From the IMG/VR virus record IMGVR_UViG_3300023223_001361, positions 90,113 to 154,112 of that record: DNA of 64,000 bases; one strand, given 5' to 3'. This document shows positions 1 to 64,000 of the stretch, piece by piece. The translations under genes were made by a program, and so were the position numbers. The notes under the pieces were generated by a model. The model ran no database searches and was not told the origin of the DNA. It saw only the letters and a program-made list of their open reading frames with translations. The stretch comes from a virus. Positions within the stretch are counted from its first letter, which is position 1, and each line of letters opens with the position of its first letter.

Positions 1-4
1 GTAC

Positions 5-29
5 AAAAAACTGGCACGCGAATGTGCCA
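5..29 (-). terminator. Rho-independent terminator for the leftward early genes
   Basis: TGGCAC-gcgaat-GTGCCA hairpin (12-29) next to an A6 run that reads U6 on the minus strand. Confidence 0.65.
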
Positions 30-86
30 AGAAGTCAATGAAAACTTTGTTGCCAGGTGTCATAAAATGATTGGAGAAATTTTAGA

Positions 87-359
87 TTAGATAAGATTTT
101 CAAATTCTTTTATGATTTCCTCAAACTTCGAAAAGTCGTATATATCACGAAACTTATACCTGCCTCTATATCCACTATTACGCATTGATTGCGAACGAGC
201 TTTATAGCGTTTCATATCAGAGATGATGCCCTGGATATCTTCTTTGTTAAGTTTGTCTATATATTGTAACCATTCATCAAGGGCAAGCCCAGTTATACAG
301 AACGCTTCACCATATAGCTTCTTAATATTATCCATTTCTTTTTGTTCCGTGTCATTCAT
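87..359 (-). CDS. hypothetical protein
   Basis: 90-aa ORF in a leftward unit between a sigma70 promoter and a terminator. Confidence 0.6.
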   Translation of the reverse strand: MNDTEQKEMDNIKKLYGEAFCITGLALDEWLQYIDKLNKEDIQGIISDMKRYKARSQSMRNSGYRGRYKFRDIYDFSKFEEIIKEFENLI

Positions 360-360
360 T

Positions 361-573
361 TTAACGATCTCCAGAGCCTTTCAAATAATCCTCAAGCGAT
401 GAATCAGAATCAAAAAACTTTTTTGAATCAAGAAAACCTTCCATATACCGAAAACGTCCATGTTCTTCAATCTTTGTTTTTCTTCCGAATTCATCGAATG
501 GATAAAAACCAAAAAACAACATACCCAGTATGCCACAAATAACTGCTAGTGAAGAGAGTATTCCAAATAACAT
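361..573 (-). CDS. hypothetical protein with N-terminal TM helix
   Basis: hydrophobic N-terminus; abuts the next ORF. Confidence 0.5.
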   Translation of the reverse strand: MLFGILSSLAVICGILGMLFFGFYPFDEFGRKTKIEEHGRFRYMEGFLDSKKFFDSDSSLEDYLKGSGDR

Positions 574-755
574 ATTGATTCTCCTTTAATATCTTAATAC
601 ATACAATTACTATATCGTCAGAAACCCTATATAACTTTAGAATTCTAGGCACAAAAAAAGACTGCTCCAGAACGGAGCAGCCTAGAAGGAGGTTCACGAC
701 AAACATAGGATAAATCATAATGAAGGATTCTATATATTTCCTTCTTATACTTTAT

Positions 756-784
756 ATTCTATCAGTCTTCATACTCTTTGTCAA
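756..784 (-). promoter_or_regulatory. sigma70-type early promoter (leftward)
   Basis: minus strand TTGACA(784-779)-N17-TAGAAT(761-756). Confidence 0.8.
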
Positions 785-829
785 GACATTTTTCGTTTCT
801 ATGCCTCCATAATCATTAAAGATTTTAAG

Positions 830-938
830 AAAAAAAGCCTCGTCGTGACTGTACACACAACGAGGCTTCCTAAGAGACTTGCTTAACGGATCGTCTTACC
901 GCACACGGTTTGCCAAACCGTGCGGCGTTCAAGTCTTT
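830..938 (-). ncRNA. putative ~110-nt structured small RNA with its own promoter and terminator
   Basis: promoter at 945-973; AGACTTG/CAAGTCT stem, CACGGTTT/AAACCGTG hairpin, terminator AAGCCTCGT/ACGAGGCTT + U tract; no ATG ORF. Confidence 0.65.
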
Positions 939-944
939 AGACTC

Positions 945-973
945 ATTCTATCAATATTTGTTCCATCTGTCAA
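945..973 (-). promoter_or_regulatory. sigma70-type promoter driving the sRNA
   Basis: minus strand TTGACA(973-968)-N17-TAGAAT(950-945). Confidence 0.8.
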
Positions 974-1040
974 CTCTTTTCTCAACTATAGCGATTTTTT
1001 GTTACGTTATGCAACTTTGGTACCATAGGTGTCATCAGAA

Positions 1041-1096
1041 CGAATATTCAGTCATTAATTTAATGACTGAATATTCGTCGAATATTCAGTCATTAA
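1041..1096. repeat. three perfect 18-bp units in alternating orientation (fwd/rev/fwd)
   Basis: CGAATATTCAGTCATTAA at 1041-1058, reverse complement at 1060-1077, forward again at 1079-1096; single-T spacers. Confidence 0.95.
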
Positions 1097-1192
1097 TGAA
1101 AGCACTAGAACGATCATTCGATCTGTGAAATTTTTAGAGATTTTTGGCGAAGTTGGCTCTTTTCTGGGGAATTTAGAATTGTCGAATTCTCC

Positions 1193-1221
1193 TTGACAAG
1201 GTGTCGCCTGCATGAGATAAT
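1193..1221 (+). promoter_or_regulatory. sigma70-type early promoter (rightward)
   Basis: TTGACA-N17-GATAAT followed by AGGAG RBS. Confidence 0.8.
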
Positions 1222-1243
1222 ATAAGAGTAGGAGATATATGAC

Positions 1244-1402
1244 ATGAAAACGAAAAATCCAAAAACCCCAATGCAGTGTCTAGAGTGTAATAAGAAGTTT
1301 AATAAGGTTATCACGGATCGCACGTATGAAGTTCGATGCCCACGTTGTAAAGGGTACGATACTGAGGTTGCTTGTAATCTCTTATCATATGAGGGTAAAT
1401 AA
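1244..1402 (+). CDS. small zinc-ribbon protein (52 aa, not in ORF track)
   Basis: MKTKNPKTPMQCLECNKKF...VRCPRCKGYD, two CxxC; RBS; paralog of 7669..7824. Confidence 0.75.
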   Translation: MKTKNPKTPMQCLECNKKFNKVITDRTYEVRCPRCKGYDTEVACNLLSYEGK

Positions 1403-1404
1403 CG

Positions 1405-1644
1405 ATGAAAAAAGAAATTAAAGAATTCAAATATCAACATCCTGCTTCTTTTAGTGGACACACGATCCGATTAATCCAGAATGGTAACAGATACTTAGTA
1501 GCACATTATCTGCCCGGCGGTGAGGATCTTTATCCTCATGGATATAGATACAGCAATCTAGCTGCCGCTGAAGCTCAGATAGAAGATATTGAAGCTCACT
1601 TAATCGAGCAAGGTTATGAGGTGTCAGCACGATACTATTTCTAA
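1405..1644 (+). CDS. hypothetical protein
   Basis: 79-aa ORF coupled to the upstream gene. Confidence 0.7.
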   Translation: MKKEIKEFKYQHPASFSGHTIRLIQNGNRYLVAHYLPGGEDLYPHGYRYSNLAAAEAQIEDIEAHLIEQGYEVSARYYF

Positions 1645-1727
1645 CAGAGGAATTAGCTTAATGAATGAGAAGCAAAAGCTCGAAAAGCACAGTGATGTAT
1701 TATATAGATTAAAGATAAGGAGATAAT

Positions 1728-2033
1728 ATGACACCAAATTTTTGGAATGACTTTAATCAGTTTCTTGTTGCTGCTCAAGAAGTGATCGATGAGTATTGGA
1801 TTATGTCAAAATTCGATCCTGAGAGGAAACCGGATCTTGATTGGTCTGAAGGGAAGCGGTATGTCAAGGTATTTCGAGAAGGTTCGGTTCATTGTTTCGT
1901 GGATAAGACTAATGGAAATATCCTTAAAGCTGCCAGTTGGAAAGCTCCAGCGAAACATGCTAGAGGCAATATAGGAGATCCAGATAACGGTCAGTCTGCT
2001 ATGGGCCCGCATGGTGCTAATTATTTGAGGTAA
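1728..2033 (+). CDS. conserved phage hypothetical protein
   Basis: SVHCFVDK..G.ILKAASWKAPAK.ARGNI motif typical of a large-myovirus family; AGGAG RBS. Confidence 0.75.
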   Translation: MTPNFWNDFNQFLVAAQEVIDEYWIMSKFDPERKPDLDWSEGKRYVKVFREGSVHCFVDKTNGNILKAASWKAPAKHARGNIGDPDNGQSAMGPHGANYLR

Positions 2034-2043
2034 TACAAAAGTT

Positions 2044-2205
2044 ATGACCCAGATATCAATAATCGATGACATATATTTGGAAGGATATACTGCCTATGTT
2101 GCAGGCTTAGATATTCATGATAATCCTTATAACAGTGGTGATGAACTTAGTTCATGGGATGATGGATGGTATCAAGCAAGACAAGATATATTAGATGAGA
2201 TGTAA
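2044..2205 (+). CDS. Rmf/CrpP-like small protein (53 aa, not in ORF track)
   Basis: EGYTAYVAG...NPY...SWDDGWYQA matches the Rmf pattern GYxAGxxG...PY...WxxGW. Confidence 0.55.
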   Translation: MTQISIIDDIYLEGYTAYVAGLDIHDNPYNSGDELSSWDDGWYQARQDILDEM

Positions 2206-2407
2206 AATCTGCAAAGGAGAAGATTGCGAAGCAATCGAGTGTGAAGTTTGTCAAAAGCTATATTGTGTATGGCAGCTTAATGATCTCGGTTCTAAAGACT
2301 GTTGCGATGATTGCACGGAGATATGTTATTCTTGTGGTGGTTGTGGGATCGAATATGAAGAGACTTGTTTCACATGTGCCGGCCGCGGTAAAGTAGCTAT
2401 AGAATAA
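2195..2407 (+). CDS. Cys-rich hypothetical protein
   Basis: several CxxC motifs. Confidence 0.6.
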   Translation: MRCKICKGEDCEAIECEVCQKLYCVWQLNDLGSKDCCDDCTEICYSCGGCGIEYEETCFTCAGRGKVAIE

Positions 2408-2575
2408 AGGAATCATATAAGGATCACCTATGTTAACTGTAATACTTCTTCTGATAGTCCTTCTGGTTGTTGTCTCAGCTTTTTTGGAGTAATATGGAAA
2501 TCGCAGCAGGCATTATTGGCTTTATTATTGGTGTGCTATTGACGAATATAGCATGGATAGTCTACTTCACTATAA

Positions 2576-3076
2576 TTGTTGAAGATTGAAATGATTGAAG
2601 CACTAAAAGCAACAGCAATTAAGAAAGGATATATTCAGGGAAATATTGAAATGCCGTACGAAGCCACGGTGAGATGGCACATAGAAGAATTGACATATGA
2701 ATATAAGGAATACAGAGATTGTAAGGATGATCCTACAGCTTATATATTCACACATAAAACATTTAAAGATTATAAATTCGCAATATATCCACATATAGGA
2801 TTCGACCAAATAAGAAAATTGTATGATAACACAAAGAGAACACACATTGCATTTGATAATGTTAATGATATAATAGAAACTGTTATGTCGAGAATAGGCA
2901 CAGATGATAAATCTACAGCCTTTATGTATATTGACATGTGTACGGAGATGTTGAAAATAGCAGCTGATACAGAAGATATAAGAATTATACAAGAAGAAGT
3001 TAATAATATTAAAAACAGAGCTGGAGCATTAAAATGGTTCAGGCAAAGTGGCTGGGCCGATGTGCCAGGAGAATGA
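2576..3076 (+). CDS. hypothetical protein
   Basis: 166-aa ORF in a dense early operon. Confidence 0.7.
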   Translation: MLKIEMIEALKATAIKKGYIQGNIEMPYEATVRWHIEELTYEYKEYRDCKDDPTAYIFTHKTFKDYKFAIYPHIGFDQIRKLYDNTKRTHIAFDNVNDIIETVMSRIGTDDKSTAFMYIDMCTEMLKIAADTEDIRIIQEEVNNIKNRAGALKWFRQSGWADVPGE

Positions 3077-3082
3077 GTTAAT

Positions 3083-3295
3083 ATGCCAAGATACTTAAAA
3101 GCAGAAGAGGAGAACCAAATTAGCAATCTCTTAGATAATGCTGAAGTAGTAGGGGACGGCCCTGTTATCAAAGATGCCTTTTATAGGATATTCCGATTAG
3201 AAGAAAAACATTATGCCGTTCTTCTAACCAGTGTTGATTTTTGGACATGTGCCATCGAAGAGATAGAAGACTATGAAGTGGAGAATTACATTTGA
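3083..3295 (+). CDS. hypothetical protein
   Basis: 70-aa ORF in the operon. Confidence 0.65.
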   Translation: MPRYLKAEEENQISNLLDNAEVVGDGPVIKDAFYRIFRLEEKHYAVLLTSVDFWTCAIEEIEDYEVENYI

Positions 3296-3627
3296 TGAAT
3301 AATGCCGTTGAAAAGATTCTTGATCATTTAGATATTGTGATAAATGATTATTATCAAATTACTGAATCTACACGATGCTCAAGTCTCGTTACAAGAGAGT
3401 GTATATGTCGTGCTAGTGCTTTAGAAGATTTAATAGAATGGATTAAGAATACATTTGATGAGTAGTAACCCAAGGAAAAGACTAAGAGAAAAAGGTTTTA
3501 TAACGATATTAATGATATCTGATAAGGGCGAGCCTTCTGTTATACTTGTTCGTGCCGAAGAACCAAAGAAAACTAAAGATATTCAGCGTTGGGAAAAGAA
3601 AGGATATAAATTTGTTAAAGAGGTAAT

Positions 3628-3849
3628 ATGACAGCTATCTTAGAAACCATTTCCGAAAAAATGAATCGTCTTGCTTATCAGTACTATGAAACAGATAGAA
3701 CACAATATGCAAAAAGAATGATCAAAGTAAGATTTGGTGAATTGTTACATCTTGCTGATGATATTTTCCATTGTTCCAGAATGGAATGGATGAGTAAATT
3801 AGATGAGAATTCTAAAAATTTATATCATCATATTTTGGCATACGGATGA
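3628..3849 (+). CDS. hypothetical protein
   Basis: GAGG RBS; 73 aa. Confidence 0.65.
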   Translation: MTAILETISEKMNRLAYQYYETDRTQYAKRMIKVRFGELLHLADDIFHCSRMEWMSKLDENSKNLYHHILAYG

Positions 3850-3867
3850 ATACGAAAAAGGAATATT

Positions 3868-4068
3868 ATGAATGTATACGTTGTATATACATGGACAAGA
3901 GATTACTATATTGATGAGGATGCTGCCAATTGCGAGGTATATTCTACTCTAAAAGCGGCAAGAAAAAGAGTTAAAGAATTGAAATCCGAAGCCTCGAAAA
4001 CGTATAATGCTGGTGATGATGAAGGAATTGAAATAATCCGAAAGGAGTTGAATCCGAAAAGAAAGTAA
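3868..4068 (+). CDS. hypothetical protein
   Basis: AGGA RBS; 66 aa. Confidence 0.65.
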   Translation: MNVYVVYTWTRDYYIDEDAANCEVYSTLKAARKRVKELKSEASKTYNAGDDEGIEIIRKELNPKRK

Positions 4069-4240
4069 TGGATTAAAGGAGTATTATGACACACTTAGAA
4101 CTTTTTATTCTTTATCTTCTTCTCGGTATTTTTGGTTTTATTCTTGGTTTTATTATTCAATGTTTACTAAATAAGATATCTCACCGGGTCAATTAGACAC
4201 TGTATCGCCTTCGGGAGAAACAGACAATGATTGATTTACC

Positions 4241-4312
4241 CCCTGCTGAAAGACTCCCGCTTTGGGTTGATAGCCTGAAGGTCCTCGGGTTGGGTTAGTA
4301 AGCAGGGTTTTT
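4241..4312 (+). ncRNA. GC-rich structured RNA element ending in a U tract
   Basis: CCCTGCT/AGCAGGG outer stem, GAA/AGTA internal loop, CTTTGGGT/GCCTGAAG hairpin with G-U pairs, TTTTT. Confidence 0.5.
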
Positions 4313-4439
4313 CATTGATCCCTAAAGTTTCTCAAAAGGTATACCGATACATAATTTACTAAATATTATATGCCACTTTAGGGAGATAGCTAAGCTATAG
4401 GCACAATGAATAATCAAGGAAAACCACCAGATACGACTC

Positions 4440-4709
4440 TTGCGAGCGATCATATTCAACGGGTTGTTGACGAATATTTTAAGGATAAGGAAGATGAAAG
4501 GGAAAAGTCAAATTCAGGAAACGATGCAAGAAGTGCAATCGGCACTAGACAATCTTCCAAAGCCAAAAACAGCTAGTCAACAAATTGCGATTGGTTTAGT
4601 TATAGCATTATTGGGAGCCTTTTCGATCAGAATTACAAAACGTGTATTGGGACGTTTGAATATGCCTAAGAAGAAAAAGAGAAACAAAAACAAAACAAGA
4701 TCTAAATAG
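4440..4709 (+). CDS. hypothetical membrane protein (true start probably internal)
   Basis: one hydrophobic helix, Lys-rich tail. Confidence 0.5.
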   Translation: MRAIIFNGLLTNILRIRKMKGKSQIQETMQEVQSALDNLPKPKTASQQIAIGLVIALLGAFSIRITKRVLGRLNMPKKKKRNKNKTRSK

Positions 4710-4829
4710 TTTGACACGATAAGTCAATGTATAGATATATGCAATTGAGCAAGTGAAATCGATTTCGAAAATTTTTTGCCCAATATAAAATTTGATATAA
4801 GTCGTTTAATGGGAAAAGGAAATGAGGAA

Positions 4830-5129
4830 ATGAGTAAATCATTAGAACAAACGATTAGGGAACTCTCAGAAGCTTCTGCTAAAAGTTTCGAAAATAGGAG
4901 AACTTCTAAACAAACTTCGAAATCATTAAGAAAGAAAGTTGAGGTAGATGTATCAGATGCTCAGTTGACTCTTGTTAAATTAAGTAAAGAACTTAAAGAT
5001 TCTCTTACTGGTGGAGATACAACACATGATAGAGCAGCAAAAGATATAATGAAATCAATAGAGCAAGCAGTCAAAGCCTTAGACGCTCGAAAACTTTCAA
5101 GTACTGCTAAGAAATTAGGAATTAAATAA
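4830..5129 (+). CDS. putative internal head protein
   Basis: GAGG RBS before ATG 4830; N-terminus MSKSLEQTIRELSE resembles a T4 capsid-targeting leader; basic helical body. Confidence 0.5.
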   Translation: MSKSLEQTIRELSEASAKSFENRRTSKQTSKSLRKKVEVDVSDAQLTLVKLSKELKDSLTGGDTTHDRAAKDIMKSIEQAVKALDARKLSSTAKKLGIK

Positions 5130-5139
5130 AGCAGAAAAT

Positions 5140-5352
5140 ATGTATCAATCACTAATTGACACAATCAAAGAAAGAGCTATAGATGAAGCGACACCTGGTG
5201 CTGAAGGTGCTGCTGCTGTTGCAAGAGATGCTTATAAAGAGCAAGCAAGTAAACTTACAGCACGTTTGAAAAAGATTAATAGTTCCAAAGCAAGAGAGTT
5301 CCAATTACTTGCAGATAAAGCTGCCACTCTTGCAGATAAGATATTAGGGTAA
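5140..5352 (+). CDS. putative internal head protein
   Basis: MYQSLIDTIKERAIDE leader; Ala/Lys-rich. Confidence 0.45.
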   Translation: MYQSLIDTIKERAIDEATPGAEGAAAVARDAYKEQASKLTARLKKINSSKAREFQLLADKAATLADKILG

Positions 5353-5398
5353 TGTGAAAACTTTTCAACAACTACAAATGAATTAAGAGGAAAATGAA

Positions 5399-5632
5399 AT
5401 GAGTAAAACATTAGAACAATTTTTAATGACAGATTTCATGAGATCTAATAAATCTGAAACATTGAAAGAACAATTCTCCCCTAGAGAGAAAATTTTTATA
5501 AGTAAAGCTCTCAGTCTTTTAAAAACTGCTCAAGCAGAAATTGACAAACTTGTTGCTAGACAACATGCAGAAGCAAAACCAATAGCAAGTAAATTGTCTG
5601 AATTATCTAAGGAAATTCAAAAGCTCAAATAA
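5399..5632 (+). CDS. putative internal head protein
   Basis: MSKTLEQF...LKE leader. Confidence 0.5.
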   Translation: MSKTLEQFLMTDFMRSNKSETLKEQFSPREKIFISKALSLLKTAQAEIDKLVARQHAEAKPIASKLSELSKEIQKLK

Positions 5633-6270
5633 TGAAAACTTTCCAAGAAGCTACAAAGATATTAGCAAGAGGCACGAAAGTTCGGGTGCCTCATCAGGGT
5701 AAGCTAGTTACTGGCAAGATTGTAAGATTTGATAAGGGAGACAAACACGGATCTCCGTTCTATGTTGTTGATATAGGTAAGTTAAGATCTGAAAAAATTC
5801 CGGTTCAGAAAATTCGAGAAGATTTAAAAACTCTTCAAGAACTACAGAATGAATTAAAAGAAGCTCTCAAAAAACTGGATCCAAGAAAATTAAAGAAAGG
5901 TGATGTAGTAAGAGTAGTTTATCGTGGCGTTCCTAAAGGCGGCCCAGGTAAATTGATAACAGTACCAGATGCTAAGATTCTAAGTGCTAATACTAGCGGT
6001 AATTTATCTGTCGAATTTATCGATCCAAAAGAACCACGAAAGATTGTAAGAAGATCTGTTCAAGCTATTAAGGTTTTTGTAAAAGAAGGAAAATCTTTTG
6101 AAGAATCAAGAGCACAAGATGATGCTAAAAGAGAAAGGGAAACTCTTAAGTCAATAGAAAAAGGTTCTTTTAAAGGTGATGCTTCCGCTCGATTAAAAGC
6201 CATTCGCCAAACTGGCAGATCTACAGCAATTCGCAATCAGGCTGCAAAACTCTTAAATCAACAACGGTAG
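5632..6270 (+). CDS. putative internal head protein with two SH3/KOW-like modules
   Basis: MKTFQEA leader; RGTKVRV..GKIV and KKGDVVRVVY modules separated by acidic LKE linkers. Confidence 0.5.
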   Translation: MKTFQEATKILARGTKVRVPHQGKLVTGKIVRFDKGDKHGSPFYVVDIGKLRSEKIPVQKIREDLKTLQELQNELKEALKKLDPRKLKKGDVVRVVYRGVPKGGPGKLITVPDAKILSANTSGNLSVEFIDPKEPRKIVRRSVQAIKVFVKEGKSFEESRAQDDAKRERETLKSIEKGSFKGDASARLKAIRQTGRSTAIRNQAAKLLNQQR

Positions 6271-6374
6271 TAAAGTGGATATTAATCTGACCGAAGAGCA
6301 AGAAGGCACTCTTGAAAGTGCTCTCATTATTTTAGCTGAACTGCAAAAATTTCTCATTACACAACTAAGTCTGC

Positions 6375-6827
6375 CTACTCCCAATAAGCAGTAACTTCCC
6401 TTTCATTGTAATTTCTAACCTTCATACTTTCTCTTATTCGATAATAAGCGGAATGTATTTTGTTTCCTAAACCTCTTTTTCCTACCATTGTTTGGAACGC
6501 GATTTGCCATGCTTGTTCTAGCTTGTACTCGCTGTAGGTTAATTTGTATAATGCATATCTCCTGTTGACAGATACTATGCCGTTTGGGTAATGCTCATGG
6601 TCTTCGAATGAAAGGGAATCTGGATAGATTGTATGTCCTTCCGGCACCTCATTGGGATCCATCCAGCCTCCGAATTCCACTGTATCGAAATAGTAGAGAT
6701 GTGAGAGGTACTTGCAGACGCCACTGAGCGGGCCATCATAACAATTATCAAACCACAACATCGTTACTTCTTTGTTTGATAGTATTTCCATGTTATTATA
6801 TAGAGCCCCTAAATATTCTTTTAACAA
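6375..6827 (-). CDS. hypothetical protein
   Basis: 150-aa ORF; WFDNCYDGPLSGVC motif. Confidence 0.65.
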   Translation of the reverse strand: MLKEYLGALYNNMEILSNKEVTMLWFDNCYDGPLSGVCKYLSHLYYFDTVEFGGWMDPNEVPEGHTIYPDSLSFEDHEHYPNGIVSVNRRYALYKLTYSEYKLEQAWQIAFQTMVGKRGLGNKIHSAYYRIRESMKVRNYNEREVTAYWE

Positions 6828-6846
6828 GAAGTTTTGAGGTTTCTAG

Positions 6847-7488
6847 GTGAAACAATTTCTGAGCACAATTCTAATTCCTTTCTTATTGACTTTCACCCTT
6901 TGTTCTGTCACTGTTTTTGATCGTTTCTATACAGAATCTCCATTACCTGAAACTGTACATTACACCCTTCGATTGGGACATGGCACCTATACACCAATTC
7001 CAAAAAATTATGAAATGGTTCGAAAAGCTCTCTCGGATATTGAAGAAGAACTTAATGTGAAAATTAAAATTGTTGATTCCTTTGTTTATGAAGCTCCGAA
7101 GGAAACTTTAGGTTTGATGTGGACTGTACTTGAGTGCAAAGGTCAAGGGGACATCCATGCTCAGAACGAAAGTAAAATATTTGCCGATTTGACGATTTGC
7201 TTAGATGGGAATATGATTAGTAATGGCACAGGCGGAGTTGCTGTACCCGCTCTTGGTTCGATGGTTGCCCACACTTGGGAAAAAAACCTTTTTGGGGAAT
7301 TCTACAACAAAACACAATTAAAGACAATTAGCATAAATACTATCAAACATGAGATAGGTCATTTACTCGGTTGTGAGCATTCTCGATCTGGAATAATGTT
7401 CTGGAGAGCGAAATTGACAGATTACGAAAGTATTGGCAAATTTTCAAACGAATCAATTCGAGAAGTGAAAGAATATCACAATGGTTAA
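6847..7488 (+). CDS. matrixin-like (metzincin) zinc metalloprotease with signal/TM N-terminus
   Basis: HEIGHLLGCEH (HExxHxxGxxH) followed by Met-turn SGIM. Confidence 0.85.
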   Translation: MKQFLSTILIPFLLTFTLCSVTVFDRFYTESPLPETVHYTLRLGHGTYTPIPKNYEMVRKALSDIEEELNVKIKIVDSFVYEAPKETLGLMWTVLECKGQGDIHAQNESKIFADLTICLDGNMISNGTGGVAVPALGSMVAHTWEKNLFGEFYNKTQLKTISINTIKHEIGHLLGCEHSRSGIMFWRAKLTDYESIGKFSNESIREVKEYHNG

Positions 7489-7617
7489 TCCAAGTAAACT
7501 ATTAAAATTCCTAATTTAGTATAATTCCTACAGATTCCGACACGTTACAAAGGTATATAAACCCTTGTGATCATTCAAGAAAAAATCCTTAAATTACGCA
7601 AAGGGGAGACAGAAGAC

Positions 7618-7645
7618 TAAAGTTTTCTCTATTTTATGACGATAC
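7618..7645 (+). promoter_or_regulatory. sigma28 (FliA/SigD)-like promoter 1
   Basis: TAAAGTTT-N12-GACGATAC; 28 nt identical to promoter 4. Confidence 0.65.
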
Positions 7646-7668
7646 TTTATATAGAGGGAGGAAATAAT

Positions 7669-7824
7669 ATGAAAACAAAACTCAAATGTCAAGAATGTGG
7701 AAACAAGTTTTCAAAGACTATCAAAGCTGGTACGTATGAGATCAAGTGTCCCAAATGTAAGAGCTATGATGTGGATGTTGCTGATTATTATCAAGTCAAA
7801 TATGGAGAGGTTAAAAATGGGTAA
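7669..7824 (+). CDS. small zinc-ribbon protein
   Basis: MKTKLKCQECGNKF...IKCPKCKSYD; GGAGG RBS; paralog of 1244..1402. Confidence 0.75.
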   Translation: MKTKLKCQECGNKFSKTIKAGTYEIKCPKCKSYDVDVADYYQVKYGEVKNG

Positions 7825-8098
7825 AACAGTTCGAGTCACAAATGTAGTGGTATTAGTCGAAAAGACACCACATGGTACAACCAAAGAAACCATGTTAGCT
7901 TGGGAAGGTGCTGCTACTCAGAAGCGTCTGGAAGCTTATGTAATCAAATATATCGAATCTCTGAAACCTGGTGGTGTGAATGAGCACATTTCCGAGAGCT
8001 TGGGATATGTACCGATTCCTACAGAAGCAGTCATCAAGAATCAGAATAGCTGGAATACTAAAGCACACTGGAAAGCTCCTGCTTTTCTAGTATTTTAA
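7817..8098 (+). CDS. hypothetical protein
   Basis: start MGKTVRV at 7817 with GAGG RBS. Confidence 0.7.
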   Translation: MGKTVRVTNVVVLVEKTPHGTTKETMLAWEGAATQKRLEAYVIKYIESLKPGGVNEHISESLGYVPIPTEAVIKNQNSWNTKAHWKAPAFLVF

Positions 8099-8109
8099 AG
8101 ACCAGGAAC

Positions 8110-8137
8110 TAAAGTAAATCGGGGATTGAGACGATAT
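8110..8137 (+). promoter_or_regulatory. sigma28-like promoter 2
   Basis: TAAAGTAA-N12-GACGATAT. Confidence 0.65.
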
Positions 8138-8170
8138 TATATATGTAACGAGAAATTAAGGAGAAACATC

Positions 8171-8521
8171 ATGACAGTAAAATTTGAAAATACGGATGGT
8201 TGTGGAAATGCCAAATATACCGTAACTGTACAAGTCGGAAAATCAGTCAACATCAAAGGTCATAGAACTAAGTGGAATCCTGAGACAAGAACATATGTTG
8301 AAGATGTTCCTTTCGAAAATCACTTTAATGTTGGTGATGAGTGTGAGCAAGGTTCATACAATTTAGTCTACATCGGAACTATACAGAAGATAACAAAGAA
8401 ATGTATATTTGTTCTGAAACATGGTGACGTGACCAGATTCAAACACGAACAATTTGCTCGGAGAAATTACGATTTCGATGCTGATAAAGCTAGGAAAAGA
8501 AACTCTGAATGGATGGACTAA
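8171..8521 (+). CDS. hypothetical protein
   Basis: start MTVKFEN at 8171 with AGGAG RBS. Confidence 0.7.
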   Translation: MTVKFENTDGCGNAKYTVTVQVGKSVNIKGHRTKWNPETRTYVEDVPFENHFNVGDECEQGSYNLVYIGTIQKITKKCIFVLKHGDVTRFKHEQFARRNYDFDADKARKRNSEWMD

Positions 8522-8525
8522 AAGC

Positions 8526-8553
8526 TAAAGTAAATCCAATATTGAGACGATAC
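8526..8553 (+). promoter_or_regulatory. sigma28-like promoter 3
   Basis: TAAAGTAA-N12-GACGATAC. Confidence 0.65.
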
Positions 8554-8576
8554 TTTATATAGAGGGATGAAATACT

Positions 8577-8792
8577 ATGAAAACAATCTTTGGATACGAA
8601 TTAGAGGAAACAGGAAATGAAAGAATCCCTTATCATGCAATCGGCAAACGTGGTGCGATTTATAGTCTTGTCAGAAGGGTCGGTAATGAAAGCAGCTTGT
8701 TTGTTATCAATCGTAATGGTAACATTTGCTCTCTCAAAGGGAACTATAATTTCACAGACAAGAATGGTGAAGTCGAAGTAGTCAACTTTTAG
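8577..8792 (+). CDS. hypothetical protein
   Basis: first ORF after promoter 3; GAGGG RBS. Confidence 0.7.
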   Translation: MKTIFGYELEETGNERIPYHAIGKRGAIYSLVRRVGNESSLFVINRNGNICSLKGNYNFTDKNGEVEVVNF

Positions 8793-8978
8793 GATAAACA
8801 CCGTGAAAAATATTGACCATACTAACTACCCCAAAACACTAAAGAAAAAATCTACCTATGCAATCTGTGTCACAGATTGTGAGAAGACTCTTGCGGTCTG
8901 GAGAGATCATCCAAATGGTGGATATTACCTTGATGAAATTCACTACTGTTTAGCTGAGTTGAAAAGGAGAAGCAAATA

Positions 8979-9161
8979 ATGTACAACTATAAAGTTGAAT
9001 ATAACCGAAGGTTTATAAGAGGTAATCTAAAGGGATTAACTGTTCCAATGATTACCAGATTTGCAACACTACCATTTGCTGAGTATTTTGCTAATGTTAT
9101 AGCGAGCAAAAAACCCAGTAAAGGTTACTTTGATTATGACGTTAGAGTTTCCCAGAACTAG
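8979..9161 (+). CDS. hypothetical protein
   Basis: AGGAG RBS; 60 aa. Confidence 0.6.
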   Translation: MYNYKVEYNRRFIRGNLKGLTVPMITRFATLPFAEYFANVIASKKPSKGYFDYDVRVSQN

Positions 9162-9169
9162 GTGATGAA

Positions 9170-9355
9170 ATGAAATATATTTTAAACAGTTATTATGACG
9201 ATTATCGGAAAGAGCAAAGATGGGTATTACTTGACGCGAGAACCCGAAATAGATTGAATGATTGCGCTACCTTAGAGGAACTAATGGAAGACCTGAGAGT
9301 AGCTGATAATCGTAATAATATTCCGATAGAATTTGTTGTAGATTTGAGATCCTAA
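9170..9355 (+). CDS. hypothetical protein
   Basis: 61-aa ORF in the operon. Confidence 0.6.
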   Translation: MKYILNSYYDDYRKEQRWVLLDARTRNRLNDCATLEELMEDLRVADNRNNIPIEFVVDLRS

Positions 9356-9357
9356 TC

Positions 9358-9385
9358 TAAAGTTTTCTCTATTTTATGACGATAT
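9358..9385 (+). promoter_or_regulatory. sigma28-like promoter 4
   Basis: TAAAGTTT-N12-GACGATAT; near-identical to promoter 1. Confidence 0.65.
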
Positions 9386-9408
9386 ATTATATAGAAGGAG
9401 AAAAAATT

Positions 9409-9705
9409 ATGAATGCAGAAATCACAATACAACAACTTGGTGGATTTGGAAAACTTCAAGCAATGGTTGGAGCTAACAATTTTGTGCAATCCAAAGAAGA
9501 AGCTTGGGTCAGTTTCAAGTTCAAAGGTTCTAAGGTAGCGAATTACATCAAGATTCACCTAAACGGTAACGATCTGTATGATATAGAATTTGGGAAAATT
9601 TGGGGTCACAAATACAAGGTTGTTGAAAAACTTGATGATGTGTATTTTGATTCTCTGGTTGAGCTGTTTGAGAAAACCACTGGATTATATTTGAGGTTAT
9701 TCTAA
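9409..9705 (+). CDS. conserved phage hypothetical protein
   Basis: start MNAEITIQQLGG at 9409 with AAGGAG RBS; I.LNGNDLYDIEF motif. Confidence 0.7.
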   Translation: MNAEITIQQLGGFGKLQAMVGANNFVQSKEEAWVSFKFKGSKVANYIKIHLNGNDLYDIEFGKIWGHKYKVVEKLDDVYFDSLVELFEKTTGLYLRLF

Positions 9706-9706
9706 A

Positions 9707-10114
9707 ATGACATATTTTGAAGAAATTGCAAGCAAGATGGAAGTCGGGAAGAAGTATACAATTGCTTTCATGAACGATTTCGGGTATTGCTCATGTGTTC
9801 AGGTCAAGTTGACTGGTGTCGAAGCTAGGAGCTATGCTCAGTATAATGATGCTCTCCACCTGAAATTTCGGAAACCACGACAGAAGAAGGATCGTGGGGT
9901 GATCCTTTACAGTCGGAAAAGCTTTGTAATCTATGATGGTTGGGTTGACGTTGATCAAAATATGTGGGGTGAATCTCAGGTTTCCGAAAGTAGTCAATCT
10001 GTGGTCACTAGAGCGAAGTATATGTCTTGTGATATCAGGAACTTAACTGATATCATAGATTCTTCGGATGTTGAACCTTTAGCAAAACATTTAGGGGTGA
10101 GTAATAAAGGTTAA
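9707..10114 (+). CDS. hypothetical protein
   Basis: 135-aa ORF in the operon. Confidence 0.7.
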   Translation: MTYFEEIASKMEVGKKYTIAFMNDFGYCSCVQVKLTGVEARSYAQYNDALHLKFRKPRQKKDRGVILYSRKSFVIYDGWVDVDQNMWGESQVSESSQSVVTRAKYMSCDIRNLTDIIDSSDVEPLAKHLGVSNKG

Positions 10115-10186
10115 AACGACTCTAACAATTATTTCAACTTTTACCTAACATATTGATATATTTGACATTTTTTGGAATTCTTGCTC

Positions 10187-10215
10187 TTGACAGATATTCT
10201 AATACATGAGATAAT
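10187..10215 (+). promoter_or_regulatory. sigma70-type early promoter
   Basis: TTGACA-N17-GATAAT, sharing CATGAGATAAT with the 1193 promoter. Confidence 0.8.
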
Positions 10216-10247
10216 GAACATATAGTAGGGAAACGACAAAAGGAGAA

Positions 10248-10709
10248 ATGACAATGAGAGGTTTAGAATTAAAGTCAATTAAACACTCAGCTTTAGCTTC
10301 ACAAGAAACTTATTGTTATCAAGCTAATCTTTATCTTGATAAGAAAAAGATTGCTGAAGTTGGGAATAGTGGTTGTGGTGGTTGTGATTTCCAATATACA
10401 GTTAAGGATAATGAAAAAGACTTCAATCGAGTTTTAAAACATTTTGGGGATCGGAGTGAACTGGAATATTGGTGTTCTAAACAAGTTACAGATTTCTTAA
10501 TTTCAAAAGATCTGAAAAGACTTTTGAAAACGAGAATTCTTTTTATCAAAAATAAAAATCAATTGTATGAAGTAAAGCTCCCAAGAAAATCACAAAATCC
10601 GCTTTCTTTTTTTATTGCTTTGGTAGAACAGAGAAATCCTGAAGCAAAAATCCTGAATAGTCTTCCTTTCTCTAAAGCTTTAGAAGCTTATAAAGGAATT
10701 ACATTATAA
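10248..10709 (+). CDS. conserved phage hypothetical protein
   Basis: SQETYCYQA.LY.D.KKIA.V.NSG.GG motif; AGGAG RBS. Confidence 0.7.
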   Translation: MTMRGLELKSIKHSALASQETYCYQANLYLDKKKIAEVGNSGCGGCDFQYTVKDNEKDFNRVLKHFGDRSELEYWCSKQVTDFLISKDLKRLLKTRILFIKNKNQLYEVKLPRKSQNPLSFFIALVEQRNPEAKILNSLPFSKALEAYKGITL

Positions 10710-10894
10710 TGAGAAATCCAATTTGGAGCTTTCCTTGGAAGTTACAATTCCGTAATAGATACGGTCAATGGTTAACTCAGGAACACTATCAGGAAAAACC
10801 ACAAATCAAATGTAAACAATCTTTGCTCTTACTGAATGGTTGGGAGTTTTTTCTTGATGGGGAATATAAAGATTATAGATTGGTGAGATTATAA
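10709..10894 (+). CDS. hypothetical protein
   Basis: TAATG-coupled ORF. Confidence 0.55.
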   Translation: MRNPIWSFPWKLQFRNRYGQWLTQEHYQEKPQIKCKQSLLLLNGWEFFLDGEYKDYRLVRL

Positions 10895-11160
10895 TGGGTT
10901 GTGGTAGATGTATAGGAAGTCAATTGTTCCACAATGATGAAGGTCGATATCTCGTAGAAATCTTAGAACAGATTCTTGAACTACAAGAATTAGTGAGTAA
11001 ATCCATTTATCAGAAACAAGAAGAAAAAGGTGTTAATGTTGGAGTTTTGTTCGATGCTTTTGATACGACTGAATGTATTAGATTGGATTTAAAAGGATTT
11101 TTGAAAGATAAAGGTATGGTTAGTAATTGCGATTATGCTAAGAAATTATATAGAGGATAG
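10894..11160 (+). CDS. hypothetical protein
   Basis: TAATG-coupled ORF. Confidence 0.6.
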   Translation: MGCGRCIGSQLFHNDEGRYLVEILEQILELQELVSKSIYQKQEEKGVNVGVLFDAFDTTECIRLDLKGFLKDKGMVSNCDYAKKLYRG

Positions 11161-11168
11161 AAAAGATA

Positions 11169-11405
11169 ATGGCAAGTTCAAAAGCACACGAAAACCGTCG
11201 AAAAACAAGACAATCACTTATAGAATTTCAGCAAGTTCGAGAAATTATAAATCGAATTTCTGATGTGAAAGACTTTATTGCAATATGTGAAGGTCATATC
11301 CCTAATGTCAATACTCAATCTGAAGCTGATGATTTGGAAAATGATATTCGAAATATGGAACAAGAGGTTGATTCTTTACTTAATAAACTATCAGTAAGGT
11401 ATTAG
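11169..11405 (+). CDS. hypothetical coiled-coil protein
   Basis: 78 aa, GAGG RBS. Confidence 0.6.
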   Translation: MASSKAHENRRKTRQSLIEFQQVREIINRISDVKDFIAICEGHIPNVNTQSEADDLENDIRNMEQEVDSLLNKLSVRY

Positions 11406-11474
11406 ATATGAGAGTAATTGAAGAAAAAATTCTCTTCAAAAAATTTTGAAAAAACTTTTTGAGGGGAATTTGAG

Positions 11475-11681
11475 ATGAATAAAAATCAATTAATAGGTCG
11501 TTTAGTTATAGCATCAAATAAAATTCGTAATCTTGGTTCTCTATTAAAATCTCAAGAAGATGCTATCCAACATGAGTATAAAGATGAGGCACAAGCAATG
11601 AATAGAGAATGTAAAAGATTGGTAAATGTTTTGCTGTCTTTAGTTTCTCAACTTCAAACGGATATTAGGAGATTGAATTGA
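11475..11681 (+). CDS. hypothetical protein
   Basis: 68 aa, GAGG RBS. Confidence 0.6.
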   Translation: MNKNQLIGRLVIASNKIRNLGSLLKSQEDAIQHEYKDEAQAMNRECKRLVNVLLSLVSQLQTDIRRLN

Positions 11682-11860
11682 GATGTTAGGTGAAGGAGAT
11701 AAAATTATTCGTCTGGTGCATGAACATCCAAAAGCTGAAGCTAAAGCATTATTGAAAGCTTGGTGGGTTTGGTTGGGTTGGTTTATTGGTTTTGTGACTG
11801 GGATGATTGTTGTATTTTTATTTATTGGAGTTTTGATATGAAAATTTTCGGGGATAAATA

Positions 11861-12079
11861 GTGGATGCTACTATAGAAATTCCAGATCCTCAGAATGATA
11901 AAAGAAAGATTATCTTTTTCATGAATGATAGAGGCATTCTCATCACTGTTCAGGAACTTATTAATGGGGTATCTTGGTTCACAGTTGGAGAGCATATAGA
12001 ACTTACATCTAATCAACTATCAAAGTTATTAAGTGGGGAACTATATATTACATTGGAGAAAAAATGTTTAGATTTCTAA
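11861..12079 (+). CDS. hypothetical protein
   Basis: 72-aa ORF in the operon. Confidence 0.5.
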   Translation: MDATIEIPDPQNDKRKIIFFMNDRGILITVQELINGVSWFTVGEHIELTSNQLSKLLSGELYITLEKKCLDF

Positions 12080-12333
12080 AGAAAAATAAGACACCAGAAG
12101 AAGAAAATTTCGAAGATACTTTATCCGATGAAGAATTGGGAAATCTGAAAAATGAAGAAGCAAAACATTTGGCTCGTCTTTTCGAAAGCTTGGGTTCTAT
12201 TGCTACTGTTATTGATGTTGATTCTACTGATGAACAAATAAGAGATACACTAAAGGAACATGCACAAAAGGTTGCAGAACGGGAACGAGAAAATCAAAAA
12301 TTGGATGGAATTAAAAAGGAAGATTTAAACTAA
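12064..12333 (+). CDS. hypothetical protein
   Basis: GGAG RBS; acidic. Confidence 0.6.
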   Translation: MFRFLKKNKTPEEENFEDTLSDEELGNLKNEEAKHLARLFESLGSIATVIDVDSTDEQIRDTLKEHAQKVAERERENQKLDGIKKEDLN

Positions 12334-12779
12334 TGGTACCACCTTTTGTATTATCAGCATTAACTAATAAATGGGTTATTGGTGCTTTACTGATTGCAGC
12401 GATTTATGGTTATATCCAATATCAATCTTGGGAAATCAAATCTCTTCAGGAAGATGTTCAAATTTCTGAAGCAAATAATAAAAAACTTCGTGGTATTGTG
12501 GAAGACCAAACAGATCTTGTCGACTCTATTATGGAAGACTATGATAAAAAACAAGTATTATATGAGGAAAGAGAAAAACTTGTTCTGGATTTAAAAGATG
12601 ATAATCGAGAATTGAGAAAAAAACTCTATCGGGAACAGCAAGGTAAGAAATCTCTTGAAGAACTGGCAATCACAAAACCTGGTCTAGTCGAAAAAGCAGT
12701 TAATAGAGGCACACAAAAAGTTTTAGAATGTTTTGAAAAAATCAGCAAAGGTAAAGAAGAAGAATGTTTAAAAAATTAG
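12333..12779 (+). CDS. inner-membrane spanin (Rz-like)
   Basis: single N-terminal TM followed by a long coiled coil; lipoprotein gene just downstream. Confidence 0.7.
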   Translation: MVPPFVLSALTNKWVIGALLIAAIYGYIQYQSWEIKSLQEDVQISEANNKKLRGIVEDQTDLVDSIMEDYDKKQVLYEEREKLVLDLKDDNRELRKKLYREQQGKKSLEELAITKPGLVEKAVNRGTQKVLECFEKISKGKEEECLKN

Positions 12780-13039
12780 GTTATTATTTCTTAGCATGTG
12801 TGATTGGAATATTTTCTTTGCCAGTTCTTTTGTTAGTAACTTCTTTAAAGTTTCTTCTTTCTCCTTTTAAAGAACAAGGTGATGAAGTAATTTGGTTTCT
12901 TATTTCCCAAATGAAGGAGAAAAAGAAAAAAAGAATTATAAAGAAAGCTAATGCAAAACTTGCAAAAGCTGCTAAATCTGGAAAATCGAGTGCGAAAGAA
13001 AACAATGAAAAGAATCCTCCCATTAATACTACTGATTAG
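12764..13039 (+). CDS. membrane protein between the spanin genes
   Basis: hydrophobic N-half, Lys-rich tail; overlaps both neighbours. Confidence 0.5.
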   Translation: MFKKLGYYFLACVIGIFSLPVLLLVTSLKFLLSPFKEQGDEVIWFLISQMKEKKKKRIIKKANAKLAKAAKSGKSSAKENNEKNPPINTTD

Positions 13040-13352
13040 TTTATTATTTCTCGGTTCATGTTCAGCGGTGAAACCTTTAAATGTTATTTCTAAACCTGTA
13101 GATCGAGTACCACTTACAGTATATGATCCACAAAAAGTTGAACTTGAGAAAGTTGTATGGGTAGTTATCACTAAAGATAATTTTCAAGAAGTTTTAAATG
13201 AGTTAGAAGAGCGTGGTTTATATCCTGTTGTATTTGCTCTATCGGGAAAAGATTATAAAGCTCTAGCTGTTAACATGCAAGAAATTAAAAGGTTTATGTT
13301 ATTACAGAAGCAAATTATTGATGCATATAGAAGTTACTATGAGAGAGAATAA
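13005..13352 (+). CDS. outer-membrane spanin lipoprotein (Rz1-like)
   Basis: MKRILPLILLISLLFLGSC lipobox (Cys19); Pro-rich mature N-terminus; ends Y...LA.NM.EIKR...QK.II..YRSYYE like T4-type o-spanins. Confidence 0.75.
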   Translation: MKRILPLILLISLLFLGSCSAVKPLNVISKPVDRVPLTVYDPQKVELEKVVWVVITKDNFQEVLNELEERGLYPVVFALSGKDYKALAVNMQEIKRFMLLQKQIIDAYRSYYERE

Positions 13353-13762
13353 TGACTGATTTCATTTGGATATTTCGTGGTTTTGTTAAGCGTGTGATCG
13401 ATGGTGATACTATTGTTGTTGATTTAGATCTCGGTTTAGATATTATTCTCAAAGATCAGTATATTCGTTTAGCTGGTTTGAATACTCCAGAAACAAGAGG
13501 AAGAGAAAAGGTACTGGGTAAAATAGCAAAGAATTTTGTCATTGATAAACTTCCAATAGGAAGAGAAATAGCTGTGCTCAGCGAAAAATACGATCCTCGT
13601 GGCAAGTATGGGAGAATAGTCGGAACTGTTGGTTATTTGCAAGGAGGAATCTCCATAAACTCACAACTGATTAATGAAGGTTATGCTTTACCTTATGATG
13701 GAAAAGGACCAATTCCTAGATTTGATGTTAATGCAGAATACCCATTAAAGAAAAATGAGTAA
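13352..13762 (+). CDS. thermonuclease (SNase family)
   Basis: VIDGDT, IRLAGLNTPE and GKYGR motifs. Confidence 0.9.
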   Translation: MTDFIWIFRGFVKRVIDGDTIVVDLDLGLDIILKDQYIRLAGLNTPETRGREKVLGKIAKNFVIDKLPIGREIAVLSEKYDPRGKYGRIVGTVGYLQGGISINSQLINEGYALPYDGKGPIPRFDVNAEYPLKKNE

Positions 13763-13930
13763 GAATAAAGAATTAAATGCTGAAGTTTATCATAAGGTCA
13801 AAAAGTTGATTAAACTTACTCAAGAAGACGATAGGAAAATTATCCAGCTCAAAAAACGAATAGGAGAATTAGAAGAAAGATGTCATTACTTAAGTAACAT
13901 CCTTTATGAAAAAACTGGTGAGTTACATTA

Positions 13931-14233
13931 ATGAATATTGACGAATTAATAAAAAATTTAAATGGTGATTCTGAGAAAACTACAGATAAAAGAAATGCAT
14001 TAATTGATTCAGTTGCAAAATATCTTTATGAAGTTTGTGATAATCCAATAAACTCTTCGCAACAAGTTATAGAGTATATTCGAAATCAAATCATAAATGG
14101 TCATCATTATCAGGATCATGTAATGTTTGAAAAAGCTATTCGAGAATATCATCAGTCAAGAACGGATTTAGAAGCTAGTGCCGAAAAGTTGATTGATATA
14201 GTTGATGATTATGATAAATGGAGGATAGAGTGA
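13931..14233 (+). CDS. hypothetical protein
   Basis: 100-aa ORF. Confidence 0.6.
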   Translation: MNIDELIKNLNGDSEKTTDKRNALIDSVAKYLYEVCDNPINSSQQVIEYIRNQIINGHHYQDHVMFEKAIREYHQSRTDLEASAEKLIDIVDDYDKWRIE

Positions 14234-14460
14234 AATTCTTTCAAGATGTAAATTTGACAATTAGCGAAGCTATGAAAATAAAGGCTAGTTTTATGTTTTA
14301 CATAGTTGATCGTCATATCAATGAAGGTGGAATTTCTTGGGAAGAAAAAGATGATAGGATTAAAAGAGATTTAAAAGTATATGCACATATCGAATTAGAT
14401 GACAGCGAATTTGATGAATTGAAAGAACTATATTCGGAAAATGGGAATTATAAATTATGA
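14218..14460 (+). CDS. hypothetical protein
   Basis: coupled ORF. Confidence 0.5.
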   Translation: MEDRVKFFQDVNLTISEAMKIKASFMFYIVDRHINEGGISWEEKDDRIKRDLKVYAHIELDDSEFDELKELYSENGNYKL

Positions 14461-14732
14461 GAAAATTACTACTTATAAGTATTGTGACATTCTTCCTTAG
14501 TGGTTGTGCTGCTCAAGGATATGGAACTGGCGCCGCTGGAAGTGATTGGATTATCACAAATACTGCTGATGAAATTATTCGACAAGCTGGACAAGCAATT
14601 GGTGGATATGGAACTGGTGAATTTGAATGGTCAAGAGTTCAACAGAGAGGAGCTTGGGAAGCCCAACATGCAATTGGACGTATTCTCCAGTCTGAACGTA
14701 GACGGAGAGAAGTTGCAAGACGCCAACCGTAA
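14457..14732 (+). CDS. putative lipoprotein
   Basis: signal peptide ending FFLSGC. Confidence 0.65.
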   Translation: MRKLLLISIVTFFLSGCAAQGYGTGAAGSDWIITNTADEIIRQAGQAIGGYGTGEFEWSRVQQRGAWEAQHAIGRILQSERRRREVARRQP

Positions 14733-14795
14733 TGTAATCGCTGCGGACATCGTATTTGTGAAACAGATGACTTTATGCGTCCACTGCATTAAATT

Positions 14796-15242
14796 ATGAA
14801 TGATATATTTGACATTTTATTAGAAAAAGCTAGGAGCAAAGGTTATCTACCTGAACTTGAAAAAGAATCAGTTTCTTCAATTGCATCAGAATCAATATCA
14901 TCAGTAGAAAAAATAGATGGTTTTACAATCACAATGAACTGTGTATCTGATTTTGGTGGTCTAAAAATCCTTAAAAATACGCCTTTACTTGATGTTCAAC
15001 TACCAGTATTAGGAGATGATTTTAGTTATTCAAACTTTAGTTTTTCTGTTTCTGGATTCATCATGATTCATGATGGAATTGATTGGGATATTCTAAAAAA
15101 AAACAAAAGTTTGAATATTTGTCTTGAACATCCACAAGAAAAAGGTTTTGATATGAAAGGATATCTTGTTGGTATTTATAAAGATCTCCATACTAATAGA
15201 ACCCATTTTAAACTTGAAATAACATCATGCATTATCATATAG
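14796..15242 (+). CDS. hypothetical protein
   Basis: 148-aa ORF before the primase. Confidence 0.6.
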   Translation: MNDIFDILLEKARSKGYLPELEKESVSSIASESISSVEKIDGFTITMNCVSDFGGLKILKNTPLLDVQLPVLGDDFSYSNFSFSVSGFIMIHDGIDWDILKKNKSLNICLEHPQEKGFDMKGYLVGIYKDLHTNRTHFKLEITSCIII

Positions 15243-16267
15243 ATGTAAAATATTTGAGTTTGATATCATCTCAACTTGATAAATTTAAAAAAACAAAAGA
15301 TGATACGTGGAATTGTAGATGTCCTTTATGTGGAGATTCGAAAAAAAATCCTCATAAATGTAGAGGCTACTTTATAAAGTATAGAGAACAACTTTTTTTT
15401 AAATGCCATAACTGTAGTCAGAGTTATCAATTTGGGAATCTTTTAAAAATTCTAAATCCAAGACTTTACGATGAATATGTTTATGAACGTTATAAAAATG
15501 GTGCATCTGGTCGTGATTCTCATAAAATACCAAAGGAAGAAAAACTAAAATTAAAGACAATAAAAAGGCTTCAAACAATTAACTTACCATCTATCAAAAG
15601 TTTATCAAATGATCATTTTGTAAAACAATATGTTCAGAAGAGACAAATCCCGGAAAAATATTGGGACCGTTTATTCTTCACTGATGATTTTTCCGAATGG
15701 GTCAATAAAGTTGTTGGTGGTGATCAATACAAAGATTTGAAAAAAGATGACACTCGATTAGTATTTCCTTTTTTCGATATTGAAGGTAGACTGATAGGGG
15801 GTCAAGGTCGTTCAATGTCAAGTAATGATCGAGATATTCGCTACGTTACATTTAAATGCGATAATGTAGAGAAATTAGTATACGGCATGGAAAGATGGAA
15901 TAAAAATCAAAAGACATTCATTATGGAAGGTCCTATCGATTCTCTATTCCTTCCTAATTCTCTTGCTGCTGCTAATCCAGATCTTAAATCCTTACTAGAC
16001 TATATAAACTCTATAATAACAACAAAAGATGTTACATTAGTTTTTGATAACGAACCCAGAAATAAAGAAATTTTACACCTGATTGAAAAATCTATAAAAA
16101 GTGGAATGAATGTAGTTATATGGCCTCAAAGTATAAAACAAAAAGACTTAAATGATATGATTCTTATTGGGAAAATGAATCAAGAGGAATTACTTCAAAT
16201 AATAAATACTAATACGTTTTCTGGATTAGAAGCTCATGTTAAATTCAACAGTTGGAAAAAACGATAA
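15227..16267 (+). CDS. gp61: DNA primase (T4 gp61-like)
   Basis: NCRCPLCGDS..KCHNC zinc finger; TOPRIM EGPIDSLF, FDNEPRN and KDLNDM. Confidence 0.95.
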   Translation: MHYHIDVKYLSLISSQLDKFKKTKDDTWNCRCPLCGDSKKNPHKCRGYFIKYREQLFFKCHNCSQSYQFGNLLKILNPRLYDEYVYERYKNGASGRDSHKIPKEEKLKLKTIKRLQTINLPSIKSLSNDHFVKQYVQKRQIPEKYWDRLFFTDDFSEWVNKVVGGDQYKDLKKDDTRLVFPFFDIEGRLIGGQGRSMSSNDRDIRYVTFKCDNVEKLVYGMERWNKNQKTFIMEGPIDSLFLPNSLAAANPDLKSLLDYINSIITTKDVTLVFDNEPRNKEILHLIEKSIKSGMNVVIWPQSIKQKDLNDMILIGKMNQEELLQIINTNTFSGLEAHVKFNSWKKR

Positions 16268-16577
16268 AGAATTGATAGTCAGAGAAAGTCTCAATCCTAT
16301 GAGTTGTCAAAGCCAATGGGAAGGAGAAACTACAGATAGTAAAAGTGTCTTTATTGAGATATATTGTGGAAGTTTAAGAATTGGGTTTTCTGAAGTTGGA
16401 GAAAATGTTTTCATAGCAAGAGAAAATTCGAAATCAAATGAATTTGATCATGAAATTGTTTTACTACCAGAAAATAACACCCGTTTATCTTTAAACCAGT
16501 TGATGAAGATATTAGATAATGCTTCATTATTGACAGAATCTAAAGAAACAGATGAAGATGATACTACAGTGGATTAA
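16236..16577 (+). CDS. hypothetical protein
   Basis: fills the gap between primase and thyX. Confidence 0.5.
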   Translation: MLNSTVGKNDKELIVRESLNPMSCQSQWEGETTDSKSVFIEIYCGSLRIGFSEVGENVFIARENSKSNEFDHEIVLLPENNTRLSLNQLMKILDNASLLTESKETDEDDTTVD

Positions 16578-16585
16578 TTATAATT

Positions 16586-17512
16586 ATGTCAAAGGATATC
16601 GATATTAGATTGGAAGAAGGGAAAACAAAAGAAGTTTTAAACGAGTTCGTAGAAGAGAATAAAATAGAACTCTGGAATGATGGTTTTGTTGAACTACTTG
16701 AAGTCTCCGGTTCGGATCAAATTATAGATAATGATGCTACAATTTCTACTGGAAAAGCATACAATAAGGAATTACAAGATCAAAGAACGGACAATCAAAG
16801 ACGTAACCTACTCAGATATTTGTCTCGACATGAACATACTTCTCCCATCGAAATGGGAACGGTTAAGTTTTATGCTCGCATTCCTATTTTTGTTATGCGT
16901 CAATTTGTTCGTCATAGGACTGCTTCTTTAAATGAATATTCTGGTCGTTACTCAAAAATGATTGAATCGTTTTATGTTCCTACTCCAGAACGTGTTAAGA
17001 AACAATGTGGTTTGAATAAACAAGGCAGTGGTGAATCCTTTACAGAATATGAGCAAAAACAAATTTCTCTCCGTGTAGAAGCCATGAACAATTACGCATG
17101 GAGTGTATATCAGGAACTTCTTGAACAGGGTGTTTCTAATGAATTAGCAAGAATTGTTTTGCCGGTAACTGTATATACAGAGGTCGTTTGGAAAATTAAT
17201 CTCCATAATTTCTTTCATTTTGCAAAATTACGAACAGATTCACATGCCCAAGAGGAAATCCAAGATCTTTCAAATGCAATGGTTGATTTAACTAGATATT
17301 ATTTTCCTCATTTATTCGAAGCTTGGGATGACTATTCTCGCTGTGCATATACACTTTCCCGAATGGAACAAAGAGCATTAGCTGACTTTATTCGTGATGG
17401 AATGTTATCAAAAGACCATAAAGTTTACGAAATGAGTAAAAGAGAATACAATGATTTCAAAAACTTCTTGGCAATGATTAGAGGTTTAGGAGAAAAGAGA
17501 TGTATACGATGA
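16586..17512 (+). CDS. thyX: flavin-dependent thymidylate synthase
   Basis: HTSPIE and RQFVRHRTASLNEYSGRY (RHRx7S) motifs, HAQEEI. Confidence 0.95.
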   Translation: MSKDIDIRLEEGKTKEVLNEFVEENKIELWNDGFVELLEVSGSDQIIDNDATISTGKAYNKELQDQRTDNQRRNLLRYLSRHEHTSPIEMGTVKFYARIPIFVMRQFVRHRTASLNEYSGRYSKMIESFYVPTPERVKKQCGLNKQGSGESFTEYEQKQISLRVEAMNNYAWSVYQELLEQGVSNELARIVLPVTVYTEVVWKINLHNFFHFAKLRTDSHAQEEIQDLSNAMVDLTRYYFPHLFEAWDDYSRCAYTLSRMEQRALADFIRDGMLSKDHKVYEMSKREYNDFKNFLAMIRGLGEKRCIR

Positions 17513-18495
17513 AGAAAAAGTTTCTTCTCTTTACGGCAATCACATTTGCCATAATTACTATTGCTATTTCTTGTGGTGGAGGCGGCGAAGGAACTGATGG
17601 TTTTGATATGGGTTTATCACCAGAACCACCTAATCCAGAAGTAGAAACAATTGAACCGGCAGCAATTCATCCAAAGGTGGGATTTTCTGCCTTTGCTATT
17701 CAAAGTGCAACTTGGGATTGTGAAGGTTTTCTTGCTGCAATCGATAGAATCGAGGAATGGCACATAGCTATGCTTTGGAGAACTTTCGGAACAAATAACT
17801 CTTGTCTCGATCAAGTTCTTGCATCACCTAAACTCAAATCCATAGAAATTCATCTAGTTAACGAAGCTTGTCACCGTAGACCACCTGGAACACCTGGAGC
17901 TTGTAACTCACATGAGTTCCTTGGTAATATTTCGCCTGGTGATTGGGAGTGGAGATTGAAGCAAAACGATCCCAATATAATCAATGAGTTTCAAGATTAT
18001 GCTTTTGAAGTAGCCGGTTATCTTGACGAACATTTAAGAAATGGAGCTGAGTGTTTTATCAGCCCTGGGTTAGAAAGTAATCTTGATGATTCAACTGCTA
18101 TTCGAAATCTAATTGAAGCAACTCGTATGGTATTTCCCAATTGTAAGATTGTTTGGAATGCTTTAGGGAGTATAGATATAGAAAATGCAGACTATAGGGA
18201 ATCTCATGGAGAAGCCGGACCAATTCCTTCACCATGTATTAAAAATCTTGACGGTCAAGATATAGATTTTATTGAACGACCATCTTTAAATCAAAATAGT
18301 ATAAGTGATATTAATGGTTATTTCGAAAGAACAAGAAATTGCGAATTTTCATTACTTTGGACTGTAGAAAGTAATTGTCAACCACCTCAAGGAGGAATCT
18401 CCATAAACCCGAAAGATAGAGATTGTTCGGATAAACGAATGATTTATGACTTGCAAGCTGATTATATTGTCGATTGGCAGCATGCTAACCGATAA
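17500..18495 (+). CDS. large Cys-rich lipoprotein of unknown function
   Basis: signal peptide with IAISC lipobox, Gly/Pro linker, ~280-aa globular domain. Confidence 0.7.
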   Translation: MYTMKKKFLLFTAITFAIITIAISCGGGGEGTDGFDMGLSPEPPNPEVETIEPAAIHPKVGFSAFAIQSATWDCEGFLAAIDRIEEWHIAMLWRTFGTNNSCLDQVLASPKLKSIEIHLVNEACHRRPPGTPGACNSHEFLGNISPGDWEWRLKQNDPNIINEFQDYAFEVAGYLDEHLRNGAECFISPGLESNLDDSTAIRNLIEATRMVFPNCKIVWNALGSIDIENADYRESHGEAGPIPSPCIKNLDGQDIDFIERPSLNQNSISDINGYFERTRNCEFSLLWTVESNCQPPQGGISINPKDRDCSDKRMIYDLQADYIVDWQHANR

Positions 18496-18503
18496 ATATA
18501 TGC

Positions 18504-19178
18504 ATGAAAAAGTTCCAAGAATTCATTTCCTTAGATGAAGGTGTTAATGATCCAGGTATATTCAAAGCAATATTTCTTGCTGGTGGACCTGGATCTGGTA
18601 AATCCTTTGTAACATCTAAGGCGTTGCCAAATGCTGCTTTAGGTTTGAGAATCATTAACTCTGACCAAGCTTTAGAATTCCTTTTAAAGAAAACCGGCTT
18701 ATCTAGCGATATGCTCAAGATGACGCCTAATGAATTAGAAAAATTTTCAGAAACAAGAAGAAAAGCAAAGATATTAGTTGCGAAACAAAGATCAAATCTT
18801 ATTCGAGGGAGAATTGGTTTAATCCTTGATGGTACTGGTAGAGATTTTAAAAGAATCCAGGCTGAAAGAGATGACTTAAAAGGTTGGGGATATGATACGT
18901 TTATGGTTTTCGTAAACACTTCTCTTGATGTGGCTTTAGAAAGAAACAGACAAAGAGCAAGAAAGGTTGATGAAAAGGTTGTGAGGAAATCTTGGCAAGA
19001 TGTTCAGAAAAATCTTGGTCAGTTTCAAAATTTGTTTGGTCAAAGAAATTTCATTATTGTTGATAATAACAATGTAGATGAGGATGTCTTAAATAAGACA
19101 TTTAAACAAGCTCGTAAATTTGTAAAACGCCCGGTAGATAATCCATTTGCAAAAAAGTGGATTGCATCACAAAAATAA
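18504..19178 (+). CDS. P-loop kinase (zeta-toxin/AAA_33-like) with capsid-targeting-like leader
   Basis: GGPGSGKS Walker A, INSD, LILDGTG, ERNRQRAR lid; MKKFQEFISLDE N-terminus. Confidence 0.8.
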   Translation: MKKFQEFISLDEGVNDPGIFKAIFLAGGPGSGKSFVTSKALPNAALGLRIINSDQALEFLLKKTGLSSDMLKMTPNELEKFSETRRKAKILVAKQRSNLIRGRIGLILDGTGRDFKRIQAERDDLKGWGYDTFMVFVNTSLDVALERNRQRARKVDEKVVRKSWQDVQKNLGQFQNLFGQRNFIIVDNNNVDEDVLNKTFKQARKFVKRPVDNPFAKKWIASQK

Positions 19179-19295
19179 TTTCGGACTACTACATTTTTTC
19201 TTGACTTTAGACTTAAAAAATTATAAATTATAGTAGGGAACAATTTCTTTGTTTCTTTTTCTTTTGAATAGTATGTTTACAGGAGCCCATTATCG

Positions 19296-21215
19296 ATGTG
19301 TGAATTTCTTCCAAGTCAATATCAGCAATTTATCCATCTTAGCAGATATTCACGTTGGCTAAATGATAAAAAAAGGAGAGAAACTTGGAAAGAAACCGTG
19401 AAAAGATACTTTGATTTCTTCGAAAAACATCTATTAGAAGAAACTGATTATATTCTCAAACCAAGAGAAAGAGAAGAATTAGAAAGAGCAATTCTTCAAT
19501 TAGATGTGATGCCTTCAATGAGAGCTTTAATGACTGCTGGTGAAGCTCTGAAAAAAGAAAATATTTCTGGTTATAATTGTGCATATATCGCCATTGATTC
19601 CCAAAGAGCATTTGATGAGATTCTTTACATTTTGATGAATGGAACGGGTGTTGGCTTTTCTGTAGAGAGACAGTATGTTTCAAACCTTCCTATGGTTGCT
19701 GATGAAATGTATGATACCGAAACCACAATAGTTATCGCAGATAGTAAACTTGGTTGGGCAAAAGCATTTAAGGAACTTATCAGTTTATTGTACACAGGTC
19801 AAATACCTCAATTCGATTTTAGCAAAGTTAGACCTGCTGGGACACCATTAAAAACTTTTGGGGGAAGAGCGAGTGGACCAGAACCCCTTAAAGAACTTTT
19901 TGAATTTTGTATTTCAACTTTCCGTTCGTCCTCTGGAAGAAAACTACAATCTATTGAATGTCACGATATTGTATGTAAGGTAGCTGAAATTGTCGTTGTT
20001 GGCGGTGTTCGACGATCAGCGCTTCTTTCTTTATCAAATGTATCTGATGATAGAATGCGTTCCGCTAAAACTGGACAATTTGGTGTAACTGATCCCCAAA
20101 GATATCTTGCTAATAACTCTGCTTGCTATACAGAAAGACCGGACGTTGGGGTGTTTATGGATGAATGGAAATCTCTCTATGATTCTAAATCGGGGGAACG
20201 AGGATTTTTCAGTAGAATAGCTGCTATGACAAAAGCAGAAGAGATAGGAAGAAGAGAACCTTCGGACTTTGGGACTAATCCTTGCTCGGAGATTATTTTA
20301 CGCTCAAGACAATTTTGTAATCTCACCGAAAGTATTATTCGTTCTGATGATACTATAGAAATCCTCAAAGAAAAAGTTAGAATCGCGACTATACTAGGAA
20401 CTTTTCAATCCACATTAACCAATTTCAAATATCTTACAAAGAAGTGGAGAGAGAACTGTGACGAAGAAAGACTTCTTGGTGTTTCCTTGAGTGGTATCAT
20501 GGACAATAAAATCATGAGTATTAATAACCAAACCCTAAAAGAAGTTTTAAAAGAACTGAGAATTGTTGCAATAGAAACAAATAAGGTTTGGTCTAAGAAA
20601 CTAAAAATTAATCCTTCTGTTTCTATTACTTGTGTGAAACCATCGGGAACGGTTTCTCAATTAGTAGATTGTGCATCTGGAATTCATGATCGTTTTGCCC
20701 ATTACTATTTGAGAACAGTTCGAGCCGATATAAAAGATCCACTTTGTCAAATGATGATGGATATGGGATTTCCTTATGAACCTGATGTTACTAAACCAGA
20801 AACAACTATGGTATTTTCTTTTCCTATTAAAGCGCCCAAAAAATCAGTATTCAGAAATGAAAGAAGTGCTATCGAACAATTAGAACTTTGGAAAATATAT
20901 CAGGATTACTGGTGCGAACATAAACCAAGTATAACAGTTTATATTAAAGAAGATGAATGGCTTGAAGTTGCTGCCTGGGTTTGGAAAAATTTTAATTCAG
21001 TATCAGGTGTTTCGTTTCTCCCACATAGTGATCACATATATAAGCAAGCCCCATACCAAGATCTAACAAGAGAAGAATATGAGAAATGGATCAAAAAAAT
21101 GCCCAAAGAAGTTGACTGGTCCGTATTGAAAGATTATGAAGAAAAAGATCACACAGTTGGCGCACAAACTTATTCTTGTACGGGTACCAATTGTGAAATA
21201 GTAGACCTAGTATAA
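19296..21215 (+). CDS. nrdJ: class II (B12-dependent) ribonucleotide reductase, monomeric RTPR type
   Basis: YNC, TNPCSEI and CVKPSGT motifs, C-terminal CxxxxC; no small subunit adjacent. Confidence 0.9.
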   Translation: MCEFLPSQYQQFIHLSRYSRWLNDKKRRETWKETVKRYFDFFEKHLLEETDYILKPREREELERAILQLDVMPSMRALMTAGEALKKENISGYNCAYIAIDSQRAFDEILYILMNGTGVGFSVERQYVSNLPMVADEMYDTETTIVIADSKLGWAKAFKELISLLYTGQIPQFDFSKVRPAGTPLKTFGGRASGPEPLKELFEFCISTFRSSSGRKLQSIECHDIVCKVAEIVVVGGVRRSALLSLSNVSDDRMRSAKTGQFGVTDPQRYLANNSACYTERPDVGVFMDEWKSLYDSKSGERGFFSRIAAMTKAEEIGRREPSDFGTNPCSEIILRSRQFCNLTESIIRSDDTIEILKEKVRIATILGTFQSTLTNFKYLTKKWRENCDEERLLGVSLSGIMDNKIMSINNQTLKEVLKELRIVAIETNKVWSKKLKINPSVSITCVKPSGTVSQLVDCASGIHDRFAHYYLRTVRADIKDPLCQMMMDMGFPYEPDVTKPETTMVFSFPIKAPKKSVFRNERSAIEQLELWKIYQDYWCEHKPSITVYIKEDEWLEVAAWVWKNFNSVSGVSFLPHSDHIYKQAPYQDLTREEYEKWIKKMPKEVDWSVLKDYEEKDHTVGAQTYSCTGTNCEIVDLV

Positions 21216-21218
21216 CAT

Positions 21219-21389
21219 ATGAATGATCCGAAAAAATTACAATGTGATGCATGCACCAACGAATGTAATATAGAGAACCTAAGTAAAGAAGCAATATCTT
21301 TTTGTCCGTTTTGCGGAGAAGAAACTTTTATTCTTGAAGAAGTTCCTCTATTAACTACATTTGATGATTATGATAAAGAAAACAACTAG
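21219..21389 (+). CDS. small zinc-ribbon protein (56 aa, not in ORF track)
   Basis: QCDAC...FCPFCGEE. Confidence 0.7.
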   Translation: MNDPKKLQCDACTNECNIENLSKEAISFCPFCGEETFILEEVPLLTTFDDYDKENN

Positions 21390-21942
21390 ACCATTTTATG
21401 TTGGCATCGATTACTCGATGACTTCTCCTGCCATTTGTGTTTGTTACTCAGAAATATTTAATTTTGATCAATGTAAATTCTTTTTCTTAACAAAAGAAAA
21501 ATCCAAATTAAAGAATGAAGTACAGTTTTTTTCTCCTGATTTGTTGAATGATGATTTTTCTTCTAATGAAGAAAGATTCCTTAGAATAGCATGTTGGGCT
21601 ACGACCTGTATTGTACCTCCATCAATACCTAAAGTGTTTATTGAGGGATATGCTTATGCTGCTAAAGGTCGAGTATTCAATATTGGAGAGAATACGGGAG
21701 TTCTAAAAAGTAGATTATATCAAGCGAATCTTAGATATGAGGTATTAGCTCCGGGTTCAGTAAAGAAATTTGCTACAGATAAAGGAAATGCTAAGAAACC
21801 AGAAATGCTTGAAGCTTTCCTTAAAGACACAGGATTTGATTTAGAGCAATATTTCGATGTTGCGAAGAGAAAGAATAAATCCCCTGCTTCTGACATTGCC
21901 GATTCTTACTTCATTTGCAAGCTTGGAGCATCACAGAGCTAA
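21361..21942 (+). CDS. RuvC-like Holliday junction resolvase / RNase H-fold nuclease
   Basis: GIDYS, FIEGY, GNAKK and DIADS catalytic pattern. Confidence 0.8.
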   Translation: MMIMIKKTTRPFYVGIDYSMTSPAICVCYSEIFNFDQCKFFFLTKEKSKLKNEVQFFSPDLLNDDFSSNEERFLRIACWATTCIVPPSIPKVFIEGYAYAAKGRVFNIGENTGVLKSRLYQANLRYEVLAPGSVKKFATDKGNAKKPEMLEAFLKDTGFDLEQYFDVAKRKNKSPASDIADSYFICKLGASQS

Positions 21943-22112
21943 AATTCCATTTTTATTTCCTAGTTTTTTCAACCACTTATAACCCACTAATTTAACGAAA
22001 ATAGCTATTTCTGACTTTATGTGTATCAGTCTATATGATACTATATGTTTCATTAAATTGAGTAGTTAAGAGGATAGGATCATTAGGCATTTCATAAATC
22101 TGAAAATAGTTC

Positions 22113-22141
22113 TTGACATATCTTTTAAAAATCATTATAAT
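22113..22141 (+). promoter_or_regulatory. sigma70-type promoter
   Basis: perfect TTGACA-N17-TATAAT. Confidence 0.75.
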
Positions 22142-22308
22142 AAGGGTGTCCCGTTTTAAGGTTTTATTAGATTATAGGCTGTTAAAAGTTTTCATATTCT
22201 TTGGATCCCTTGGCTAACTCTTTGTATTCTTTCCTTTTTACCTTTCCATTCATATCCTAAATATAAACGTAAATAATCGTTTTATTCCAACTGAAGGATC
22301 AAGAATTC

Positions 22309-22656
22309 GTGACCGTATTACGAGGCACAGTACCAGTTAATGTACCAAATGAAGTATTGGTGACAAGTGTTCTTAACAGTTTAGGGTTTGATACAGTAGG
22401 TACTATTGCTACTTTTACAAACTCTTCTGGTGGCAAAAAAAGAATTCATAACATCATTGCTTCGGGAACTGGGTATGCTCTTTATACTGTAGTTTTAAAT
22501 ACAGTTATTATAGCAAGCCTACGAACAGGACCATCTAGAAATGTTGACTTTTTCCTAAATATTGATATTAATGATGGGGATATTATTGATATCAAAGCCC
22601 ATCATTTTACAGATGGCGATACGCAAAATTATGAAGCGACGATTTTTGGATTTTAA
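22309..22656 (+). CDS. putative virion structural protein (small beta-sandwich)
   Basis: beta-rich; NDGDIIDIK C-terminal motif shared with neighbours. Confidence 0.55.
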   Translation: MTVLRGTVPVNVPNEVLVTSVLNSLGFDTVGTIATFTNSSGGKKRIHNIIASGTGYALYTVVLNTVIIASLRTGPSRNVDFFLNIDINDGDIIDIKAHHFTDGDTQNYEATIFGF

Positions 22657-22669
22657 ATAAAGGAAACAT

Positions 22670-22912
22670 ATGGCAGATCTACCAGCACATAGAGGATGGG
22701 AAGGCATGGATATGCCTGAAGATGTCTCTAAGATGTATATCGATGTTAAGATCCAGGAAATAAGAAGTAGAATTTCTCGAATCTCCCAAGATATTGAAGA
22801 TCTTGAAAGGGGAAAGATCACAGAACTCAAAGCTAATAAACGTATGCTTGAAATTTCATTAGATGAATGGGAAGGAAAAAGAGATGCTATTGTAGTAGAA
22901 TCTAAGAAATAG
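22670..22912 (+). CDS. coiled-coil hypothetical protein
   Basis: AAGGA RBS; heptad pattern. Confidence 0.65.
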   Translation: MADLPAHRGWEGMDMPEDVSKMYIDVKIQEIRSRISRISQDIEDLERGKITELKANKRMLEISLDEWEGKRDAIVVESKK

Positions 22913-22923
22913 GTTTCAAGTTT

Positions 22924-22931
22924 TATAAATA
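22924..22931 (+). promoter_or_regulatory. T4-type late promoter
   Basis: TATAAATA upstream of the structural block. Confidence 0.7.
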
Positions 22932-22968
22932 TAATTGATAATTCATCATTTTTAAGGAGAGTTAATAC

Positions 22969-23547
22969 ATGGCAGATGGACATTTTCCTACTTTAATTTC
23001 TAAGGATATAAGTGCTAACTTAATAGGAAATCCAATTTTTGTTCAGATTTCCGATGGAGTTGAGATTGCTCAAATTGATCCTGCCGGCAATCTAGCAATT
23101 GATATTTCAGTTCAAACTCTCGAAGCTGTTGCTGTCAGTAAAAATCAACTTACCAATACTGAGCTTAATCCAATTTTCGTTGAGATTGTTGAATCTTCTC
23201 TTTCAACAATTGAAGTTCATGATTACGATACTGCCGTTTCTGTTGTTGGCGATGGTTCTAGTGATCATGATTATACAGTAGTGGGTACAACCTTTTTGCT
23301 ACAAAAAATTGTTATGTCTTCATCTGGAGCTGCTAAGTTTGAAGTTCAAACTGGACCTATTGCATCATTAGTAACTGTAGCTGTTGTTTTTATTCCAAAG
23401 CGTGGTGGTACAGAATGTTTAGATATTACAAAGGTGCCTCGTGAAGTTCCCGATACTTTAACTGGAACAGTTCGTGTTATAAGAACAAATCGTGAAGGTT
23501 CTTCTCAAGATATTTATACTACGATTATTGGGAATGATATTCCATAA
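22969..23547 (+). CDS. putative virion structural protein
   Basis: after a late promoter; V/T/S/I-rich. Confidence 0.65.
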   Translation: MADGHFPTLISKDISANLIGNPIFVQISDGVEIAQIDPAGNLAIDISVQTLEAVAVSKNQLTNTELNPIFVEIVESSLSTIEVHDYDTAVSVVGDGSSDHDYTVVGTTFLLQKIVMSSSGAAKFEVQTGPIASLVTVAVVFIPKRGGTECLDITKVPREVPDTLTGTVRVIRTNREGSSQDIYTTIIGNDIP

Positions 23548-23628
23548 TATTAAGTAACTAAATAATAATGATGATTTTCGGGGTCGGATCGACCCCAATA
23601 TGAATTTTGAAATGATTGGAGTAATACT

Positions 23629-23877
23629 ATGTCTGACCTTAAAACACCTGAACGCCGAGCCACTGAAAAAAAAGTCCATCAACCAGAGCCGGTTGCAGAA
23701 AAATCCAAAACACCATCTCAAGAAGTTCAACCACCGCCTGGTCATTTAACACTTGAACAAGGTAATATTGATATAATAACTGCGAAACTTCTTGAATCTA
23801 TGAATAGGAAATTAATGACTCTCTTGGAAATGCTTGATTCTAGATTACCCAAAAAGGAAGAATCTAAAAAAGAGTAA
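23629..23877 (+). CDS. hypothetical protein
   Basis: GGAG RBS. Confidence 0.6.
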   Translation: MSDLKTPERRATEKKVHQPEPVAEKSKTPSQEVQPPPGHLTLEQGNIDIITAKLLESMNRKLMTLLEMLDSRLPKKEESKKE

Positions 23878-23882
23878 TTAGT

Positions 23883-24236
23883 ATGGCAGATCTTGGTGTT
23901 GAAGAAACTTTATATAGGCAAGAATTTACTGATAGTCTTGATGCTTCGGATTTAACTTTTATAACTTCTTTTGGTCGTGAGGTTAAAATAAGTTTTCTTG
24001 CGGTTCATGTTGATACCACTTATTCAGTTAAAAGAGATTTGAAAGTTTTTTTTGATTCTATTACTGGACCAAATTATGATTTTCTTTTAATATTAGAAGA
24101 TATGAAAAATGCAAGTGATTTTCTTTGGTATCCAGATCAAGAGTTATTTTTGAAAGCCGGTGATGAACTTAGAGTTGTTGTTCCCCAATTAACTGGTGCA
24201 ACTGCATATATAACATCAATAGCGAGGCAAGCATAA
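23883..24236 (+). CDS. putative virion structural protein, paralog of the C-domain of 25432..25989
   Basis: TSF..VKI...H...D..V.F.S..G.N(Y/F)D.LL...GDE pattern shared. Confidence 0.65.
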   Translation: MADLGVEETLYRQEFTDSLDASDLTFITSFGREVKISFLAVHVDTTYSVKRDLKVFFDSITGPNYDFLLILEDMKNASDFLWYPDQELFLKAGDELRVVVPQLTGATAYITSIARQA

Positions 24237-25432
24237 TGACAACTAGAATAAATGGAAAAGAAGTTATTTCATTTAAGACAGATGATGTTTTAACAATTGC
24301 AACAATTTTCGAACATAAACAAATTTATGATAATAATTTATTATATTGGGATAATCAAGAATTAAGTGGATCAGGAACTAATTCTGTTTATAATCAAAAT
24401 GAATCATCAACGATACTTTCTGTATCAGGTAGTGTTGCAGGAACAAGAGTAAGACAAACATTTAGAAGGATGAATTATCAATCTGGTTCAAGAAAATTAT
24501 CATCACAAATTTCTGCTGTATTGGGTAATGGGCAAGCAGGAATTACTAGAAGTTTAGGATTATTTGAAGATAATGATGGTTTATTTTTTAGTCAACAGGA
24601 TTTAAATATATCAGTAGTAATTAGAAGTTCTGTAACTGGTACTCCTGTTGACACAATAATTAATCAAATCGATTGGAATATTGATACATTTGATGGAAAT
24701 GGACCTTCTGGATTGAATTTAGATTTTAGTAAAATTCAGGATTTTTTTATAGAGTTTCGTTGGCTTGGCGCTGGAATAGCTCGTTTTGGATTTATTATTG
24801 ATGGTCAGAAATTTCTTTGTCACGAAGAGCAATTTGCAAATTTAGATAATAGAGTTTTTATAAGAACACCAAATTTACCAATTCGTTTCGAAATAGAAAA
24901 TGATGGCACAGGTGTCGCTAGTGAAATAGAATGCGGAGCTGTCTCTGTATCAAATGAAGGGGTGCCATTAAGTTTTGGTATACAGAGAACTATTTCAACC
25001 GAAGGTGTACATTTAAATGCTAATTCAGCAAATACCATATATACATTATTTGTTATTCGTACACAATTAGCAGCTCCACTAGCAGAGATATTAGTTTCTG
25101 GCGGTTCTTTTATAGCAGAAACAAATGACAATTTTGAAGTGATGTTAATACTGAATCCAACTATTAATGGAATTCTTACTTACAATCCTATTCCAGGTAG
25201 TGGGTTTGAGTTTGCTCTGGGTGATACGACTAATACAATTGTACCAAGTACAGGTATTGTTGAAGCCAGAGGATTTTTTCAATCGGCTGGTTCTGGTCAG
25301 ATTAATTTAACAACTCAAATTAATCCAGGCATTGCCCTTGATGGAACTAGAGATATTTTAGGACTTGCGATACGTCCTCTTTCATCAAATGCTGATTTCC
25401 AAGGAACTCTTACTTTTAAGGAACTTTTATAA
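24236..25432 (+). CDS. virion structural protein (beta-rich, lectin-like)
   Basis: RQTFRRMNYQSG, WLGAGIARFGF and TPNLPIRFEI motifs of a widespread phage structural family. Confidence 0.65.
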   Translation: MTTRINGKEVISFKTDDVLTIATIFEHKQIYDNNLLYWDNQELSGSGTNSVYNQNESSTILSVSGSVAGTRVRQTFRRMNYQSGSRKLSSQISAVLGNGQAGITRSLGLFEDNDGLFFSQQDLNISVVIRSSVTGTPVDTIINQIDWNIDTFDGNGPSGLNLDFSKIQDFFIEFRWLGAGIARFGFIIDGQKFLCHEEQFANLDNRVFIRTPNLPIRFEIENDGTGVASEIECGAVSVSNEGVPLSFGIQRTISTEGVHLNANSANTIYTLFVIRTQLAAPLAEILVSGGSFIAETNDNFEVMLILNPTINGILTYNPIPGSGFEFALGDTTNTIVPSTGIVEARGFFQSAGSGQINLTTQINPGIALDGTRDILGLAIRPLSSNADFQGTLTFKELL

Positions 25433-25989
25433 TGGAATTTTCAATATCATGGGATGAATTAAAACAATTAATTTCTGATAAGAATTTGCCAATTCAATTT
25501 GTCGACAAAGGAAATTTATATACTATTTTTACTCAAGAAGGTTCTGCATTTTATACAACTAGAATCAGAAAAGAAACTCCGAAATCAGTAGATCAACAGG
25601 ATTTTGAAGATAACCATCAATCATCTGCAAATGAAAGAATTTTAATTGATCGATCAAAAATATTAAGACAAACAACCTCACAGGATTTGAGTATCGGACC
25701 CTTAAATTTCACAACATCTTTTATTGAGAATGTCAAAATCAATTCAGTTTTGATGCATTTTTCCGCAGATCCAAAAAATAATGATGTAGAAGTTAGTTTT
25801 GGTTCTAAAGATGGATCAAACTTTGATACTCTTTTACGTTTTGTTAATGTTAATGGTAAATCAGATGTCTTTTTAGATTTTTTTGGAAATTTTCTTTTAG
25901 AAGAAGGGGATGAAATAATAGTTACTTGTAGTAATACAACTCTTCCAAGTTCAACTGTTTTTGTGACCGTTATAGGAGAAAAAGGATAA
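25432..25989 (+). CDS. putative virion structural protein, two domains
   Basis: N-domain W.ELK..DFEDN; C-domain paralogous to 23883..24236. Confidence 0.6.
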   Translation: MEFSISWDELKQLISDKNLPIQFVDKGNLYTIFTQEGSAFYTTRIRKETPKSVDQQDFEDNHQSSANERILIDRSKILRQTTSQDLSIGPLNFTTSFIENVKINSVLMHFSADPKNNDVEVSFGSKDGSNFDTLLRFVNVNGKSDVFLDFFGNFLLEEGDEIIVTCSNTTLPSSTVFVTVIGEKG

Positions 25990-26798
25990 TGGCTGATCTT
26001 TATTTAGATGGCACACTTATTTTCGGAGCTGGTCTTTCTGCCGAAGTTATAGCAGCAGCCGCTTTAAATGATCTTCCAACAGGTTTTATTTCTGGTTTTC
26101 AATTAACATGGATAGATGCTGATACTATTGAAATATCATCGGGTCTTGCTAGAGATTTTTTGGATGTTGCTAATATAATTGATGAATTATCTACTGCACA
26201 AGTTCAATTATCTGTAGATTTGGACACAGGAAGTGAGGCTGCTGATACTTGGTATGCTATTCATGTGATTGGTGATAGTGATGGAGTTAATCCTGTAGAT
26301 TTTCTTTTTTCTTTGAGTGAAGATAATCCAACTTTGCCTGTTGGATATGATTCGTTCCGAAGAATTGGTTGGGTTAGGAATGATCCTAGTTCAGATATTC
26401 TTTCCTTTGAAGAAATTGGCACTGATAAGGATCGAACAGTTTGGTGGAACCAAGAAAATACACTTACTAGAATTTTAACAAATGGTTCTGATTTGACATT
26501 TACCGAGATCGATGCGAGTAATTATGCTCCTCCAACATCAAATGAAATTATAGGTCTTTGTTCCTTTTTAACCGGCTCTGGTGGTGGCTCTCAAATGGAT
26601 AATAAATTACATATTAGAGGAAAATTATCTACTATTACAGATTCATTAACTCTTCTGAACGTTGGGTCTAAAATAACAGATTTTATGAATGATCATTTGG
26701 TAATTCGTATTAATGGAAATCAATTATTTGAATATAGAGTTGATTCTGCTCAAAACCAAGCTACGATTGCCGTTGCTGCTTATTTGGATGATTTATAA
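25989..26798 (+). CDS. tail fibre-associated protein
   Basis: LDTGSEAADTWY, LP.GYD.FRRIG.VRND pattern seen in tail-fibre proteins. Confidence 0.6.
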   Translation: MADLYLDGTLIFGAGLSAEVIAAAALNDLPTGFISGFQLTWIDADTIEISSGLARDFLDVANIIDELSTAQVQLSVDLDTGSEAADTWYAIHVIGDSDGVNPVDFLFSLSEDNPTLPVGYDSFRRIGWVRNDPSSDILSFEEIGTDKDRTVWWNQENTLTRILTNGSDLTFTEIDASNYAPPTSNEIIGLCSFLTGSGGGSQMDNKLHIRGKLSTITDSLTLLNVGSKITDFMNDHLVIRINGNQLFEYRVDSAQNQATIAVAAYLDDL

Positions 26799-27397
26799 TG
26801 GCAACTCATAACGGTATAATTGAAGATGCAACTGGAGATTTATTACGAGCTGGTTATGTAAGTTTTGTTCCTGGAGTTGGAGAAAGTTTACGTACAGATG
26901 TCCCAATTCCAGCAAAACTAAAAGACAATCTTGATTTTGATAAATTTCATCGTTGGAATGGATCTTCTTGGATTGAGATAGATAATAACCCAGAAATTGT
27001 TTTGGATCCAGGAAGTGAGGGTAGAGGAATTGTCATGGCTTTAACTGGAAATGTTGCTGGTGGACAATCCCAACCTTATATTCAAGTGAAATCTAATGAC
27101 TATGTAGTAGCTTCAAGATTTATATTTGCAGGAACAGATTTAGTAGGTAAACCTGCAAAATTAACAATTTTATACTTGGTGGAAGATTCTCTACAAACTG
27201 GAAGTATTAGATTATATGATTTAACTAATGGAAATATTATAGCTGAAAAAACAGGTATAGATGATGAAGATTTTACAATTTTAGATATGGGATTACTTTC
27301 AAGTTTACCACAAGGAAATTCAGTATTGGAAATTCAAGCTAAGACAATTAGTAATGGTCATTATATAAGAGTATCCAGTTTAACAATGGAATTTTAA
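26798..27397 (+). CDS. putative structural protein
   Basis: RWNGSSWI repeat-type motif; C-terminal IRLYDLTN...LEIQAK domain. Confidence 0.55.
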   Translation: MATHNGIIEDATGDLLRAGYVSFVPGVGESLRTDVPIPAKLKDNLDFDKFHRWNGSSWIEIDNNPEIVLDPGSEGRGIVMALTGNVAGGQSQPYIQVKSNDYVVASRFIFAGTDLVGKPAKLTILYLVEDSLQTGSIRLYDLTNGNIIAEKTGIDDEDFTILDMGLLSSLPQGNSVLEIQAKTISNGHYIRVSSLTMEF

Positions 27398-27399
27398 AA

Positions 27400-28161
27400 A
27401 TGTCACTAACAGTAAAAAAATATAGATATAAATGCACAACAGAATCTAAGAATATTCATGAATGGCGTGATGAGTCTGAAGGTGCGCCGAACCAATGTAA
27501 AAATGATCCTGCTCATAGTATCGATACTTCTAGTATAAGTGTTATCGAAACTAAAGAAGACAATGTTGTTATTATTCAAGAGGAAGAGATTAAAACTGGT
27601 GGTCATTTCCAAACTCGACAATTACATATGAGTTGTGCAGCAAATAGTTGGACAGAACTAGATGTTACTTGGGAATATCCAGTATCTATTCTTGATGCTG
27701 AATTTAAATCAGTTTCAAATATGAAAGAAGATAAATTAGAAGTTGTTATTTCTCCAGATGCTATAGTTGGTGCAATTACTTCTGATGTTTCTGATATGGA
27801 TACAGTAATTAATGTTGATCAATCTGTTATTGATAATATTGCTATTGGTTATAAAATTCAATTAGATGATTTAACAAATAAAGATATGATTGGTTATATA
27901 ACTGCTGTAGATTATACTAATAATCAAATTGTAGTAACAGGAGGTGCTAGTCAAGCTTTTACTGCTACTCCAACCTACGTTAGGATGTCTATTATGATGG
28001 CTAGAAAATTTATAATAGGTCATTCTGGAAGAAATACAATAGGCGGAAATAAAATTGGGGGTAGTCATATTCCTGCTGGAACAATAGTTCGTATTAGATA
28101 TAAGAATAAACATCTAACAGATGTTAAAGATTTCTTTGCAAAACTTGATATTCTTTATTAA
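27400..28161 (+). CDS. putative structural protein
   Basis: YRYKC...W...P..C.ND..HSI N-terminal motif; beta-rich. Confidence 0.55.
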   Translation: MSLTVKKYRYKCTTESKNIHEWRDESEGAPNQCKNDPAHSIDTSSISVIETKEDNVVIIQEEEIKTGGHFQTRQLHMSCAANSWTELDVTWEYPVSILDAEFKSVSNMKEDKLEVVISPDAIVGAITSDVSDMDTVINVDQSVIDNIAIGYKIQLDDLTNKDMIGYITAVDYTNNQIVVTGGASQAFTATPTYVRMSIMMARKFIIGHSGRNTIGGNKIGGSHIPAGTIVRIRYKNKHLTDVKDFFAKLDILY

Positions 28162-28172
28162 TAAATAGGAAT

Positions 28173-28643
28173 ATGTCTGCAAGTAATATTATTCGTAATG
28201 GAGGTTGTGATCGCATAACACTTTTAGCTCTTGATGTTCGGAAAGATCCAGTCATTGGGGCTACAGTTACTCTAGCTTTAAGAGATATTAAAACTGGAGA
28301 GTTCTGGGATGGCGTTGACTTTGTTCCTGGCTTTGCAAGTGTTACAATGGTAGAAACAAATGTAACCAATTGCCCTGGAGAATATCATTATGATTTGGTA
28401 ACTTCAGATAGAGAGATTTTATATAAAGCTGATGGAGTTGGAATAGCAAATGCCCCATTTCGAGGTTCTGCACAATTTGTCGATTGGATTGGAGACATCA
28501 TAATTACTAGAAAATACTCTCGGAACAGAGTTGTTTGCGATGGAGGAAGATATACTGTATTTGATGATGATGGAAATATTTTAGAAACTGGTGATGCAAC
28601 CATAATGGAAAGAAAACCAGATGGATTTCCAGATATTCCTTAA
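28173..28643 (+). CDS. putative structural protein (Ig-like)
   Basis: GATVTL.LRD...FWDG..PGEY.Y pattern. Confidence 0.55.
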   Translation: MSASNIIRNGGCDRITLLALDVRKDPVIGATVTLALRDIKTGEFWDGVDFVPGFASVTMVETNVTNCPGEYHYDLVTSDREILYKADGVGIANAPFRGSAQFVDWIGDIIITRKYSRNRVVCDGGRYTVFDDDGNILETGDATIMERKPDGFPDIP

Positions 28644-28655
28644 AGAGGATTAGTA

Positions 28656-28919
28656 ATGCAAAATAAACATAAGATTTTTTTTGAAAAACTTGCTGCTTTA
28701 TGTGCTGAGTTTGAAGTTTCTCATCTAGGTTCTGAGAGCAGTGGAACAACTTTTGATATGCGTTTTCGAGATTATGATGAATATTATAATATTGACTATG
28801 TAGATAATTGGGTTGGGAACGAAGAAGGTTTAACAGTATCTTGTTGGAATCGAGAGCAAGAAGATTTTGGCATGAAAAAGGTTGTTAGAAAGAAAAAAAT
28901 CAAAACCTCCAAGGAGTAA
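28656..28919 (+). CDS. hypothetical protein
   Basis: GAGG RBS. Confidence 0.55.
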   Translation: MQNKHKIFFEKLAALCAEFEVSHLGSESSGTTFDMRFRDYDEYYNIDYVDNWVGNEEGLTVSCWNREQEDFGMKKVVRKKKIKTSKE

Positions 28920-28922
28920 TAA

Positions 28923-29396
28923 ATGTCTTGTTCGTGGTTTTTGCTTAAACCTAGACATGAAATAGTTAAAGAGATTCAAGTTGTTGGGAATATTATTGTA
29001 GAAATTGAGCAAGAAGATTTTGTAGCTAGTGGCACCCAAACTGAAGAAATTGATGTAACTGTTGAGTCAGAAGAGTTTACAGCCACAGTAGATACAGATA
29101 AAAAAGATGTTATATTAGACACAGAGGAATTTTTTGTAACCATAGATGGTAGGGTAATATTTAAGGTGGCACAACCTGCAAGTTTTATTTTTCGAGAAAT
29201 CCCTTCTGGTATTATTAATGATGTTAATACTGTATTTACTTTAGCAAATATTCCTCAAACAAATACCGAAATTATAGTTTTGAATGGATTAGTGATGAAA
29301 GATGTCAATGACTATACAATTTTCAACGATACAATAACTTTTGTCGTTCCTCCAAGTTCAGGAGACAGCTTATTCGTAAATTATATAAAGGCATAA
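28923..29396 (+). CDS. structural protein with tail-fibre-type beta module
   Basis: PSG.IND.NTVFTL...LNGL...DYTI...ITF..PP..GD.L..NY. Confidence 0.65.
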   Translation: MSCSWFLLKPRHEIVKEIQVVGNIIVEIEQEDFVASGTQTEEIDVTVESEEFTATVDTDKKDVILDTEEFFVTIDGRVIFKVAQPASFIFREIPSGIINDVNTVFTLANIPQTNTEIIVLNGLVMKDVNDYTIFNDTITFVVPPSSGDSLFVNYIKA

Positions 29397-29397
29397 A

Positions 29398-29769
29398 ATG
29401 GCTCGAAAGAAAATTGACTTAAAAATTTATCGTGGTGATGATCAATGTTTTACTTTTCGTATGAAAAATGATATTGGTGCCCCATTAGATTTATCTCAAT
29501 ATACAGCTTTTGCTGCTCATATCAAAAAAGACAAAAACCAAACGGTTGTTATTGCTGAGTTCACATTTGATGCAGCGAATTCAGATCTAGACAATGGGAT
29601 TATAATCCTCACAATGGATGCTGACGATACTTTGTTACTTCCTAGAGTTTCCTGGTATGATTTTCAATTTCAAAATGCAGATGGCAAAATAACAACTCCT
29701 TTCTTTGGGAATGTTCTAGTGGAACGTGATGTATCCCAACCTCCCCCATTTGCACCTGGAACACCCTAA
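29398..29769 (+). CDS. BppU N-terminal-like baseplate/adaptor domain protein
   Basis: IYRGDD..FTF...PLDLS...GII.L.M...YDFQ pattern. Confidence 0.6.
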   Translation: MARKKIDLKIYRGDDQCFTFRMKNDIGAPLDLSQYTAFAAHIKKDKNQTVVIAEFTFDAANSDLDNGIIILTMDADDTLLLPRVSWYDFQFQNADGKITTPFFGNVLVERDVSQPPPFAPGTP

Positions 29770-29800
29770 TATCACTAATAAATATAGTCATTTAGATAAC

Positions 29801-29829
29801 TTGACATAATGTATTGTTTATGGTATGAT
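29801..29829 (+). promoter_or_regulatory. sigma70-type promoter
   Basis: TTGACA-N17-TATGAT. Confidence 0.75.
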
Positions 29830-29838
29830 AATAATCAT

Positions 29839-29920
29839 GGACTAGATTGTGGCCGTGGTGTGGAACCGCATTAAAATATCAAGACACAGCACCACATTGA
29901 TTGTCTAGCCTTTCTTTATT
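29839..29920 (+). promoter_or_regulatory. structured leader/attenuator or sRNA
   Basis: CTAGA/TCTAG plus GTGGTG/CACCAC stems starting at the predicted TSS, followed by TTTCTTT. Confidence 0.45.
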
Positions 29921-29938
29921 CGAATTATTGGGAATATT

Positions 29939-31057
29939 ATGAAAAGAAAACGTAGGAAACGTTTTTCATTTGAATCTATTGAACCCGCCTGGGACTCTTC
30001 TGTTGATGAAGAGAAAAAACAAATTCAATTAACTAATATTTTAAATTGGTATAATACAAATTATGATAGAAAGAAAAGTATGAAGTGGTTTCTGGATTGT
30101 ATGGAAAAGAGAGCCATTCCCAAAGAAACAATTAAACATGTTAGATGTGTTCCTGATACCTATATTCCCGGCACTTTAGGTGCTGTTTCTCGTCTTATAT
30201 TAAATGAATCTGAAAATTTACCCAAAGCTTGTGAAGTTTATCTTGATAAGACGATAAAAAAACTTGCTGAAAAAGGCAAAGTTGTTTATCTCGAAAAGAA
30301 ACAGAAAGCGAAGATTCCTAAAAAATCTGTTCAAGATATGATGCAGGAGAAGCTTATTAAATATCTTGGGCATGTTGATGAGAATATTGATAAGTTTGTA
30401 GAAAATGAGTGCCGTTCGAATTTCTCTTTAGATGAATGGTTAAAGAGTCATGATATTAAACCAATTCATGCAAAAAAGATCGGAGAATACTTTAAACCTT
30501 TACAAGAAGAATTGGAACTTGCTTTATCTGGCAAAGATGAACAGTTGACAGAAGGATATTCTCATTTCAAAAAAGTTGAATTAAAAAGATTGAAAGCTTT
30601 TATGGATAATATCGTAAAAGTTAGTTCTGAATATCATCAAGATAAGTTATCTAAAAAGCGCCGAGTTCGAGTTCATAAAACTAAAATTCCTTCACAGCTT
30701 ATTACAAAACTTCAGTATTTGGATAGGAGTGAGGAAGTTGGTGGTTTGACTAGTGAGAGTCCTCGGAAGATTATTGGTGCCAACCAGATGTGGGTTTACA
30801 ATACAAAATATAAAATTTTGGGTGTCTATTATTCAGCCGATGAAGATGGATTTTCTGTAAAGGGGACAACACTTCAGAATTTCGATGAAGAAAAGTCTAA
30901 AGGAAAAAGACTTCGAAAACCGAATGATATTGTTCCCCAGATTAAAAATATGGGGAAGGTTTCTTTACGAAATATTTTATCGCAATTACAAACGAAAGAA
31001 ATTAATTTGACAGGAAGGATCAATAAAGATATAATTCTTTTAAGAATATTAAAGTAA
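29939..31057 (+). CDS. conserved T4-superfamily hypothetical protein
   Basis: LNWYN; IGA..MWVYNTKY..LG.Y; SVKGTTL.NFD...KRLRKP; GRINKD. Confidence 0.75.
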   Translation: MKRKRRKRFSFESIEPAWDSSVDEEKKQIQLTNILNWYNTNYDRKKSMKWFLDCMEKRAIPKETIKHVRCVPDTYIPGTLGAVSRLILNESENLPKACEVYLDKTIKKLAEKGKVVYLEKKQKAKIPKKSVQDMMQEKLIKYLGHVDENIDKFVENECRSNFSLDEWLKSHDIKPIHAKKIGEYFKPLQEELELALSGKDEQLTEGYSHFKKVELKRLKAFMDNIVKVSSEYHQDKLSKKRRVRVHKTKIPSQLITKLQYLDRSEEVGGLTSESPRKIIGANQMWVYNTKYKILGVYYSADEDGFSVKGTTLQNFDEEKSKGKRLRKPNDIVPQIKNMGKVSLRNILSQLQTKEINLTGRINKDIILLRILK

Positions 31058-31070
31058 ATAATGGGAAAAT

Positions 31071-31679
31071 GTGATGAAATATGAACTTTTGTCAAATGAT
31101 ACAATCCGAGAGTCTGGTAAAACTTTATATAGGATTCGCTGCATAAAAAGTTTTTATTATGTTCTGGGTGGAATAAGTCTATTGAGGCGTTCTGGAGATT
31201 TAGGAGGCTACATAGAAAAAGAATACAATCTATCTCAACTTGGAAATTGTTGGATTTTTCAAAATGCTAAGGTTTTTGATGATGCTGGGGTTCGGGGTAA
31301 TGCTCTGATTTGCCACTGTGCTAAGGTTTTTAATGATGCTTGGGTTCGGGATAATGCTATAGTAGAACGTAATGCTCAGATTTGTGGTAGTGCTTTGATA
31401 TGTCTAGATTGTCGAATATCCAACTCTATGAAAATAGATTCAGGATGTTGGGATGGTACATCCGAATCAACACCTAAAGAAGACTCTATCACAGAAACTA
31501 ATCACCTAATAGATATTAAACCTGCTTTAAAAGTATTGAATAATCCAGATTTAGAACTAATGATTTTCGAGGAGTATAATAAAACTGCTCCCGAAGATTT
31601 ATCTCCGTGGATAAAAGGATTAATTAGCCCGGAATCAGCAAAGAAAGTTTTACAATTTATAAAGATTTATCATTTATGA
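31071..31679 (+). CDS. left-handed beta-helix repeat protein
   Basis: GDLGGYIE...NLSQ.GNCW then hexapeptide repeats (NAKVFD, DAGVRG, NALICH). Confidence 0.75.
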   Translation: MMKYELLSNDTIRESGKTLYRIRCIKSFYYVLGGISLLRRSGDLGGYIEKEYNLSQLGNCWIFQNAKVFDDAGVRGNALICHCAKVFNDAWVRDNAIVERNAQICGSALICLDCRISNSMKIDSGCWDGTSESTPKEDSITETNHLIDIKPALKVLNNPDLELMIFEEYNKTAPEDLSPWIKGLISPESAKKVLQFIKIYHL

Positions 31680-31697
31680 AGTTATAGGAAATTAATT

Positions 31698-31994
31698 ATG
31701 CCTTATATTAAACAAGAAACAAGATATTTATTTGATGAAATGGTTGATGGTTTAGCTAAGGTTATATTTACTGAATCTGATAGAGAGCTAGGCTCACCTG
31801 CTGGCAATTTAAATTATATAATTACAACTTTACTTGATAAAACTTATTCCCAGTGGAACGATAATTATACATACTTTAATGAGAAGGTTGGTATTTTGGA
31901 ATGTGCGAAACTTGAGCTTTATCGTCGTCGCATTGCTCCTTATGAAGATGAAAAAATTGAATTGAATGGTGATGTCTTTCCAGAGAAGAAATAA
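31698..31994 (+). CDS. conserved phage hypothetical protein
   Basis: MPYIK; GNLNY.IT; LECAKLELYRR..APYED.KI..NGDV. Confidence 0.75.
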   Translation: MPYIKQETRYLFDEMVDGLAKVIFTESDRELGSPAGNLNYIITTLLDKTYSQWNDNYTYFNEKVGILECAKLELYRRRIAPYEDEKIELNGDVFPEKK

Positions 31995-33484
31995 TGAAAT
32001 CTATATTCTTTGATCTTGAAACTACTGATCTCAATCCTTGTGGTCAGATTATAAACTTTTCCTTTATGACTGTTGATGAAAACTGGAATGTTGAGAGTGA
32101 ACATAATGGTTCAATTCATATTTCACGTTTGCAGTTACCTAATCCTTATGCTATCTTAGCAAATCGAGTTAATGTTGTTGAGCACCAAAGAGCTGGCTAT
32201 TCCTCAGAAGCGGAAGCTATGCCTGGAATTCGTAAGTATATTCAAAGTGTGATTGATACTTCCAGAGAATCTGTGAATTTAATTGGATTTAACTCAAATC
32301 GTTTTGATGTTCCTTTTCTTAGAACGAGCATGATACGAAATGGTGTCAATCCTTATTTTGGTCGATCTCTTATCTATAAAGATGTTCTTCATGTTGCACA
32401 AAAACTTGCTCTCATTGATTCTAATTTTCTGGATATGGTTGCTACTGGAGAAGTTACTACTGAAGGTAATCGTGAATTTAGTTTACGACTTTTTCATCTT
32501 AGTAAAATTTTCTTTGGCGAAACTCAAATTCATGAATCTTCTGATGATGTTCGTTTGACGATTATGCTTGCTCAACTTTTCGCAGAAGAGTATGATCTCG
32601 ATATAAGAATTTGGGATTCATATGAAGCATCAAATTTTAATTCTGCGTTAATTAAAGAGTTTCCGGCATTTGATGCTAAACATCATAGAGATAGTACTGA
32701 TAAATTTGCTAGAGAAACATTGATACATTATCAAAGTGATAAGAAGTATTCTTTATGGATTAGTTTAGAAAGATTAAAAGAATTGAAGAATAGACAGGAT
32801 GAACTTAAAGAAGAGCTCGGGGAAAAACTTTTTTTGGATTCTATTGATACTATTACTAGGGATGATGTGAAAAATTGTGTCTTATGGTTTAACAAAAATT
32901 CAAGTTCTTTTTATGTAAGTTCGGATATTCCGCTTCAGTATATCAGTGAAGAGGATGAAAATTTAGTAAAAAATGCCAAAAGTATCGTTGATGATTGGGA
33001 TATAACAGTTAAGAATTATTGGCCCAATAGGAATTGTGATATAGAATGTTTTATTTATAATCTTTCTTTTAATGGTATGGATGCATTAGCTGAAGCTATA
33101 CATGATAATGATTTAGGATATCTTGAAAGATTAGATGAAGATTATGCTAATATTCTTTATAAAAGACATGTTATGAATAGTTTTTCAAATCCAAATCATG
33201 ATTCAGTCAAAAAGGCATTGAATGGATATGCATTATATCGTTATGGTGGAAGGATGAAAACTTCTAAGATTGATACTGAGAGTGTATTTGATGAAGGTAT
33301 ATATAATCCAAGTTTTCATGCAACATATAATGAATTGGTTGATATTATAGATGGGAAACTTTCTACTCCTGGTGTTACCATTGAAGATGCTCTTTTATTG
33401 GAATCTCTCAAGAAATTTTATGATGAAAGTCCAATGTCTGCCGGTGGAGTTGATAAAGTTCATCAAATTAAAAAGGATGTCTGA
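31994..33484 (+). CDS. DEDDh 3'-5' exonuclease, exonuclease I-like
   Basis: FFDLETT, FNS.RFD..FLR and HESSDDV motifs. Confidence 0.8.
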   Translation: MKSIFFDLETTDLNPCGQIINFSFMTVDENWNVESEHNGSIHISRLQLPNPYAILANRVNVVEHQRAGYSSEAEAMPGIRKYIQSVIDTSRESVNLIGFNSNRFDVPFLRTSMIRNGVNPYFGRSLIYKDVLHVAQKLALIDSNFLDMVATGEVTTEGNREFSLRLFHLSKIFFGETQIHESSDDVRLTIMLAQLFAEEYDLDIRIWDSYEASNFNSALIKEFPAFDAKHHRDSTDKFARETLIHYQSDKKYSLWISLERLKELKNRQDELKEELGEKLFLDSIDTITRDDVKNCVLWFNKNSSSFYVSSDIPLQYISEEDENLVKNAKSIVDDWDITVKNYWPNRNCDIECFIYNLSFNGMDALAEAIHDNDLGYLERLDEDYANILYKRHVMNSFSNPNHDSVKKALNGYALYRYGGRMKTSKIDTESVFDEGIYNPSFHATYNELVDIIDGKLSTPGVTIEDALLLESLKKFYDESPMSAGGVDKVHQIKKDV

Positions 33485-33587
33485 TGATAAAGGCTGAATT
33501 ACATACTCCAGAAATTTTAGAAAAGTTTGGAAGATTAGAAGATAAAAAGTATCTTGTTATCTTGGATTTGTTTAATAGAATATCGAA

Positions 33588-34196
33588 ATGAACATTTGGT
33601 TTACAGGGGATACACACTTCTCACATGGGAACGTGATAAAGTATTGTGGTAGACCATTCGATGATGCTCATCATATGAATAAGGTTATGATTGAAAATTG
33701 GAACGCAGTTGTTAGACCTGAAGATCACATTTATCATTTGGGAGATGTTGGTTTTTGCGGACCAGAGAAACTTAATACAATTCTTGATAGGTTGAATGGT
33801 AAAAAGTTTTTGATTATTGGAAACCATGATAATCGTTCTTTGAAGTCTGAACAATTTAGAAACCATTTTGAATGGATAAAAGAAGTTGCTCATATAACTT
33901 TACAGGATAAGGTCGATACTTTTAGAATGACTTTGTGCCATTATGCTATGAGAACTTGGTATAGGTCCTGTCGAGGAAGTTGGATGCTTTATGGTCATTC
34001 GCATAATAAGTTACCAGATGATCCAAATCTTTTATCAATAGATGTTGGAGTAGATTGCCATAATTTCACTCCTATCTCTATTCAGAAAGTGAAGAAAATT
34101 ATGGAAAAGAAAAAAGGTTGTGGGGAAACCGAAGACTGCCGCGCTCGTAGACTACGAGAGGGAAGAGTTTTTCCTTTGAGAGAGAAAAGAAATTGA
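33588..34196 (+). CDS. calcineurin-like metallophosphoesterase
   Basis: DTH, LGD, GNHD, HY, HGHSH-type and DVGVD motifs. Confidence 0.9.
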   Translation: MNIWFTGDTHFSHGNVIKYCGRPFDDAHHMNKVMIENWNAVVRPEDHIYHLGDVGFCGPEKLNTILDRLNGKKFLIIGNHDNRSLKSEQFRNHFEWIKEVAHITLQDKVDTFRMTLCHYAMRTWYRSCRGSWMLYGHSHNKLPDDPNLLSIDVGVDCHNFTPISIQKVKKIMEKKKGCGETEDCRARRLREGRVFPLREKRN

Positions 34197-35074
34197 TATT
34201 TGTAGATTATAATCAGGTACTCATTAGTAGTATTATGAGTCAGATAAATTCAAATCCCAATGCTGAATTGAACGAGGATTTGATTCGCCATATGGTTTTG
34301 TCTAGTATATTATTTTATAAAAAACGTTTCGGTAAATTATATGGTGAAATGATATTTTGTGCTGATAGTAAAAAGTATTGGCGAAAAGATGTTTTTAAAT
34401 ACTATAAAGCTTCTCGTAAAAAGAATCGAGAAAGATCTGGTTTTGATTGGGTGACTATATTTGATACTTTAGATAAGATGAAGTTAGAGTTGAGAAAAAA
34501 CTTTCCTTATAAGATGATTGAGGTTGAAGGTGCTGAAGCAGATGACATCATAGGAGTTTTGGTGAAAGCTTCTCAGTCAGAAATACCAAGAACTAAAGTT
34601 TTAATACTTTCTTCTGATAGAGATTTTATGCAATTGCAAAGATTTGATAATGTTTTTCAGTATTCTCCAATTGCTAAAAAAATGCTTCACACTAGCGACC
34701 CAATTGGGTATTGTTACAGTCATATAATGAGCGGGGATGCAGGAGATGGAGTACCAAATATTCTTTCTCCTGATGATGTCTTTATTGTGGATGGTGAAAG
34801 ACAAAAACAATGTGGACCTAAGAAGGTCGAAAAGTGGATGAAAATTATTAATGAAGATGGAGTTGAAGATTTTTTGAAAACGCAAAGTGAAGCGTTTCGA
34901 AAAAACTGGTTTCGTAATAAACAGCTTGTTGATTTGAAACATACTCCAGAACATATAGAAATTTCTATTCTTGAAGAATATGATAAGGAACCAGAAGGCG
35001 CAAGACGTAAATTGTTAAACTACTTCATCAAGAACAAGTTACGAAATTTGATGGAGTCTATGAGCGAGTTCTAA
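34193..35074 (+). CDS. rnh: T4 RNase H / 5'-3' exonuclease
   Basis: WRK...YKA.R, EADDIIG, SSDRDF.QL and GDAGDGVPN. Confidence 0.92.
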   Translation: MIFVDYNQVLISSIMSQINSNPNAELNEDLIRHMVLSSILFYKKRFGKLYGEMIFCADSKKYWRKDVFKYYKASRKKNRERSGFDWVTIFDTLDKMKLELRKNFPYKMIEVEGAEADDIIGVLVKASQSEIPRTKVLILSSDRDFMQLQRFDNVFQYSPIAKKMLHTSDPIGYCYSHIMSGDAGDGVPNILSPDDVFIVDGERQKQCGPKKVEKWMKIINEDGVEDFLKTQSEAFRKNWFRNKQLVDLKHTPEHIEISILEEYDKEPEGARRKLLNYFIKNKLRNLMESMSEF

Positions 35075-35401
35075 ATGTCTATAGATTACGAGAAGATTAT
35101 TTTTGAATATGAAAAACAAACAGATGATTTTGGTTTCACGGAAGTTTCAGAGGATACTTTTGAAGAAGCTGTTGATGAAGCTGTTGATGAAGCTGTGATG
35201 CAAACACAACAAGTATCTTTGGAACATGCACAAGAGCAACTTGTTGCTGTTGAAAAATTGATTTTACCTTTCTTAATAAAGCTTATGAACGCAAAAGAAG
35301 TTTATATCAAATGGCCCCACGAAGTTCGGGAGCCTGTTATCCGAGCACAGATAGAAAAGATATTAGCTATAACTAGGCACGGGCATGGTACTAATGAATA
35401 A
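35075..35401 (+). CDS. conserved hypothetical protein
   Basis: DDFGF..V and ILPFL..L...YIKWP motifs. Confidence 0.65.
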   Translation: MSIDYEKIIFEYEKQTDDFGFTEVSEDTFEEAVDEAVDEAVMQTQQVSLEHAQEQLVAVEKLILPFLIKLMNAKEVYIKWPHEVREPVIRAQIEKILAITRHGHGTNE

Positions 35402-36473
35402 GATAGTTGGGAAGGGTTATACTTTTGATGATTTGACACTTGTGCCTTGCCTTACTAATGTGGGTAGTAGACTTGAAACAGATTTTTCAACTCAGTTAAC
35501 GAAAGATACTGTTTTGAGTATCCCTATTATCAACTCTCCAATGGATAGTGTTATCTCTTTTGAATTAGCTGATATTCTTGATGGATATGGAACATACCCA
35601 ATTTTCAGTCGAGGGTTGGATATAGAACATTACAAGAAGATTAGGGACAATACTTCTCATTATCGTGGAGTTGTTGTTTCTCTTGGCATCAATAATATGG
35701 ATTTTGTTAAAGAGGTAGTTGATTTAGGATTTGATCGGATTTTATTTGATGTTGCAAATGGTCATACTAAAATGATGGAAAAAGCAATTGCCAAAACTAA
35801 AAAATACAATGATAAAGTTGAAATCATTGCTGGAAATGTATGTACTGGTCTAGGTTATTATGATTTAGCTAACTGGGGTGCTGATTGTGTCCGCGTCGGC
35901 ATTGGTCCTGGAGCAGCTTGTACTACTCGAATGGTTACTGGAGTTGGCGTGCCTCAAATGAGTGCAATTCTTGATATTGCAGAAGAAAAATCAAAGATGC
36001 ATAGTAGAAAAGTTCCTTTCATTGCAGATGGCGGAATTTCTTCTTCGCGTGAATTGTGTTTAGCTTTAGCTGCTGGCGCTGATTGTATCATGATAGGAAA
36101 ACTCTTTGCTCTTACAGAAGAAAGTGCCGCAATGAAACGTGGTGGATCTAAAGAAGAGTGGATAGTAGAAGGAAGTAGAGTAACAATACACCCAGATACA
36201 GGAATAAGACAAGCTAAATATCGAGGGCAAGCCTCAGAAGATTATCAAAAGGATTATTACGGTGGCTTAAAAAAAGGCACTGTCCCAGAAGGTGTAGATT
36301 TTTGGGCTCCTGTAACTGGTTCAGCTCATGATGTTATTGATAGTTTGTTAGGTGGCCTACGAAGTTCTATGTCATTCCTTGATGCCAAGACTTTAAATGA
36401 ATTTCAAAGTAAAGCAAGATTTATTGAAGTGTCGAATACATATATGAAAGAAAGTAAACCAAGGGAGAATTAA
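35385..36473 (+). CDS. IMP dehydrogenase / GMP reductase family (no CBS domains)
   Basis: [36 protein letters not shown] and PEGV. Confidence 0.9.
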
Positions 36474-36475
36474 TT

Positions 36476-36922
36476 ATGGTAGTTAATCCGAGAAGAAAAA
36501 CAATTGGTGAAATTTTAACTGAAACTCAAAATGCGAAAACATTTAAAGCTAAAGTTGAAGTTCTACAAAAAAATGAATCAAAACCACTTCGGCAAATTCT
36601 TAAATTAGCTTTTGATCATGAATCTTATAAATGGACTCTTGATCCAAGTAAGGCACCCTATGTCGAAAATCTTTGTCCCATTGGTGAAGGTCATCGAACG
36701 ATTCAAGGTGAAACGAAAAGATTGTATATGTTCTTGGATGTTGAAGGCTCTAAGAATATTCCATTATTGAAAAAGGAAGCAAAGTATGTTAATATGTTAC
36801 AATCGTTCGATGCTCAAGAAGCTTCCCTTATGGAACAAATTCGTCTTGGAAAAATTGAAAAGATTAGTCAAAAGGTTGTTGATGAAGCCTTTCCTGATCT
36901 ATTAGAGAAGAAAGCTGTTTGA
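36476..36922 (+). CDS. conserved T4-superfamily hypothetical protein
   Basis: KVEVLQ...LR.ILKLAFD; E.KRLY.F; ML.S....EA.L. Confidence 0.7.
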   Translation: MVVNPRRKTIGEILTETQNAKTFKAKVEVLQKNESKPLRQILKLAFDHESYKWTLDPSKAPYVENLCPIGEGHRTIQGETKRLYMFLDVEGSKNIPLLKKEAKYVNMLQSFDAQEASLMEQIRLGKIEKISQKVVDEAFPDLLEKKAV

Positions 36923-37179
36923 ATCTAGTGGAATTAGTCATTATTGATAACTTGACACATGTTTAATTATATGAAATAATAGACTATACCAAGAGAATGG
37001 AAGATTGAACAGGAGAAGATTATGTTTGATTCAATTGAACAAGCTGAAAATACCATAACTAAATTAGAAAAAATTGTTAAACATTTACAAGGTGAAAAAT
37101 ATAGAGGTGCTACTTCATCAAAAATTAAACATATGGATGTTTTGAATATTGCAAAAAATGAATTAGAAAGGATGAAGAA

Positions 37180-37365
37180 ATGAGTGTTTTTTATTGTCAT
37201 GAATGTTGTAATTATATTGATAGTGATTATATTGAATGTTTTGAATATCCTGAAAAACTGAAGACTAAACAAAATAAGTTTGATTTGGTTTGCATTGGTT
37301 GTATGGAAAATTTAGTTCAACCTGATGAAGAATTAAAAAAGAAATTTGAAAATATGGAATTATAA
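37180..37365 (+). CDS. small zinc-binding hypothetical protein
   Basis: CHEC...CIGC. Confidence 0.55.
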   Translation: MSVFYCHECCNYIDSDYIECFEYPEKLKTKQNKFDLVCIGCMENLVQPDEELKKKFENMEL

Positions 37366-37892
37366 TGTGCCTTTATATTGAAACAACTCTTAATGATAGG
37401 AATAATATTTTCAAAAAATATCAAGATGTTGTTTTAACATCTATTCAGAATATTTGTTTGCCTATTGATAATGAATCTGCTTCTCTTCAAAAAGAAGGAG
37501 AAAAATATCTTGATACAAAGAATGTTAATGAGCAATTTAGAAACTTAATACCGGAAAGAGAATGGAAACAAGAAATTTATTTTGGATTAGAAAGATTTGA
37601 TTTTTTTAATTTTAAGGAAGGTATTCGATTAGAAATTCAATTTGGTGCTGATGTTTCAGCTTTTACTAATGTTCATCATTCTGATTTATATTATCAAAAC
37701 CCACATAGATATAATATTAGTACTTTATTGAAGACTATTGTTATAAATGGGTTAATATTGATAGTTAGATGTAAGAAAATCCCATGTGATTCCAGGGTAG
37801 TTTCCTATGAATGGTTAAAAGGAATGATCGGAGAACATATAGAAGGCAGAAAGCTTTCTATTCCCATTTGGTTAATTGGTTTATATGGATAG
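37365..37892 (+). CDS. BglII/BstYI-like PD-(D/E)xK endonuclease
   Basis: FDF...LEIQFG (D..ExQ active site) and later GLIL..V.SYE pattern. Confidence 0.55.
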   Translation: MCLYIETTLNDRNNIFKKYQDVVLTSIQNICLPIDNESASLQKEGEKYLDTKNVNEQFRNLIPEREWKQEIYFGLERFDFFNFKEGIRLEIQFGADVSAFTNVHHSDLYYQNPHRYNISTLLKTIVINGLILIVRCKKIPCDSRVVSYEWLKGMIGEHIEGRKLSIPIWLIGLYG

Positions 37893-38862
37893 TTGGCGTT
37901 CCTATCCAAAGATTTGGAACTTTGGACATGCAGCAATTGTAGACATCTTTAAGGAAGATGTTCTAGTAGAAGAAAAAATTGATGGAAGTCAATTTTCTTT
38001 TGGTCGTTTTGATGGAGTTCTGAAAGCTAAGTCAAAACGTGTTGAACTTGATGCTGAAGCTTGGATTGCTCATGAATGTGATAATGAAATGTTTTATAAA
38101 GCGGTCAAGTCCGCTTCTGAATTAGATTTACATGATGGTTGGACTTATCGTGCTGAATATTTAATGAAACCTAAGCACAATTCTCTTGCATATGATCGTA
38201 TACCAGAGAAAAATTTAATTCTTTTTGATGTTAATACAGGAACAGAACATTATCTTTCTCGGGAAGAAAAGGAGAAAGAAGCTGCTCGCTTGGGACTTGA
38301 AATTGTACCAGTTTTATATACAGGTAAAATTACTAAACCAGATGATTTATTAGATTTAGTAAAAGGTAATTCAATTTTAGGCAATGTGAAACCTGAAGGT
38401 CTTGTTGTTAAGAATTATACTCGTTTTGGTGTAGATGGAAAAGCCTTAATGGCAAAATATGTCTCAGAGGAATTTAAAGAAGTTCATAAACGTGAATGGA
38501 AAGAAACGAATAAAACATCTAAAGATATTTTAACTCAAATTGGAGAAGAGCATAGATCTATTGCACGTTGGCAAAAAGCTTTTCAACGTTTACGTGATGA
38601 GGGTAAAATTGAAAATTCACCAAAGGATATTGGTGCTCTGATTAAAGAAGTACCGCAAGATATCTTAAATGAGTGTAAAGAACAAATTTCTGCTAGATTA
38701 TTTTCTTGGGCATGGCCTCAAATCAAGAGAAAGGCTCTTGCTGGTCTTCCTCAGTGGTATAAAGATAAGCTATTGAAGGATCAATTTGATGGAGGTCCCG
38801 AATTAATATCGGAAAAGATTGCTGCTGGAGTTGAATACGAAGAAGATGGAAAAGAAACTTAA
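37876..38862 (+). CDS. ATP-dependent RNA ligase (Rnl2-like)
   Basis: EEKIDGSQF (KxDG), LFDV, EGLVVK and AKYV.EEFKE. Confidence 0.85.
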   Translation: MVYMDSWRSYPKIWNFGHAAIVDIFKEDVLVEEKIDGSQFSFGRFDGVLKAKSKRVELDAEAWIAHECDNEMFYKAVKSASELDLHDGWTYRAEYLMKPKHNSLAYDRIPEKNLILFDVNTGTEHYLSREEKEKEAARLGLEIVPVLYTGKITKPDDLLDLVKGNSILGNVKPEGLVVKNYTRFGVDGKALMAKYVSEEFKEVHKREWKETNKTSKDILTQIGEEHRSIARWQKAFQRLRDEGKIENSPKDIGALIKEVPQDILNECKEQISARLFSWAWPQIKRKALAGLPQWYKDKLLKDQFDGGPELISEKIAAGVEYEEDGKET

Positions 38863-39808
38863 CATTTTAGTGAAGTCTCATTTCGGTTCCAAACTGTATG
38901 GTACAGATACGCCTTCTTCTGATACAGATTACAAAGGTGTATTCTTGCCGAGCTTTGAAGATGTAGTTTTGCAAAGAGCTAAGAAATCAATCAATTATAA
39001 AACTAATCCAGGTAAAGAACGTAATACCTTTGAAGATATTGATGAGCAATATTTTTCATTGCAGTATTTTTTTGAGCTTTGTGGTAAAGGTGATATGGTA
39101 GCAATTGATTTGCTTCATGCTCCATCACAGTTTTTTATTGACAATGTTTCTCCAATATGGGAAGAAATTCATTCTTTGCGACACAAGTTCATTACTAAGA
39201 ATCTAGCTGGTTACATTGGTTACATTGGTAAGCAAGTTAACAAGTATGGTGCTAAAGGTGGTCGTGTGAAGCTGATAGAGGATACTCTTTCTATTTTGGA
39301 TGGTTTGAATCCAGAAGATAGGTTTGCCGCTGCCTGGGATGCTGTGAAGGATGTTGAAGGTGTCCATGAAGTTTCTGTTGATAAAGGTGAGAAGAGTTAT
39401 ACTTACCTTTCTATTGCTGGCAAGATGTTTGATAGAAATGCTCCTATTAGAATGGTCCGACCACCAATTCAAGCCGAATGGGATAACGTCGGTCAAAGAG
39501 CTTTAGATGCTCGTAATAATAAAAACGTCGATTGGAAAGCAGTATCACATGCTGTGAGAGCTTGTTATCAAGTTGAGGAATTGCTAACCGATGGTGATAT
39601 AACTTTCCCATTGAAGAAAGCTGATTTCATCAAGCAGATCAAATTAGGTAAATTTGATTTCATTGATATTTCTAGAATTCTTGATGATAAGAATGAGCTT
39701 GTTTTTTCTCTATTAAAGAAAGCAGATATACCAGATAAAGTTGATATGAAGCCATTTAATAATATTCTATTTCGGTTGTATGAAAAAAAAGCTTATGAAA
39801 GATCTTAA
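38846..39808 (+). CDS. Pol-beta superfamily nucleotidyltransferase (RlaP/NrdC.11-like)
   Basis: FGSKLYGTDTPSSDTDYKGVF (GSx10DxD); WKAVSHAVR. Confidence 0.85.
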   Translation: MEKKLNILVKSHFGSKLYGTDTPSSDTDYKGVFLPSFEDVVLQRAKKSINYKTNPGKERNTFEDIDEQYFSLQYFFELCGKGDMVAIDLLHAPSQFFIDNVSPIWEEIHSLRHKFITKNLAGYIGYIGKQVNKYGAKGGRVKLIEDTLSILDGLNPEDRFAAAWDAVKDVEGVHEVSVDKGEKSYTYLSIAGKMFDRNAPIRMVRPPIQAEWDNVGQRALDARNNKNVDWKAVSHAVRACYQVEELLTDGDITFPLKKADFIKQIKLGKFDFIDISRILDDKNELVFSLLKKADIPDKVDMKPFNNILFRLYEKKAYERS

Positions 39809-39995
39809 AAAACTAAAAAATAAATTAACTTTGAATAATCTTTCAGTATCTTTTATTGGTTTTTTTCTTGCTGCGTTAATTTTTGAATGGTTATGGAATA
39901 GTTCACTTGTACCTGCTATCCAATTATTAAATAATATTGGTTATTTTCAAGCTTGTGGGATTCTATTAATTGCTAGATGCATTTTTAGAAAATGA
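39780..39995 (+). CDS. small membrane protein
   Basis: two hydrophobic helices. Confidence 0.55.
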   Translation: MKKKLMKDLKKLKNKLTLNNLSVSFIGFFLAALIFEWLWNSSLVPAIQLLNNIGYFQACGILLIARCIFRK

Positions 39996-40076
39996 TATAT
40001 CTTGTTGAATTTGGGAGAAACAACAATTAACATTACTTCCATTTGAAGATGGGTATAATAGAATTAGCAAAACATT

Positions 40077-40550
40077 ATGAGAGATGAAGAAAAATCAGAG
40101 TGGCGAAGTTATCATTTAATGGATCACACTAGATTGAAGGGCGACTTTCCAAATCTGTATAAGATTATGTTGATAGGTAGAAGCAAAGATTCTCCTTCTT
40201 GGTGGATTCAGTATGGTGGTATTGAGTGTGGTCTCGGTTGGGAACAAATCATTGCTGACCTTTCCGAAAAGATAGAAAATCTAATCCTTGAATTGCCAGA
40301 AGACGAACGAGACGATTATTATGTTCAGCAAATTAAGTCTAAGTTTGGCGGTCTAAGATTTTATATGAGTAGAGAAACACAACAAATGTCAAAAGCTATT
40401 TTTGAAGCTGAAGGACAATCTTTTGAGACTTGCGAAAACTGTAGTAAGCCGGCGGTTTGTCAACCACATTGCGGCTGGGTTGTTACTCTTTGTGATGAAC
40501 ATTTAGGTATTAGAGCTGAAAGACTTAAAGAGAGGAATGATGCAGGATAA
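40077..40550 (+). CDS. conserved phage hypothetical protein
   Basis: ECG.GW; QIKSKFGGLRFY; CENCS...CDEH. Confidence 0.75.
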   Translation: MRDEEKSEWRSYHLMDHTRLKGDFPNLYKIMLIGRSKDSPSWWIQYGGIECGLGWEQIIADLSEKIENLILELPEDERDDYYVQQIKSKFGGLRFYMSRETQQMSKAIFEAEGQSFETCENCSKPAVCQPHCGWVVTLCDEHLGIRAERLKERNDAG

Positions 40551-41079
40551 AGGTTTAGTTAAAAAGAAAACCAATACCGAAACTCTATTAGATCAAGCTG
40601 TACAAGCGAAAGCTATTCGTATGGAGCATAAGGAGAGGATTGATCAAATTGATGGTGTCTTTGGTAAGCTGCTTAGAAAACAGTTTGATGGCGAGACTAC
40701 TGAATCTCAAGATTTGTTTCTTGGTATGATGTTAGATAATTATCGATATTCTGAAGATGTGAAGATTGCTAAGAAAGAGGTATTTAAAAAGATTCCTAAA
40801 CCACCAAAACCACAATACAACTATCCAGGTGGTGTACCCCCTCTTGAAGTCCGTAAAGGTTTGAAAGATGGAAGTGCTTCGGATGAGGAGAAGAAAAAAG
40901 CGCAAGAAGATTACGATGTTTTTATGACATATGCCAGAGGTATGGTAAGATATAAGAAAGGTATCATTGTCCAACGTAGGATGAAGATTAATCATGAAGA
41001 TTTAAAACTTAGAACAAAAAAAAGACGTAAGAAGAATAAGACTGCTCGCAAGGCTCGACGAGTTAACCGAAAAGGATAA
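40537..41079 (+). CDS. hypothetical basic protein
   Basis: 180 aa, Arg/Lys-rich tail. Confidence 0.65.
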   Translation: MMQDKGLVKKKTNTETLLDQAVQAKAIRMEHKERIDQIDGVFGKLLRKQFDGETTESQDLFLGMMLDNYRYSEDVKIAKKEVFKKIPKPPKPQYNYPGGVPPLEVRKGLKDGSASDEEKKKAQEDYDVFMTYARGMVRYKKGIIVQRRMKINHEDLKLRTKKRRKKNKTARKARRVNRKG

Positions 41080-41265
41080 ATAATTCAATGAAACGTATTT
41101 TTTGGTTCTTCTTTCCCAAGAAGAACAAACTCCAAGAAGAAGTTAAGGCTTTGAAACGAATGGCGAAAAGGTCAAATAGAAACCACAATTCTTGGTATTC
41201 GAGTCCAAATCGACAATAATTTCAGCAATTTAAAATCCTTGACAAATACCTAATAAAAATGTATA

Positions 41266-41469
41266 ATGCAACTAGAGATATATGTAATGAATAAAGAATA
41301 TCGAGTTGCTAAGAAAACTGTAGCATTGGTACAAATTTATGAGAATTTAACTATTAAAGCAAAAAATATTGAAGAAGCTCAGGATTTGGCAAAAGAAAAA
41401 GATATTAATCTGAAAAAGTCCAAAATCCAAATAGCCAGCGTTCAAGATATTAATATTTTTGTTTATTAG
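41266..41469 (+). CDS. hypothetical protein
   Basis: downstream of a TTGACA-N17-TATAAT promoter. Confidence 0.5.
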   Translation: MQLEIYVMNKEYRVAKKTVALVQIYENLTIKAKNIEEAQDLAKEKDINLKKSKIQIASVQDINIFVY

Positions 41470-41977
41470 AGGAAATATTATGAGTGAAGAACCTAAATTC
41501 GTTGAAGAGTTATTAGTGAAGGAAGAACCGATAAAAAGTATGCTATATTATATGGCTTCTCCTTATACAGCTAAAGATGCTCAAGGGAATTCTCCCACAG
41601 AAAAATTGCTTGAAGATAGAGCTGAGAGAGCTACTAAAGCTGCTATCGAACTATTGAAACAAGGTGTTTATGTTTTTGCTCCAATAGCTTATAATGCTCC
41701 TTGGGAAAGACATGAAAATAATCTTCCTAAAGAGTGGTGGTTTTGGCAAAAATATGATGAAGCATTTGTTGAAAGAATGGATGCACTTATCGTATTACAG
41801 TTAGAAGGATGGCAACATTCAACTGGGGTTAAAGCAGAAATCGAGTTTGCTACTAAAATTGCTCGGCCTGTTATTTTTTTATCTGAGGAACAGATTTATT
41901 CTCGAAATCTCCCGGATACTCTTGTTAAAACAGGAAAGGATATTTCAGACGGTTATCCCACTGCTCCAACAGAATAG
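41459..41977 (+). CDS. nucleoside deoxyribosyltransferase-like (DUF1937-type) protein
   Basis: YMASPYT; D.LIVL.L.GW..S.GV..EIEFA. Confidence 0.7.
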   Translation: MFIRGNIMSEEPKFVEELLVKEEPIKSMLYYMASPYTAKDAQGNSPTEKLLEDRAERATKAAIELLKQGVYVFAPIAYNAPWERHENNLPKEWWFWQKYDEAFVERMDALIVLQLEGWQHSTGVKAEIEFATKIARPVIFLSEEQIYSRNLPDTLVKTGKDISDGYPTAPTE

Positions 41978-41992
41978 TAATTTTATAATTCT

Positions 41993-42000
41993 TATAAATA
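41993..42000 (+). promoter_or_regulatory. T4-type late promoter
   Basis: TATAAATA. Confidence 0.6.
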
Positions 42001-42022
42001 TTACTGAGGATTAGGAATAACT

Positions 42023-42283
42023 ATGCCGGTCTATGAATATCAATGTAAATTATGTAACCACTTTTTTCAAGTCCTTCTTAAAATTGGAGATCGAAAAACT
42101 CCTATAAAAAATCCCTGTTCTCAATGTGGTGAGATTGGAATCCAGCAATTGATTTCAAAATCTGCAATTATCGATCCTTTTACTTTGGGGAGAATCAAAC
42201 CACAAAGGGAATTTCAAGAAAAAGCCAAAAGTCTTAATAGATATTACCGAAGGGATATCATAAAAGATATAGATAAAAAATAA
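42023..42283 (+). CDS. FmdB-family zinc-ribbon protein
   Basis: MPVYEYQCKLCNH.F...CSQCG. Confidence 0.85.
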   Translation: MPVYEYQCKLCNHFFQVLLKIGDRKTPIKNPCSQCGEIGIQQLISKSAIIDPFTLGRIKPQREFQEKAKSLNRYYRRDIIKDIDKK

Positions 42284-42286
42284 AGG

Positions 42287-42661
42287 ATGAGGAATTTTGC
42301 ATTAAAGATTCGATATATTTTACTATTCATTTTGCAAATTTTGGATGGATTATTTACATATTTGGGAGTGCAAAAATTTAGAACAATAAATGTGGAAGGG
42401 AATCCAATTGTTCATTATGTTATGTCTCAACTTGGTCCAGCAGAAGGTTTAATAACTATCAAATTAATTGCTTGTTTATTTTTGGTTATTTTATTTTATC
42501 AGACTATGAAAGATACTATTCGTATCAAATTATTTCCCCGATGTTTAGATTTTTTTATATTATTATATTCTGTTGTAGTTTGGACTTGGTTTGAATTGCT
42601 TTTCATGGAAACTCAACCTATTGGTAATTTCATTTCACATGTTATCCACTCAATTTTATAG
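42287..42661 (+). CDS. membrane protein (DUF5658-like)
   Basis: LDGLFTYLG...EGNPIV; several TM helices. Confidence 0.65.
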   Translation: MRNFALKIRYILLFILQILDGLFTYLGVQKFRTINVEGNPIVHYVMSQLGPAEGLITIKLIACLFLVILFYQTMKDTIRIKLFPRCLDFFILLYSVVVWTWFELLFMETQPIGNFISHVIHSIL

Positions 42662-42677
42662 CAGGAGCTAATATTTA

Positions 42678-43370
42678 ATGGCAAAAGGCCGTAATGTGAA
42701 TCAATCGGAAAGAGTAATAACTTTTGAACCAATTACACAAAATCAAAAAAATGCTGTTGATGCTTTTTATCATGGAAAGAATTTATTATTACACGGAATT
42801 GCTGGAACAGGAAAAACATATTGTGCTTTAGCATTAGCTTTGAAAGAAATATATCGTACAAGGAAATATCAAAAGATAGTTATAATTAGGAGTATTGTTC
42901 CTACTAGAGATATGGGATTTTTACCGGGAACTCTACAAGAAAAAACTCAGATTTATGAATTACCTTATAAAGCATTATTTTCTGAGATATGTGAAAAGGT
43001 TAATGCATATCAAAGTTTAAAGAAGCAAGATATTGTGGAGTTTATTTCGACTTCTTATGTAAGAGGAATTACATTAAGTAATTGTATTGTTATTGTGGAT
43101 GAAATTAATAATATGAATTTCCATGAACTTGATTCAATTATTACTAGAATAGGTGAAAATTGCCGAATAATTTTTTGCGGTGATTATCGCCAGAGTGATT
43201 TAACTAAGGAGTGTGAAAAAGATGGAATTCATGAGTTTATGGATATTGTTGAATGTATGAATTCTTTTGCATTTGTGGAATTTGGTATAGATGATATAGT
43301 AAGAAGTTCCTTAGTGAAAGAATATATTATTGAAAAGGATCGAATTGATAATGAGCGAAAAAATAACTAG
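42678..43370 (+). CDS. phoH: PhoH-like ATPase
   Basis: GIAGTGKT, GFLPG, RG.TL, VDE.NN and GDYRQSD. Confidence 0.93.
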   Translation: MAKGRNVNQSERVITFEPITQNQKNAVDAFYHGKNLLLHGIAGTGKTYCALALALKEIYRTRKYQKIVIIRSIVPTRDMGFLPGTLQEKTQIYELPYKALFSEICEKVNAYQSLKKQDIVEFISTSYVRGITLSNCIVIVDEINNMNFHELDSIITRIGENCRIIFCGDYRQSDLTKECEKDGIHEFMDIVECMNSFAFVEFGIDDIVRSSLVKEYIIEKDRIDNERKNN

Positions 43371-44262
43371 ACCCTTATTGGCTGGTAAAGCTGAAGATCT
43401 ATCAAAAATTATTTATCCAGTATATGCTACCCCAAAGCTAGATGGTATTCGTTGTCTGAAAGTTGATGGTAAAGTAGTTACCAGAAATTTCAAAGATCTT
43501 CCAAATAAATTTACAAGAGAAATATTAGAAAAGTGTTTACCTGATGGTGTTGACGGTGAAGTGATGCTTCAGTATGGAGAAAATTTTAATACTATTCAAT
43601 CTGGTATTATGCGTCAATCTGGTGAACCATCTTTTACCTATCATATATTTGATTATGTTAAAGATGGTTTAGATAAATCGTATATACGAAGAATAGCAGA
43701 TTTGCGCCGATGGTGGTACAATGCTGGCAGTGACCTGCCACCTTGGAGAATCTATATTCTTCTCCCAACAAGATTAGATAATGAAAAACAATTACTTTCT
43801 TATGAAAAGGGGTGTTTGAAAAAAGGATATGAAGGAGTAATGATCCGATCACCCTATGGTCGTTATAAATGCGGACGTTCTACAGCTAAAGAAGGTATTC
43901 TTTTAAAGATTAAAAAATTTTTTGATTCTGAAGCAACTGTTCTTGGTCTTGTTGAAAAGATGACTAATACCAATGCTAAAGAGAAAGATGCTTTTGGGAA
44001 CTCTAAGCGTTCGTCACATAAAGCAGGAAAGGTGCCTGCTGGAACTTTAGGTGCATTGGAAGTTGAACAAAATATTCCAGGTCTAGGATTGGTCACTTTC
44101 AATATTGGTTCTGGATTTGATGATAAAATTAGAGAAAAAATTTGGAATAATTCTGATGAATATATCGGAAAATCGGTCAAATATAAGTATCAAGAATTGG
44201 GCAAAGAAGCTCCTAGATTTCCAGTATTCCTTGGTTTTCGTCATGAAGATGACATGTCATAA
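43351..44262 (+). CDS. ATP-dependent DNA ligase
   Basis: PKLDGIR, DGE, YEGVMIR, LLKIK, GSGF and RFPVF. Confidence 0.93.
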   Translation: MSEKITRPLLAGKAEDLSKIIYPVYATPKLDGIRCLKVDGKVVTRNFKDLPNKFTREILEKCLPDGVDGEVMLQYGENFNTIQSGIMRQSGEPSFTYHIFDYVKDGLDKSYIRRIADLRRWWYNAGSDLPPWRIYILLPTRLDNEKQLLSYEKGCLKKGYEGVMIRSPYGRYKCGRSTAKEGILLKIKKFFDSEATVLGLVEKMTNTNAKEKDAFGNSKRSSHKAGKVPAGTLGALEVEQNIPGLGLVTFNIGSGFDDKIREKIWNNSDEYIGKSVKYKYQELGKEAPRFPVFLGFRHEDDMS

Positions 44263-44267
44263 TTTTC

Positions 44268-44296
44268 TTGACTTTCTCTTCAGAATTTTGTATAAT
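44268..44296 (+). promoter_or_regulatory. sigma70-type promoter heading the kinase-tmRNA-tRNA operon
   Basis: TTGACT-N17-TATAAT. Confidence 0.75.
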
Positions 44297-44331
44297 TAGA
44301 GTTGCTTAAATTATTTTATGGAGATTTCCTT

Positions 44332-45051
44332 ATGTCATTCAAAGCTATCGTTTTTTTGTTAGGTCATCAAGCTGGTGTGGGCAAAGACACCCTCGGTAAT
44401 CATCTTATTGGAAAAGAAGGTTTTATTAGATTTGCATTTGCTGATAAGTTGAAAGAATCTGTAGCGGATTTGTATGGTTTCACGAGACAGCAAATGTATA
44501 CTGATGAAGGAAAGAATATACCAGATGAAAGATATGAGAAATTTGGATGGTCGGAATGTGTACCTGGAGCTGAACAATTCCATGAGGCTAGATGGATTAA
44601 GAAAGGATATTATACGCCAAGAGAAATTCTTCAAGATTTTGGTCAAGAACAAAGAGCAAGATTTCCAGATATTTGGGCAGATTATGTTTTTCGACAAATC
44701 GAAGCTAGACTAGAATCTGATCTTTCAGATTTAGAAGATAGAGAGCCTGGAAGATTTGTTGTGACAGATTTTCGCTTTCCAAATGAATTTACGGTAGCTA
44801 GGAAATATGCTGCTAAATTGAATATTAAGATTATACCTGTCAAAATTGTACGGCCTGGAAAGAGAGATGATTTTCCTGGAGTATTGAATGTTAGTGAAAC
44901 TGCTTTGAATGATTTCACACAATGGAAACATATTCTTCGGAATGATGGAAGTATTGATGATTTGTATACTAAATACAAATCTCTAGATATAAATTATTTT
45001 GGGGGCGAAATGGGTTCGACGAGGGAAGTCAGAACTGAAGTAAGCGTGTAG
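44332..45051 (+). CDS. deoxynucleoside monophosphate kinase (T4 gp1-like); last 17 codons lie inside the tmRNA
   Basis: G.AGVGKDT, FADKLKE, PREILQ.FG, VVTDFRFPNE and NDGS; GGAG RBS before ATG 44332. Confidence 0.88.
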   Translation: MSFKAIVFLLGHQAGVGKDTLGNHLIGKEGFIRFAFADKLKESVADLYGFTRQQMYTDEGKNIPDERYEKFGWSECVPGAEQFHEARWIKKGYYTPREILQDFGQEQRARFPDIWADYVFRQIEARLESDLSDLEDREPGRFVVTDFRFPNEFTVARKYAAKLNIKIIPVKIVRPGKRDDFPGVLNVSETALNDFTQWKHILRNDGSIDDLYTKYKSLDINYFGGEMGSTREVRTEVSV

Positions 45052-45377
45052 AGGATAGGTAGTAGGCCTCTTTAATCATCTGCCTAAAGCTTTAATCGCA
45101 GCTAATCAAGACGATTACGCAGTTTACGCCCTAGCGGCATAACCTGTTTCTCACTCCATAGAGAGTGAGCGATCGAAGAATGAGATGTCTATGGTAATTC
45201 TAAGATCGTCATCCACTATAGAATCGGAATTGTAAGTCTGGAGCAGTTCTTAAATAAACAGACAAAATTCTTGTTAGTTTGTTCGTTTGTAAACAAGAGT
45301 ATCAAAACGAAATATACACGTAGAAATCTTTTGTAATGTTCTCTCGGACGCCGGTTCGATTCCGGCCGCTTCCACCA
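45001..45377 (+). ncRNA. ssrA: transfer-messenger RNA (tmRNA), 377 nt; tag (A)AANQDDYAVYALAA at 45098-45142
   Basis: GGGGGCG...GGTTCGAC 5' end, 3' T-arm GCCGGTTCGATTCCGGC + CGCTTCCACCA, G3-U70, resume context TAATC-GCA, tag ending YALAA*. Confidence 0.97.
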
Positions 45378-45389
45378 AATTTTGTTTAT

Positions 45390-45464
45390 GGTCCTTTGGT
45401 GAACTGGCTATCACACTACCCTGTCACGGTGGAGTAATGGGATCGATACCCGTAGGGACCGCCA
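45390..45464 (+). tRNA. tRNA-Asp(GUC)
   Basis: cloverleaf, loop CTGTCAC, G73, CCA. Confidence 0.92.
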
Positions 45465-45482
45465 TTTATAGTGGATAAGATA

Positions 45483-45851
45483 ATGAAACATTATATTGTA
45501 GAAATTAGACAAAGTGAATTTGATGGGAGGAAAACTTTTTACTTCACTGATGCTAAGGAAGGCGAAATGTTTCCTTGTGATATAGTATTATCTGACAAAT
45601 TTGGCGATACTAGTATTTTTCCTTGTACTATAGCTTGTGCTAGATATGGTGGAACTTACGAAGGTGGGAAGTGGCTAGCATTTCCAAAAGATGCAAACAA
45701 GTTGCCTCAAGATTATAATAGTAGTGATATTTCTTGTGCTTGTTTTTGGGAAAATTATGATGAATTTGTTGGTAAAGGTGATTCACCGCAAGAAGCATAT
45801 GATAATTTATTGAAACAATTGGATGAAAGAATAAAAATGGAGACTAAATAA
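45483..45851 (+). CDS. hypothetical protein
   Basis: ARYGGTYEGGKWLAF motif. Confidence 0.65.
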   Translation: MKHYIVEIRQSEFDGRKTFYFTDAKEGEMFPCDIVLSDKFGDTSIFPCTIACARYGGTYEGGKWLAFPKDANKLPQDYNSSDISCACFWENYDEFVGKGDSPQEAYDNLLKQLDERIKMETK

Positions 45852-46135
45852 TGGGACTTATACCTGTAGGGAAAAGAGTATTAGTGAGAGAAGCAGAAGC
45901 AAAAGAAACTACAGAAAGTGGACTTTTTCTTCCTGTGAATGCTCAACAGGAAATGATTACTCAAGGTGAGGTATTATGTGTGCCAGAAGTGGTCGAAAAA
46001 GATGTTGAAATACCTGTTGACAAAGGTGATAAGATATTGTATAATAGAAATGTAGCTGTTCCAGTTAAGGATTTAACAGGGGAACAATTATTCACTGTAG
46101 ACTTCGAGAGGATTCTAGTAAAGTTTAGAGACTGA
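45851..46135 (+). CDS. groES: co-chaperonin GroES
   Basis: P.GKRVLV...E.T.SGLFLP; GEVL.V; GDKILY. Confidence 0.9.
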   Translation: MGLIPVGKRVLVREAEAKETTESGLFLPVNAQQEMITQGEVLCVPEVVEKDVEIPVDKGDKILYNRNVAVPVKDLTGEQLFTVDFERILVKFRD

Positions 46136-46175
46136 TATGAGATCGGAAATTCATCATATAAGCTTCACATCAAAT

Positions 46176-46250
46176 GGTGTGCGTAGCTTAATGGTAAAGC
46201 ACCAGGCTGTGAACCTGGTGACACGAGTTCGATTCTCGTCGTACACCCCA
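46176..46250 (+). tRNA. tRNA-His(GUG)
   Basis: G-1:C73, loop CTGTGAA, CCA. Confidence 0.93.
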
Positions 46251-46276
46251 CTTCCGCCCGTTAGGGTGTAATTTAA

Positions 46277-46366
46277 CGGGGTGTAGGTCCGTAATCTGGT
46301 AGCGGTCTCGCTTTGGAAGCGAGTGGCATAATGCCCTTGGAGGTTCAAATCCTCTTGCCCCGACCA
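46277..46366 (+). tRNA. tRNA-Pro(UGG), atypical (long variable arm, A37)
   Basis: C1-G72, A73, CTCGC-TTTGGAA-GCGAG, GGCA-TAA-TGCC extra arm, CCA. Confidence 0.85.
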
Positions 46367-46374
46367 TTTTTTAA

Positions 46375-46854
46375 ATGAGTAATTTAAGAAATCACATTAG
46401 AGTAAATTGTCAATTTTGCGATAAAAATATTTCATTTCCTAATATAACTAAGCATGAAAATGCGTGTTACTTAAATCCAAAAAATATTAGGAAATGCCCA
46501 GTTTGTGATAAAATTATCAAGAATAAAGACAGTAATACTTGTTCATATTCTTGCTCTAATACATTTTATAGAAGCGGAAGAAATGCTTCTAATTGGAATG
46601 AAGAGACATATAGAACTACTTGTTTTGAATATCATGAAAAGAAGTGTGTTATTTGTTCTGAGGAATTAATAGTAGCTGTTCATCATTTAGATGGGAATAG
46701 AGAAAATAATAAACCAGAAAATTTAATTCCTTTATGTGCAACACATCATCAATATTGGCATAGCCGATATAGATATTTAATTGAAGATAAGGTAACTCAA
46801 TATATTTTCAAATGGAAGAAAAAGAACCAAGTAAATTTACAATTAACCAAATGA
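46375..46854 (+). CDS. HNH homing endonuclease
   Basis: VHHLDGNRENN..NL..LC..HH plus N-terminal CxxC zinc fingers; inside the tRNA cluster. Confidence 0.88.
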   Translation: MSNLRNHIRVNCQFCDKNISFPNITKHENACYLNPKNIRKCPVCDKIIKNKDSNTCSYSCSNTFYRSGRNASNWNEETYRTTCFEYHEKKCVICSEELIVAVHHLDGNRENNKPENLIPLCATHHQYWHSRYRYLIEDKVTQYIFKWKKKNQVNLQLTK

Positions 46855-47114
46855 GATTAGAAGCTTTAAAATCTTGGCAGGGATCCAAAATATTTTCAAC
46901 TACTGCATCTAGAGAAATGAGATTAGCTCTTAAGCAGGTAATCAGAGAATTGGAACCGTCTAAATCAAAAAAGAAATAGATTATGATTGATCAAAGAATT
47001 TTGCTTAAGTTGAATAAAAGAGATAAGAAAAAACTTGCCATCATAAAAGTAAGAACAGAAAAAGGTCTTCGGTTCCAACTTTATAGATATGGAGGTGAGT
47101 GGAAAGAAATAATA

Positions 47115-47189
47115 TGCGGCATGGAGAAGTAGTAACTCACCGTGTTCATAACTCGGAGATCGCAAGTGCAAATCTTGTTGCCGCTACCA
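47115..47189 (+). tRNA. tRNA-Met(CAU), initiator-like
   Basis: U1-U72 mismatch, A11-U24, loop TTCATAA, CCA. Confidence 0.85.
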
Positions 47190-47208
47190 AGTTATAATGG
47201 AGAATATT

Positions 47209-47457
47209 ATGATACCTTTAGGTAAAAAAGCGAAAGATAAAATAACTGGATTTGTTGGCATCATTATAGGTCGAGCACAATACTTGACAGGTTGTGATCA
47301 ATATGCATTAGTTGCAGAAGTAGTAGAAGCTACTTAAGGACCTGGTAAGTCTGAATGGTTTGATGAGGGCAGAGTAGAAGTTGTTGGTGCTGGGATAGAA
47401 CCCTCAGAATTACAAGGGTCGATTGCAGGTGGTCCACAAAGAGATGCACCTGAGTAA
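47209..47457 (+). pseudogene. phage hypothetical gene interrupted by an in-frame TAA at 47335
   Basis: MIPLGKKAKDKITGF.G..GR..YLTGCDQY...T*GPGKSEWFDEGRVEV...GGPQ reads through in one frame; GGAG RBS. Confidence 0.7.
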
Positions 47458-47474
47458 AGTTTGGAGAAAGAATT

Positions 47475-47672
47475 ATGAAAACACATAAATTAAAAACAGA
47501 ACATGATTATAGTAATTTTGAAGTTTCTAATGCTATTCATGAGGTTTATGAATTACTTCAACATCTTAGAAAAAGTAATTCTTTATTCTTACAGATGTAT
47601 TGTAAATCAGAAAGAATATTAGGTGATTTAGATAGAAGTAATGCTGAATATTCTTTCAAATCTAAGAAATAA
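47475..47672 (+). CDS. hypothetical protein
   Basis: GGAG RBS; 65 aa. Confidence 0.55.
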   Translation: MKTHKLKTEHDYSNFEVSNAIHEVYELLQHLRKSNSLFLQMYCKSERILGDLDRSNAEYSFKSKK

Positions 47673-47718
47673 TTTTATAATGAATAAAGAAACAGAAGTG
47701 TTTAATAAAGTTGTTAAC

Positions 47719-47746
47719 GAAGGTCCGATCCCTTCTCTCCCAGCCA
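47719..47746 (+). pseudogene. 3' remnant of a tRNA (Gln-like)
   Basis: T-arm GAAGG-TCCGATC-CCTTC + TCTCCCA-G-CCA; no matching 5' half. Confidence 0.55.
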
Positions 47747-47748
47747 AC

Positions 47749-47843
47749 GGAAGTGTAAGCCGAAAGATTCTGGGTAGCGGTGGTCGCCTTGAAAGCGAAG
47801 TGTCTTAACCGACGTGTGGGTTCGAATCCTACCACTTCCGCCA
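47749..47843 (+). tRNA. tRNA-Ser(UGA)
   Basis: GGAAGTG/CACTTCC, G73, loop CTTGAAA, long variable arm, enlarged D-loop. Confidence 0.9.
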
Positions 47844-47846
47844 TTT

Positions 47847-47934
47847 GGAAACTTGGCAGAGCGGTTTATTGCGCTGGTTTGCTAAATCAGTAAGTGTAAA
47901 AGCTTCATAGGTTCGAATCCTATAGTTTCCGCCA
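47847..47934 (+). tRNA. tRNA-Ser(GCU)
   Basis: loop TTGCTAA, long variable arm, G73, CCA. Confidence 0.93.
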
Positions 47935-47936
47935 TA

Positions 47937-48042
47937 TGCGAGTTGGTGAATAATCCAGCGAAAGGCTTTAGATCGAGTAGTGAAATCACGCTGGTAGTTC
48001 ATAACCAGTATAGAGTATAACGGGAAAACTCGCTCGCGACCA
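47937..48042 (+). ncRNA. 106-nt tRNA-like RNA with acceptor stem and CCA but non-canonical arms
   Basis: TGCGAGT/GCTCGCG-A-CCA closes several short hairpins; no TTC T-loop. Confidence 0.65.
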
Positions 48043-48117
48043 GTTTTAAGTTAGAGATGGAAAAATGAAAAGTAAAGTTAGAAATTCAAATACAGAAAGT
48101 GAACGAGAACCCAATAA

Positions 48118-48193
48118 GGGTCCATCGTCTACGCTGGTTAGGATACTTGGCTTTCACCCAGGAGAAGTGGGATCGTCGCCGCTGGACCTACCA
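48118..48193 (+). tRNA. tRNA-Glu(UUC), degenerate T-arm
   Basis: loop CTTTCAC, CCA; G1-U72; T-loop ATCGTCG with disrupted stem. Confidence 0.8.
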
Positions 48194-48227
48194 TTTTTTC
48201 TTATTATCGATACGCTGTATAATATAC

Positions 48228-48313
48228 GGGGTATCGCCAGAGTGGGAGCTGTGAGCGGTCTGTAAAATCGCTGTCTTAGGACTAGGAAGGTTCGATTCCT
48301 TCATGCCCCACCA
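48228..48313 (+). tRNA. tRNA-Tyr(GUA)
   Basis: loop CTGTAAA, long variable arm, A73, CCA. Confidence 0.92.
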
Positions 48314-48331
48314 ATTAAGATTTACTTTTTT

Positions 48332-48568
48332 ATGTTGATGATTAAAGTTCAAAATAGTTCCGAATTTTCTAAAGCAGTTGAGAAGATAGTAAACGATACT
48401 GATTATAATTATCTTGAAGCTATTTTACAGTATGCCCAATCTAGAGGTATAGAACTTGAAAGTGTTCCAAAACTTTTAACCCAAAAACTTAAAGTTGAAT
48501 TAGAAAAAGAATCCTATGACATGAATCGTCTAGGGAAAAAACCAAGCTCTTTGCCTGTGGATGATTAG
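48332..48568 (+). CDS. gp33: late-promoter transcription co-activator
   Basis: FS..VE.IV...YLEAI..Y...IE.E.V.KL....LK..LE.E; precedes gp59/gp32. Confidence 0.85.
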   Translation: MLMIKVQNSSEFSKAVEKIVNDTDYNYLEAILQYAQSRGIELESVPKLLTQKLKVELEKESYDMNRLGKKPSSLPVDD

Positions 48569-48770
48569 TATATTTTTGAAATTGCTCATTACTGTTTTTC
48601 ATTTAATGTTTTCTATTTGTTTTATGGTATGTTTGATGAGGCCTGGAAAACAACCAGAAAATAAGTTTGAACGTTTTTGTGAAAACTTTACTTTTACTGT
48701 TCTTTGCGGTGCTGGTATTTTGTGTATGGGATTATTGACTATTGGTTGGTGGAGGTGGTTAATTTCTTAA
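48561..48770 (+). CDS. small membrane protein
   Basis: two TM helices. Confidence 0.55.
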   Translation: MISIFLKLLITVFHLMFSICFMVCLMRPGKQPENKFERFCENFTFTVLCGAGILCMGLLTIGWWRWLIS

Positions 48771-49385
48771 ATGAGTAAGATAACTCCTTTTGAATGTTAC
48801 AAAATGTATATTGCATTGAAGACTCATTTCAATAACGAGAAATATGATTACCAAAAATTAAATGGCAGAGTAAGAGCAAATAAAGATTCATTTGAAAAAA
48901 GAAATGATAAAGCTTTTTTTTATCGTTTAGTAAAAAAATACGATGACAAGAAATTTTTAGAACATTTTTTTGTAGCTAATTTCGTTGAAAATAATGGTAT
49001 GTGGATAGGTGATGCTGTTGAAGAAGATGCAAATAATGTCTATCTGGAATGGAGAAAGAAAACTGATAGTATTGGATATATGTTTCGAGAAGATATGAAA
49101 ATTCTTCTTGGGAAGATATCTGGTAAAAAGGTAGCTGCGATTTATGAAGTTCTAGATGGTCAACATCCTTTATTTTTGAAATCCGTTCTGGAGAAAGATA
49201 TTTCATTTGAGACATTTACGATATTACTTACTATCGTATCTGATAAGTTTAAGAATGAAGCCCTTAGCGATAGGATAGAAGATGAGATAATTTGGCCGGA
49301 ATATCGGAAAAAAGCCGAGAAATATCAACCATTTTTGGATATCGAATCGGTCCGATTTAGACAGATAATATACGATTTAACTTGA
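48771..49385 (+). CDS. gp59: helicase loader
   Basis: YKMY.ALK.HF...YDY.K.NG.V....SF.KR.D..FF..L; synteny with gp33/gp32. Confidence 0.9.
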   Translation: MSKITPFECYKMYIALKTHFNNEKYDYQKLNGRVRANKDSFEKRNDKAFFYRLVKKYDDKKFLEHFFVANFVENNGMWIGDAVEEDANNVYLEWRKKTDSIGYMFREDMKILLGKISGKKVAAIYEVLDGQHPLFLKSVLEKDISFETFTILLTIVSDKFKNEALSDRIEDEIIWPEYRKKAEKYQPFLDIESVRFRQIIYDLT

Positions 49386-49409
49386 CAAAAATCATAAATA
49401 TGGTATAAT
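49382..49409 (+). promoter_or_regulatory. sigma70-type promoter of gene 32
   Basis: TTGACA-N16-TATAAT with TG extension. Confidence 0.7.
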
Positions 49410-49486
49410 ATTTGCATAAATTAATTCGTCATTTGTTTTTGTGAAATAGTCGAATACTAAAAATACACTGAATAAGGAAAAATACT

Positions 49487-50410
49487 ATGTCCAAGTCATT
49501 TAGCCAACTACGTAAAAACCGTAATAGTCGTCTGCAAGAATTAAATAAAGCAGTCGACGAAGAAAAAACACCCTCATATAAACAAAACGATGATCGTTTT
49601 TGGAAGTTAACCAGAGATGATGCAGGGAATGGTTCTGCTCTTATTCGTTTTTTGGATGCCCCAAAAGATGAAGATTGGGCATGGGTTCGTTATTTTGATC
49701 ATGGATTCCAAGGTCCTGGTGGATGGTTTATTGAGAAGTCTTTGACGACAATCGGTAAATCAGATCCGGTCAGTGAACTTAATCGTTCTTTATTTCAAAC
49801 TGGAATCAAAGCTAATGAGGAGCAAGCTCGTGAGCAGAAAAGACGTTTACATTATGTTTCTAATATTCTTGTTATAAAGGATCCTAAGAATTCGGATAAT
49901 GATGGTAAGGTTTTTCTTTTCCGATATGGAAAGAAAATCTTTGAATTGCTTCAAGGTGTAATGTCACCTGAAACTGATGAGCTAGATCCAGATAATACTC
50001 CAGATGAAATTAATCCATTTTGTATGTGGGAAGGTGCGAATCTTAAACTTCGGGTTCGAATGGCTGATAAGTATCCAGCTTATGATAAGTCTTCTTTTGA
50101 AGATTGTTCTGCAATTTTTCCGAAAGATGATGCTCAATATGAAAAGCTTTGGGAAAGTCAACATTCACTTCAAGATTTAATTTCTGAAGATAAGTTTAAA
50201 ACTTATGAACAGTTGCAAGCAAGACTTAATAGAGTTTTGGGAACTGGTCTTCCTGATGTTTCCAGGAATGTAAAAGCCGAAACTTCAACTATTACTTCAG
50301 CAACCGTTGAAGAAGTTGAGTTAGATGATGCTGAAGATTTGGGTGATAGTGGTGATGAAACCGAGGCTGAAGGTCTTGAGTTTCTAGAAAAGTTAGCTGC
50401 TGATAGTTAA
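49487..50410 (+). CDS. gp32: single-stranded DNA-binding protein
   Basis: DDRFWK...GNG.A.IRFL, HGFQGPGGWFIE, FRYGKKIF, YDKS.F, acidic tail. Confidence 0.96.
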   Translation: MSKSFSQLRKNRNSRLQELNKAVDEEKTPSYKQNDDRFWKLTRDDAGNGSALIRFLDAPKDEDWAWVRYFDHGFQGPGGWFIEKSLTTIGKSDPVSELNRSLFQTGIKANEEQAREQKRRLHYVSNILVIKDPKNSDNDGKVFLFRYGKKIFELLQGVMSPETDELDPDNTPDEINPFCMWEGANLKLRVRMADKYPAYDKSSFEDCSAIFPKDDAQYEKLWESQHSLQDLISEDKFKTYEQLQARLNRVLGTGLPDVSRNVKAETSTITSATVEEVELDDAEDLGDSGDETEAEGLEFLEKLAADS

Positions 50411-50418
50411 TAAATTTT

Positions 50419-50577
50419 ACCAGATGTGGTTAGTACAGAATTCGGATGTAAACTTGGTTTTACCCATGCCTGTTCTCTGGAAAATCGTTGGTCGGAATAA
50501 TCCATATTAGATTAGTTAAAACCGGTAACAAGGTATGGATTAATGTAACTGAGTCAGTGGAAGCTCAGACATCTGGT
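50419..50577. ncRNA. ~160-nt multi-stem element between convergent genes
   Basis: ACCAGATGT/ACATCTGGT closing stem, TAATCCATA/TATGGATTA and CTGAG/CTCAG inner stems. Confidence 0.45.
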
Positions 50578-50579
50578 TT

Positions 50580-53165
50580 TTATCCTACGTGTTGGGAATC
50601 TGTTAGGCGCTGAATAGTACCTTCTTGATGTCTTAGACCTTGTTGATTTACTGTAGTTCTACTAGTATTAATATTCTTATTGTTGCTAGTATTAATGAGG
50701 TTTCCTCCCCCTTGATTAGCCGCTTTAACGTTTTTTGCACTTTGTAATCCAAGATTTTGTTCAATAGTATCTAATAGCGCAAGTTTACCCCTAACCAATC
50801 CTTCCGCATCGAAGCTGGCTATCTTTGAAGATAAGTCTCCACCGCCAAGTCCTTCTAAGCCTGCTGTTAATGAACTACCAGGTTGTCCAAAAATATTCCC
50901 AAGTGATCCAGATGGTAGAAAACTAGTTGTTGGACCTAATCCACTAATTCCACTGCCAGCTTTAGCTATTTGGATTGCTTCGGGAGCTCCACCGGTTGTT
51001 TGAGATAATCGACCTAATTTATAATATTCACTAATAGATGTTCCAAAGCCATCACGAAAAGCTTGTCCACTTCTTATCAAATTGGCTGCCTTTCTGACTC
51101 CTCCCAAATGAGCAGCAAATAATGCTCCAGCAATATCTTCTGCTGAAGAAGTGTTTGTGATTATTCCCATTTTTTTGAGTCTATTGAAGTTTATATCTGT
51201 GAATTTTTTAAAAGCTGTTTCTTGGATTTGGGGATCATTCAAAAAAGTTGTAAGTCCACCTTCTATGGTCCAGTTTCGTGGATCAGCTAATACTTTGGCA
51301 ACTCTTCCTTTCTTCGAAGCACCTTTTTTTAGTAAACCAACATCTTCTAAAGCAGTATGACCAAATTGATATTTTCCAGCAAATCCAAATTTATTTTGAA
51401 TGTTATATTTTCCACCACTTTCTCTTTGACCTAAAGTTTCCCTAAAAGCATCAAAATTAAATTCACTCGGAACAGATGTTGGAGGTTCTCTAGTTAGTTC
51501 ATCTCTTTTTCCCCCAAATGTTTCTTGGGGTTCGGCTCTAGAAGCTATTTGTTTATCTTCTGTTTCAAATACTTCTCTTGCAGTAGCCATTGAGGCTGCT
51601 GGACCTATAGATTTCTTTTTAGAACTGAGAAGTTTTCTCTTTGTTTCTATTTCTATTTTTGCTTTTTTTACTGCAAATTCTCTGTCGTTAATGGCACCTT
51701 GTTCTAATAATCTTTGTAGAGCTTGTAACCTTCTTTCTTTACCTTCAATTATTTTAATGCCTTCTCCTTTCTTTGGCTTAACTGGAGTTGGTTTAGGCGG
51801 TGCTGGCGGTATCGAAACTGGATCTAGATTTCTTGTTGGTGTGGTTTGAACTGCTGAAATTAAACGAGAAGGTATGGCCCAGTCCGGAAGCCATTTTTGC
51901 ATAAAACCAACAACTCTTTTTGGAATAGCTGTTAAAAAGTCGGCTATTTTACCAATACCATTTTTGATGGAATTGATAAGTGTATCTAATCTTTTTTTGC
52001 CAACAATTTCTTCTAGCTTCATTTGGGCTATATTTACAGCATTAGTTATGGTATCCCACACACTTCCAAAGAAATCTTTAATTAGATTTAAACCAGTGAA
52101 AAAGTTATCCTTAACATCGATTGCGAAATCTTTAATAATACCTAGACCTGCTTTGAAATCATTCCAAATATCATTTATGAAATTAGATATTCCTTGGATC
52201 CCATTCATAAATTGAGTCCATTTACCCACAATAAATTCTTCGGACGCAAGGAGTGCGTCAAATATTGTATTTCGGATAGTTATAATGAAATCTGAAATTG
52301 CAACAAAAATATCTTTGAAGAGTAGAAAAGCACCTTCCAATCGTTCCATAGAAAATTGCCAGAATAAATTAATTTCATCTAATATTGCAACTCCGTTGTC
52401 CCAAAATTCAATTACTTTATTTAAACTATTCTGAAACTTTTCTTGAAATTCTTTTAGGTTTTTGACAATATCATCCATACTGATATTTTTTAAATCATTA
52501 ACCCATTTTTGGATTCTATCTGGTCGAATTAAAAAGAGAATACCAGCAAGTGCTGCAAGAAGCCCTCCAGCAATTGCAAATTTTTTAAGACCACGAATTA
52601 TGCCGGATAAGAAACTTTCTTTTTCCTTTTCTTCCTTTTCTTCTGTTTTCGTACCTTCTTCAACTTTTCTTCTTGATTCTCTTTTATCTTCGATACCCTG
52701 AAATAATTGTTCTCTTTGAGATTCGGCTGCTTCATTTTGAATATTAATCATTTCAAATAGTAGTTCATTACTGAAATCTACAGTACTTAAAATTTCCGCG
52801 AGAATACCATTATTATTTCCTTTTCCAAAGAGTTCCCTATCTTGATTTTGTTGCTCTTTAAGTTGTTCCCGAAGTTTCTCTAATTCATTAGTAGTGTTTT
52901 TTTGCTCGTCAGTTTGCGCTTGCGCTGCATCTTCAGCAGCTTCTCTAGCAGCTTTTGTTTCTTTGACAGCATCACTAACAGTACCAAATACTGTTTCGAT
53001 AGAACTAGCTATTGTTGCCCCAATAGGACCACCACCAACTCTAAGGATATTAAGTGGATTAGCGGCTGCAACTACAGTTTTCGCAGCACCTTTGACGGTT
53101 CCAACTGCCGACTCACCAATTTTCCCAACAATTCTTCGAGTCACACCCGGTACGTTATTTGCCAT
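50580..53165 (-). CDS. tape-measure/baseplate hub protein (gp29-like) with lysozyme-like (transglycosylase) domain
   Basis: long helical protein after gp26/gp51; FRETLGQRESGG.Y...AGKYQF...AAHLGG catalytic pattern. Confidence 0.75.
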   Translation of the reverse strand: MANNVPGVTRRIVGKIGESAVGTVKGAAKTVVAAANPLNILRVGGGPIGATIASSIETVFGTVSDAVKETKAAREAAEDAAQAQTDEQKNTTNELEKLREQLKEQQNQDRELFGKGNNNGILAEILSTVDFSNELLFEMINIQNEAAESQREQLFQGIEDKRESRRKVEEGTKTEEKEEKEKESFLSGIIRGLKKFAIAGGLLAALAGILFLIRPDRIQKWVNDLKNISMDDIVKNLKEFQEKFQNSLNKVIEFWDNGVAILDEINLFWQFSMERLEGAFLLFKDIFVAISDFIITIRNTIFDALLASEEFIVGKWTQFMNGIQGISNFINDIWNDFKAGLGIIKDFAIDVKDNFFTGLNLIKDFFGSVWDTITNAVNIAQMKLEEIVGKKRLDTLINSIKNGIGKIADFLTAIPKRVVGFMQKWLPDWAIPSRLISAVQTTPTRNLDPVSIPPAPPKPTPVKPKKGEGIKIIEGKERRLQALQRLLEQGAINDREFAVKKAKIEIETKRKLLSSKKKSIGPAASMATAREVFETEDKQIASRAEPQETFGGKRDELTREPPTSVPSEFNFDAFRETLGQRESGGKYNIQNKFGFAGKYQFGHTALEDVGLLKKGASKKGRVAKVLADPRNWTIEGGLTTFLNDPQIQETAFKKFTDINFNRLKKMGIITNTSSAEDIAGALFAAHLGGVRKAANLIRSGQAFRDGFGTSISEYYKLGRLSQTTGGAPEAIQIAKAGSGISGLGPTTSFLPSGSLGNIFGQPGSSLTAGLEGLGGGDLSSKIASFDAEGLVRGKLALLDTIEQNLGLQSAKNVKAANQGGGNLINTSNNKNINTSRTTVNQQGLRHQEGTIQRLTDSQHVG

Positions 53166-53410
53166 TAGTTCTCTTCTTCTATTCCTGGAGCTTTCTTGAT
53201 ATCATCTAGTGTCGAAAAGCCCACATAAGCACCTATAATTGATGCCATTACTGTAAAAAACCATCCTATTAATTCGCTAAGCAAAGCTAATCTATCATTA
53301 GGGATTTTAAACATAGCAATAGCCATAACGATAAAAATCGCTATAAGACATAACCATGCCATTCTTCTCCGGTTTTTCCATCTTCCTTTAGATAGATTAT
53401 TTGTTCCCAT
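53165..53410 (-). CDS. two-TM membrane protein (holin-like)
   Basis: RRRMAW + two TM helices. Confidence 0.6.
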   Translation of the reverse strand: MGTNNLSKGRWKNRRRMAWLCLIAIFIVMAIAMFKIPNDRLALLSELIGWFFTVMASIIGAYVGFSTLDDIKKAPGIEEEN

Positions 53411-53568
53411 TATTTCATTTTATTCATTTCTTGTTGAATTCTTTTATTTTCATTGTCGATCCATTTCGCCAATAAATCTACATAGATATCTCTTTCCCAA
53501 GGCATCATATTATCCAGCTCTGTTAAACTATATTTATGTTGCTGCATCATGTGGAAGTTTGTGAGCAT
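53410..53568 (-). CDS. gp51: gp51-like baseplate hub assembly protein (not in ORF track; frame open upstream to the gp26 slippery site)
   Basis: TNFHMMQQHKYSLTELDNMMPWERDIYVDLL signature. Confidence 0.88.
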   Translation of the reverse strand: MLTNFHMMQQHKYSLTELDNMMPWERDIYVDLLAKWIDNENKRIQQEMNKMK

Positions 53569-53597
53569 CAAACTTCCAATAGTCTCATGTTGCAGCC

Positions 53598-54326
53598 CTA
53601 GGCGAAAAAATTGTTTATACCCTCTAAAGTATAAAATTGTTCTTTACCGCATTTTTTACAGCTAAGATCAACTTTATGTCTTACTGCTGGCGAAGTCTCA
53701 AAAAAGTTTTGAATTTTTTCAAATTGTTTTTGTGTTAAACTTTCTAGAAATGCTAATTGTTCTTCTTGAGTAGTATCGATTATATCTGTTTGCTCTTTTC
53801 CGTCATAAACAGATTGGATACACTTAGTAATAATAAGAAACATCTTTTCAACATCTTTTTCATCTTTGATAAGTTGTATTTTTTCTAAGATATCAAATGT
53901 AGGATATTTCATTTGAACTTTGACTTTCTTTGTTAACTCAATTAGTGTTGTGTGGTTGGGATCTCTTTGAACTTGAACTTCTTTCAAATCAATAGTAATC
54001 TTTTTAACTTTTTTACATTCTTCACAATCTGTATCATCAATTCCTTTGAATGTTATCTCAGCAGTTTCACCAACTGATTTCATCCTTAAATTTAGAAAAA
54101 TGAATTCCAAATCAAACATAGGCATATTTTGCAAATCGATATCATCTAAAATGCAGCCATTGACAATTTGTTTGATTGCGTTAATTATTTCCTTTTGTTC
54201 GCCACCTTCCAGTGCCATCAAAAGGAGCTTTTCTTCTTTGACAAGGAATGGTCGATATTTAACCATTGTTCCACTTGATGGAATAGTCAATTCATATTCA
54301 GGGGCCGTAAGTGTAGGTAAAGCCAT
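53598..54326 (-). CDS. gp26: baseplate hub assembly chaperone
   Basis: MALP....YELTIPS.G..VKYRPFLVKEEK.LL.A.E; FD.E.IFL.LR.KSVGE; C..CG...EG...FF. Confidence 0.92.
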   Translation of the reverse strand: MALPTLTAPEYELTIPSSGTMVKYRPFLVKEEKLLLMALEGGEQKEIINAIKQIVNGCILDDIDLQNMPMFDLEFIFLNLRMKSVGETAEITFKGIDDTDCEECKKVKKITIDLKEVQVQRDPNHTTLIELTKKVKVQMKYPTFDILEKIQLIKDEKDVEKMFLIITKCIQSVYDGKEQTDIIDTTQEEQLAFLESLTQKQFEKIQNFFETSPAVRHKVDLSCKKCGKEQFYTLEGINNFFA

Positions 54327-54365
54327 AATAATATTCTCCTATAATAAAGTATCCAATTATATATA

Positions 54366-55109
54366 TTAGCTTAAAACAGTTCCGCCGCCTCCAGAACTTT
54401 GACCACCGCCACCAGAGTTTCTTCCGGGAACTGAGTTATCCATTCTTTCTGAAATTGTCGATGGACTATCGTTTGCTATACTAATAGGTTGCGAACTTGG
54501 ATCACCAACTGGTGGTGGAGCACCATCAAAGATAGGTCCAAATCTATCATTGGTTCTATCGGCTACACCACTATCTGATCCAAATTGACTAAATTGATCA
54601 ATATTGAACCATTTATGATAAGCAAAAGTTATATTTAATTTTAAGAGACTATCATTATCACTATAGTTTAATGGTTGTGGTGCAATAGATATTGGATATG
54701 CCTCAAGCAATAACATACCATATGAAAATCCCCCATCTTCAGCAAAAGTTAAAATAGCTAGTGGCCCCACATAATTATTATAGTAACTCATATAGTTGCT
54801 TCCAGGAGAAACAATTTTGGCTTGCCATAAATCAAAGAAACGTCTCTGTTCCATATATTTTGTGCAAATAATACTTATTGTAAAATCATTATATATTGTT
54901 TGATATGGCATTTTACGGATAGGTCCGTGTGTTTGCCTTTCTGTAGTTGCAAATCCTTTTCCTGGAATTTCTGCTTCATCTATTAGTGCTTTAAATGTTC
55001 TTGTTATACCACCGCCAGTGAAAATATCAGGCACTAAAATTTCATATCTATTTGGTCGAGCAATACCTGTTGATATTGCGCCTCGAAATTCATCTATATC
55101 AAAACCCAT
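54366..55109 (-). CDS. gp54: baseplate tail-tube initiator
   Basis: GIARPNRYE, EIPG, MPY...Y, W, L.EAYP..I..L.Y tube-fold motifs. Confidence 0.8.
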   Translation of the reverse strand: MGFDIDEFRGAISTGIARPNRYEILVPDIFTGGGITRTFKALIDEAEIPGKGFATTERQTHGPIRKMPYQTIYNDFTISIICTKYMEQRRFFDLWQAKIVSPGSNYMSYYNNYVGPLAILTFAEDGGFSYGMLLLEAYPISIAPQPLNYSDNDSLLKLNITFAYHKWFNIDQFSQFGSDSGVADRTNDRFGPIFDGAPPPVGDPSSQPISIANDSPSTISERMDNSVPGRNSGGGGQSSGGGGTVLS

Positions 55110-55724
55110 TTATCGTCTTCTTAATTGTTTGCGTGTGTCGTCCCAAACTTCTATTTTAGAAGCTTTGCGGAATCTTTCAACAGGAAGAAAGATTGCCACT
55201 TCCCATTCATTTGCTTCGATACGTAGAAATCTGCTTTTTACATGTTTATTTAGGTATTTTTTCAAGGCCGGACGAAAAGATCTGAACTTTATCGCTGACT
55301 TGAGTATCTTATAAGTTACTATCATTCTAGTAGTTTCATCAAAATCATCATTATTCTGTAGTGTAAATAGAGCATCCATTAATTTTGCTCTTATATTCAA
55401 AGGAAGATAATGAAAGTTTAATCCTAAAAATCCACCAGAGAAAGTTTCTATTGGTAAAGTGAGTGGAAATGTATCATAGAAAGGAAGTGTCTTTTTTCCT
55501 TTTGGATCATATTTAAAGAAATATAATCTTCCAGTTTGGATTCGTCTTCTGAGTTGTTCTTTATCTCCAAGTATTTTGTTTGGAGTTGTTTTTCTTGAAA
55601 GTTTTTTAGTTTTTTCTTCGAGCCATTCTCTTGCTTCATCTCTTTCATCTTTTGTATCAGCTCTAAACAGTTGACCATTATCTATTGCATCTTGAAGAAT
55701 TTTTTGAAATATAGTTGATGCCAT
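55110..55724 (-). CDS. gp2: DNA end protector protein
   Basis: LYFFKYDPK.K..LPFYD.FPL..P...GFLGLNFHYLP; W..AIFLPVE.F. Confidence 0.92.
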   Translation of the reverse strand: MASTIFQKILQDAIDNGQLFRADTKDERDEAREWLEEKTKKLSRKTTPNKILGDKEQLRRRIQTGRLYFFKYDPKGKKTLPFYDTFPLTLPIETFSGGFLGLNFHYLPLNIRAKLMDALFTLQNNDDFDETTRMIVTYKILKSAIKFRSFRPALKKYLNKHVKSRFLRIEANEWEVAIFLPVERFRKASKIEVWDDTRKQLRRR

Positions 55725-55728
55725 CCAT

Positions 55729-56175
55729 CTATCCTAAAATTATAATTCCCATATTTTTTAATGTATGTTCTGTCCAAATTTCGAATTTATAATCATTTTT
55801 TTTGGCCCACCTCATAGCAGAATCCCATTTTGCGATATTTATTCCCCAAGTAAATACCTCTTTAATATATTTTTTGGTAGTTTTTTTCCTCTTCTTTGGC
55901 GGTTTTGTTTGTTTATATGGTTTAACCTCTACCAAATATTTATTACCATTTTTGAATTCTATTGTAAAATCAACAAAATATCTGTGAATTTTTCTATCTA
56001 ATGGAGATAAATAAGGCACAACTATAGTTTCACTACTCCAGAATTTGACATCTGAAGTAGTGTCACACCATGACATAACAGATAATTCCCAACCGCTGCG
56101 ATATACTATTTGGGTTGGATCGCCATGATATTTTTTAAGATGTTTTGGCCTGAACTTGCCTTTATATATTGGCAT
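55729..56175 (-). CDS. gp4: head completion nuclease
   Basis: YKGKF.PK...KY.GDPT.I.YRS.WE; WSSE; HRYF.DF; EVKP.KQT. Confidence 0.95.
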   Translation of the reverse strand: MPIYKGKFRPKHLKKYHGDPTQIVYRSGWELSVMSWCDTTSDVKFWSSETIVVPYLSPLDRKIHRYFVDFTIEFKNGNKYLVEVKPYKQTKPPKKRKKTTKKYIKEVFTWGINIAKWDSAMRWAKKNDYKFEIWTEHTLKNMGIIILG

Positions 56176-56177
56176 GG

Positions 56178-56204
56178 TATAAATATTCTGAACCCTTATT
56201 TATA
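56178..56204. promoter_or_regulatory. pair of face-to-face T4 late promoters
   Basis: TATAAATA on + at 56178-56185 and on - at 56204-56197. Confidence 0.75.
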
Positions 56205-56213
56205 TAGGAACTC

Positions 56214-56990
56214 ATGATTCGACCTCAACCAAAACTCAAGAATAATCCATTCCAAGCTCCTTCTTTTCGCTTCCCTGAAGATTTAGGCGGAGTAGGTGAA
56301 GAGCCATTTGTAGTTTTTGATATTAGAGATTCTGTAGCGAAACCTGGAGCATCAAAAGGTGTTCTTGCTTTACCTATGCCTTCAAATGGAATTGGGGTAT
56401 CATATAATACAGACTATCAAGAAATTTCAATGGGTTTAGATCAGTTAAGAGATCTTCGAGATCTTGTTGGAGATAAAGATGGTGGAATAGGAGAAACGGC
56501 TAAACAAAAAGGTTTAGAAATTCTTGCTGGCTTTGGTGATTCATTTACTCAATTAAATCTTTCTTCTGAATTAGAAAGATCAAGGGGTGCCATTGTTAAT
56601 CCACATATGGCGGCTTTATTTAAAGGTGTTGGTTTTAGAACTTTTACATTTAATTTTCAAATGCTTGCTAAAAGTCGCGCGGAATCGGATGCAATCAGAA
56701 ATATTATTTATCGTTTCAAATATCATATGCATCCATCTATTCCAAGAAGTGGTCCAAAAAGACGTTTTATGCTTTATCCTGAAAACTTTGTTATTGGTAT
56801 TTTTAGCCCAGAAGATCTTTATCTTTTTAAGATTTCCACTTGTGCTCTTATTAATATGTCTGTTGACTATGCTGGTTCTGGAGTGCCTGCCTTTTTCCAG
56901 GATACTGGTGCTCCTGTAGATATTCGATTATCTTTACAATTTAAAGAACTGGAGATTATGTCAAAGGAAAAAATAGAATTAGGATTTTAA
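56214..56990 (+). CDS. gp48: baseplate tail-tube cap
   Basis: LPMP; NP....FKGVGFR.F.F.F; FK....MSVDY...G; L.FKELE. Confidence 0.88.
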   Translation: MIRPQPKLKNNPFQAPSFRFPEDLGGVGEEPFVVFDIRDSVAKPGASKGVLALPMPSNGIGVSYNTDYQEISMGLDQLRDLRDLVGDKDGGIGETAKQKGLEILAGFGDSFTQLNLSSELERSRGAIVNPHMAALFKGVGFRTFTFNFQMLAKSRAESDAIRNIIYRFKYHMHPSIPRSGPKRRFMLYPENFVIGIFSPEDLYLFKISTCALINMSVDYAGSGVPAFFQDTGAPVDIRLSLQFKELEIMSKEKIELGF

Positions 56991-56993
56991 TTT

Positions 56994-57986
56994 ATGTCTG
57001 AATTTTTTGAACACTATCCTCAAATAGAATATTGTGATGAATTATCAACGAATTTGTTGGTTAGATCTCGTGTCCGTAGAATGATACTCGAAAATTCTGT
57101 TTTGTTCCACCCATATATTTTAACAGAAGAGGATAGACCTGATATTGTTTCTCACAAATATTATGGTAATTCAAACTATGTGTGGTTGCTTTTTTATGCT
57201 AATGATATTTTTGATCCTCTTTTTGATTGGCCTTTAATTTTCTCAGATTTCAATAAATTTGTTAATAGGAAATATCCTCAGACGACTTTTGTTTTAAATA
57301 GCCCAGAAGTATTTTTTGTTTCTGCAACAAAAACAATTGAAAGTCAAGATCCTGATACTGCTGCTGCTTTAAATAATATTACTAAAAATTTTCTCCAATT
57401 AAAAGTTTCTGGAACGGATAATAATGGAGAAAATGATAATTTTTATACTCTTCTAAGAAAAGAATATGATGCCGTAAATGGAAATATTAAACTTCATGTT
57501 TTTGAAGATATAGTTGATCAATCAGCTAATCAAAATGGAATGTTGGTTACAATTAAATATACAGATCCTAGAATAAGTATTCATCATTATGAAAATGCTT
57601 TAGGTTGTAATATAGATCAATTTGAATATGTTGGATTGGCTGAGGAAGTCGTTTTAAATTTGAGTGTTCCTGCTGGAACTTTTGAAATTGGAGAAACTAT
57701 TATAGGTCAAACAAGTGGAGCAAGTGCTGTTGTTGTAGGTCAAAATGAAGCAGGAACTATTGTCGAAGCAAATGGTTTAACTGGGGCTTTCCAAAATGGA
57801 GAAACCATAGAAGGTTTGGTTAGTTCAACAATTGTAAATATTACTTCTTCCACAACAGGTCGTGGAAGACAAGCAATAACAGTTTATGATTATGAAGATT
57901 CTTTGAATGAAAATTTGAGAGAGATTGCTATAATAGATGCTATTCATTTACCTGATATATTGAATGAGCTTAGAGATATTTTTTAA
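56994..57986 (+). CDS. gp53: baseplate wedge subunit
   Basis: FF..YP; RPD.VS..YYG...YVWLL..AN.I.DP..DWP; YE..LNE..R.I. Confidence 0.9.
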   Translation: MSEFFEHYPQIEYCDELSTNLLVRSRVRRMILENSVLFHPYILTEEDRPDIVSHKYYGNSNYVWLLFYANDIFDPLFDWPLIFSDFNKFVNRKYPQTTFVLNSPEVFFVSATKTIESQDPDTAAALNNITKNFLQLKVSGTDNNGENDNFYTLLRKEYDAVNGNIKLHVFEDIVDQSANQNGMLVTIKYTDPRISIHHYENALGCNIDQFEYVGLAEEVVLNLSVPAGTFEIGETIIGQTSGASAVVVGQNEAGTIVEANGLTGAFQNGETIEGLVSSTIVNITSSTTGRGRQAITVYDYEDSLNENLREIAIIDAIHLPDILNELRDIF

Positions 57987-57988
57987 TA

Positions 57989-59401
57989 ATGACTGAATTT
58001 AATCCTACTCCATTACCCGCGGCCGCAGCCGATCCACCTACAACTAAAATTCGACAAGAGGGTGATTTTTACCTTGAGGATATTAAACTTATTGCTTTCA
58101 ATGGTGAAATATATGAATTAAGACTCATTATGAAGGAACTGAATATTTATGAGGATATCTTTAATAATAGTATGTCAGGAACTATAGAACTTCGAGATGG
58201 GAATGATCTACCAAATTTAATTCCAATTATTGGTGAGGAGAAGTTAATTCTGAAATTCACCAGACCAGATGAAAATGATACTCCAGGCGGTGCTGGAAAA
58301 TTATTGCCTTCTTTTAAAATGGAATTTCGAGTATATAAAATGACTTCTAGAAGTAGAGAAGAAGAAAGACTTCAATCTTATGTTCTTCATTTTTGTTCTC
58401 CAGAAACAATTGTGAATCATAAAGTTAAAGTGAGAAAAAATTTTTCAGAAAAACTTTATTCTGAAATGACTGGCATTATATATGATGAAAATATTAAAAT
58501 TACAAAACCAATTAAAATAGAAGAGACAACTTTTGAACATGATTTTGCAATTAGAAATATGCAACCATTTAAATTTTTTAACCAAGTTGCAACACAATCT
58601 TTATCTCCTGGTGCTGGTGGAGCTAGTTATGTTTTTTATGAAGATGTAGAGAAATTTAGTTTTATTTCTTTAAATACTCTTATGGATGAACCACCAAAAA
58701 GAGAATATCTCTATCAAATATCTAATGTATTAGAAGCTAGAAATATTAAGTCACAACAAAATCGACAGATTGAAAAAGATATTTATGCTGTAGAGAATTA
58801 TGGTTTTAGTGGTTCTTTTGATATTTTAAAAAATCTAACTGGTGGAATGTATGCTTCACGTTTGTTTACTTATGATACAGTTCGCCACAGATTTTTTGAA
58901 GATGAAAATGAATTAGATTATCCAACTGCTTTTGATAAAACAGCACATGTAAGTAAAGAGATGTTATGTACAGATGCTCAGGATGCTCTTGGTTCTCCTT
59001 TATCTTATCATAAGTTAATGGCAACAAATCAAGATCATGATAAAATTCCTTGGATTGTCGAAAAGGAACCTGGAATTTTGCCATGGCAAGTTGAGGAATT
59101 TGTATTACTTCGTGCTAATATAATGCAACAGATAGATAATCAAAAGATCCAAGTCTCTGTTTCTGGGGATCCAAGAAGAAAAGTTGGAGAAACAGTAGAA
59201 TTCGATTTACCAAGAGCAACAGGTGATGCTGATTTACCTTTAGAACCAGATAGATATTTATCTGGTAAATACTTAGTAGTTTCTCTAAGACATAAGATTA
59301 CAAATAACCGTTATGATATTGATATGGAAATTATTAAAGATTCTTATCTTAGAAAAATAATTCATGTTGATCCTACAAAGTTTTACGAAAGAACTTATTA
59401 A
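57989..59401 (+). CDS. baseplate hub protein (gp27-like)
   Basis: ELNIYEDIF...SG.I...D; IGEE; FYED...F.F.SL..L; GDP...VG; LSGKYLV; between gp53 and gp5. Confidence 0.75.
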   Translation: MTEFNPTPLPAAAADPPTTKIRQEGDFYLEDIKLIAFNGEIYELRLIMKELNIYEDIFNNSMSGTIELRDGNDLPNLIPIIGEEKLILKFTRPDENDTPGGAGKLLPSFKMEFRVYKMTSRSREEERLQSYVLHFCSPETIVNHKVKVRKNFSEKLYSEMTGIIYDENIKITKPIKIEETTFEHDFAIRNMQPFKFFNQVATQSLSPGAGGASYVFYEDVEKFSFISLNTLMDEPPKREYLYQISNVLEARNIKSQQNRQIEKDIYAVENYGFSGSFDILKNLTGGMYASRLFTYDTVRHRFFEDENELDYPTAFDKTAHVSKEMLCTDAQDALGSPLSYHKLMATNQDHDKIPWIVEKEPGILPWQVEEFVLLRANIMQQIDNQKIQVSVSGDPRRKVGETVEFDLPRATGDADLPLEPDRYLSGKYLVVSLRHKITNNRYDIDMEIIKDSYLRKIIHVDPTKFYERTY

Positions 59402-59404
59402 ATT

Positions 59405-61843
59405 ATGGCAACTCGAAAGAAAACAAATTTTCATGGTTTAGATGGCTTTGTTTGGTGGCATGGAGTCGTAGAGGATCGTTTTGATCCTTTGTTTCTAGGC
59501 CGTTGCAAAGTTCGTATGTTTGGTTTTGATCAAAGTAATAAAGCTGAACAACCAACTGCAGATCTTCCTTGGGCAATTCCTTCCGTGCCTTTAGATTCGG
59601 GTCGGAACGTTGTTGGACCAAAAGAAGGCGATTGGGTTTGGGGTTTTTTTCGAGATGGTGAAAATGCTCAACAACCTGTAATGCTCGGCGTCCTTTGGGG
59701 AATTTCAGAAGAAGTCGCGGATCCAAGTAGAGGATTTTTTGATCCAAGACCAGATTCTCTTTTATCAGGTCATCAAGTTCCTAGAGAACCAGATGATTTA
59801 CAGCAATTTGATGATGGTTCTGGTAATGATATTTTTGAGGAAGCTTTCAAATCTAGATGGCCTGAAGATGGTTGGTTGATGGAATCCCAAGCTCATAGAT
59901 ATCCTATTGGTTGGGATTGTGGTCATATTGACGAAACAGTAGTCCCAATTAAAATTGAAAATATTGATATCGGTCAAAGAGATGTTCCAACAGCAAATCA
60001 TCCACCTGGAACTGGTTCAGACATAACCTCGGCCGGTGGAGATTGGACAGAAGCCGAAACTGCTTATAATTCAAAGTATCCATATAATCATGTACACTTT
60101 CATGAAAGTGGTCATTTTGTTGAAATGGATGATACTCCAAACTTTGAGCGTATGCATTGGTATCATAGAGTAGGAACTTTTAAAGAGTGGAATCCTCTTG
60201 GGGGTCAGGTTGAGAAGATTGTAGATAATGAATGGCACATTGTATTAGAGAAAAGATTTACACACGTCGAAGCTGCTGAACTTTTAACTGTAGATTGGGG
60301 AATGAAAATCTATGTTAATAAGGATAAGATTGGGGGTTTTAATTACGATCTAACAGTTGGTGATAATGGTCATATTAATCTTACAACAGAAAAAGGTAAA
60401 GTAAATATCCACGTTCAAGGTGATGACATGAACGTGAAGGTTGAGGGTGAACATAATACTGAAACGGATGATGATTCAAATACAACGAATCATATTAATC
60501 GAAATCTTAGAGTTGATGGCGATTGGAATATTGAAATTCGCGGAGACACAAACTTAACTGTATTGGGTGATGTTAATGGTTTGGTTCTTGGAAATACTAC
60601 ATTGAAAAGTGAAGGGAGTACAAATATTGTTGCGGTAAATGGAGCTAGTTTAACTACTGAAAATGATTGTGTTGCAACAATTAATGGAAATTTAAATGCG
60701 AAAGTTACTAAAGATTTGACTGCTCATGTTGAACAAAGTGCTTTTCTTAATGTAGAGAAAAATTTGAGAGAAACAATTAAGGGTGATCATTATAGAATAG
60801 TTGAAGGGGATTATAGAGAACAAGTTAAAGGTAAATACGAACTTATTGTAGATGATGATATGACTACTGTTTCTTTAGGAACAATGATTCGTGATGCAAA
60901 GGGTCGACTGATCGATACTTCAGAAGTTGCTTGTGAGCGAGATGGAAATTTAGCAATTATTGATAAGGCTGATTTTATCTCCAGAGAAGCTGATTTTATA
61001 GTTGATGATGCGGAGACTCAATACACAGAAACCGCAGGATTAATTTCTATGAATGCAAGTATAATTGGAAATAATGCACCAATAGTAAATTGCGAAGGAG
61101 TCCTGAATGCGGATTTATCCGCATATGCTGAAGGTGGAAGTGGAGCGACAGCACCGCTTCCGGGACCACCTCCATTGTCAACACTTTCGATAACTCATCC
61201 ACATGATGCAACATTTCATCATCCTATTATTGAAACGATTATTGTTACTTTTATTAATTCAGTGCCAGCACCAGTTGTTATTTGGGCAGTAAATGTAGTT
61301 CCTTTTGTAAAAGATATTGCAGCTTCTATTGTTGAGAATATTCTTGGATTTGGAGAAGCTGATTTCAATCCATCAAATAGCGGCACTGCCGGTGATGGTT
61401 CAAATGATCAATTGGCTGAAGCAACATTACCAGGAATAACTACCAATTCAGCCGAAGGTAGTCCTGCTGCTGGCGACGGCGGTGCATCTTCCGGCTCCGG
61501 AGGCGGTGGTGGTGGAGGTGCAAAAGCACCTTCTGGACCTTCTATCGGTGCCCCCGATGGATTTTTGTGGAAACCTTTTAGTGAATCTGATGGTAATTTG
61601 GTCGTTCTTTTACCATCTGATATTAGAAATGGTTCTGTTGTAATTGTTGGTGCAGATGGAGCAAGAACAGAAGGAAGATTTACAGCCGTTGCAAATGGTG
61701 GAAGAGAACATTTTAGATTTGATCAACCTGGTAGTTCTTTTGATGGTTCTAGAGTAGAGACTTCTTCTGGGAATTTTAGTATTGATGATGGTGGATTACG
61801 TTATGAAGGTGGGCAAGGACCAGCGGCATCTACTGAAGAATAA
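59405..61843 (+). CDS. gp5: baseplate hub/needle protein with C-terminal extension
   Basis: WW.GVVEDR.DP..LGR..VR.FG OB-fold; YPYNHV...ESGH..E.DDTP..ER; beta-helix repeats; Gly/Ser linker + extra domain. Confidence 0.92.
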   Translation: MATRKKTNFHGLDGFVWWHGVVEDRFDPLFLGRCKVRMFGFDQSNKAEQPTADLPWAIPSVPLDSGRNVVGPKEGDWVWGFFRDGENAQQPVMLGVLWGISEEVADPSRGFFDPRPDSLLSGHQVPREPDDLQQFDDGSGNDIFEEAFKSRWPEDGWLMESQAHRYPIGWDCGHIDETVVPIKIENIDIGQRDVPTANHPPGTGSDITSAGGDWTEAETAYNSKYPYNHVHFHESGHFVEMDDTPNFERMHWYHRVGTFKEWNPLGGQVEKIVDNEWHIVLEKRFTHVEAAELLTVDWGMKIYVNKDKIGGFNYDLTVGDNGHINLTTEKGKVNIHVQGDDMNVKVEGEHNTETDDDSNTTNHINRNLRVDGDWNIEIRGDTNLTVLGDVNGLVLGNTTLKSEGSTNIVAVNGASLTTENDCVATINGNLNAKVTKDLTAHVEQSAFLNVEKNLRETIKGDHYRIVEGDYREQVKGKYELIVDDDMTTVSLGTMIRDAKGRLIDTSEVACERDGNLAIIDKADFISREADFIVDDAETQYTETAGLISMNASIIGNNAPIVNCEGVLNADLSAYAEGGSGATAPLPGPPPLSTLSITHPHDATFHHPIIETIIVTFINSVPAPVVIWAVNVVPFVKDIAASIVENILGFGEADFNPSNSGTAGDGSNDQLAEATLPGITTNSAEGSPAAGDGGASSGSGGGGGGGAKAPSGPSIGAPDGFLWKPFSESDGNLVVLLPSDIRNGSVVIVGADGARTEGRFTAVANGGREHFRFDQPGSSFDGSRVETSSGNFSIDDGGLRYEGGQGPAASTEE

Positions 61844-61870
61844 ATTCGAAAAATACACTAAATAAGATAT

Positions 61871-62269
61871 ATGGCAGACGGAAGGAATCGAGAATATAAA
61901 GATTTAAATTTGAATTTTGATGCTAATCCTATCACTGGTGGCATCCCTATATTAACTGAAGAAGATGCTGTTAAGAGAGCTATTAGAAATCTAGTCTTGA
62001 CTGGTTATTATGAAAGGTTTTTTCGACCTGCTCTTGGATCTGGAGTTTCGCATTTTTTATTTGAGAATTTTATAGGTTCTCTTACACAAGAAAGGATTAG
62101 AACTGCTGTTGAACAAGTTATTACTGCTTTTGAGCCGAGAGCAGAATTAGTAAATGTAGAAGTTATAGATGATAGTGATAATAATGGTTTTGCCGTTAAC
62201 ATCGTTTTTAATATAGTCAGTCTTATTGAGCCTATTACTATGTTTGTATTTTTAGAAAGAGTAAGATAA
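61871..62269 (+). CDS. gp25: baseplate wedge subunit
   Basis: YKDL.L.F..NP; AVKRAIRNL.LT..ER.F.P..GS; FEPRA. Confidence 0.93.
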   Translation: MADGRNREYKDLNLNFDANPITGGIPILTEEDAVKRAIRNLVLTGYYERFFRPALGSGVSHFLFENFIGSLTQERIRTAVEQVITAFEPRAELVNVEVIDDSDNNGFAVNIVFNIVSLIEPITMFVFLERVR

Positions 62270-62272
62270 AAG

Positions 62273-64000
62273 ATGAGTAAGTTGCGGATCACAGAGTTAG
62301 ATTTCTTACAGATTAGAGATAATCTTAAAGATTTTTTACGAGGACAGGACGAATTTAAAGATTATGATTTTGAAGGTTCGGGTATGTCCGTACTTTTGGA
62401 TATTTTGGCTTATAACACACATTACAATGCTTTTTATTTAAATCAAGTCGCTTCTGAGATGTTTTTAGATAGCGCAATTTTAAGAGAATCTGTTGTTTCG
62501 AGAGCAAAGCATCTTACCTATACCCCACGATCTTCAAGAGCTCCAAATGCTAAACTCACCATTCAGTTTTTTCCGACTGCTTCGCCACCTACTATTACTA
62601 TTCCTTTTGATACAGAATTTAGTGCTATTGTTGATGGAGTAACTTATATTTTTAGAACAAATGATTCTGTTATTGTCGAACAAGATACGAATGGTCTATA
62701 CATTGCAGAAGATGTAGAAATTATAGAAGGTAAAAGGATTATCCAAACTTTTGTCGTTGATAAAAGCGAAGATCAAAGATTCCTATTAGATAATGATGGA
62801 ATAGATACAACTACGATTAAAGTTAATGTTCAACCCTCACTAGCCAATACCACAAAAACGGCATATGTTTTAAATGAAGATATTAATGTTCTTGATGGGG
62901 AATCAACTGTTTATTTTTTGCAAGAAGTAGAACTAGGTAAGTTTGAATTATTTTTCGGAGATGGTTTTATCGGTAGAGATCTTGTTGATGGAGAAGTTAT
63001 AACAGTTGAATATTTGGTAACAAATGGAACATTGGCAAATGCAGCAAGTGAATTTTCTGCAATTAGAAAGATTGCTGGTTTTAGTGGCACAACTTTGACC
63101 ACAACTCAAAATGCCTTTGGTGGAGAAGATCCAGAAAGTATAGATTCTATTAAGCACTTAGCTCCTCTTAATTTTGAGGCTCAAGATAGAGCTGTTACTA
63201 AAAATGATTATGAGACATTAATTAAAACTGATTTTCCAAATATTGAAGCTGTTCGAGTATTTGGTGGTGAAGATAATGATCCTCCACAATTTGGTAGAGT
63301 ATTTATCTCATTGAAACCGATTACCGGAGTTGTTCTTTCGACAAGAACTAAACAGATTATTACTAATAAAGTTGTTACAGATAGAAGTATTGTGGCTATT
63401 GAGCCTGTTTTAATAGATCCAGATTTTACTACAATTGCTATATCAAGTAAAGTAACTTATAGATCCGCAAACACAACAAAACCAGAATCAGATCTTCGTA
63501 ATGAAGTATTAACGAATATTTTAAATTTCGGTGATGAGAATTTAGATAAGTTTGATTCTCATTTTCGGTATACTGTTTTGACTGGAATAATTGATGATAC
63601 AGATATTTCTATTATTAATAATTTAACAACTATACAATTAAAGAAACAGTTTTCTCCAGTTATTAATGTCCCTACACAGTTCGTTTTACAATATAATAAT
63701 CAAATCGATAAAGGCGATTTCACAAATGCACTTCCCACACTTTCAAGTTCAGCTTTTACCATTCGTGGGTTTACGGCTTTCTTTACTGATGATGGTCAAG
63801 GTAATGTTAATGTCTTCCGCTTTGTTGGGACAGAAAGGAGAACTTTAATAGAAAATATTGGAACAATTGATTATGATACAGGCAAAGTTGTAATTAATAA
63901 GTTTGCTCCAGAAGATTTACCAGATGGAGTAACTACAGTTGAAGTTTTTGTTATTCCACAGGAAAATGATATTTTCCCTCTCCGTAATCAGATTTTGATT
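62273..64000 (+). CDS. gp6: baseplate wedge subunit (runs off the window end; not in ORF track)
   Basis: MSKLRITELDF..IRDNLK.FL.GQ.EF.DYDFEGSG.S.LLD.LAYNTHYNA; RAVT..DYE. Confidence 0.95.
   Translation, partial: MSKLRITELDFLQIRDNLKDFLRGQDEFKDYDFEGSGMSVLLDILAYNTHYNAFYLNQVASEMFLDSAILRESVVSRAKHLTYTPRSSRAPNAKLTIQFFPTASPPTITIPFDTEFSAIVDGVTYIFRTNDSVIVEQDTNGLYIAEDVEIIEGKRIIQTFVVDKSEDQRFLLDNDGIDTTTIKVNVQPSLANTTKTAYVLNEDINVLDGESTVYFLQEVELGKFELFFGDGFIGRDLVDGEVITVEYLVTNGTLANAASEFSAIRKIAGFSGTTLTTTQNAFGGEDPESIDSIKHLAPLNFEAQDRAVTKNDYETLIKTDFPNIEAVRVFGGEDNDPPQFGRVFISLKPITGVVLSTRTKQIITNKVVTDRSIVAIEPVLIDPDFTTIAISSKVTYRSANTTKPESDLRNEVLTNILNFGDENLDKFDSHFRYTVLTGIIDDTDISIINNLTTIQLKKQFSPVINVPTQFVLQYNNQIDKGDFTNALPTLSSSAFTIRGFTAFFTDDGQGNVNVFRFVGTERRTLIENIGTIDYDTGKVVINKFAPEDLPDGVTTVEVFVIPQENDIFPLRNQILI

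Follow-up and report, generated by a model that had tools for sequence, protein, structure and literature searches.

The stretch of DNA analysed here, referred to as the window, is 64,000 nucleotides long and corresponds to positions 90,113-154,112 of a 160,399-bp IMG/VR virus record of metagenomic origin. A 144-bp terminal repeat in the record indicates that the assembly is circular. The genome has a G+C content of 33.9%, codes for homologues of T4-type baseplate proteins, gp32 and gp59, and carries a tmRNA and five tRNAs. The phage is a distant T4-like myovirus without a close cultured relative, and the top phage-database match of its gp5-like protein is only 35% identical. The cluster of these genes, on the plus strand at window 45001-48313, begins with the tmRNA (tag AANQDDYAVYALAA) and continues with tRNA-Asp(GTC), His(GTG), Met, Ser(GCT) and Tyr(GTA), the tRNA genes being spaced by gaps of 290-860 nt; three of the four GUN-anticodon tRNAs are encoded here. 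Additionally, a 53-aa ORF at window 2044-2205 (plus strand) matches the Pfam family RMF (ribosome modulation factor, PF04957) with an E-value of 9.6e-6 and 26.0 bits, against a cut-off of 27.9 bits, and this RMF-like ORF hints, without doing more than that, at a gammaproteobacterial host. When the host was searched for by tmRNA BLAST against 400 genomes, the matches were confined to the universal 3' end.

The subject of this study is a short unit, RNA1, that heads an island of minus-strand features (5-973) set among early genes of the plus strand. Read along the minus strand, the island consists of a promoter, a terminator, a second promoter, a second terminator, ORFs led by Shine-Dalgarno (SD) sequences, and a closing terminator. 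The features of the island and of the region upstream of it are as follows, in window coordinates.

1193 to 1221, plus strand: divergent rightward promoter, TTGACA-17-GATAAT with the TG present, driving the early genes of the plus strand
1041 to 1096, no strand: triple 18-bp palindrome, its three copies perfect and alternating in orientation, at a distance of 68-123 bp upstream from the -35 element of RNA1
945 to 973, minus strand: RNA1 promoter, -35 TTGACA at 973-968, 17-nt spacer, TG at 953-952 (extended -10), -10 TAGAAT at 950-945
830 to 938, minus strand: predicted RNA1 transcript, about 105-109 nt, non-coding, with no ATG- or SD-led frame
875 to 936, minus strand: 5' domain of RNA1, a three-way junction of P1 (936-930/881-875), P2 (927-900) and P3 (895-885)
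830 to 871, minus strand: RNA1 intrinsic terminator, stem 866-856/847-837, extendable to 871-832, 8-nt loop, U7 tail at 836-830
756 to 784, minus strand: second promoter, repeating the hexamers of the RNA1 promoter and TGATAGAAT, 46 nt past the RNA1 U-tract
652 to 750, minus strand: RNA2 or leader, about 95 nt; its SD-like AAGAAGGA and anti-SD-like ACCUCCUUC pair with each other; terminator 683-659 followed by T7
361 to 573, minus strand: ORF70, 70 aa, preceded by a good SD (AAAGGAG), hydrophobic helix at the N-terminus; orphan
87 to 359, minus strand: ORF90, 90 aa, helical, with a basic C-terminal half; orphan
5 to 30, minus strand: terminator closing the island, dG -11.9, T6

Promoters, terminators and repeats of the island

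The near-perfect sigma70 promoter (TTGACA-17-TAGAAT) that the initial annotation had proposed is present at 973-945 on the minus strand; it scores 11 out of 12, its spacer ends in TGA and it has an extended -10 in addition. Judged from the spacing, transcription would start at an A at about 938, 7 nt past the -10. This promoter is not an isolated sequence. Alignment of the strong promoters of the genome reveals a coherent class, TTGACA-N14-TGA-(G/T)A(T/G)AAT, in which a C often precedes the -35, and promoters scoring at least 11 out of 12 number 23 in the genome as compared to 9.6 +/- 3.5 in dinucleotide shuffles, a frequency more than twice that of the shuffles. Membership of the 973 promoter in this class supports transcription that depends on host sigma70 and so would be early. 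About ten other promoters of the class all have an SD and a start codon within 20-40 nt, and those at 973 and 784 are the only members that do not, which in the case of the 973 promoter supports a non-coding product. Strong promoters followed by a strong terminator within 260 nt number two in the genome, and 20 shuffles held none. The second pair (784-652) lies directly downstream of RNA1, before the two orphan ORFs.

The terminators of the island stand out in a similar way. We counted as a strong intrinsic terminator any hairpin with a dG of -11 or better and a T-run of at least six, and the 160-kb genome has only five of these. Three of the five, including the two strongest, are in the 1-kb island, and the remaining two are on the plus strand (T7 at genome position 30,375 and T6 at 129,243). 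With a dG of -19.1 and T7, the RNA1 terminator is the strongest in the genome; the terminator of the neighbouring 784 unit, at -15.4, is the second strongest of those with a T-run of six or more. The strength and the U7 tail agree with the strong terminator described initially, whereas the stem is longer than the 9 bp given then, having 11 G+C-rich pairs, or 16 with the A/G-U pairs to the tail included. There is no T-run after it on the plus strand, so the terminator is unidirectional.

The unit that starts at 784 resembles RNA1 in its layout and has some properties of its own. Its fold has a z-score of -3.5. The 5' part of RNA2 looks like the normal SD leaders of this phage (ATAAGAAGGA), but no start codon follows at the proper distance. 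RNA2 also includes ACCUCCUUCUAGG, a sequence similar to the 3' terminus of 16S rRNA, and this is paired with the SD-like stretch. The unit may serve as a leader that attenuates the 70-aa membrane ORF, or it may make an sRNA bearing an anti-SD. Protein searches of 5.8 and 1.84 billion proteins with ORF70 and ORF90 returned only self-matches, that of ORF70 being its sole match among the 1.84 billion representatives. ORF90 has no Pfam or PHROG family, the Atlas was uninformative for it, and its AlphaFold model is helical and of low confidence. A protein search with ORF79 gave no match.

Upstream of RNA1, the 18-bp repeat occurs in three copies where 0.16 would be expected by chance, and the triple palindrome is probably a protein-binding site between the divergent promoters. 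Its copies belong to a cluster of GAATATTCG boxes; six of the seven boxes of the genome lie at genome 89,720-91,210 (window -390 to 1096; positions 290-505 of locus L001), within 1.4 kb around the island. The cluster also has an extended form of the box, AGAACGAATATTC, and a 16-nt direct repeat, TCAGAACGAATATTCA, at window -193 to -178 and 1036 to 1051, brackets the island. Boxes and bracketing repeat together look like a set of operator sites, or possibly mark the boundaries of a cassette. Just left of the window, three tandem iteron-like direct repeats of 21 bp (CTCTTTGATGCCTACACTTTG; L001 177-240, genome 89,608-89,671) sit in an apparently non-coding, G+C-rich stretch of about 480 nt. All this clearly marks the region around the island as a regulatory hub. 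The first gene of the rightward operon (window 1244-1402, plus strand) codes for a 52-aa CxxC...CxxC zinc ribbon with weak PHROG matches to Mu Com and a 'translational regulator' family (E-values of 2e-4 and 7e-3) that are generic to zinc ribbons; it is a possible RNA-binding protein adjoining the RNA genes.

Fold, composition and coding potential of RNA1

The 5' domain of RNA1 is closed by P1, the 7-bp AGACTTG/CAAGTCT stem already pointed out in the initial annotation as enclosing a hairpin, which pairs from nucleotide 3 onward and closes around two hairpins, P2 and P3. P2 is a bulged 12-bp hairpin with a GGC loop and P3 is a 4-bp hairpin with the loop AUC. The strands of the junction are AA, (G)UAAG and UAAG, and a 3-nt linker separates P1 from the terminator. 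The whole of RNA1 has a minimum free energy of -47.6 kcal/mol and a z-score of -4.5, with none of 200 shuffles being equally stable. For the 68-nt core alone the z-score is a moderate -2.85, and three of 200 shuffles fold as well. Pair probabilities in P1, P2 and P3 are mostly 0.8-1.0. Nearly all of the nucleotides are paired, the sole open stretch being CUCUU, followed by AGGAAG, which pairs weakly with the U-tail.

Folding of successive 5' fragments gives the same 5' domain each time, as does folding with the terminator forbidden, so that the domain is predicted to form before the terminator and independently of it. The 5' arm of the terminator has no alternative partner and stays unpaired until the 3' arm is transcribed. 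RNA1 thus consists of two independent modules with no antiterminator alternative, which makes it sRNA-like rather than a riboswitch or attenuator. The latter reading was rejected on these grounds, there being no mutually exclusive structures, and on account of the consensus promoter at 784-756 that intervenes before the ORFs.

The initial annotation had also described an RNA of about 110 nt that lacks an ATG ORF and is GC-rich on an AT-rich background, and both points hold. ATG is absent from RNA1 and the sole frame is one of 20 codons that opens with TTG (932-870), and the G+C content is 49.5% as compared to 33.9% for the genome, which places RNA1 at the 99.3rd percentile among the 109-nt windows of the genome. 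One might propose that this frame makes a micro-peptide from its non-AUG start, and the existence of the frame is what speaks for it. However, the TTG lies only about 6 nt from the predicted 5' end, it has no SD, and the frame falls wholly inside the helices of P1, P2 and P3, whereas the other promoters of the class have leaders with a clear SD and ATG. We regard a coding role as highly improbable. Taken as a whole the RNA1 unit is more than chance would produce, and we can confirm that the observation is real and non-random.

Searches for relatives, families and targets

No Rfam family reached its threshold when covariance models were run with E-values up to 10, and this includes the tRNA- and tmRNA-like, 6S, Y RNA, CRISPR-repeat, ToxI-type antitoxin, ribozyme and riboswitch families. 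The best overlapping matches were ncr982 with 19 bits (cut-off 50) and nse_sRNA with 16 bits (cut-off 75). Both cover the terminator, and we dismissed an identity with either as terminator-driven noise. A tRNA-like reading was likewise dropped, with no Rfam match and nothing found at RNA1 by ARAGORN.

Direct searches for homologues of RNA1 gave the same picture. There was no match by megablast or blastn against phages or in searches against plasmids and E. coli genomes, none for exact and gapped patterns in IMG/VR viral contigs, and none in one pattern scan of JGI metagenome contigs. A few matches elsewhere were set aside as chance. Four metagenome contigs matched a pattern in its specified letters only, with the inner hairpins absent and covariance-model scores of 13.8-15.4 bits; eight GTDB genome contigs matched the 19-nt hairpin apex, which is about the number expected by chance and concerns the hairpin only; and one viral contig matched the 18-mer palindrome with no further similarity to the window. 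We also built a covariance model, R1, from the single RNA1 sequence. It found no paralogue in the phage genome, where RNA1 is unique, and nothing in six loci of T4-like relatives or in the 470 kb made up by 80 IMG/VR loci that surround DUF7717 genes.

The neighbourhood is just as hard to trace. The nearest relative, with a tail protein 80% identical, is on a 47.8-kb Logan contig (SRR33375174) that does not reach the RNA1 region, and the closest contig bearing DUF7717 has only that gene in common and no synteny in the RNA1 region. Since no homologue was found in the collections searched, the fold of RNA1 comes without covariation support, and as far as searched the unit appears to be lineage-specific. 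A 164-kb IMG/VR relative, L024, whose DUF7717 protein is 50% identical, has a TTGACA-17-TAGACT promoter on the minus strand within 1714-2045, and the same is seen in L023 and L098. Downstream of this promoter lie a leader of 69 nt containing a terminator-like hairpin, an ORF for a 54-aa membrane protein and a terminator. The unit is about 950 nt upstream of the DUF7717 gene on the opposite strand, and by position it corresponds to the 784 unit and not to RNA1.

Possible pairing partners were looked for within the phage. The best duplex of the seed and linker region of RNA1 with 225 translation-start regions of the phage had -17.1 kcal/mol, as compared to a mean null minimum of -17.4. For duplexes with RNA2 and with the 750-340 transcript, 58% and 92% of the shuffled nulls were as good, and identity or complementarity of RNA1 11-mers elsewhere in the genome was at chance level. 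The lack of a phage target above shuffles fits a mode of action that is not based on pairing with phage RNAs, or a host target. Two kinds of antitoxin were also considered and rejected. A type I antitoxin would call for extended complementarity to neighbouring transcripts, and none goes beyond shuffles; a type III (ToxI-like) antitoxin would call for tandem repeats, and none occur in 830-973, which is present in a single copy with no second one found in the genome by the covariance model. The suggestions that RNA1 is a protein sponge, an antitoxin mimic or an anti-defence RNA gained no support from this work, which turned up no Rfam family, repeats, homologues or complementarity that would point to one of them.

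Interpretation and comparison with known systems

In our preferred reading, RNA1 (973-830, minus strand) represents a genuine early sRNA gene of the phage that stands alone and has a product of about 105 nt, and on this our judgement is evenly balanced. It was put forward in the initial annotation and is well supported at the sequence level by the promoter, the lack of coding potential, the modular and G+C-enriched fold and the strongest terminator of the genome. In its sequence RNA1 has attributes of an independent sRNA gene, namely its own promoter, its own Rho-independent terminator and no predicted translated ORF, and its 3' end, a terminator hairpin with U7, is of the kind that Hfq and ProQ bind, for which a U-tail of at least six is looked for. 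Upon entry of the DNA, unmodified host sigma70 RNA polymerase would initiate at the extended -10 consensus promoter; the RNA would fold co-transcriptionally into a compact three-way junction with its 5' end paired from nucleotide 3, and would be released at the very strong terminator, leaving a hairpin and U-tail. Abundant, immediate-early expression, as suggested at the outset, might follow from the quality of the promoter. As a stable and structured molecule, RNA1 could then act in trans by binding a protein, be it an RNA-binding protein of host or phage or a chaperone of the ProQ/Hfq type. We propose protein binding because single strand is scarce and because the helix at the 5' end and the hairpin and U-tail at the 3' end are the usual features that stabilise an RNA or bind it to a chaperone, and we consider it more likely than classical antisense action through a long seed.

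The main rival, and a real one, follows from the arrangement of the island, where a second promoter-terminator unit and two ORFs on the same strand come directly after RNA1. RNA1 could be a terminated leader, the by-product of a two-tier promoter/terminator cascade (from 973 to the terminator at 835 and from 784 to that at 659). Until the terminators are read through, the two small ORFs at 573-87, of which one codes for a membrane protein, may then stay nearly silent, and a function of RNA1 itself would be optional. The succession of promoter, terminator, promoter, terminator, SD-led ORFs and terminator on one strand speaks for such a cascade, and the 973 and 784 promoters both carry TGATAGAAT. 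StxS shows that by-products of this sort exist and can turn into sRNAs (PMC7547250), and non-coding RNAs terminated in 5'UTRs are frequent in virulent phages, with many in Pseudomonas phages (bioRxiv 10.1101/2023.10.13.562163). In the distant relative L024, a small membrane-protein gene at the same position relative to the DUF7717 gene is preceded by a promoter and by a leader that has a terminator-like hairpin; however, this is a closer match to the 784 unit than to RNA1. An objection is the full consensus promoter at 784 between RNA1 and the ORFs, which means that RNA1 is not needed for their expression. RNA1 moreover has no antiterminator alternative structure, the initial transcribed region of the 973 promoter shows no evident -10-like pause element, an admittedly non-exhaustive look identified no antiterminator of the Q or N type, and it is not obvious what a G+C-rich three-way junction would do in a mere leader. 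On balance we find the cascade rather unlikely.

It could also be that the act of transcription matters and not its product, either as an origin-activating or primer transcript as at the T4 origins, or as an insulator that meets rightward read-through head-on. The triple palindrome, the GAATATTCG boxes and the 21-bp iterons cluster around the island, the early promoters are divergent, and no plus-strand terminator was found between 70 and 1193. Against an origin, the R-loop origins of T4 require, downstream of their promoter, an unwinding element rich in A+T (PMC3016281), and we rejected an R-loop transcript of this type because the DNA of RNA1 is instead among the most G+C-rich of the genome. 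RNA1 also folds on itself, is freed by the strongest terminator and is transcribed away from the palindromes, all of which makes this reading improbable. A similarly low probability goes to the view that the unit is a non-functional relic in an early region of fast turnover, a promoter and a terminator left after gene loss with a spacer that happens to fold. It would agree with the orphan state of the RNA1 unit and both neighbouring ORFs, with the lack of synteny in the region even with the closest contig bearing DUF7717, and with the adjoining 784 leader, which is a normal-looking SD leader without a start codon. Relics in a phage of about 34% G+C should drift towards A+T, though, and RNA1 is at the 99.3rd percentile of G+C, has a 5' domain that is nearly completely paired, and retains intact consensus signals and the best terminator of the genome.

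Returning to the reading of RNA1 as an early sRNA gene, this would be an orphan addition to a known kind, the small RNAs encoded by phages, and as such a well-formed prediction and not a discovery. To our knowledge, strictly lytic phages have only a small number of stand-alone regulatory RNAs, and for hardly any of these is the function known. RNA1 offers a cleanly delimited and testable candidate, with a consensus promoter, a 62-nt junction domain and the best terminator of its genome, in an island that is itself unusual for its second unit with an anti-SD-like motif, its orphan ORFs and its clustered predicted protein-binding boxes. Given that the phage has genes for a tmRNA, for RNA-repair enzymes and for an RMF-like protein, an RNA acting on host translation or RNA-based defence is conceivable. 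A far-reaching version, which we consider a long shot, would make RNA1 the founder of an undescribed class of phage decoy RNAs that are made within the first seconds of infection and sequester a host RNA-binding protein of defence or housekeeping. If the terminal U-A pairs at the apex of P2 are open, a 5-bp stem with the 7-nt loop UUGGCAA results (U33, R37, anticodon GGC), and to an anticodon nuclease or modification enzyme this would look like the anticodon arm of a tRNA. The setting for such a decoy is a phage rich in RNA-repair, tRNA, tmRNA and ribosome-targeting genes.

Within the T4 group, RNAs C and D of T4 (species 1 and 2) are small stable non-coding RNAs of unknown function that sit in the tRNA cluster and are processed from a tRNA precursor. 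Compared by description, RNA1 differs from them in being 44 kb away from the tRNA/tmRNA cluster and in having its own promoter and terminator. [quoted passage not shown]

RNA1 resembles in its makeup sRNAs of the ProQ/FinO and Hfq classes such as RaiZ (PMC5391140), which have their own promoter, extensive structure and a terminator hairpin with a U-tail, and the small amount of single-stranded sequence in RNA1 is typical of ProQ ligands. It differs from them in that it has no family match and in that its open CUCUU/AGGAAG has no phage target above the null. The likeness to the 6S RNA of lambda PR'-tR' and to StxS (PMC7547250) lies in the arrangement, a phage promoter followed almost at once by a strong terminator upstream of genes on the same strand, and in that system the unit yields a short Hfq-binding RNA. 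StxS is part of Q-antitermination control in temperate lambdoid phages, whereas RNA1 belongs to a T4-like phage in which a non-exhaustive look identified no Q-like gene and no pause element, and the terminator of RNA1, unlike that of StxS, is succeeded by an independent promoter.

A further parallel is with virulent phages, for which short structured early or 5'-proximal non-coding RNAs have been documented (bioRxiv 10.1101/2023.10.13.562163). Candidates from phiKZ, PAK_P3 and LUZ/YuA phages came from ONT-cappable-seq, dRNA-seq and Grad-seq, and they are conserved within the genus only (bioRxiv 10.1101/2023.10.13.562163; PMC8244752). There is no sequence or structure relationship between these RNAs and RNA1, and they were found by transcript mapping whereas RNA1 is predicted from sequence. 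They are nevertheless alike in being short (about 90-200 nt) and structured, in having a start and an intrinsic terminator, in their origin from lytic phages and in that their function is mostly unknown. Most of them lie in the 5'UTR of a gene, and RNA1 is set apart from these by a second full promoter before the next ORF.

Follow-up and report, generated by a model that had tools for sequence, protein, structure and literature searches.

Programmed non-stop mRNAs represent a rare tie between the level of a protein and the capacity of a cell for ribosome rescue. To our knowledge, arfA is the only well-studied programmed non-stop mRNA, and overlaps in which a coding sequence runs into a tmRNA gene have been noted once, for smpB of Carsonella, and have never been tested. 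The phage locus analysed here, in which a predicted dNMP kinase ORF continues into a tmRNA gene, raises the question as to whether such an arrangement is a selected device or a configuration that is tolerated, and it also bears on the question of what purpose phage-encoded tmRNAs serve. A previous sequence-only reading of this DNA had suggested that maturation of the tmRNA from a shared transcript would leave a stop-less kinase mRNA whose product is tagged and degraded, thereby coupling dNTP supply to ribosome-rescue activity. The explanation that we favour, and to which we assign somewhat better than an even chance, is that of a dual-fate co-transcript with an overlap that has been tolerated following gene insertion and compaction, as opposed to a demonstrated regulatory device.

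Anatomy of the locus

The stretch of DNA that was analysed (64,000 nucleotides, hereafter the window) is contained in a complete virus record of 160,399 bp with direct terminal repeats. The source virus is, judging from its sequence, a distant T4-like phage, the gp32 of which exhibits 42-51% identity to cyanomyovirus gp32, and the G+C content of its DNA is 34%. On the + strand, genes for PhoH and an ATP-dependent DNA ligase are followed by a promoter, a GGAG ribosome-binding site, the kinase ORF, the tmRNA and a tRNA-Asp, with the following positions in the window:

42678-43370, + strand: PhoH
43330-44262, + strand: ATP-dependent DNA ligase
44268-44296, + strand: sigma-70-type promoter TTGACT-17-TATAAT, ahead of the kinase (11 of 12 positions matched)
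44320-44323, + strand: ribosome-binding site GGAG, 8 nt 5' of ATG 44332 (read from the sequence)
44332-45051, + strand: predicted dNMP kinase ORF, 239 codons plus TAG (phrog_139, PF21448)
44988-44995, + strand: candidate internal promoter TATAAATT, closely resembling the T4-type late promoter TATAAATA
45000-45001, + strand: predicted RNase P cleavage site between T and G, corresponding to the codon 223/224 boundary (start of the acceptor stem)
45001-45051, + strand: kinase/tmRNA overlap of 51 nt, read as GGEMGSTREVRTEVSV followed by a stop (acceptor stem, D-loop analogue and 5' strand of helix 2)
45001-45377, + strand: one-piece tmRNA (ssrA) with an encoded CCA end (ARAGORN, Rfam RF00023)
45098-45142, + strand: tag reading frame GCA...GCA TAA, encoding AANQDDYAVYALAA followed by a stop (ARAGORN, gene positions 98-142)
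45390-45464, + strand: tRNA-Asp(GTC), 12 nt 3' of the tmRNA (ARAGORN, Rfam)

As the sequence-only reading had claimed, the ORF that starts at ATG 44332 does not encounter an in-frame stop codon before the tmRNA and remains open until TAG 45049-45051 within the latter, yielding a product of 239 aa in which codons 1-223 represent the kinase proper and codons 224-239 are derived from tmRNA sequence. The accompanying statement that the mature 5' end of the tmRNA falls on a codon boundary is likewise correct, the distance between 44332 and 45001 amounting to 669 nt, or exactly 223 codons. Whether this coincidence is in itself meaningful was considered and answered in the negative, because it is a 1-in-3 event, every frame is soon closed (all three within at most 50 nt of tmRNA sequence, by TGA 45036, TAA 45041 and TAG 45049), and any mRNA 3' end will stall a ribosome. 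In the 160,399-bp genome this is the one instance of a long ORF crossing the 5' end of an RNA gene. The ATGGAG sequence around the ribosome-binding site is unchanged in all four aligned loci.

Functional state of the kinase and the tmRNA

Comparative sequence analysis establishes the functional state of both genes, along with the anatomy and conservation of the locus. By its profile matches and conserved residues, the ORF product is a phage dNMP kinase: it matches phrog_139 over residues 5-217 (E 2.8e-36) and PF21448 (DNMK) with 28.6 bits, at a cut-off of 27.1 bits, its P-loop GHQAGVGKD is intact, and the kinase alignment contains 34 invariant columns, residues G11, G17, K18 and D19 being invariant. 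An AlphaFold model of the kinase (pLDDT 86.7, pTM 0.81) places the last helix at residues 208-216 and has pLDDT values below 50 at residues 226-239; the 16-residue tail is accordingly predicted to be disordered, and the kinase fold is modelled as finished upstream of the junction, with the domain complete by approximately residue 220. The kinases of relatives stop naturally at the equivalent position (e.g. P0004, which ends in ...KYLNLGI and a stop), and an exhaustive search of 1.84 billion representatives retrieved no other kinase clusters that align beyond query residue 224. Taken together, the complete fold and a tail that is both unmatched and of low pLDDT suggest that the latter is a disordered addition to an otherwise complete enzyme, with a sequence dictated by the RNA. 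According to the model, a truncated product of 223 residues contains the whole kinase fold as well, and would therefore keep its function. Even if the overlap is merely tolerated, this is of use for annotation, given that the kinase is called as a protein of 239 aa of which 16 residues stem from RNA-gene sequence.

With regard to the tmRNA, ARAGORN and Rfam agree on positions 45001-45377, ARAGORN reporting the tag AANQDDYAVYALAA, and the match to Rfam RF00023 (148.4 bits, E 2.7e-59, at a gathering score of 47 bits) covers the model in full (positions 1-374). The acceptor stem, GGGGGCG/CGCUUCC, comprises 7 bp and begins at 45001, and the tRNA-Ala-like domain possesses the G3-U pair, the T-arm, GGUUCGAUUCC, the discriminator A and the CCA end. 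In two related loci that share the junction, L003 and L004, the acceptor-stem changes are compensatory (C6-G to U6-A and G7-C to A7-U), as are the changes in the T-stem. The tag frame carries a resume codon and ends in a hydrophobic ...ALAA followed by a stop; the tag ORF of L004 differs from that of the window by three synonymous changes and a Tyr to Phe replacement, and this mostly synonymous pattern suggests that the tag is under purifying selection. The compensatory stem changes, the synonymous tag changes and the 148 bits to RF00023 are sequence criteria that clearly mark the tmRNA as functional. Neither an SmpB gene nor an RF-1/ArfB-like gene was found in the phage genome, and in view of the former the phage tmRNA would depend on host SmpB. 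The RNA fold of the 80 nt 5' of the tmRNA is unremarkable (z = -2.0). A tmRNA carrying the tag ANQDDYAPVALAA, with the remainder of the RNA diverged, is present in a Bdellovibrionales MAG, which serves as a host hint only.

Conservation of the junction

A comparison with relatives had been proposed in order to establish whether the stop-less junction and its frame are conserved, and both loci that carry ssrA at this site turned out to be stop-less and in the same frame. The known carriers of the junction number three, i.e. the window phage, L003 and L004, the latter two having been assembled independently. In L003 the kinase (4001-4612) reaches the tmRNA start at 4562 after 187 codons, and in L004 the kinase (582-1190) reaches it at 1140 after 186 codons; the terminal TAG is as in the window in both, and TTT/GGGGG at the junction is unchanged in all three genomes.

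The kinases of these carriers are 56-60% identical to each other. Across the whole kinase gene pS is saturated at 0.62-0.69 and pN amounts to 0.17-0.23 (Nei-Gojobori), and the fact that pN is well under pS indicates that the kinase is under purifying selection. The last 12 kinase codons are still of the coding type (Leu as CTA, TTG or CTT, and Ile as ATA or ATT). For the 16 overlap codons pS is 0-0.08 and pN 0.06-0.14, and a codon-type substitution pattern is absent; judged by these substitutions, the overlap tail evolves as RNA and not as protein, its E to K and M to L changes being attributable to the same compensatory changes by which C6-G became U6-A and G7-C became A7-U in the acceptor stem. 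The notion that TAG 45049 has been kept for the kinase was ruled out, since the GTAGAGG sequence that holds this terminal codon also occurs in the tmRNA of a further locus, L024, where no ORF overlaps it, indicating that the TAG is older than the overlap and did not arise to serve the kinase.

These data also bear on the most trivial explanation of the locus, namely that it represents a dying kinase that has lost its stop, or an assembly chimera. Decay would be in keeping with the PF21448 score, which is barely above its cut-off (28.6 versus 27.1 bits). However, the junction is present in three independent assemblies, pN/pS is approximately 0.3 with saturated pS, the P-loop and the 34 invariant columns are intact, and both the AlphaFold pLDDT of 86.7 and the phrog_139 E value of 2.8e-36 speak for a sound kinase. 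Since the junction is shared by independent assemblies and pS is saturated, it can be attributed neither to assembly error nor to recent stop loss; decay or a chimera is effectively refuted by the shared junction, the alignment and pN/pS, and we consider it highly improbable.

Relatives and origin of the junction

The closest relative without a tmRNA, L006 (52% kinase identity), exhibits the order PhoH, kinase ending in ...KYLNLGI and TAA, 2 nt, and cpn10, its kinase ending three residues short of the junction-equivalent position. In L005, a 162-kb contig with 49% kinase identity, PhoH is followed by the kinase, a small ORF and cpn10, likewise without a tmRNA. A related tmRNA with the tag ANQDDFVYALAA is located in L024, approximately 970 nt 3' of the kinase; the latter ends at a stop codon of its own, and it is the stop of another ORF that sits 5 nt 5' of the tmRNA. 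The tRNA-Asp is found at the matching position in L003 and L004 and appears to constitute, together with the tmRNA, one inserted RNA block. Given that the closest tmRNA-less relative has PhoH, a kinase with a stop, and cpn10 in succession, the simplest history suggested by the sequences appears to be that the tmRNA/tRNA-Asp block landed on the kinase stop by a single insertion in an ancestor of the window phage, L003 and L004.

In a metagenome scan with the kinase alignment the junction was absent from 80 loci, L024 being the one locus with a tmRNA. Besides L006, L005 and L024, no tmRNA was detected near the kinase at 78 metagenomic kinase loci. Among cultured phages, blastn of the locus returned a tRNA-Asp match only, and tblastn of the kinase returned only homologues of approximately 30% identity. 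No further carriers emerged from scans of IMG/VR that used peptides of the kinase, two exact stretches of the tmRNA and a degenerate pattern for the tag; nine IMG/VR matches to the degenerate tag pattern were discarded as not being tmRNAs.

Promoters and transcription

The assertion that a single promoter heads both the kinase and the tmRNA is supported by the comparison, as TTGACT-17-TATAAT at 44268-44296 is found at the same place in L003 (3933-3961) and L004 (514-542), and the promoter region of L005 contains a related TTGAT.../TATATAC. Within the window, TTGAC-N17-19-TATAAT has six matches, all of which are on the + strand, versus 0.31 expected, and in a scan of the three carrier loci the promoter at 44268-44296 was the sole conserved + strand promoter 5' of the tmRNA. 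The promoter and terminator evidence comes from consensus scans, which do not extend to phage promoters of the middle type or of unknown type. These scans revealed no sigma-70-type promoter matching 9 or more of 12 positions in 44478-45443, and no terminator-like site on the + strand in 42.5-49 kb of the window or in the L003 and L004 loci.

The sequence-only reading had also raised the possibility of an internal promoter at 44988, on which the evidence is mixed. The motif TATAAATT is indeed present there, and L004 contains a perfect TATAAATA, the T4 late-promoter consensus, both motifs ending 5 nt short of G1 of the tmRNA. Conservation does not extend to L003, however, which carries TATTGACT where the window has TATAAATT. 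Genome-wide, 9 of the 14 copies of TATAAATA are intergenic, with intergenic DNA making up 12% of the genome, and eight are situated within 60 nt 5' of ORF starts; judged by this placement, TATAAATA behaves as a real promoter in the window phage genome. The variant TATAAATT, on the other hand, is intergenic in 6 of 25 cases and near an ORF start in three, a placement that is not promoter-like. One or two of the three genomes could thus have an independent late start of the tmRNA, which is not a conserved feature.

From these observations an alternative can be formulated according to which the tmRNA is mainly expressed from its own late-type promoter, TATAAAT(A/T), inside the 3' end of the kinase, with a start that coincides with the mature 5' end or directly adjoins it, the mRNA of the kinase remaining largely intact, translation of the kinase terminating at TAG 45049 and non-stop mRNA being negligible. 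Apart from the position of the motifs in the window and L004 and the genome-wide placement of TATAAATA, this would be in line with the existence of other promoters at coding ends in the window phage, e.g. that at 46017-46045 within cpn10, ahead of tRNA-His. The lack of conservation in L003, the placement of TATAAATT and the scan of 44478-45443 argue against it, as does the fact that TATAAATT simply encodes Asp-Ile-Asn in AT-rich DNA; furthermore, read-through from 44268 would still carry a foldable tmRNA that is open to RNase P. We regard such separate expression as unlikely. The occurrence of the late-promoter-like TATAAAT(T/A) 5 nt 5' of the tmRNA in two of the three genomes nevertheless counts against the dual-fate co-transcript that we favour, since part of the tmRNA could be made independently.

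Proposed fate of the co-transcript

For the dual-fate co-transcript, we infer co-transcription, RNase P cleavage and tagging. In this explanation the tmRNA/tRNA-Asp block would have taken the place of the stop codon of an early dNMP kinase gene in a small clade of T4-like phages. The kinase, the tmRNA and the tRNA-Asp would be carried on one transcript from the sigma-70-type promoter at 44268. The acceptor stem of a tmRNA such as this one forms only once the 3' end of the 377-nt RNA has been transcribed, and for this reason normal termination at TAG 45049 is the probable outcome for the first ribosomes, those coupled to transcription. Any ribosomes that are ahead of processing would stop at this TAG, 49 nt into the tmRNA, so that the pre-processing product would be an active 239-aa kinase with a disordered 16-residue tail set by the RNA. 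Ribosomes at the 3' end of an mRNA are substrates of tmRNA-SmpB. Once the tRNA-like domain has folded, host RNase P, the enzyme by which tmRNA 5' ends are made (PMC3985003), would cut between 45000 and 45001, and the upstream piece would then be a 223-codon non-stop kinase mRNA, the products of which would be tagged. A scheme in which RNase P maturation would leave such a non-stop kinase mRNA is mechanistically sound. This layout probably limits the amount of kinase made from each transcript, and translation of the kinase and maturation of the tmRNA probably interfere with each other. The junction has persisted over long divergence, so that the way in which translation, folding of the tmRNA and cleavage by RNase P compete should be directly measurable, and the locus offers a clonable and compact case consisting of a strong promoter, a 0.7-kb kinase and a 377-nt tmRNA. 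A further point that counts against the dual-fate co-transcript is that the carriers are three only and reflect one evolutionary event.

A more far-reaching interpretation is that the junction is a selected feedback device, the stop-less state having been kept so that the kinase, and with it dNTP supply, tracks rescue capacity in an arfA-like manner. Retention of the junction across saturated synonymous divergence in three lineages is consistent with this, the 223-residue product holds the whole kinase fold, as an arfA-like switch would need, and precedents are available in arfA (PMC3989581) and in the 'feedback situation' of Carsonella smpB-ssrA (PMC4131195). Retention can, however, be explained without positive selection: the stop-less state may persist because the last 12 codons are protein-constrained, TTT is not one step from a stop and the acceptor stem is fixed, which means that no harmless stop can arise by a single point mutation and that restoration needs a rarer in-frame insertion. 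Moreover, ordinary stops suffice in L006, L005 and L024, with or without a tmRNA, the evidence stems from one evolutionary event in three genomes, and what points to a loop between dNTP supply and ribosome rescue is the layout by itself. We know of no functional link between dNMP kinase and ribosome rescue. In arfA-type regulation the regulated protein acts in ribosome rescue, whereas the product here is a nucleotide kinase; not being a rescue factor, the kinase is not filed as arfA-type and may only work like one. Selection for such a feedback device seems quite unlikely to us.

A selected device could also act on timing or dosage, with the supply of phage tmRNA and the level of dNMP kinase being reciprocally coupled, a proposal that we view with considerable doubt. 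Early read-through ribosomes would delay tmRNA folding and yield active kinase, and later RNase P maturation would generate non-stop transcripts, the kinase then acquiring the long phage-encoded tag and being removed. If true, this would constitute an arfA-like switch that operates via RNase P and for which the cis element is the tmRNA itself.

Comparison with known systems

The phage kinase-tmRNA overlap is a new phage instance of a concept that has already been published for Carsonella. The smpB gene of Carsonella ruddii runs into ssrA, as described by Hudson, Lau & Williams 2014, following Mao et al. 2009, and the non-stop mRNA inference was drawn earlier for this smpB-ssrA pair (PMC4131195). 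In both systems an upstream CDS on the same strand lacks a stop ahead of the tmRNA gene and continues into the latter, and the C-terminal extension of Carsonella SmpB is 'apparently random', being set by the intrusion into ssrA, as is the tail of the phage kinase. In Carsonella, a highly reduced endosymbiont, the CDS is smpB, which encodes the tmRNA's own partner, whereas the T4-like phage has the CDS of a dNMP kinase in this place, together with a phage-borne tmRNA, and lacks an SmpB of its own. The Carsonella overlap occurs in half of the strains only, whereas the phage junction is identical in all three known carriers; the phage junction is better conserved and experimentally more tractable than the Carsonella case.

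A survey of overlaps between CDS and t(m)RNA genes in bacterial genomes listed candidate high-frequency non-stop mRNAs (PMC4131195, Table 4). Valid t(m)RNA genes overlapped by a Pfam-positive CDS that lies upstream on the same strand are rare, numbering 250 per 115,660 RNA genes, or approximately 1 in 15,000 mRNAs, and the cases each trace to few evolutionary events (PMC4131195). Along with the uniqueness of the crossing in the phage genome and its recurrence in two relatives, this low base rate speaks against the arrangement being noise. One example is Helicobacter FtsW/RodA with tRNA-Ile-CAT, in which the CDS lies over the 5' part of the RNA gene, as it does here (PMC4131195). The phage locus belongs to this class of CDS-into-t(m)RNA overlaps in that a profile-positive upstream CDS has the same orientation as the RNA gene and no stop before the RNA 5' end. 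The literature that was searched contained no description of a phage ORF that runs into a tmRNA, and no kinase example.

In the case of E. coli arfA, the non-stop mRNA is generated through truncation by RNase III (PMC3989581). Similar to arfA, endonucleolytic processing at or in the phage ORF would give a stop-less mRNA, with a functional product the level of which would depend on trans-translation. In arfA a hairpin is the substrate and RNase III the nuclease, whereas at the phage locus RNase P would act on the tRNA-like domain. The loop of arfA owes its logic to the fact that ArfA is a rescue factor, whereas a nucleotide kinase has no such tie, and the regulation of arfA has been shown by experiment, whereas the phage locus is known from sequence alone.

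Approximately 2.3% of phage genomes carry a tmRNA (PMC9004378), and phage-encoded tmRNAs have been described for the mycobacteriophage Bxz1 group, Bacillus phage G and OM43 phage Melnitz (PMC4131195, PMC9004378). As in these phages, the tmRNA of the window phage is a complete ssrA in a large lytic phage, located behind an early promoter and near tRNA genes. The Melnitz tmRNA is a two-piece RNA situated behind a glutamine riboswitch, whereas that of the window phage is a one-piece RNA, and overlap with an upstream ORF has not been described for the tmRNAs of the Bxz1 group, phage G or Melnitz.

A last parallel concerns the tRNA punctuation of mitochondria, where an RNase P cut at the 5' end of a tRNA sets the 3' end of the upstream mRNA. 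In mitochondria the resulting U or UA stump is completed to UAA by polyadenylation, whereas the kinase mRNA would end in ...UAU UUU, an end that is not rescuable by A-tailing.

Kinase tails and reading frames that meet RNA genes

Among the kinase relatives without the tmRNA junction, the C-terminus carries a conserved tail, Q-x-[IV]-x-[VI]-[DE]-L-S-F-M-E-[KQ], for example ...QKITVELSFMEK, which was found in proteins P0008, P0010, P0014, P0015, P0009, P0011 and P0012 of the kinase alignment A1 and also at L005:4001-4711, in a relative with no tmRNA at that site. This tail, which may resemble the short peptides at the C-terminus by which T4 replication proteins bind the clamp, is absent from the kinases of the tmRNA clade (the window phage and the metagenomic relatives L003 and L004).

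In L024, a relative whose kinase has its own stop, a related tmRNA (tag ANQDDFVYALAA) starts 5 nt past the TAA of a Cys-rich ORF and is followed downstream by five tRNAs; the packing of ORF and tmRNA is tight, yet a stop is retained before the RNA. Besides its kinase-tmRNA junction, L003 has a second ORF that enters an RNA gene: an HNH-like frame, apparently a homing endonuclease in truncated form, overlaps tRNA-Ser by 14 nt and terminates at a TGA within the D-arm (GGC TGA GTGG). The frames concerned, including one in the window that is doubtful as a gene, are as follows:

L024:1027-1335, Cys-rich ORF, 100 aa, TAA stop
L003:6820-7197, Cys-rich HNH-like ORF, 125 aa, overlapping tRNA-Ser at L003:7184-7271
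Window 46983-47132, 49-aa ORF (MIDQRILLKLNKRDKKK...), extending 5 codons into tRNA-Met at 47115-47189

A candidate rescue factor and a bacterial tag match

The tRNA cluster of L003 also holds a 69-aa ORF with an RF-1 domain, which could be an ArfB-like rescue factor accompanying the phage tmRNA; this domain had no match in the genome of the window phage.

L003:7375-7584, RF-1-domain ORF (peptidyl-tRNA hydrolase, GGQ-type)
L086:276-640, tmRNA in CAZDIO010000063.1, a Bdellovibrionales MAG

The L086 tmRNA (tag ANQDDYAPVALAA), surrounded by ordinary bacterial genes, was the only bacterial match to the tag pattern ANQDD[YF]A..ALAA among 185,579 species genomes. Because the remainder of this RNA has diverged, the match gives a weak hint of the host lineage or of the origin of the phage tag.

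Promoter motifs

Perfect TTGAC-N17-19-TATAAT promoters number six in the window, all on the + strand, versus 0.31 expected:

22113, 31007, 41239, 44268, 46017, 49382 (+), sigma-70-type promoters
22924, 41993, 56178 (+), 56197 (-), TATAAATA sites

Since the predicted promoter at 46017-46045 lies within the 3' end of cpn10, ahead of tRNA-His, this phage appears to use promoters embedded in coding ends. The motif TATAAATA, the T4 late-promoter consensus, has just 14 matches across the whole phage genome; 9 are intergenic, and 8 lie at most 60 nt upstream of ORF starts, both members of the divergent pair 56178/56197 being counted among the latter.

Follow-up and report, generated by a model that had tools for sequence, protein, structure and literature searches.

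A 106-nt CCA-ending unit in the tRNA cluster of an uncultured T4-type phage is most likely a decaying tRNA gene

Between tRNA-Ser(GCU) and tRNA-Glu(UUC) in the RNA-gene island of an uncultured T4-type phage lies a 106-nt unit with an encoded 3′ CCA (positions 47937-48042; this and all features below are on the plus strand unless stated otherwise). The unit is real and clearly tRNA-derived. Most probably it is a tRNA gene in decay and does not represent a novel class of RNA; remnants of tRNAs, and RNAs that resemble them, are already known from phage tRNA clusters. More specifically, we hold with moderate confidence that it is a decaying paralogue of the tRNA-Met type, from an initiator-type lineage, which is probably still cut out by RNase P.

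The stretch analysed (the window, 64,000 nt) comprises positions 90113-154112 of a 160,399-bp virus record (IMGVR_UViG_3300023223_001361) that carries direct terminal repeats and is rated complete; the GC content of the genome is 34%. The gp33, gp59 and gp32 genes lie at 48332-50410 of the window, and gp32 is ∼50% identical to cyanomyophage gp32. Upstream of gp33, the RNA-gene island (45001-48313) holds tmRNA, tRNA-Asp, tRNA-His, a weak tRNA-Pro-like gene, tRNA-Met, a weak tRNA-Ser(UGA)-like gene, tRNA-Ser(GCU), the 106-nt unit, a weak tRNA-Glu and tRNA-Tyr, broken up by small ORFs and one HNH-type gene. An initial annotation had described the unit as a tRNA-shaped, CCA-ending element within this tRNA operon. 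Its coordinates and sequence were verified: it starts 2 nt (TA) after tRNA-Ser(GCU) (47847-47934), a canonical gene called by ARAGORN that reaches 55.4 bits with the Rfam tRNA model, and the same 2-nt spacing separates the two tRNA-Ser genes. The downstream neighbour is tRNA-Glu(UUC) (48118-48193), as annotated, but this gene is sub-threshold, with an Rfam score of 28.7 bits and an ARAGORN call only at a lowered threshold; its T loop reads AUCGUCG. A reverse-strand ORF at 47829-48002 (57 aa), which overlaps tRNA-Ser in antisense, was judged spurious.

No terminator was predicted across 44000-49600. Because neither a terminator nor a strong promoter is predicted between the unit and its flanking tRNAs, the unit would be co-transcribed with them. 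The nearest strong plus-strand promoter, at 46017-46045 upstream of tRNA-His, likely drives the downstream RNA genes; it is of the sigma-70 type, perfect in 12 of 12 positions (TTGACA, 17 nt, TATAAT), and lies inside the 3′ end of a cpn10-like gene.

The two ends of the unit form a 7-bp acceptor stem, TGCGAGT (47937-47943) with GCTCGCG (48032-48038), in which five Watson-Crick pairs stand between two flanking G.U pairs. The 3′ strand continues into the discriminator A48039 and the CCA at 48040-48042, and U1 is as in the tRNA-Met genes of the clade; acceptor, discriminator and encoded CCA had all been read correctly before. The 3′ sequence, ACTCGCTCGCGACCA, also allows a second register, TGCGAGT with ACTCGCT (48028-48034), composed of U1.U72 and six Watson-Crick pairs and leaving the tail CGCGACCA. 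For the unit folded by itself, most of the ensemble adopts the register that ends in ACCA (0.55-0.95 vs 0.04 for the alternative).

The interior follows the order of a cloverleaf. Two unpaired nucleotides lead into a 4-bp D-type stem, GTGA (47946-47949) with TCAC (47986-47989), which encloses an oversized 'D loop' of 36 nt (47950-47985, GC 39%) holding the AGC/GCT and part of the GTG/CAC complements. After one unpaired nucleotide comes a 5-bp anticodon-type hairpin, CTGGT/ACCAG (47991-48008), with the 8-nt loop AGTTCATA; CAT stands at 48000-48002, and the hairpin contains a block, GTTCATAACC, common to tRNA-Met genes. A 4-nt variable region separates it from the arm that replaces the T arm (48013-48031), GAGT/ACTC around ATAACGGGAAA, which has 4 bp, sits flush on the acceptor and lacks a TPsiC motif. 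In the pair table, all 20 proposed pairs are standard (18 Watson-Crick and two G.U). The internal complements listed by the initial annotation (TGG/CCA, AGC/GCT, GTG/CAC, CTGGT/ACCAG, TATA/TATA and CGGG-AAAA-CTCG) were each found. The last of these, proposed as a hairpin in place of a T arm, is present, but it contains one G.T pair and shares G48032 with the acceptor, and so competes with the seventh acceptor pair. An internal 35-nt duplication was considered as the source of the D-loop insert and rejected: the repeat of 3-19 against 38-52 was equalled in 147 of 1000 trials and is not significant.

This arrangement is hardly expected by chance. When the local region was shuffled 20,000 times, 40 shuffles had a 7-bp closure followed by NCCA that began 1-4 nt behind the preceding tRNA (p ∼0.002); in the window itself, 90 of 63,850 positions have such a closure. 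Shuffling the interior 200,000 times under an unchanged acceptor gave the complete cloverleaf layout 13 times (p ∼6.5e-5 given closure); the layout criteria were chosen after the sequence had been seen, yet they are those of the canonical tRNA. The GC content of the unit, 45%, places it in the top 2.5% of 106-nt windows and compares with 19-28% in the neighbouring spacers. Its minimum free energy (-25.5 kcal/mol, z -1.03) is not exceptional against shuffles. The thermodynamic fold test is uninformative for the unit, because the bona fide tRNA-Met of the cluster fails it as well, forming no cloverleaf in silico and showing a predicted acceptor pairing probability of 0.01 or less.

The unit has the acceptor, discriminator and 3′ CCA of a canonical tRNA, and departs from one in every arm of the interior. 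A canonical D arm has 3-4 bp and a 7-11 nt loop with G18G19, whereas here GTGA/TCAC encloses 36 nt; a canonical anticodon arm has 5 bp and a 7-nt loop with U33 and a purine at 37, whereas here the 5-bp stem carries the 8-nt loop AGUUCAUA; and where a canonical T arm pairs 5 bp around a 7-nt T-Psi-C-R-A loop, the unit has GAGT/ACTC with the 11-nt loop AUAACGGGAAA. A canonical tRNA was taken to be a sequence that scores at least the Rfam RF00005 gathering threshold of 29 bits or is called by a detector. RF00005 gave no match to the unit at E values up to 10, and ARAGORN, with introns allowed, did not call it at the default threshold or at relaxed ones, which went down to 50% for the isolated unit; its single call in the vicinity, obtained at a 60% threshold, covers a different interval (47964-48053). 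From the three clade tRNA-Met genes we built a covariance model, which scored the unit at 5.8 bits (E ∼2, 47989-48042 only), against 98.7 bits for the real gene. A 26-bit match to Rfam sX4 overlaps the unit but spans tRNA-Ser and is meaningless. The earlier statement that the unit cannot be a normal adaptor is thus borne out by the missing TPsiC loop, the 8-nt anticodon loop, the 36-nt D loop and the rejection by detectors. An RNA released from this locus, lacking a T loop, its D-loop partner and a 7-nt anticodon loop, should not form the L shape, be charged or decode. The initial annotation had also named a canonical tRNA with an insertion as an outcome that would overturn its reading. Half of this holds, in that tRNA-Met is the closest relative and a D-loop insert sits within a cloverleaf layout; the other half does not, since trimming the insert to 7-11 nt still yields no ARAGORN call. 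Loss of indispensable tRNA elements (absent T loop, oversized D loop, 8-nt anticodon loop) is what marks a tRNA pseudogene.

For comparison, we searched for relatives of the phage. Among 5.8 billion protein clusters, queried with gp59, gp33 and gp32, the clade is represented by only two further sampled genomes: L002, a 47.8-kb Logan contig whose gp32 is 71% identical, and L005, which together with L003 makes up two ENA contigs from one sample (gp33 79% and gp59 72% identity). L002 and L005 are syntenic with the window and have the same RNA island.

Compared with 25 RNA genes from the three related clusters, the unit is most similar to the three tRNA-Met(CAU) genes (window 47115-47189; L002 8051-8126; L005 3953-4027), with z-scores of 4.3-4.8, reached in 0-1 of 300 shuffles; the next gene reaches 2.9. 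The similarity falls into three blocks: TGCGAG-TGG-GAA at the 5′ end, GTTCATAACC around CAT, and CTCGC-ACCA at the 3′ end. Among the genes compared, only the tRNA-Met genes, the L002 gene described below and the unit combine a U1 start with an A73-CCA end, and in all of them U1/U72 is unpaired, except in the preferred register of the unit (U1.G72). The unit and the clade tRNA-Met genes further share G2-C71, G4-C69, a G-N-G-A D stem and CAU at the anticodon position. In the alternative register, the acceptor of the unit equals that of L002 tRNA-Met in six of seven pairs, the seventh being flipped; relative to its tRNA-Met relatives the unit shows A-U to U-A flips at pairs 7:66, 11:24 and 29:41. 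The differences are the 36-nt D loop, the 8-nt anticodon loop, a 4-bp arm with an 11-nt loop where tRNA-Met has a T arm of 5 bp and 7 nt, and four extra nucleotides on the 3′ acceptor side, which create the two registers. Pairing is cleaner in the unit, the genuine tRNA-Met having A.A and U.U mismatches. Unrelated tRNAs can reach z-scores of 6-9 against each other through their shared T arms. The resemblance to tRNA-Met is modest, yet specific to the Met genes and independent of the T arm; a pseudogene is expected to resemble, specifically, a functional tRNA gene from its own genome or clade. Neither half of the unit is significantly similar to tRNA-Met by itself. A MAFFT alignment hinted that the unit might be a fusion, its 5′ half coming from an L002-type gene and its 3′ half from a tRNA-Met-type gene, but this was dropped as the halves are not significantly similar to either. 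In all three tRNA-Met(CAU) genes of the clade, U1/U72 is unpaired and followed by A73, an initiator-like end whose bases differ from the bacterial C1xA72.

The slot after tRNA-Ser(GCU) has different contents in the two relatives. In L002 it is occupied by a different tRNA-like gene of 83 nt (8595-8677). This gene has the flanks of the unit (ATATG before, ACCA-RTTTTARGTTAGAG after), and likewise a four-helix layout, A73, CCA and a U1 that faces U or G. Unlike the unit, it has a D loop of normal size, seven nucleotides in the anticodon loop and a T arm of 5 bp, besides its shorter length. Its acceptor carries U1.U72 and shows two compensatory pair differences from that of the unit; the D stem is CTCA/TGAG with an 11-nt loop, the anticodon stem is G+C-rich, the anticodon loop AUCAAAG contains CAA (complementary to UUG, and one change from CAU), and the T loop is TTGGATT. 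The minimum free energy structure of this gene is the cloverleaf; its Rfam tRNA score is only 21.5 bits, below standard detection, and it could be a working non-standard tRNA. Its interior is not significantly similar to that of the unit (z 0.96), and the slot genes of the window and L002 are 56% identical, compared with 71-86% for eight orthologous RNA genes. In L005, the CCA of tRNA-Ser(GCU) runs straight into the shared post-slot spacer GATTTTAA, so that the slot is empty. The three genomes therefore form a graded series: a near-normal tRNA-like gene in L002, an aberrant one in the window and none in L005. As expected of a pseudogene, the slot is not conserved among close relatives and evolves faster than the neighbouring RNA genes (n = 3 genomes).

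Homologues of the unit were found neither in 50,697 phage records nor in IMG/VR, JGI metagenomes or GTDB genomes. The best blastn hit in the phage records had E = 4, and there was no match in the T4 family; queries of IMG/VR with gp59, gp32, a 20-mer of the unit, the tRNA-Ser 3′ end and the tmRNA tag gave no relatives. A scan of GTDB with the 18-mer of the anticodon hairpin returned six matches, all in coding-like DNA, where by our estimate ∼17 are expected by chance in 596 Gb. The initial annotation had called the unit a tRNA mimic and suggested that it might be a decoy, allowing that a lack of homologues with covarying stems would speak against it. None was found in the four collections searched, and the slot is different or empty in the two nearest relatives; the name and the decoy ideas are unsupported. 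A scan of JGI metagenomes for the 3′ end of tRNA-Ser yielded a single phage tRNA cluster, the unrelated L004, in which ∼330 nt (4001-4328, minus strand) between tRNA-Ser(UGA) and tRNA-Leu(UAA) contain no detected tRNA; this gap could be another non-tRNA RNA gene.

Decay is also seen elsewhere in the cluster. Alignment to the intact L005 gene (4558-4631) identified a 32-nt 3′ remnant of tRNA-Gln(UUG) at 47715-47746, ending in …TCTCTCCCAGCCA; its 5′ part is replaced in the window by AT-rich DNA with a 65-aa ORF. As read from the aligned sequences, this remnant is evidence of tRNA gene decay in the genome of the window, and its GC content is 58%. The window tRNA-Pro scores 27 bits, compared with 63-66 bits for its orthologues in L002 and L005, and tRNA-Glu scores 28.7 bits, compared with 43.1 and 63.7 bits. 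The tRNA-Pro(UGG)-like gene (46277-46366) has a long variable arm. The AT-rich spacer downstream of the unit (48043-48117, GC 28%) aligns with the two ends of an RF-1-domain gene that is whole in L002 and otherwise absent from the window: 48050-48059 corresponds to its RBS/ATG, and 48060-48117 to its last ∼30 nt and trailer. The same junction, AGATRGAAAAATGAAA, occurs in L005, so either L002 gained the RF-1-domain gene or the other two genomes lost it. In L002 this gene (8694-9131) has a GGQ motif and directly follows the slot gene. It contains an in-frame TGA (8901-8903) inside the conserved helix following the GGQ domain, where the gene caller split it into products of 69 and 65 aa in the same frame; the TGA could reflect a pseudogene, a sequencing error or recoding.

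Like the tRNA-Gln remnant and other tRNA remnants of phage clusters, the unit is tRNA-derived, has a high GC content in an AT-rich genome, is missing or different in close relatives and belongs to a cluster interrupted by HNH-type endonuclease genes. Unlike them, it is untruncated and keeps both acceptor strands and four helices, so that it could still be processed as one unit. We propose the following course of events. The ancestor would have carried, in the slot after tRNA-Ser(GCU), a gene of the initiator-type tRNA-Met lineage, with an unpaired U1/U72 end, A73, CCA and CAU. This gene now appears to be in the course of being lost, the D loop having presumably grown to 36 nt and the anticodon loop to 8, and the T arm having been reduced to 4 bp with an 11-nt loop. 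Bacterial RNase P recognises and cleaves minihelices in which the acceptor stem stacks directly on a flush helix and the 3′ end reads ACCA. As the unit offers an acceptor, a flush 4-bp stem and ACCA, RNase P probably cuts at 47936/47937, so that only 2 nt would remain as a trailer on tRNA-Ser(GCU); the tRNA-like excision expected by the initial annotation is thus reasonable. The RNA set free would be neither aminoacylated nor active in decoding and would have no function of its own.

Several observations run against decay. The standard pairs and the A-U to U-A flips suggest past selection for pairing during at least part of the history of the unit. A GC content of 45% in a 34% genome is RNA-gene-like, though the dead tRNA-Gln remnant reaches 58%. 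Phage genomes usually purge useless DNA, and with three clade genomes the lack of conservation is weakly sampled. Because all 20 pairs are standard, three flips are apparent and conserved non-decoding tRNA-like RNAs exist in other phages, rival explanations keep some weight.

The rival that survives best, unlikely but to be taken seriously, is that the unit is a working, non-decoding, tRNA-like stable RNA of the T4 C/D kind, excised by RNase P, stabilized by its acceptor and CCA, and acting through its remodelled core. It could, for instance, be a decoy that draws off a host nuclease or a different factor recognising the acceptor end or the CAU anticodon arm of initiator tRNA. T4 RNAs C and D are conserved non-decoding tRNA-like RNAs of phage tRNA clusters whose role is unknown (PMC3014915). 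Their genes, rnaC (species 1, 139 nt) and rnaD (species 2, 119 nt), lie at 70908-71171 of NC_000866, at the downstream end of the tRNA run and 1-6 nt from the neighbouring RNA gene. Both are longer than a tRNA and have tRNA-like ends, that of rnaD being an encoded CACCA. The unit, 2 nt after a tRNA in a T4-type tRNA operon, matches them in position and kind, and to this extent the likeness drawn by the initial annotation stands. It does not extend to sequence: alignments of the unit to rnaC and rnaD gave z-scores of -0.30 and -0.83, and rnaC has preserved its canonical T arm, CCGGGTTCGAATCCCGG, while a T loop is missing from the unit. Moreover, rnaC folds far better than its shuffles (z -4.6), whereas the unit does not (z -1.0).

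A stable RNA would account for the four intact helices with their apparent compensatory flips against tRNA-Met, for a cloverleaf layout far beyond chance and for the RNA-gene-like GC content. It would also fit the L002 slot gene, which keeps the unusual U1.U72/A73/CCA end despite two compensatory acceptor changes, as well as a neighbourhood of translation and rescue genes (tmRNA, and the RF-1-domain gene in L002). Were it correct, the unit would be unusual in keeping the anticodon arm and discarding the T loop, the reverse of T4 RNA C, and would point to initiator tRNA as a target in phage-host conflict. Against it stand the lack of a homologue in the databases searched, slot contents that are unconserved in three genomes and absent from one, the dissimilarity to rnaC and rnaD, a fold no stabler than shuffles and the failure to identify a candidate partner; inherited helices would also be shown by a young pseudogene. 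A broader conjecture, to which we give little credence, is that the slot holds fast-evolving non-decoding RNAs derived from initiator tRNA, namely the 106-nt unit and the 83-nt CAA gene of L002, which keep the initiator-type acceptor end, are processed like tRNAs and serve as decoys, or as competitors, for some host factor by which initiator tRNA is recognised. Such a factor might be, for example, a VapC-type anticodon-loop nuclease, or a formylation or rescue factor, and the divergence of the slot would then reflect an arms race instead of decay.

We also think it improbable that the unit is kept purely as a processing handle, its RNase P 5′ cut trimming the tRNA-Ser(GCU) trailer and separating the upstream tRNAs from the downstream transcript. 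Selection would then act only on the acceptor, the flush stem and ACCA, as in tRNA-like punctuation elements. These RNase P requirements are indeed the best-kept features of the unit, the spacing to tRNA-Ser(GCU) equals that between the two tRNA-Ser genes, and the interior varies freely between the window and L002. However, in L005 a near-identical tRNA-Ser(GCU) is followed by an AT-rich spacer with no such element, so a handle is dispensable, and bacterial 3′ exonucleases trim tRNA trailers without the help of a tRNA-like element.

It is very doubtful that the unit is an unusual working tRNA that decodes, for example, as Met/Ile(CAU) or reads four bases through its 8-nt loop. The CAT hairpin at the anticodon position, the acceptor stem, A73 and CCA would agree with this, and tRNA-Asp and tRNA-Glu of the clade tolerate odd T loops; but the unit has neither a T loop nor a G18G19-type elbow partner, its acceptor/T stack is 11 instead of 12 bp, the D loop measures 36 nt, every tRNA detector fails even once the insert is removed, and the unit is not conserved. 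That the unit lacks tRNA ancestry and arose in a spacer by chance is scarcely credible: the z-score of -1.03 and the shortness of the single helices would allow it, but the closure and layout statistics, a GC content well above that of the spacers, the specific similarity to tRNA-Met and a clear cloverleaf as the positional counterpart in L002 all speak against it.

As a decaying tRNA gene, the unit matters mainly for annotation, in that it would represent a phage tRNA gene midway through loss, whose ends and helices persist while the working loops are gone. Phages are increasingly reported to encode non-decoding tRNA-like RNAs, and relics of this sort can pass for 'tRNA mimics' if read without comparison. 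The unit serves as a worked negative example: the bar should be conservation and covariation across relatives, not cloverleaf-like pairing alone.

Two further features of the island were observed in the relatives. In L005, the spacer between tRNA-Ser(GCU) and tRNA-Glu (4822-4919), which lacks the unit, contains a promoter-like sequence (TTGACT, 17 nt, TAAGAT). In both relatives, the first ∼50 nt of the tmRNA gene also belong to a called dNMP-kinase-like gene (L002, 5320-5931 with 5881-6277; L005, 754-1395 with 1345-1719).
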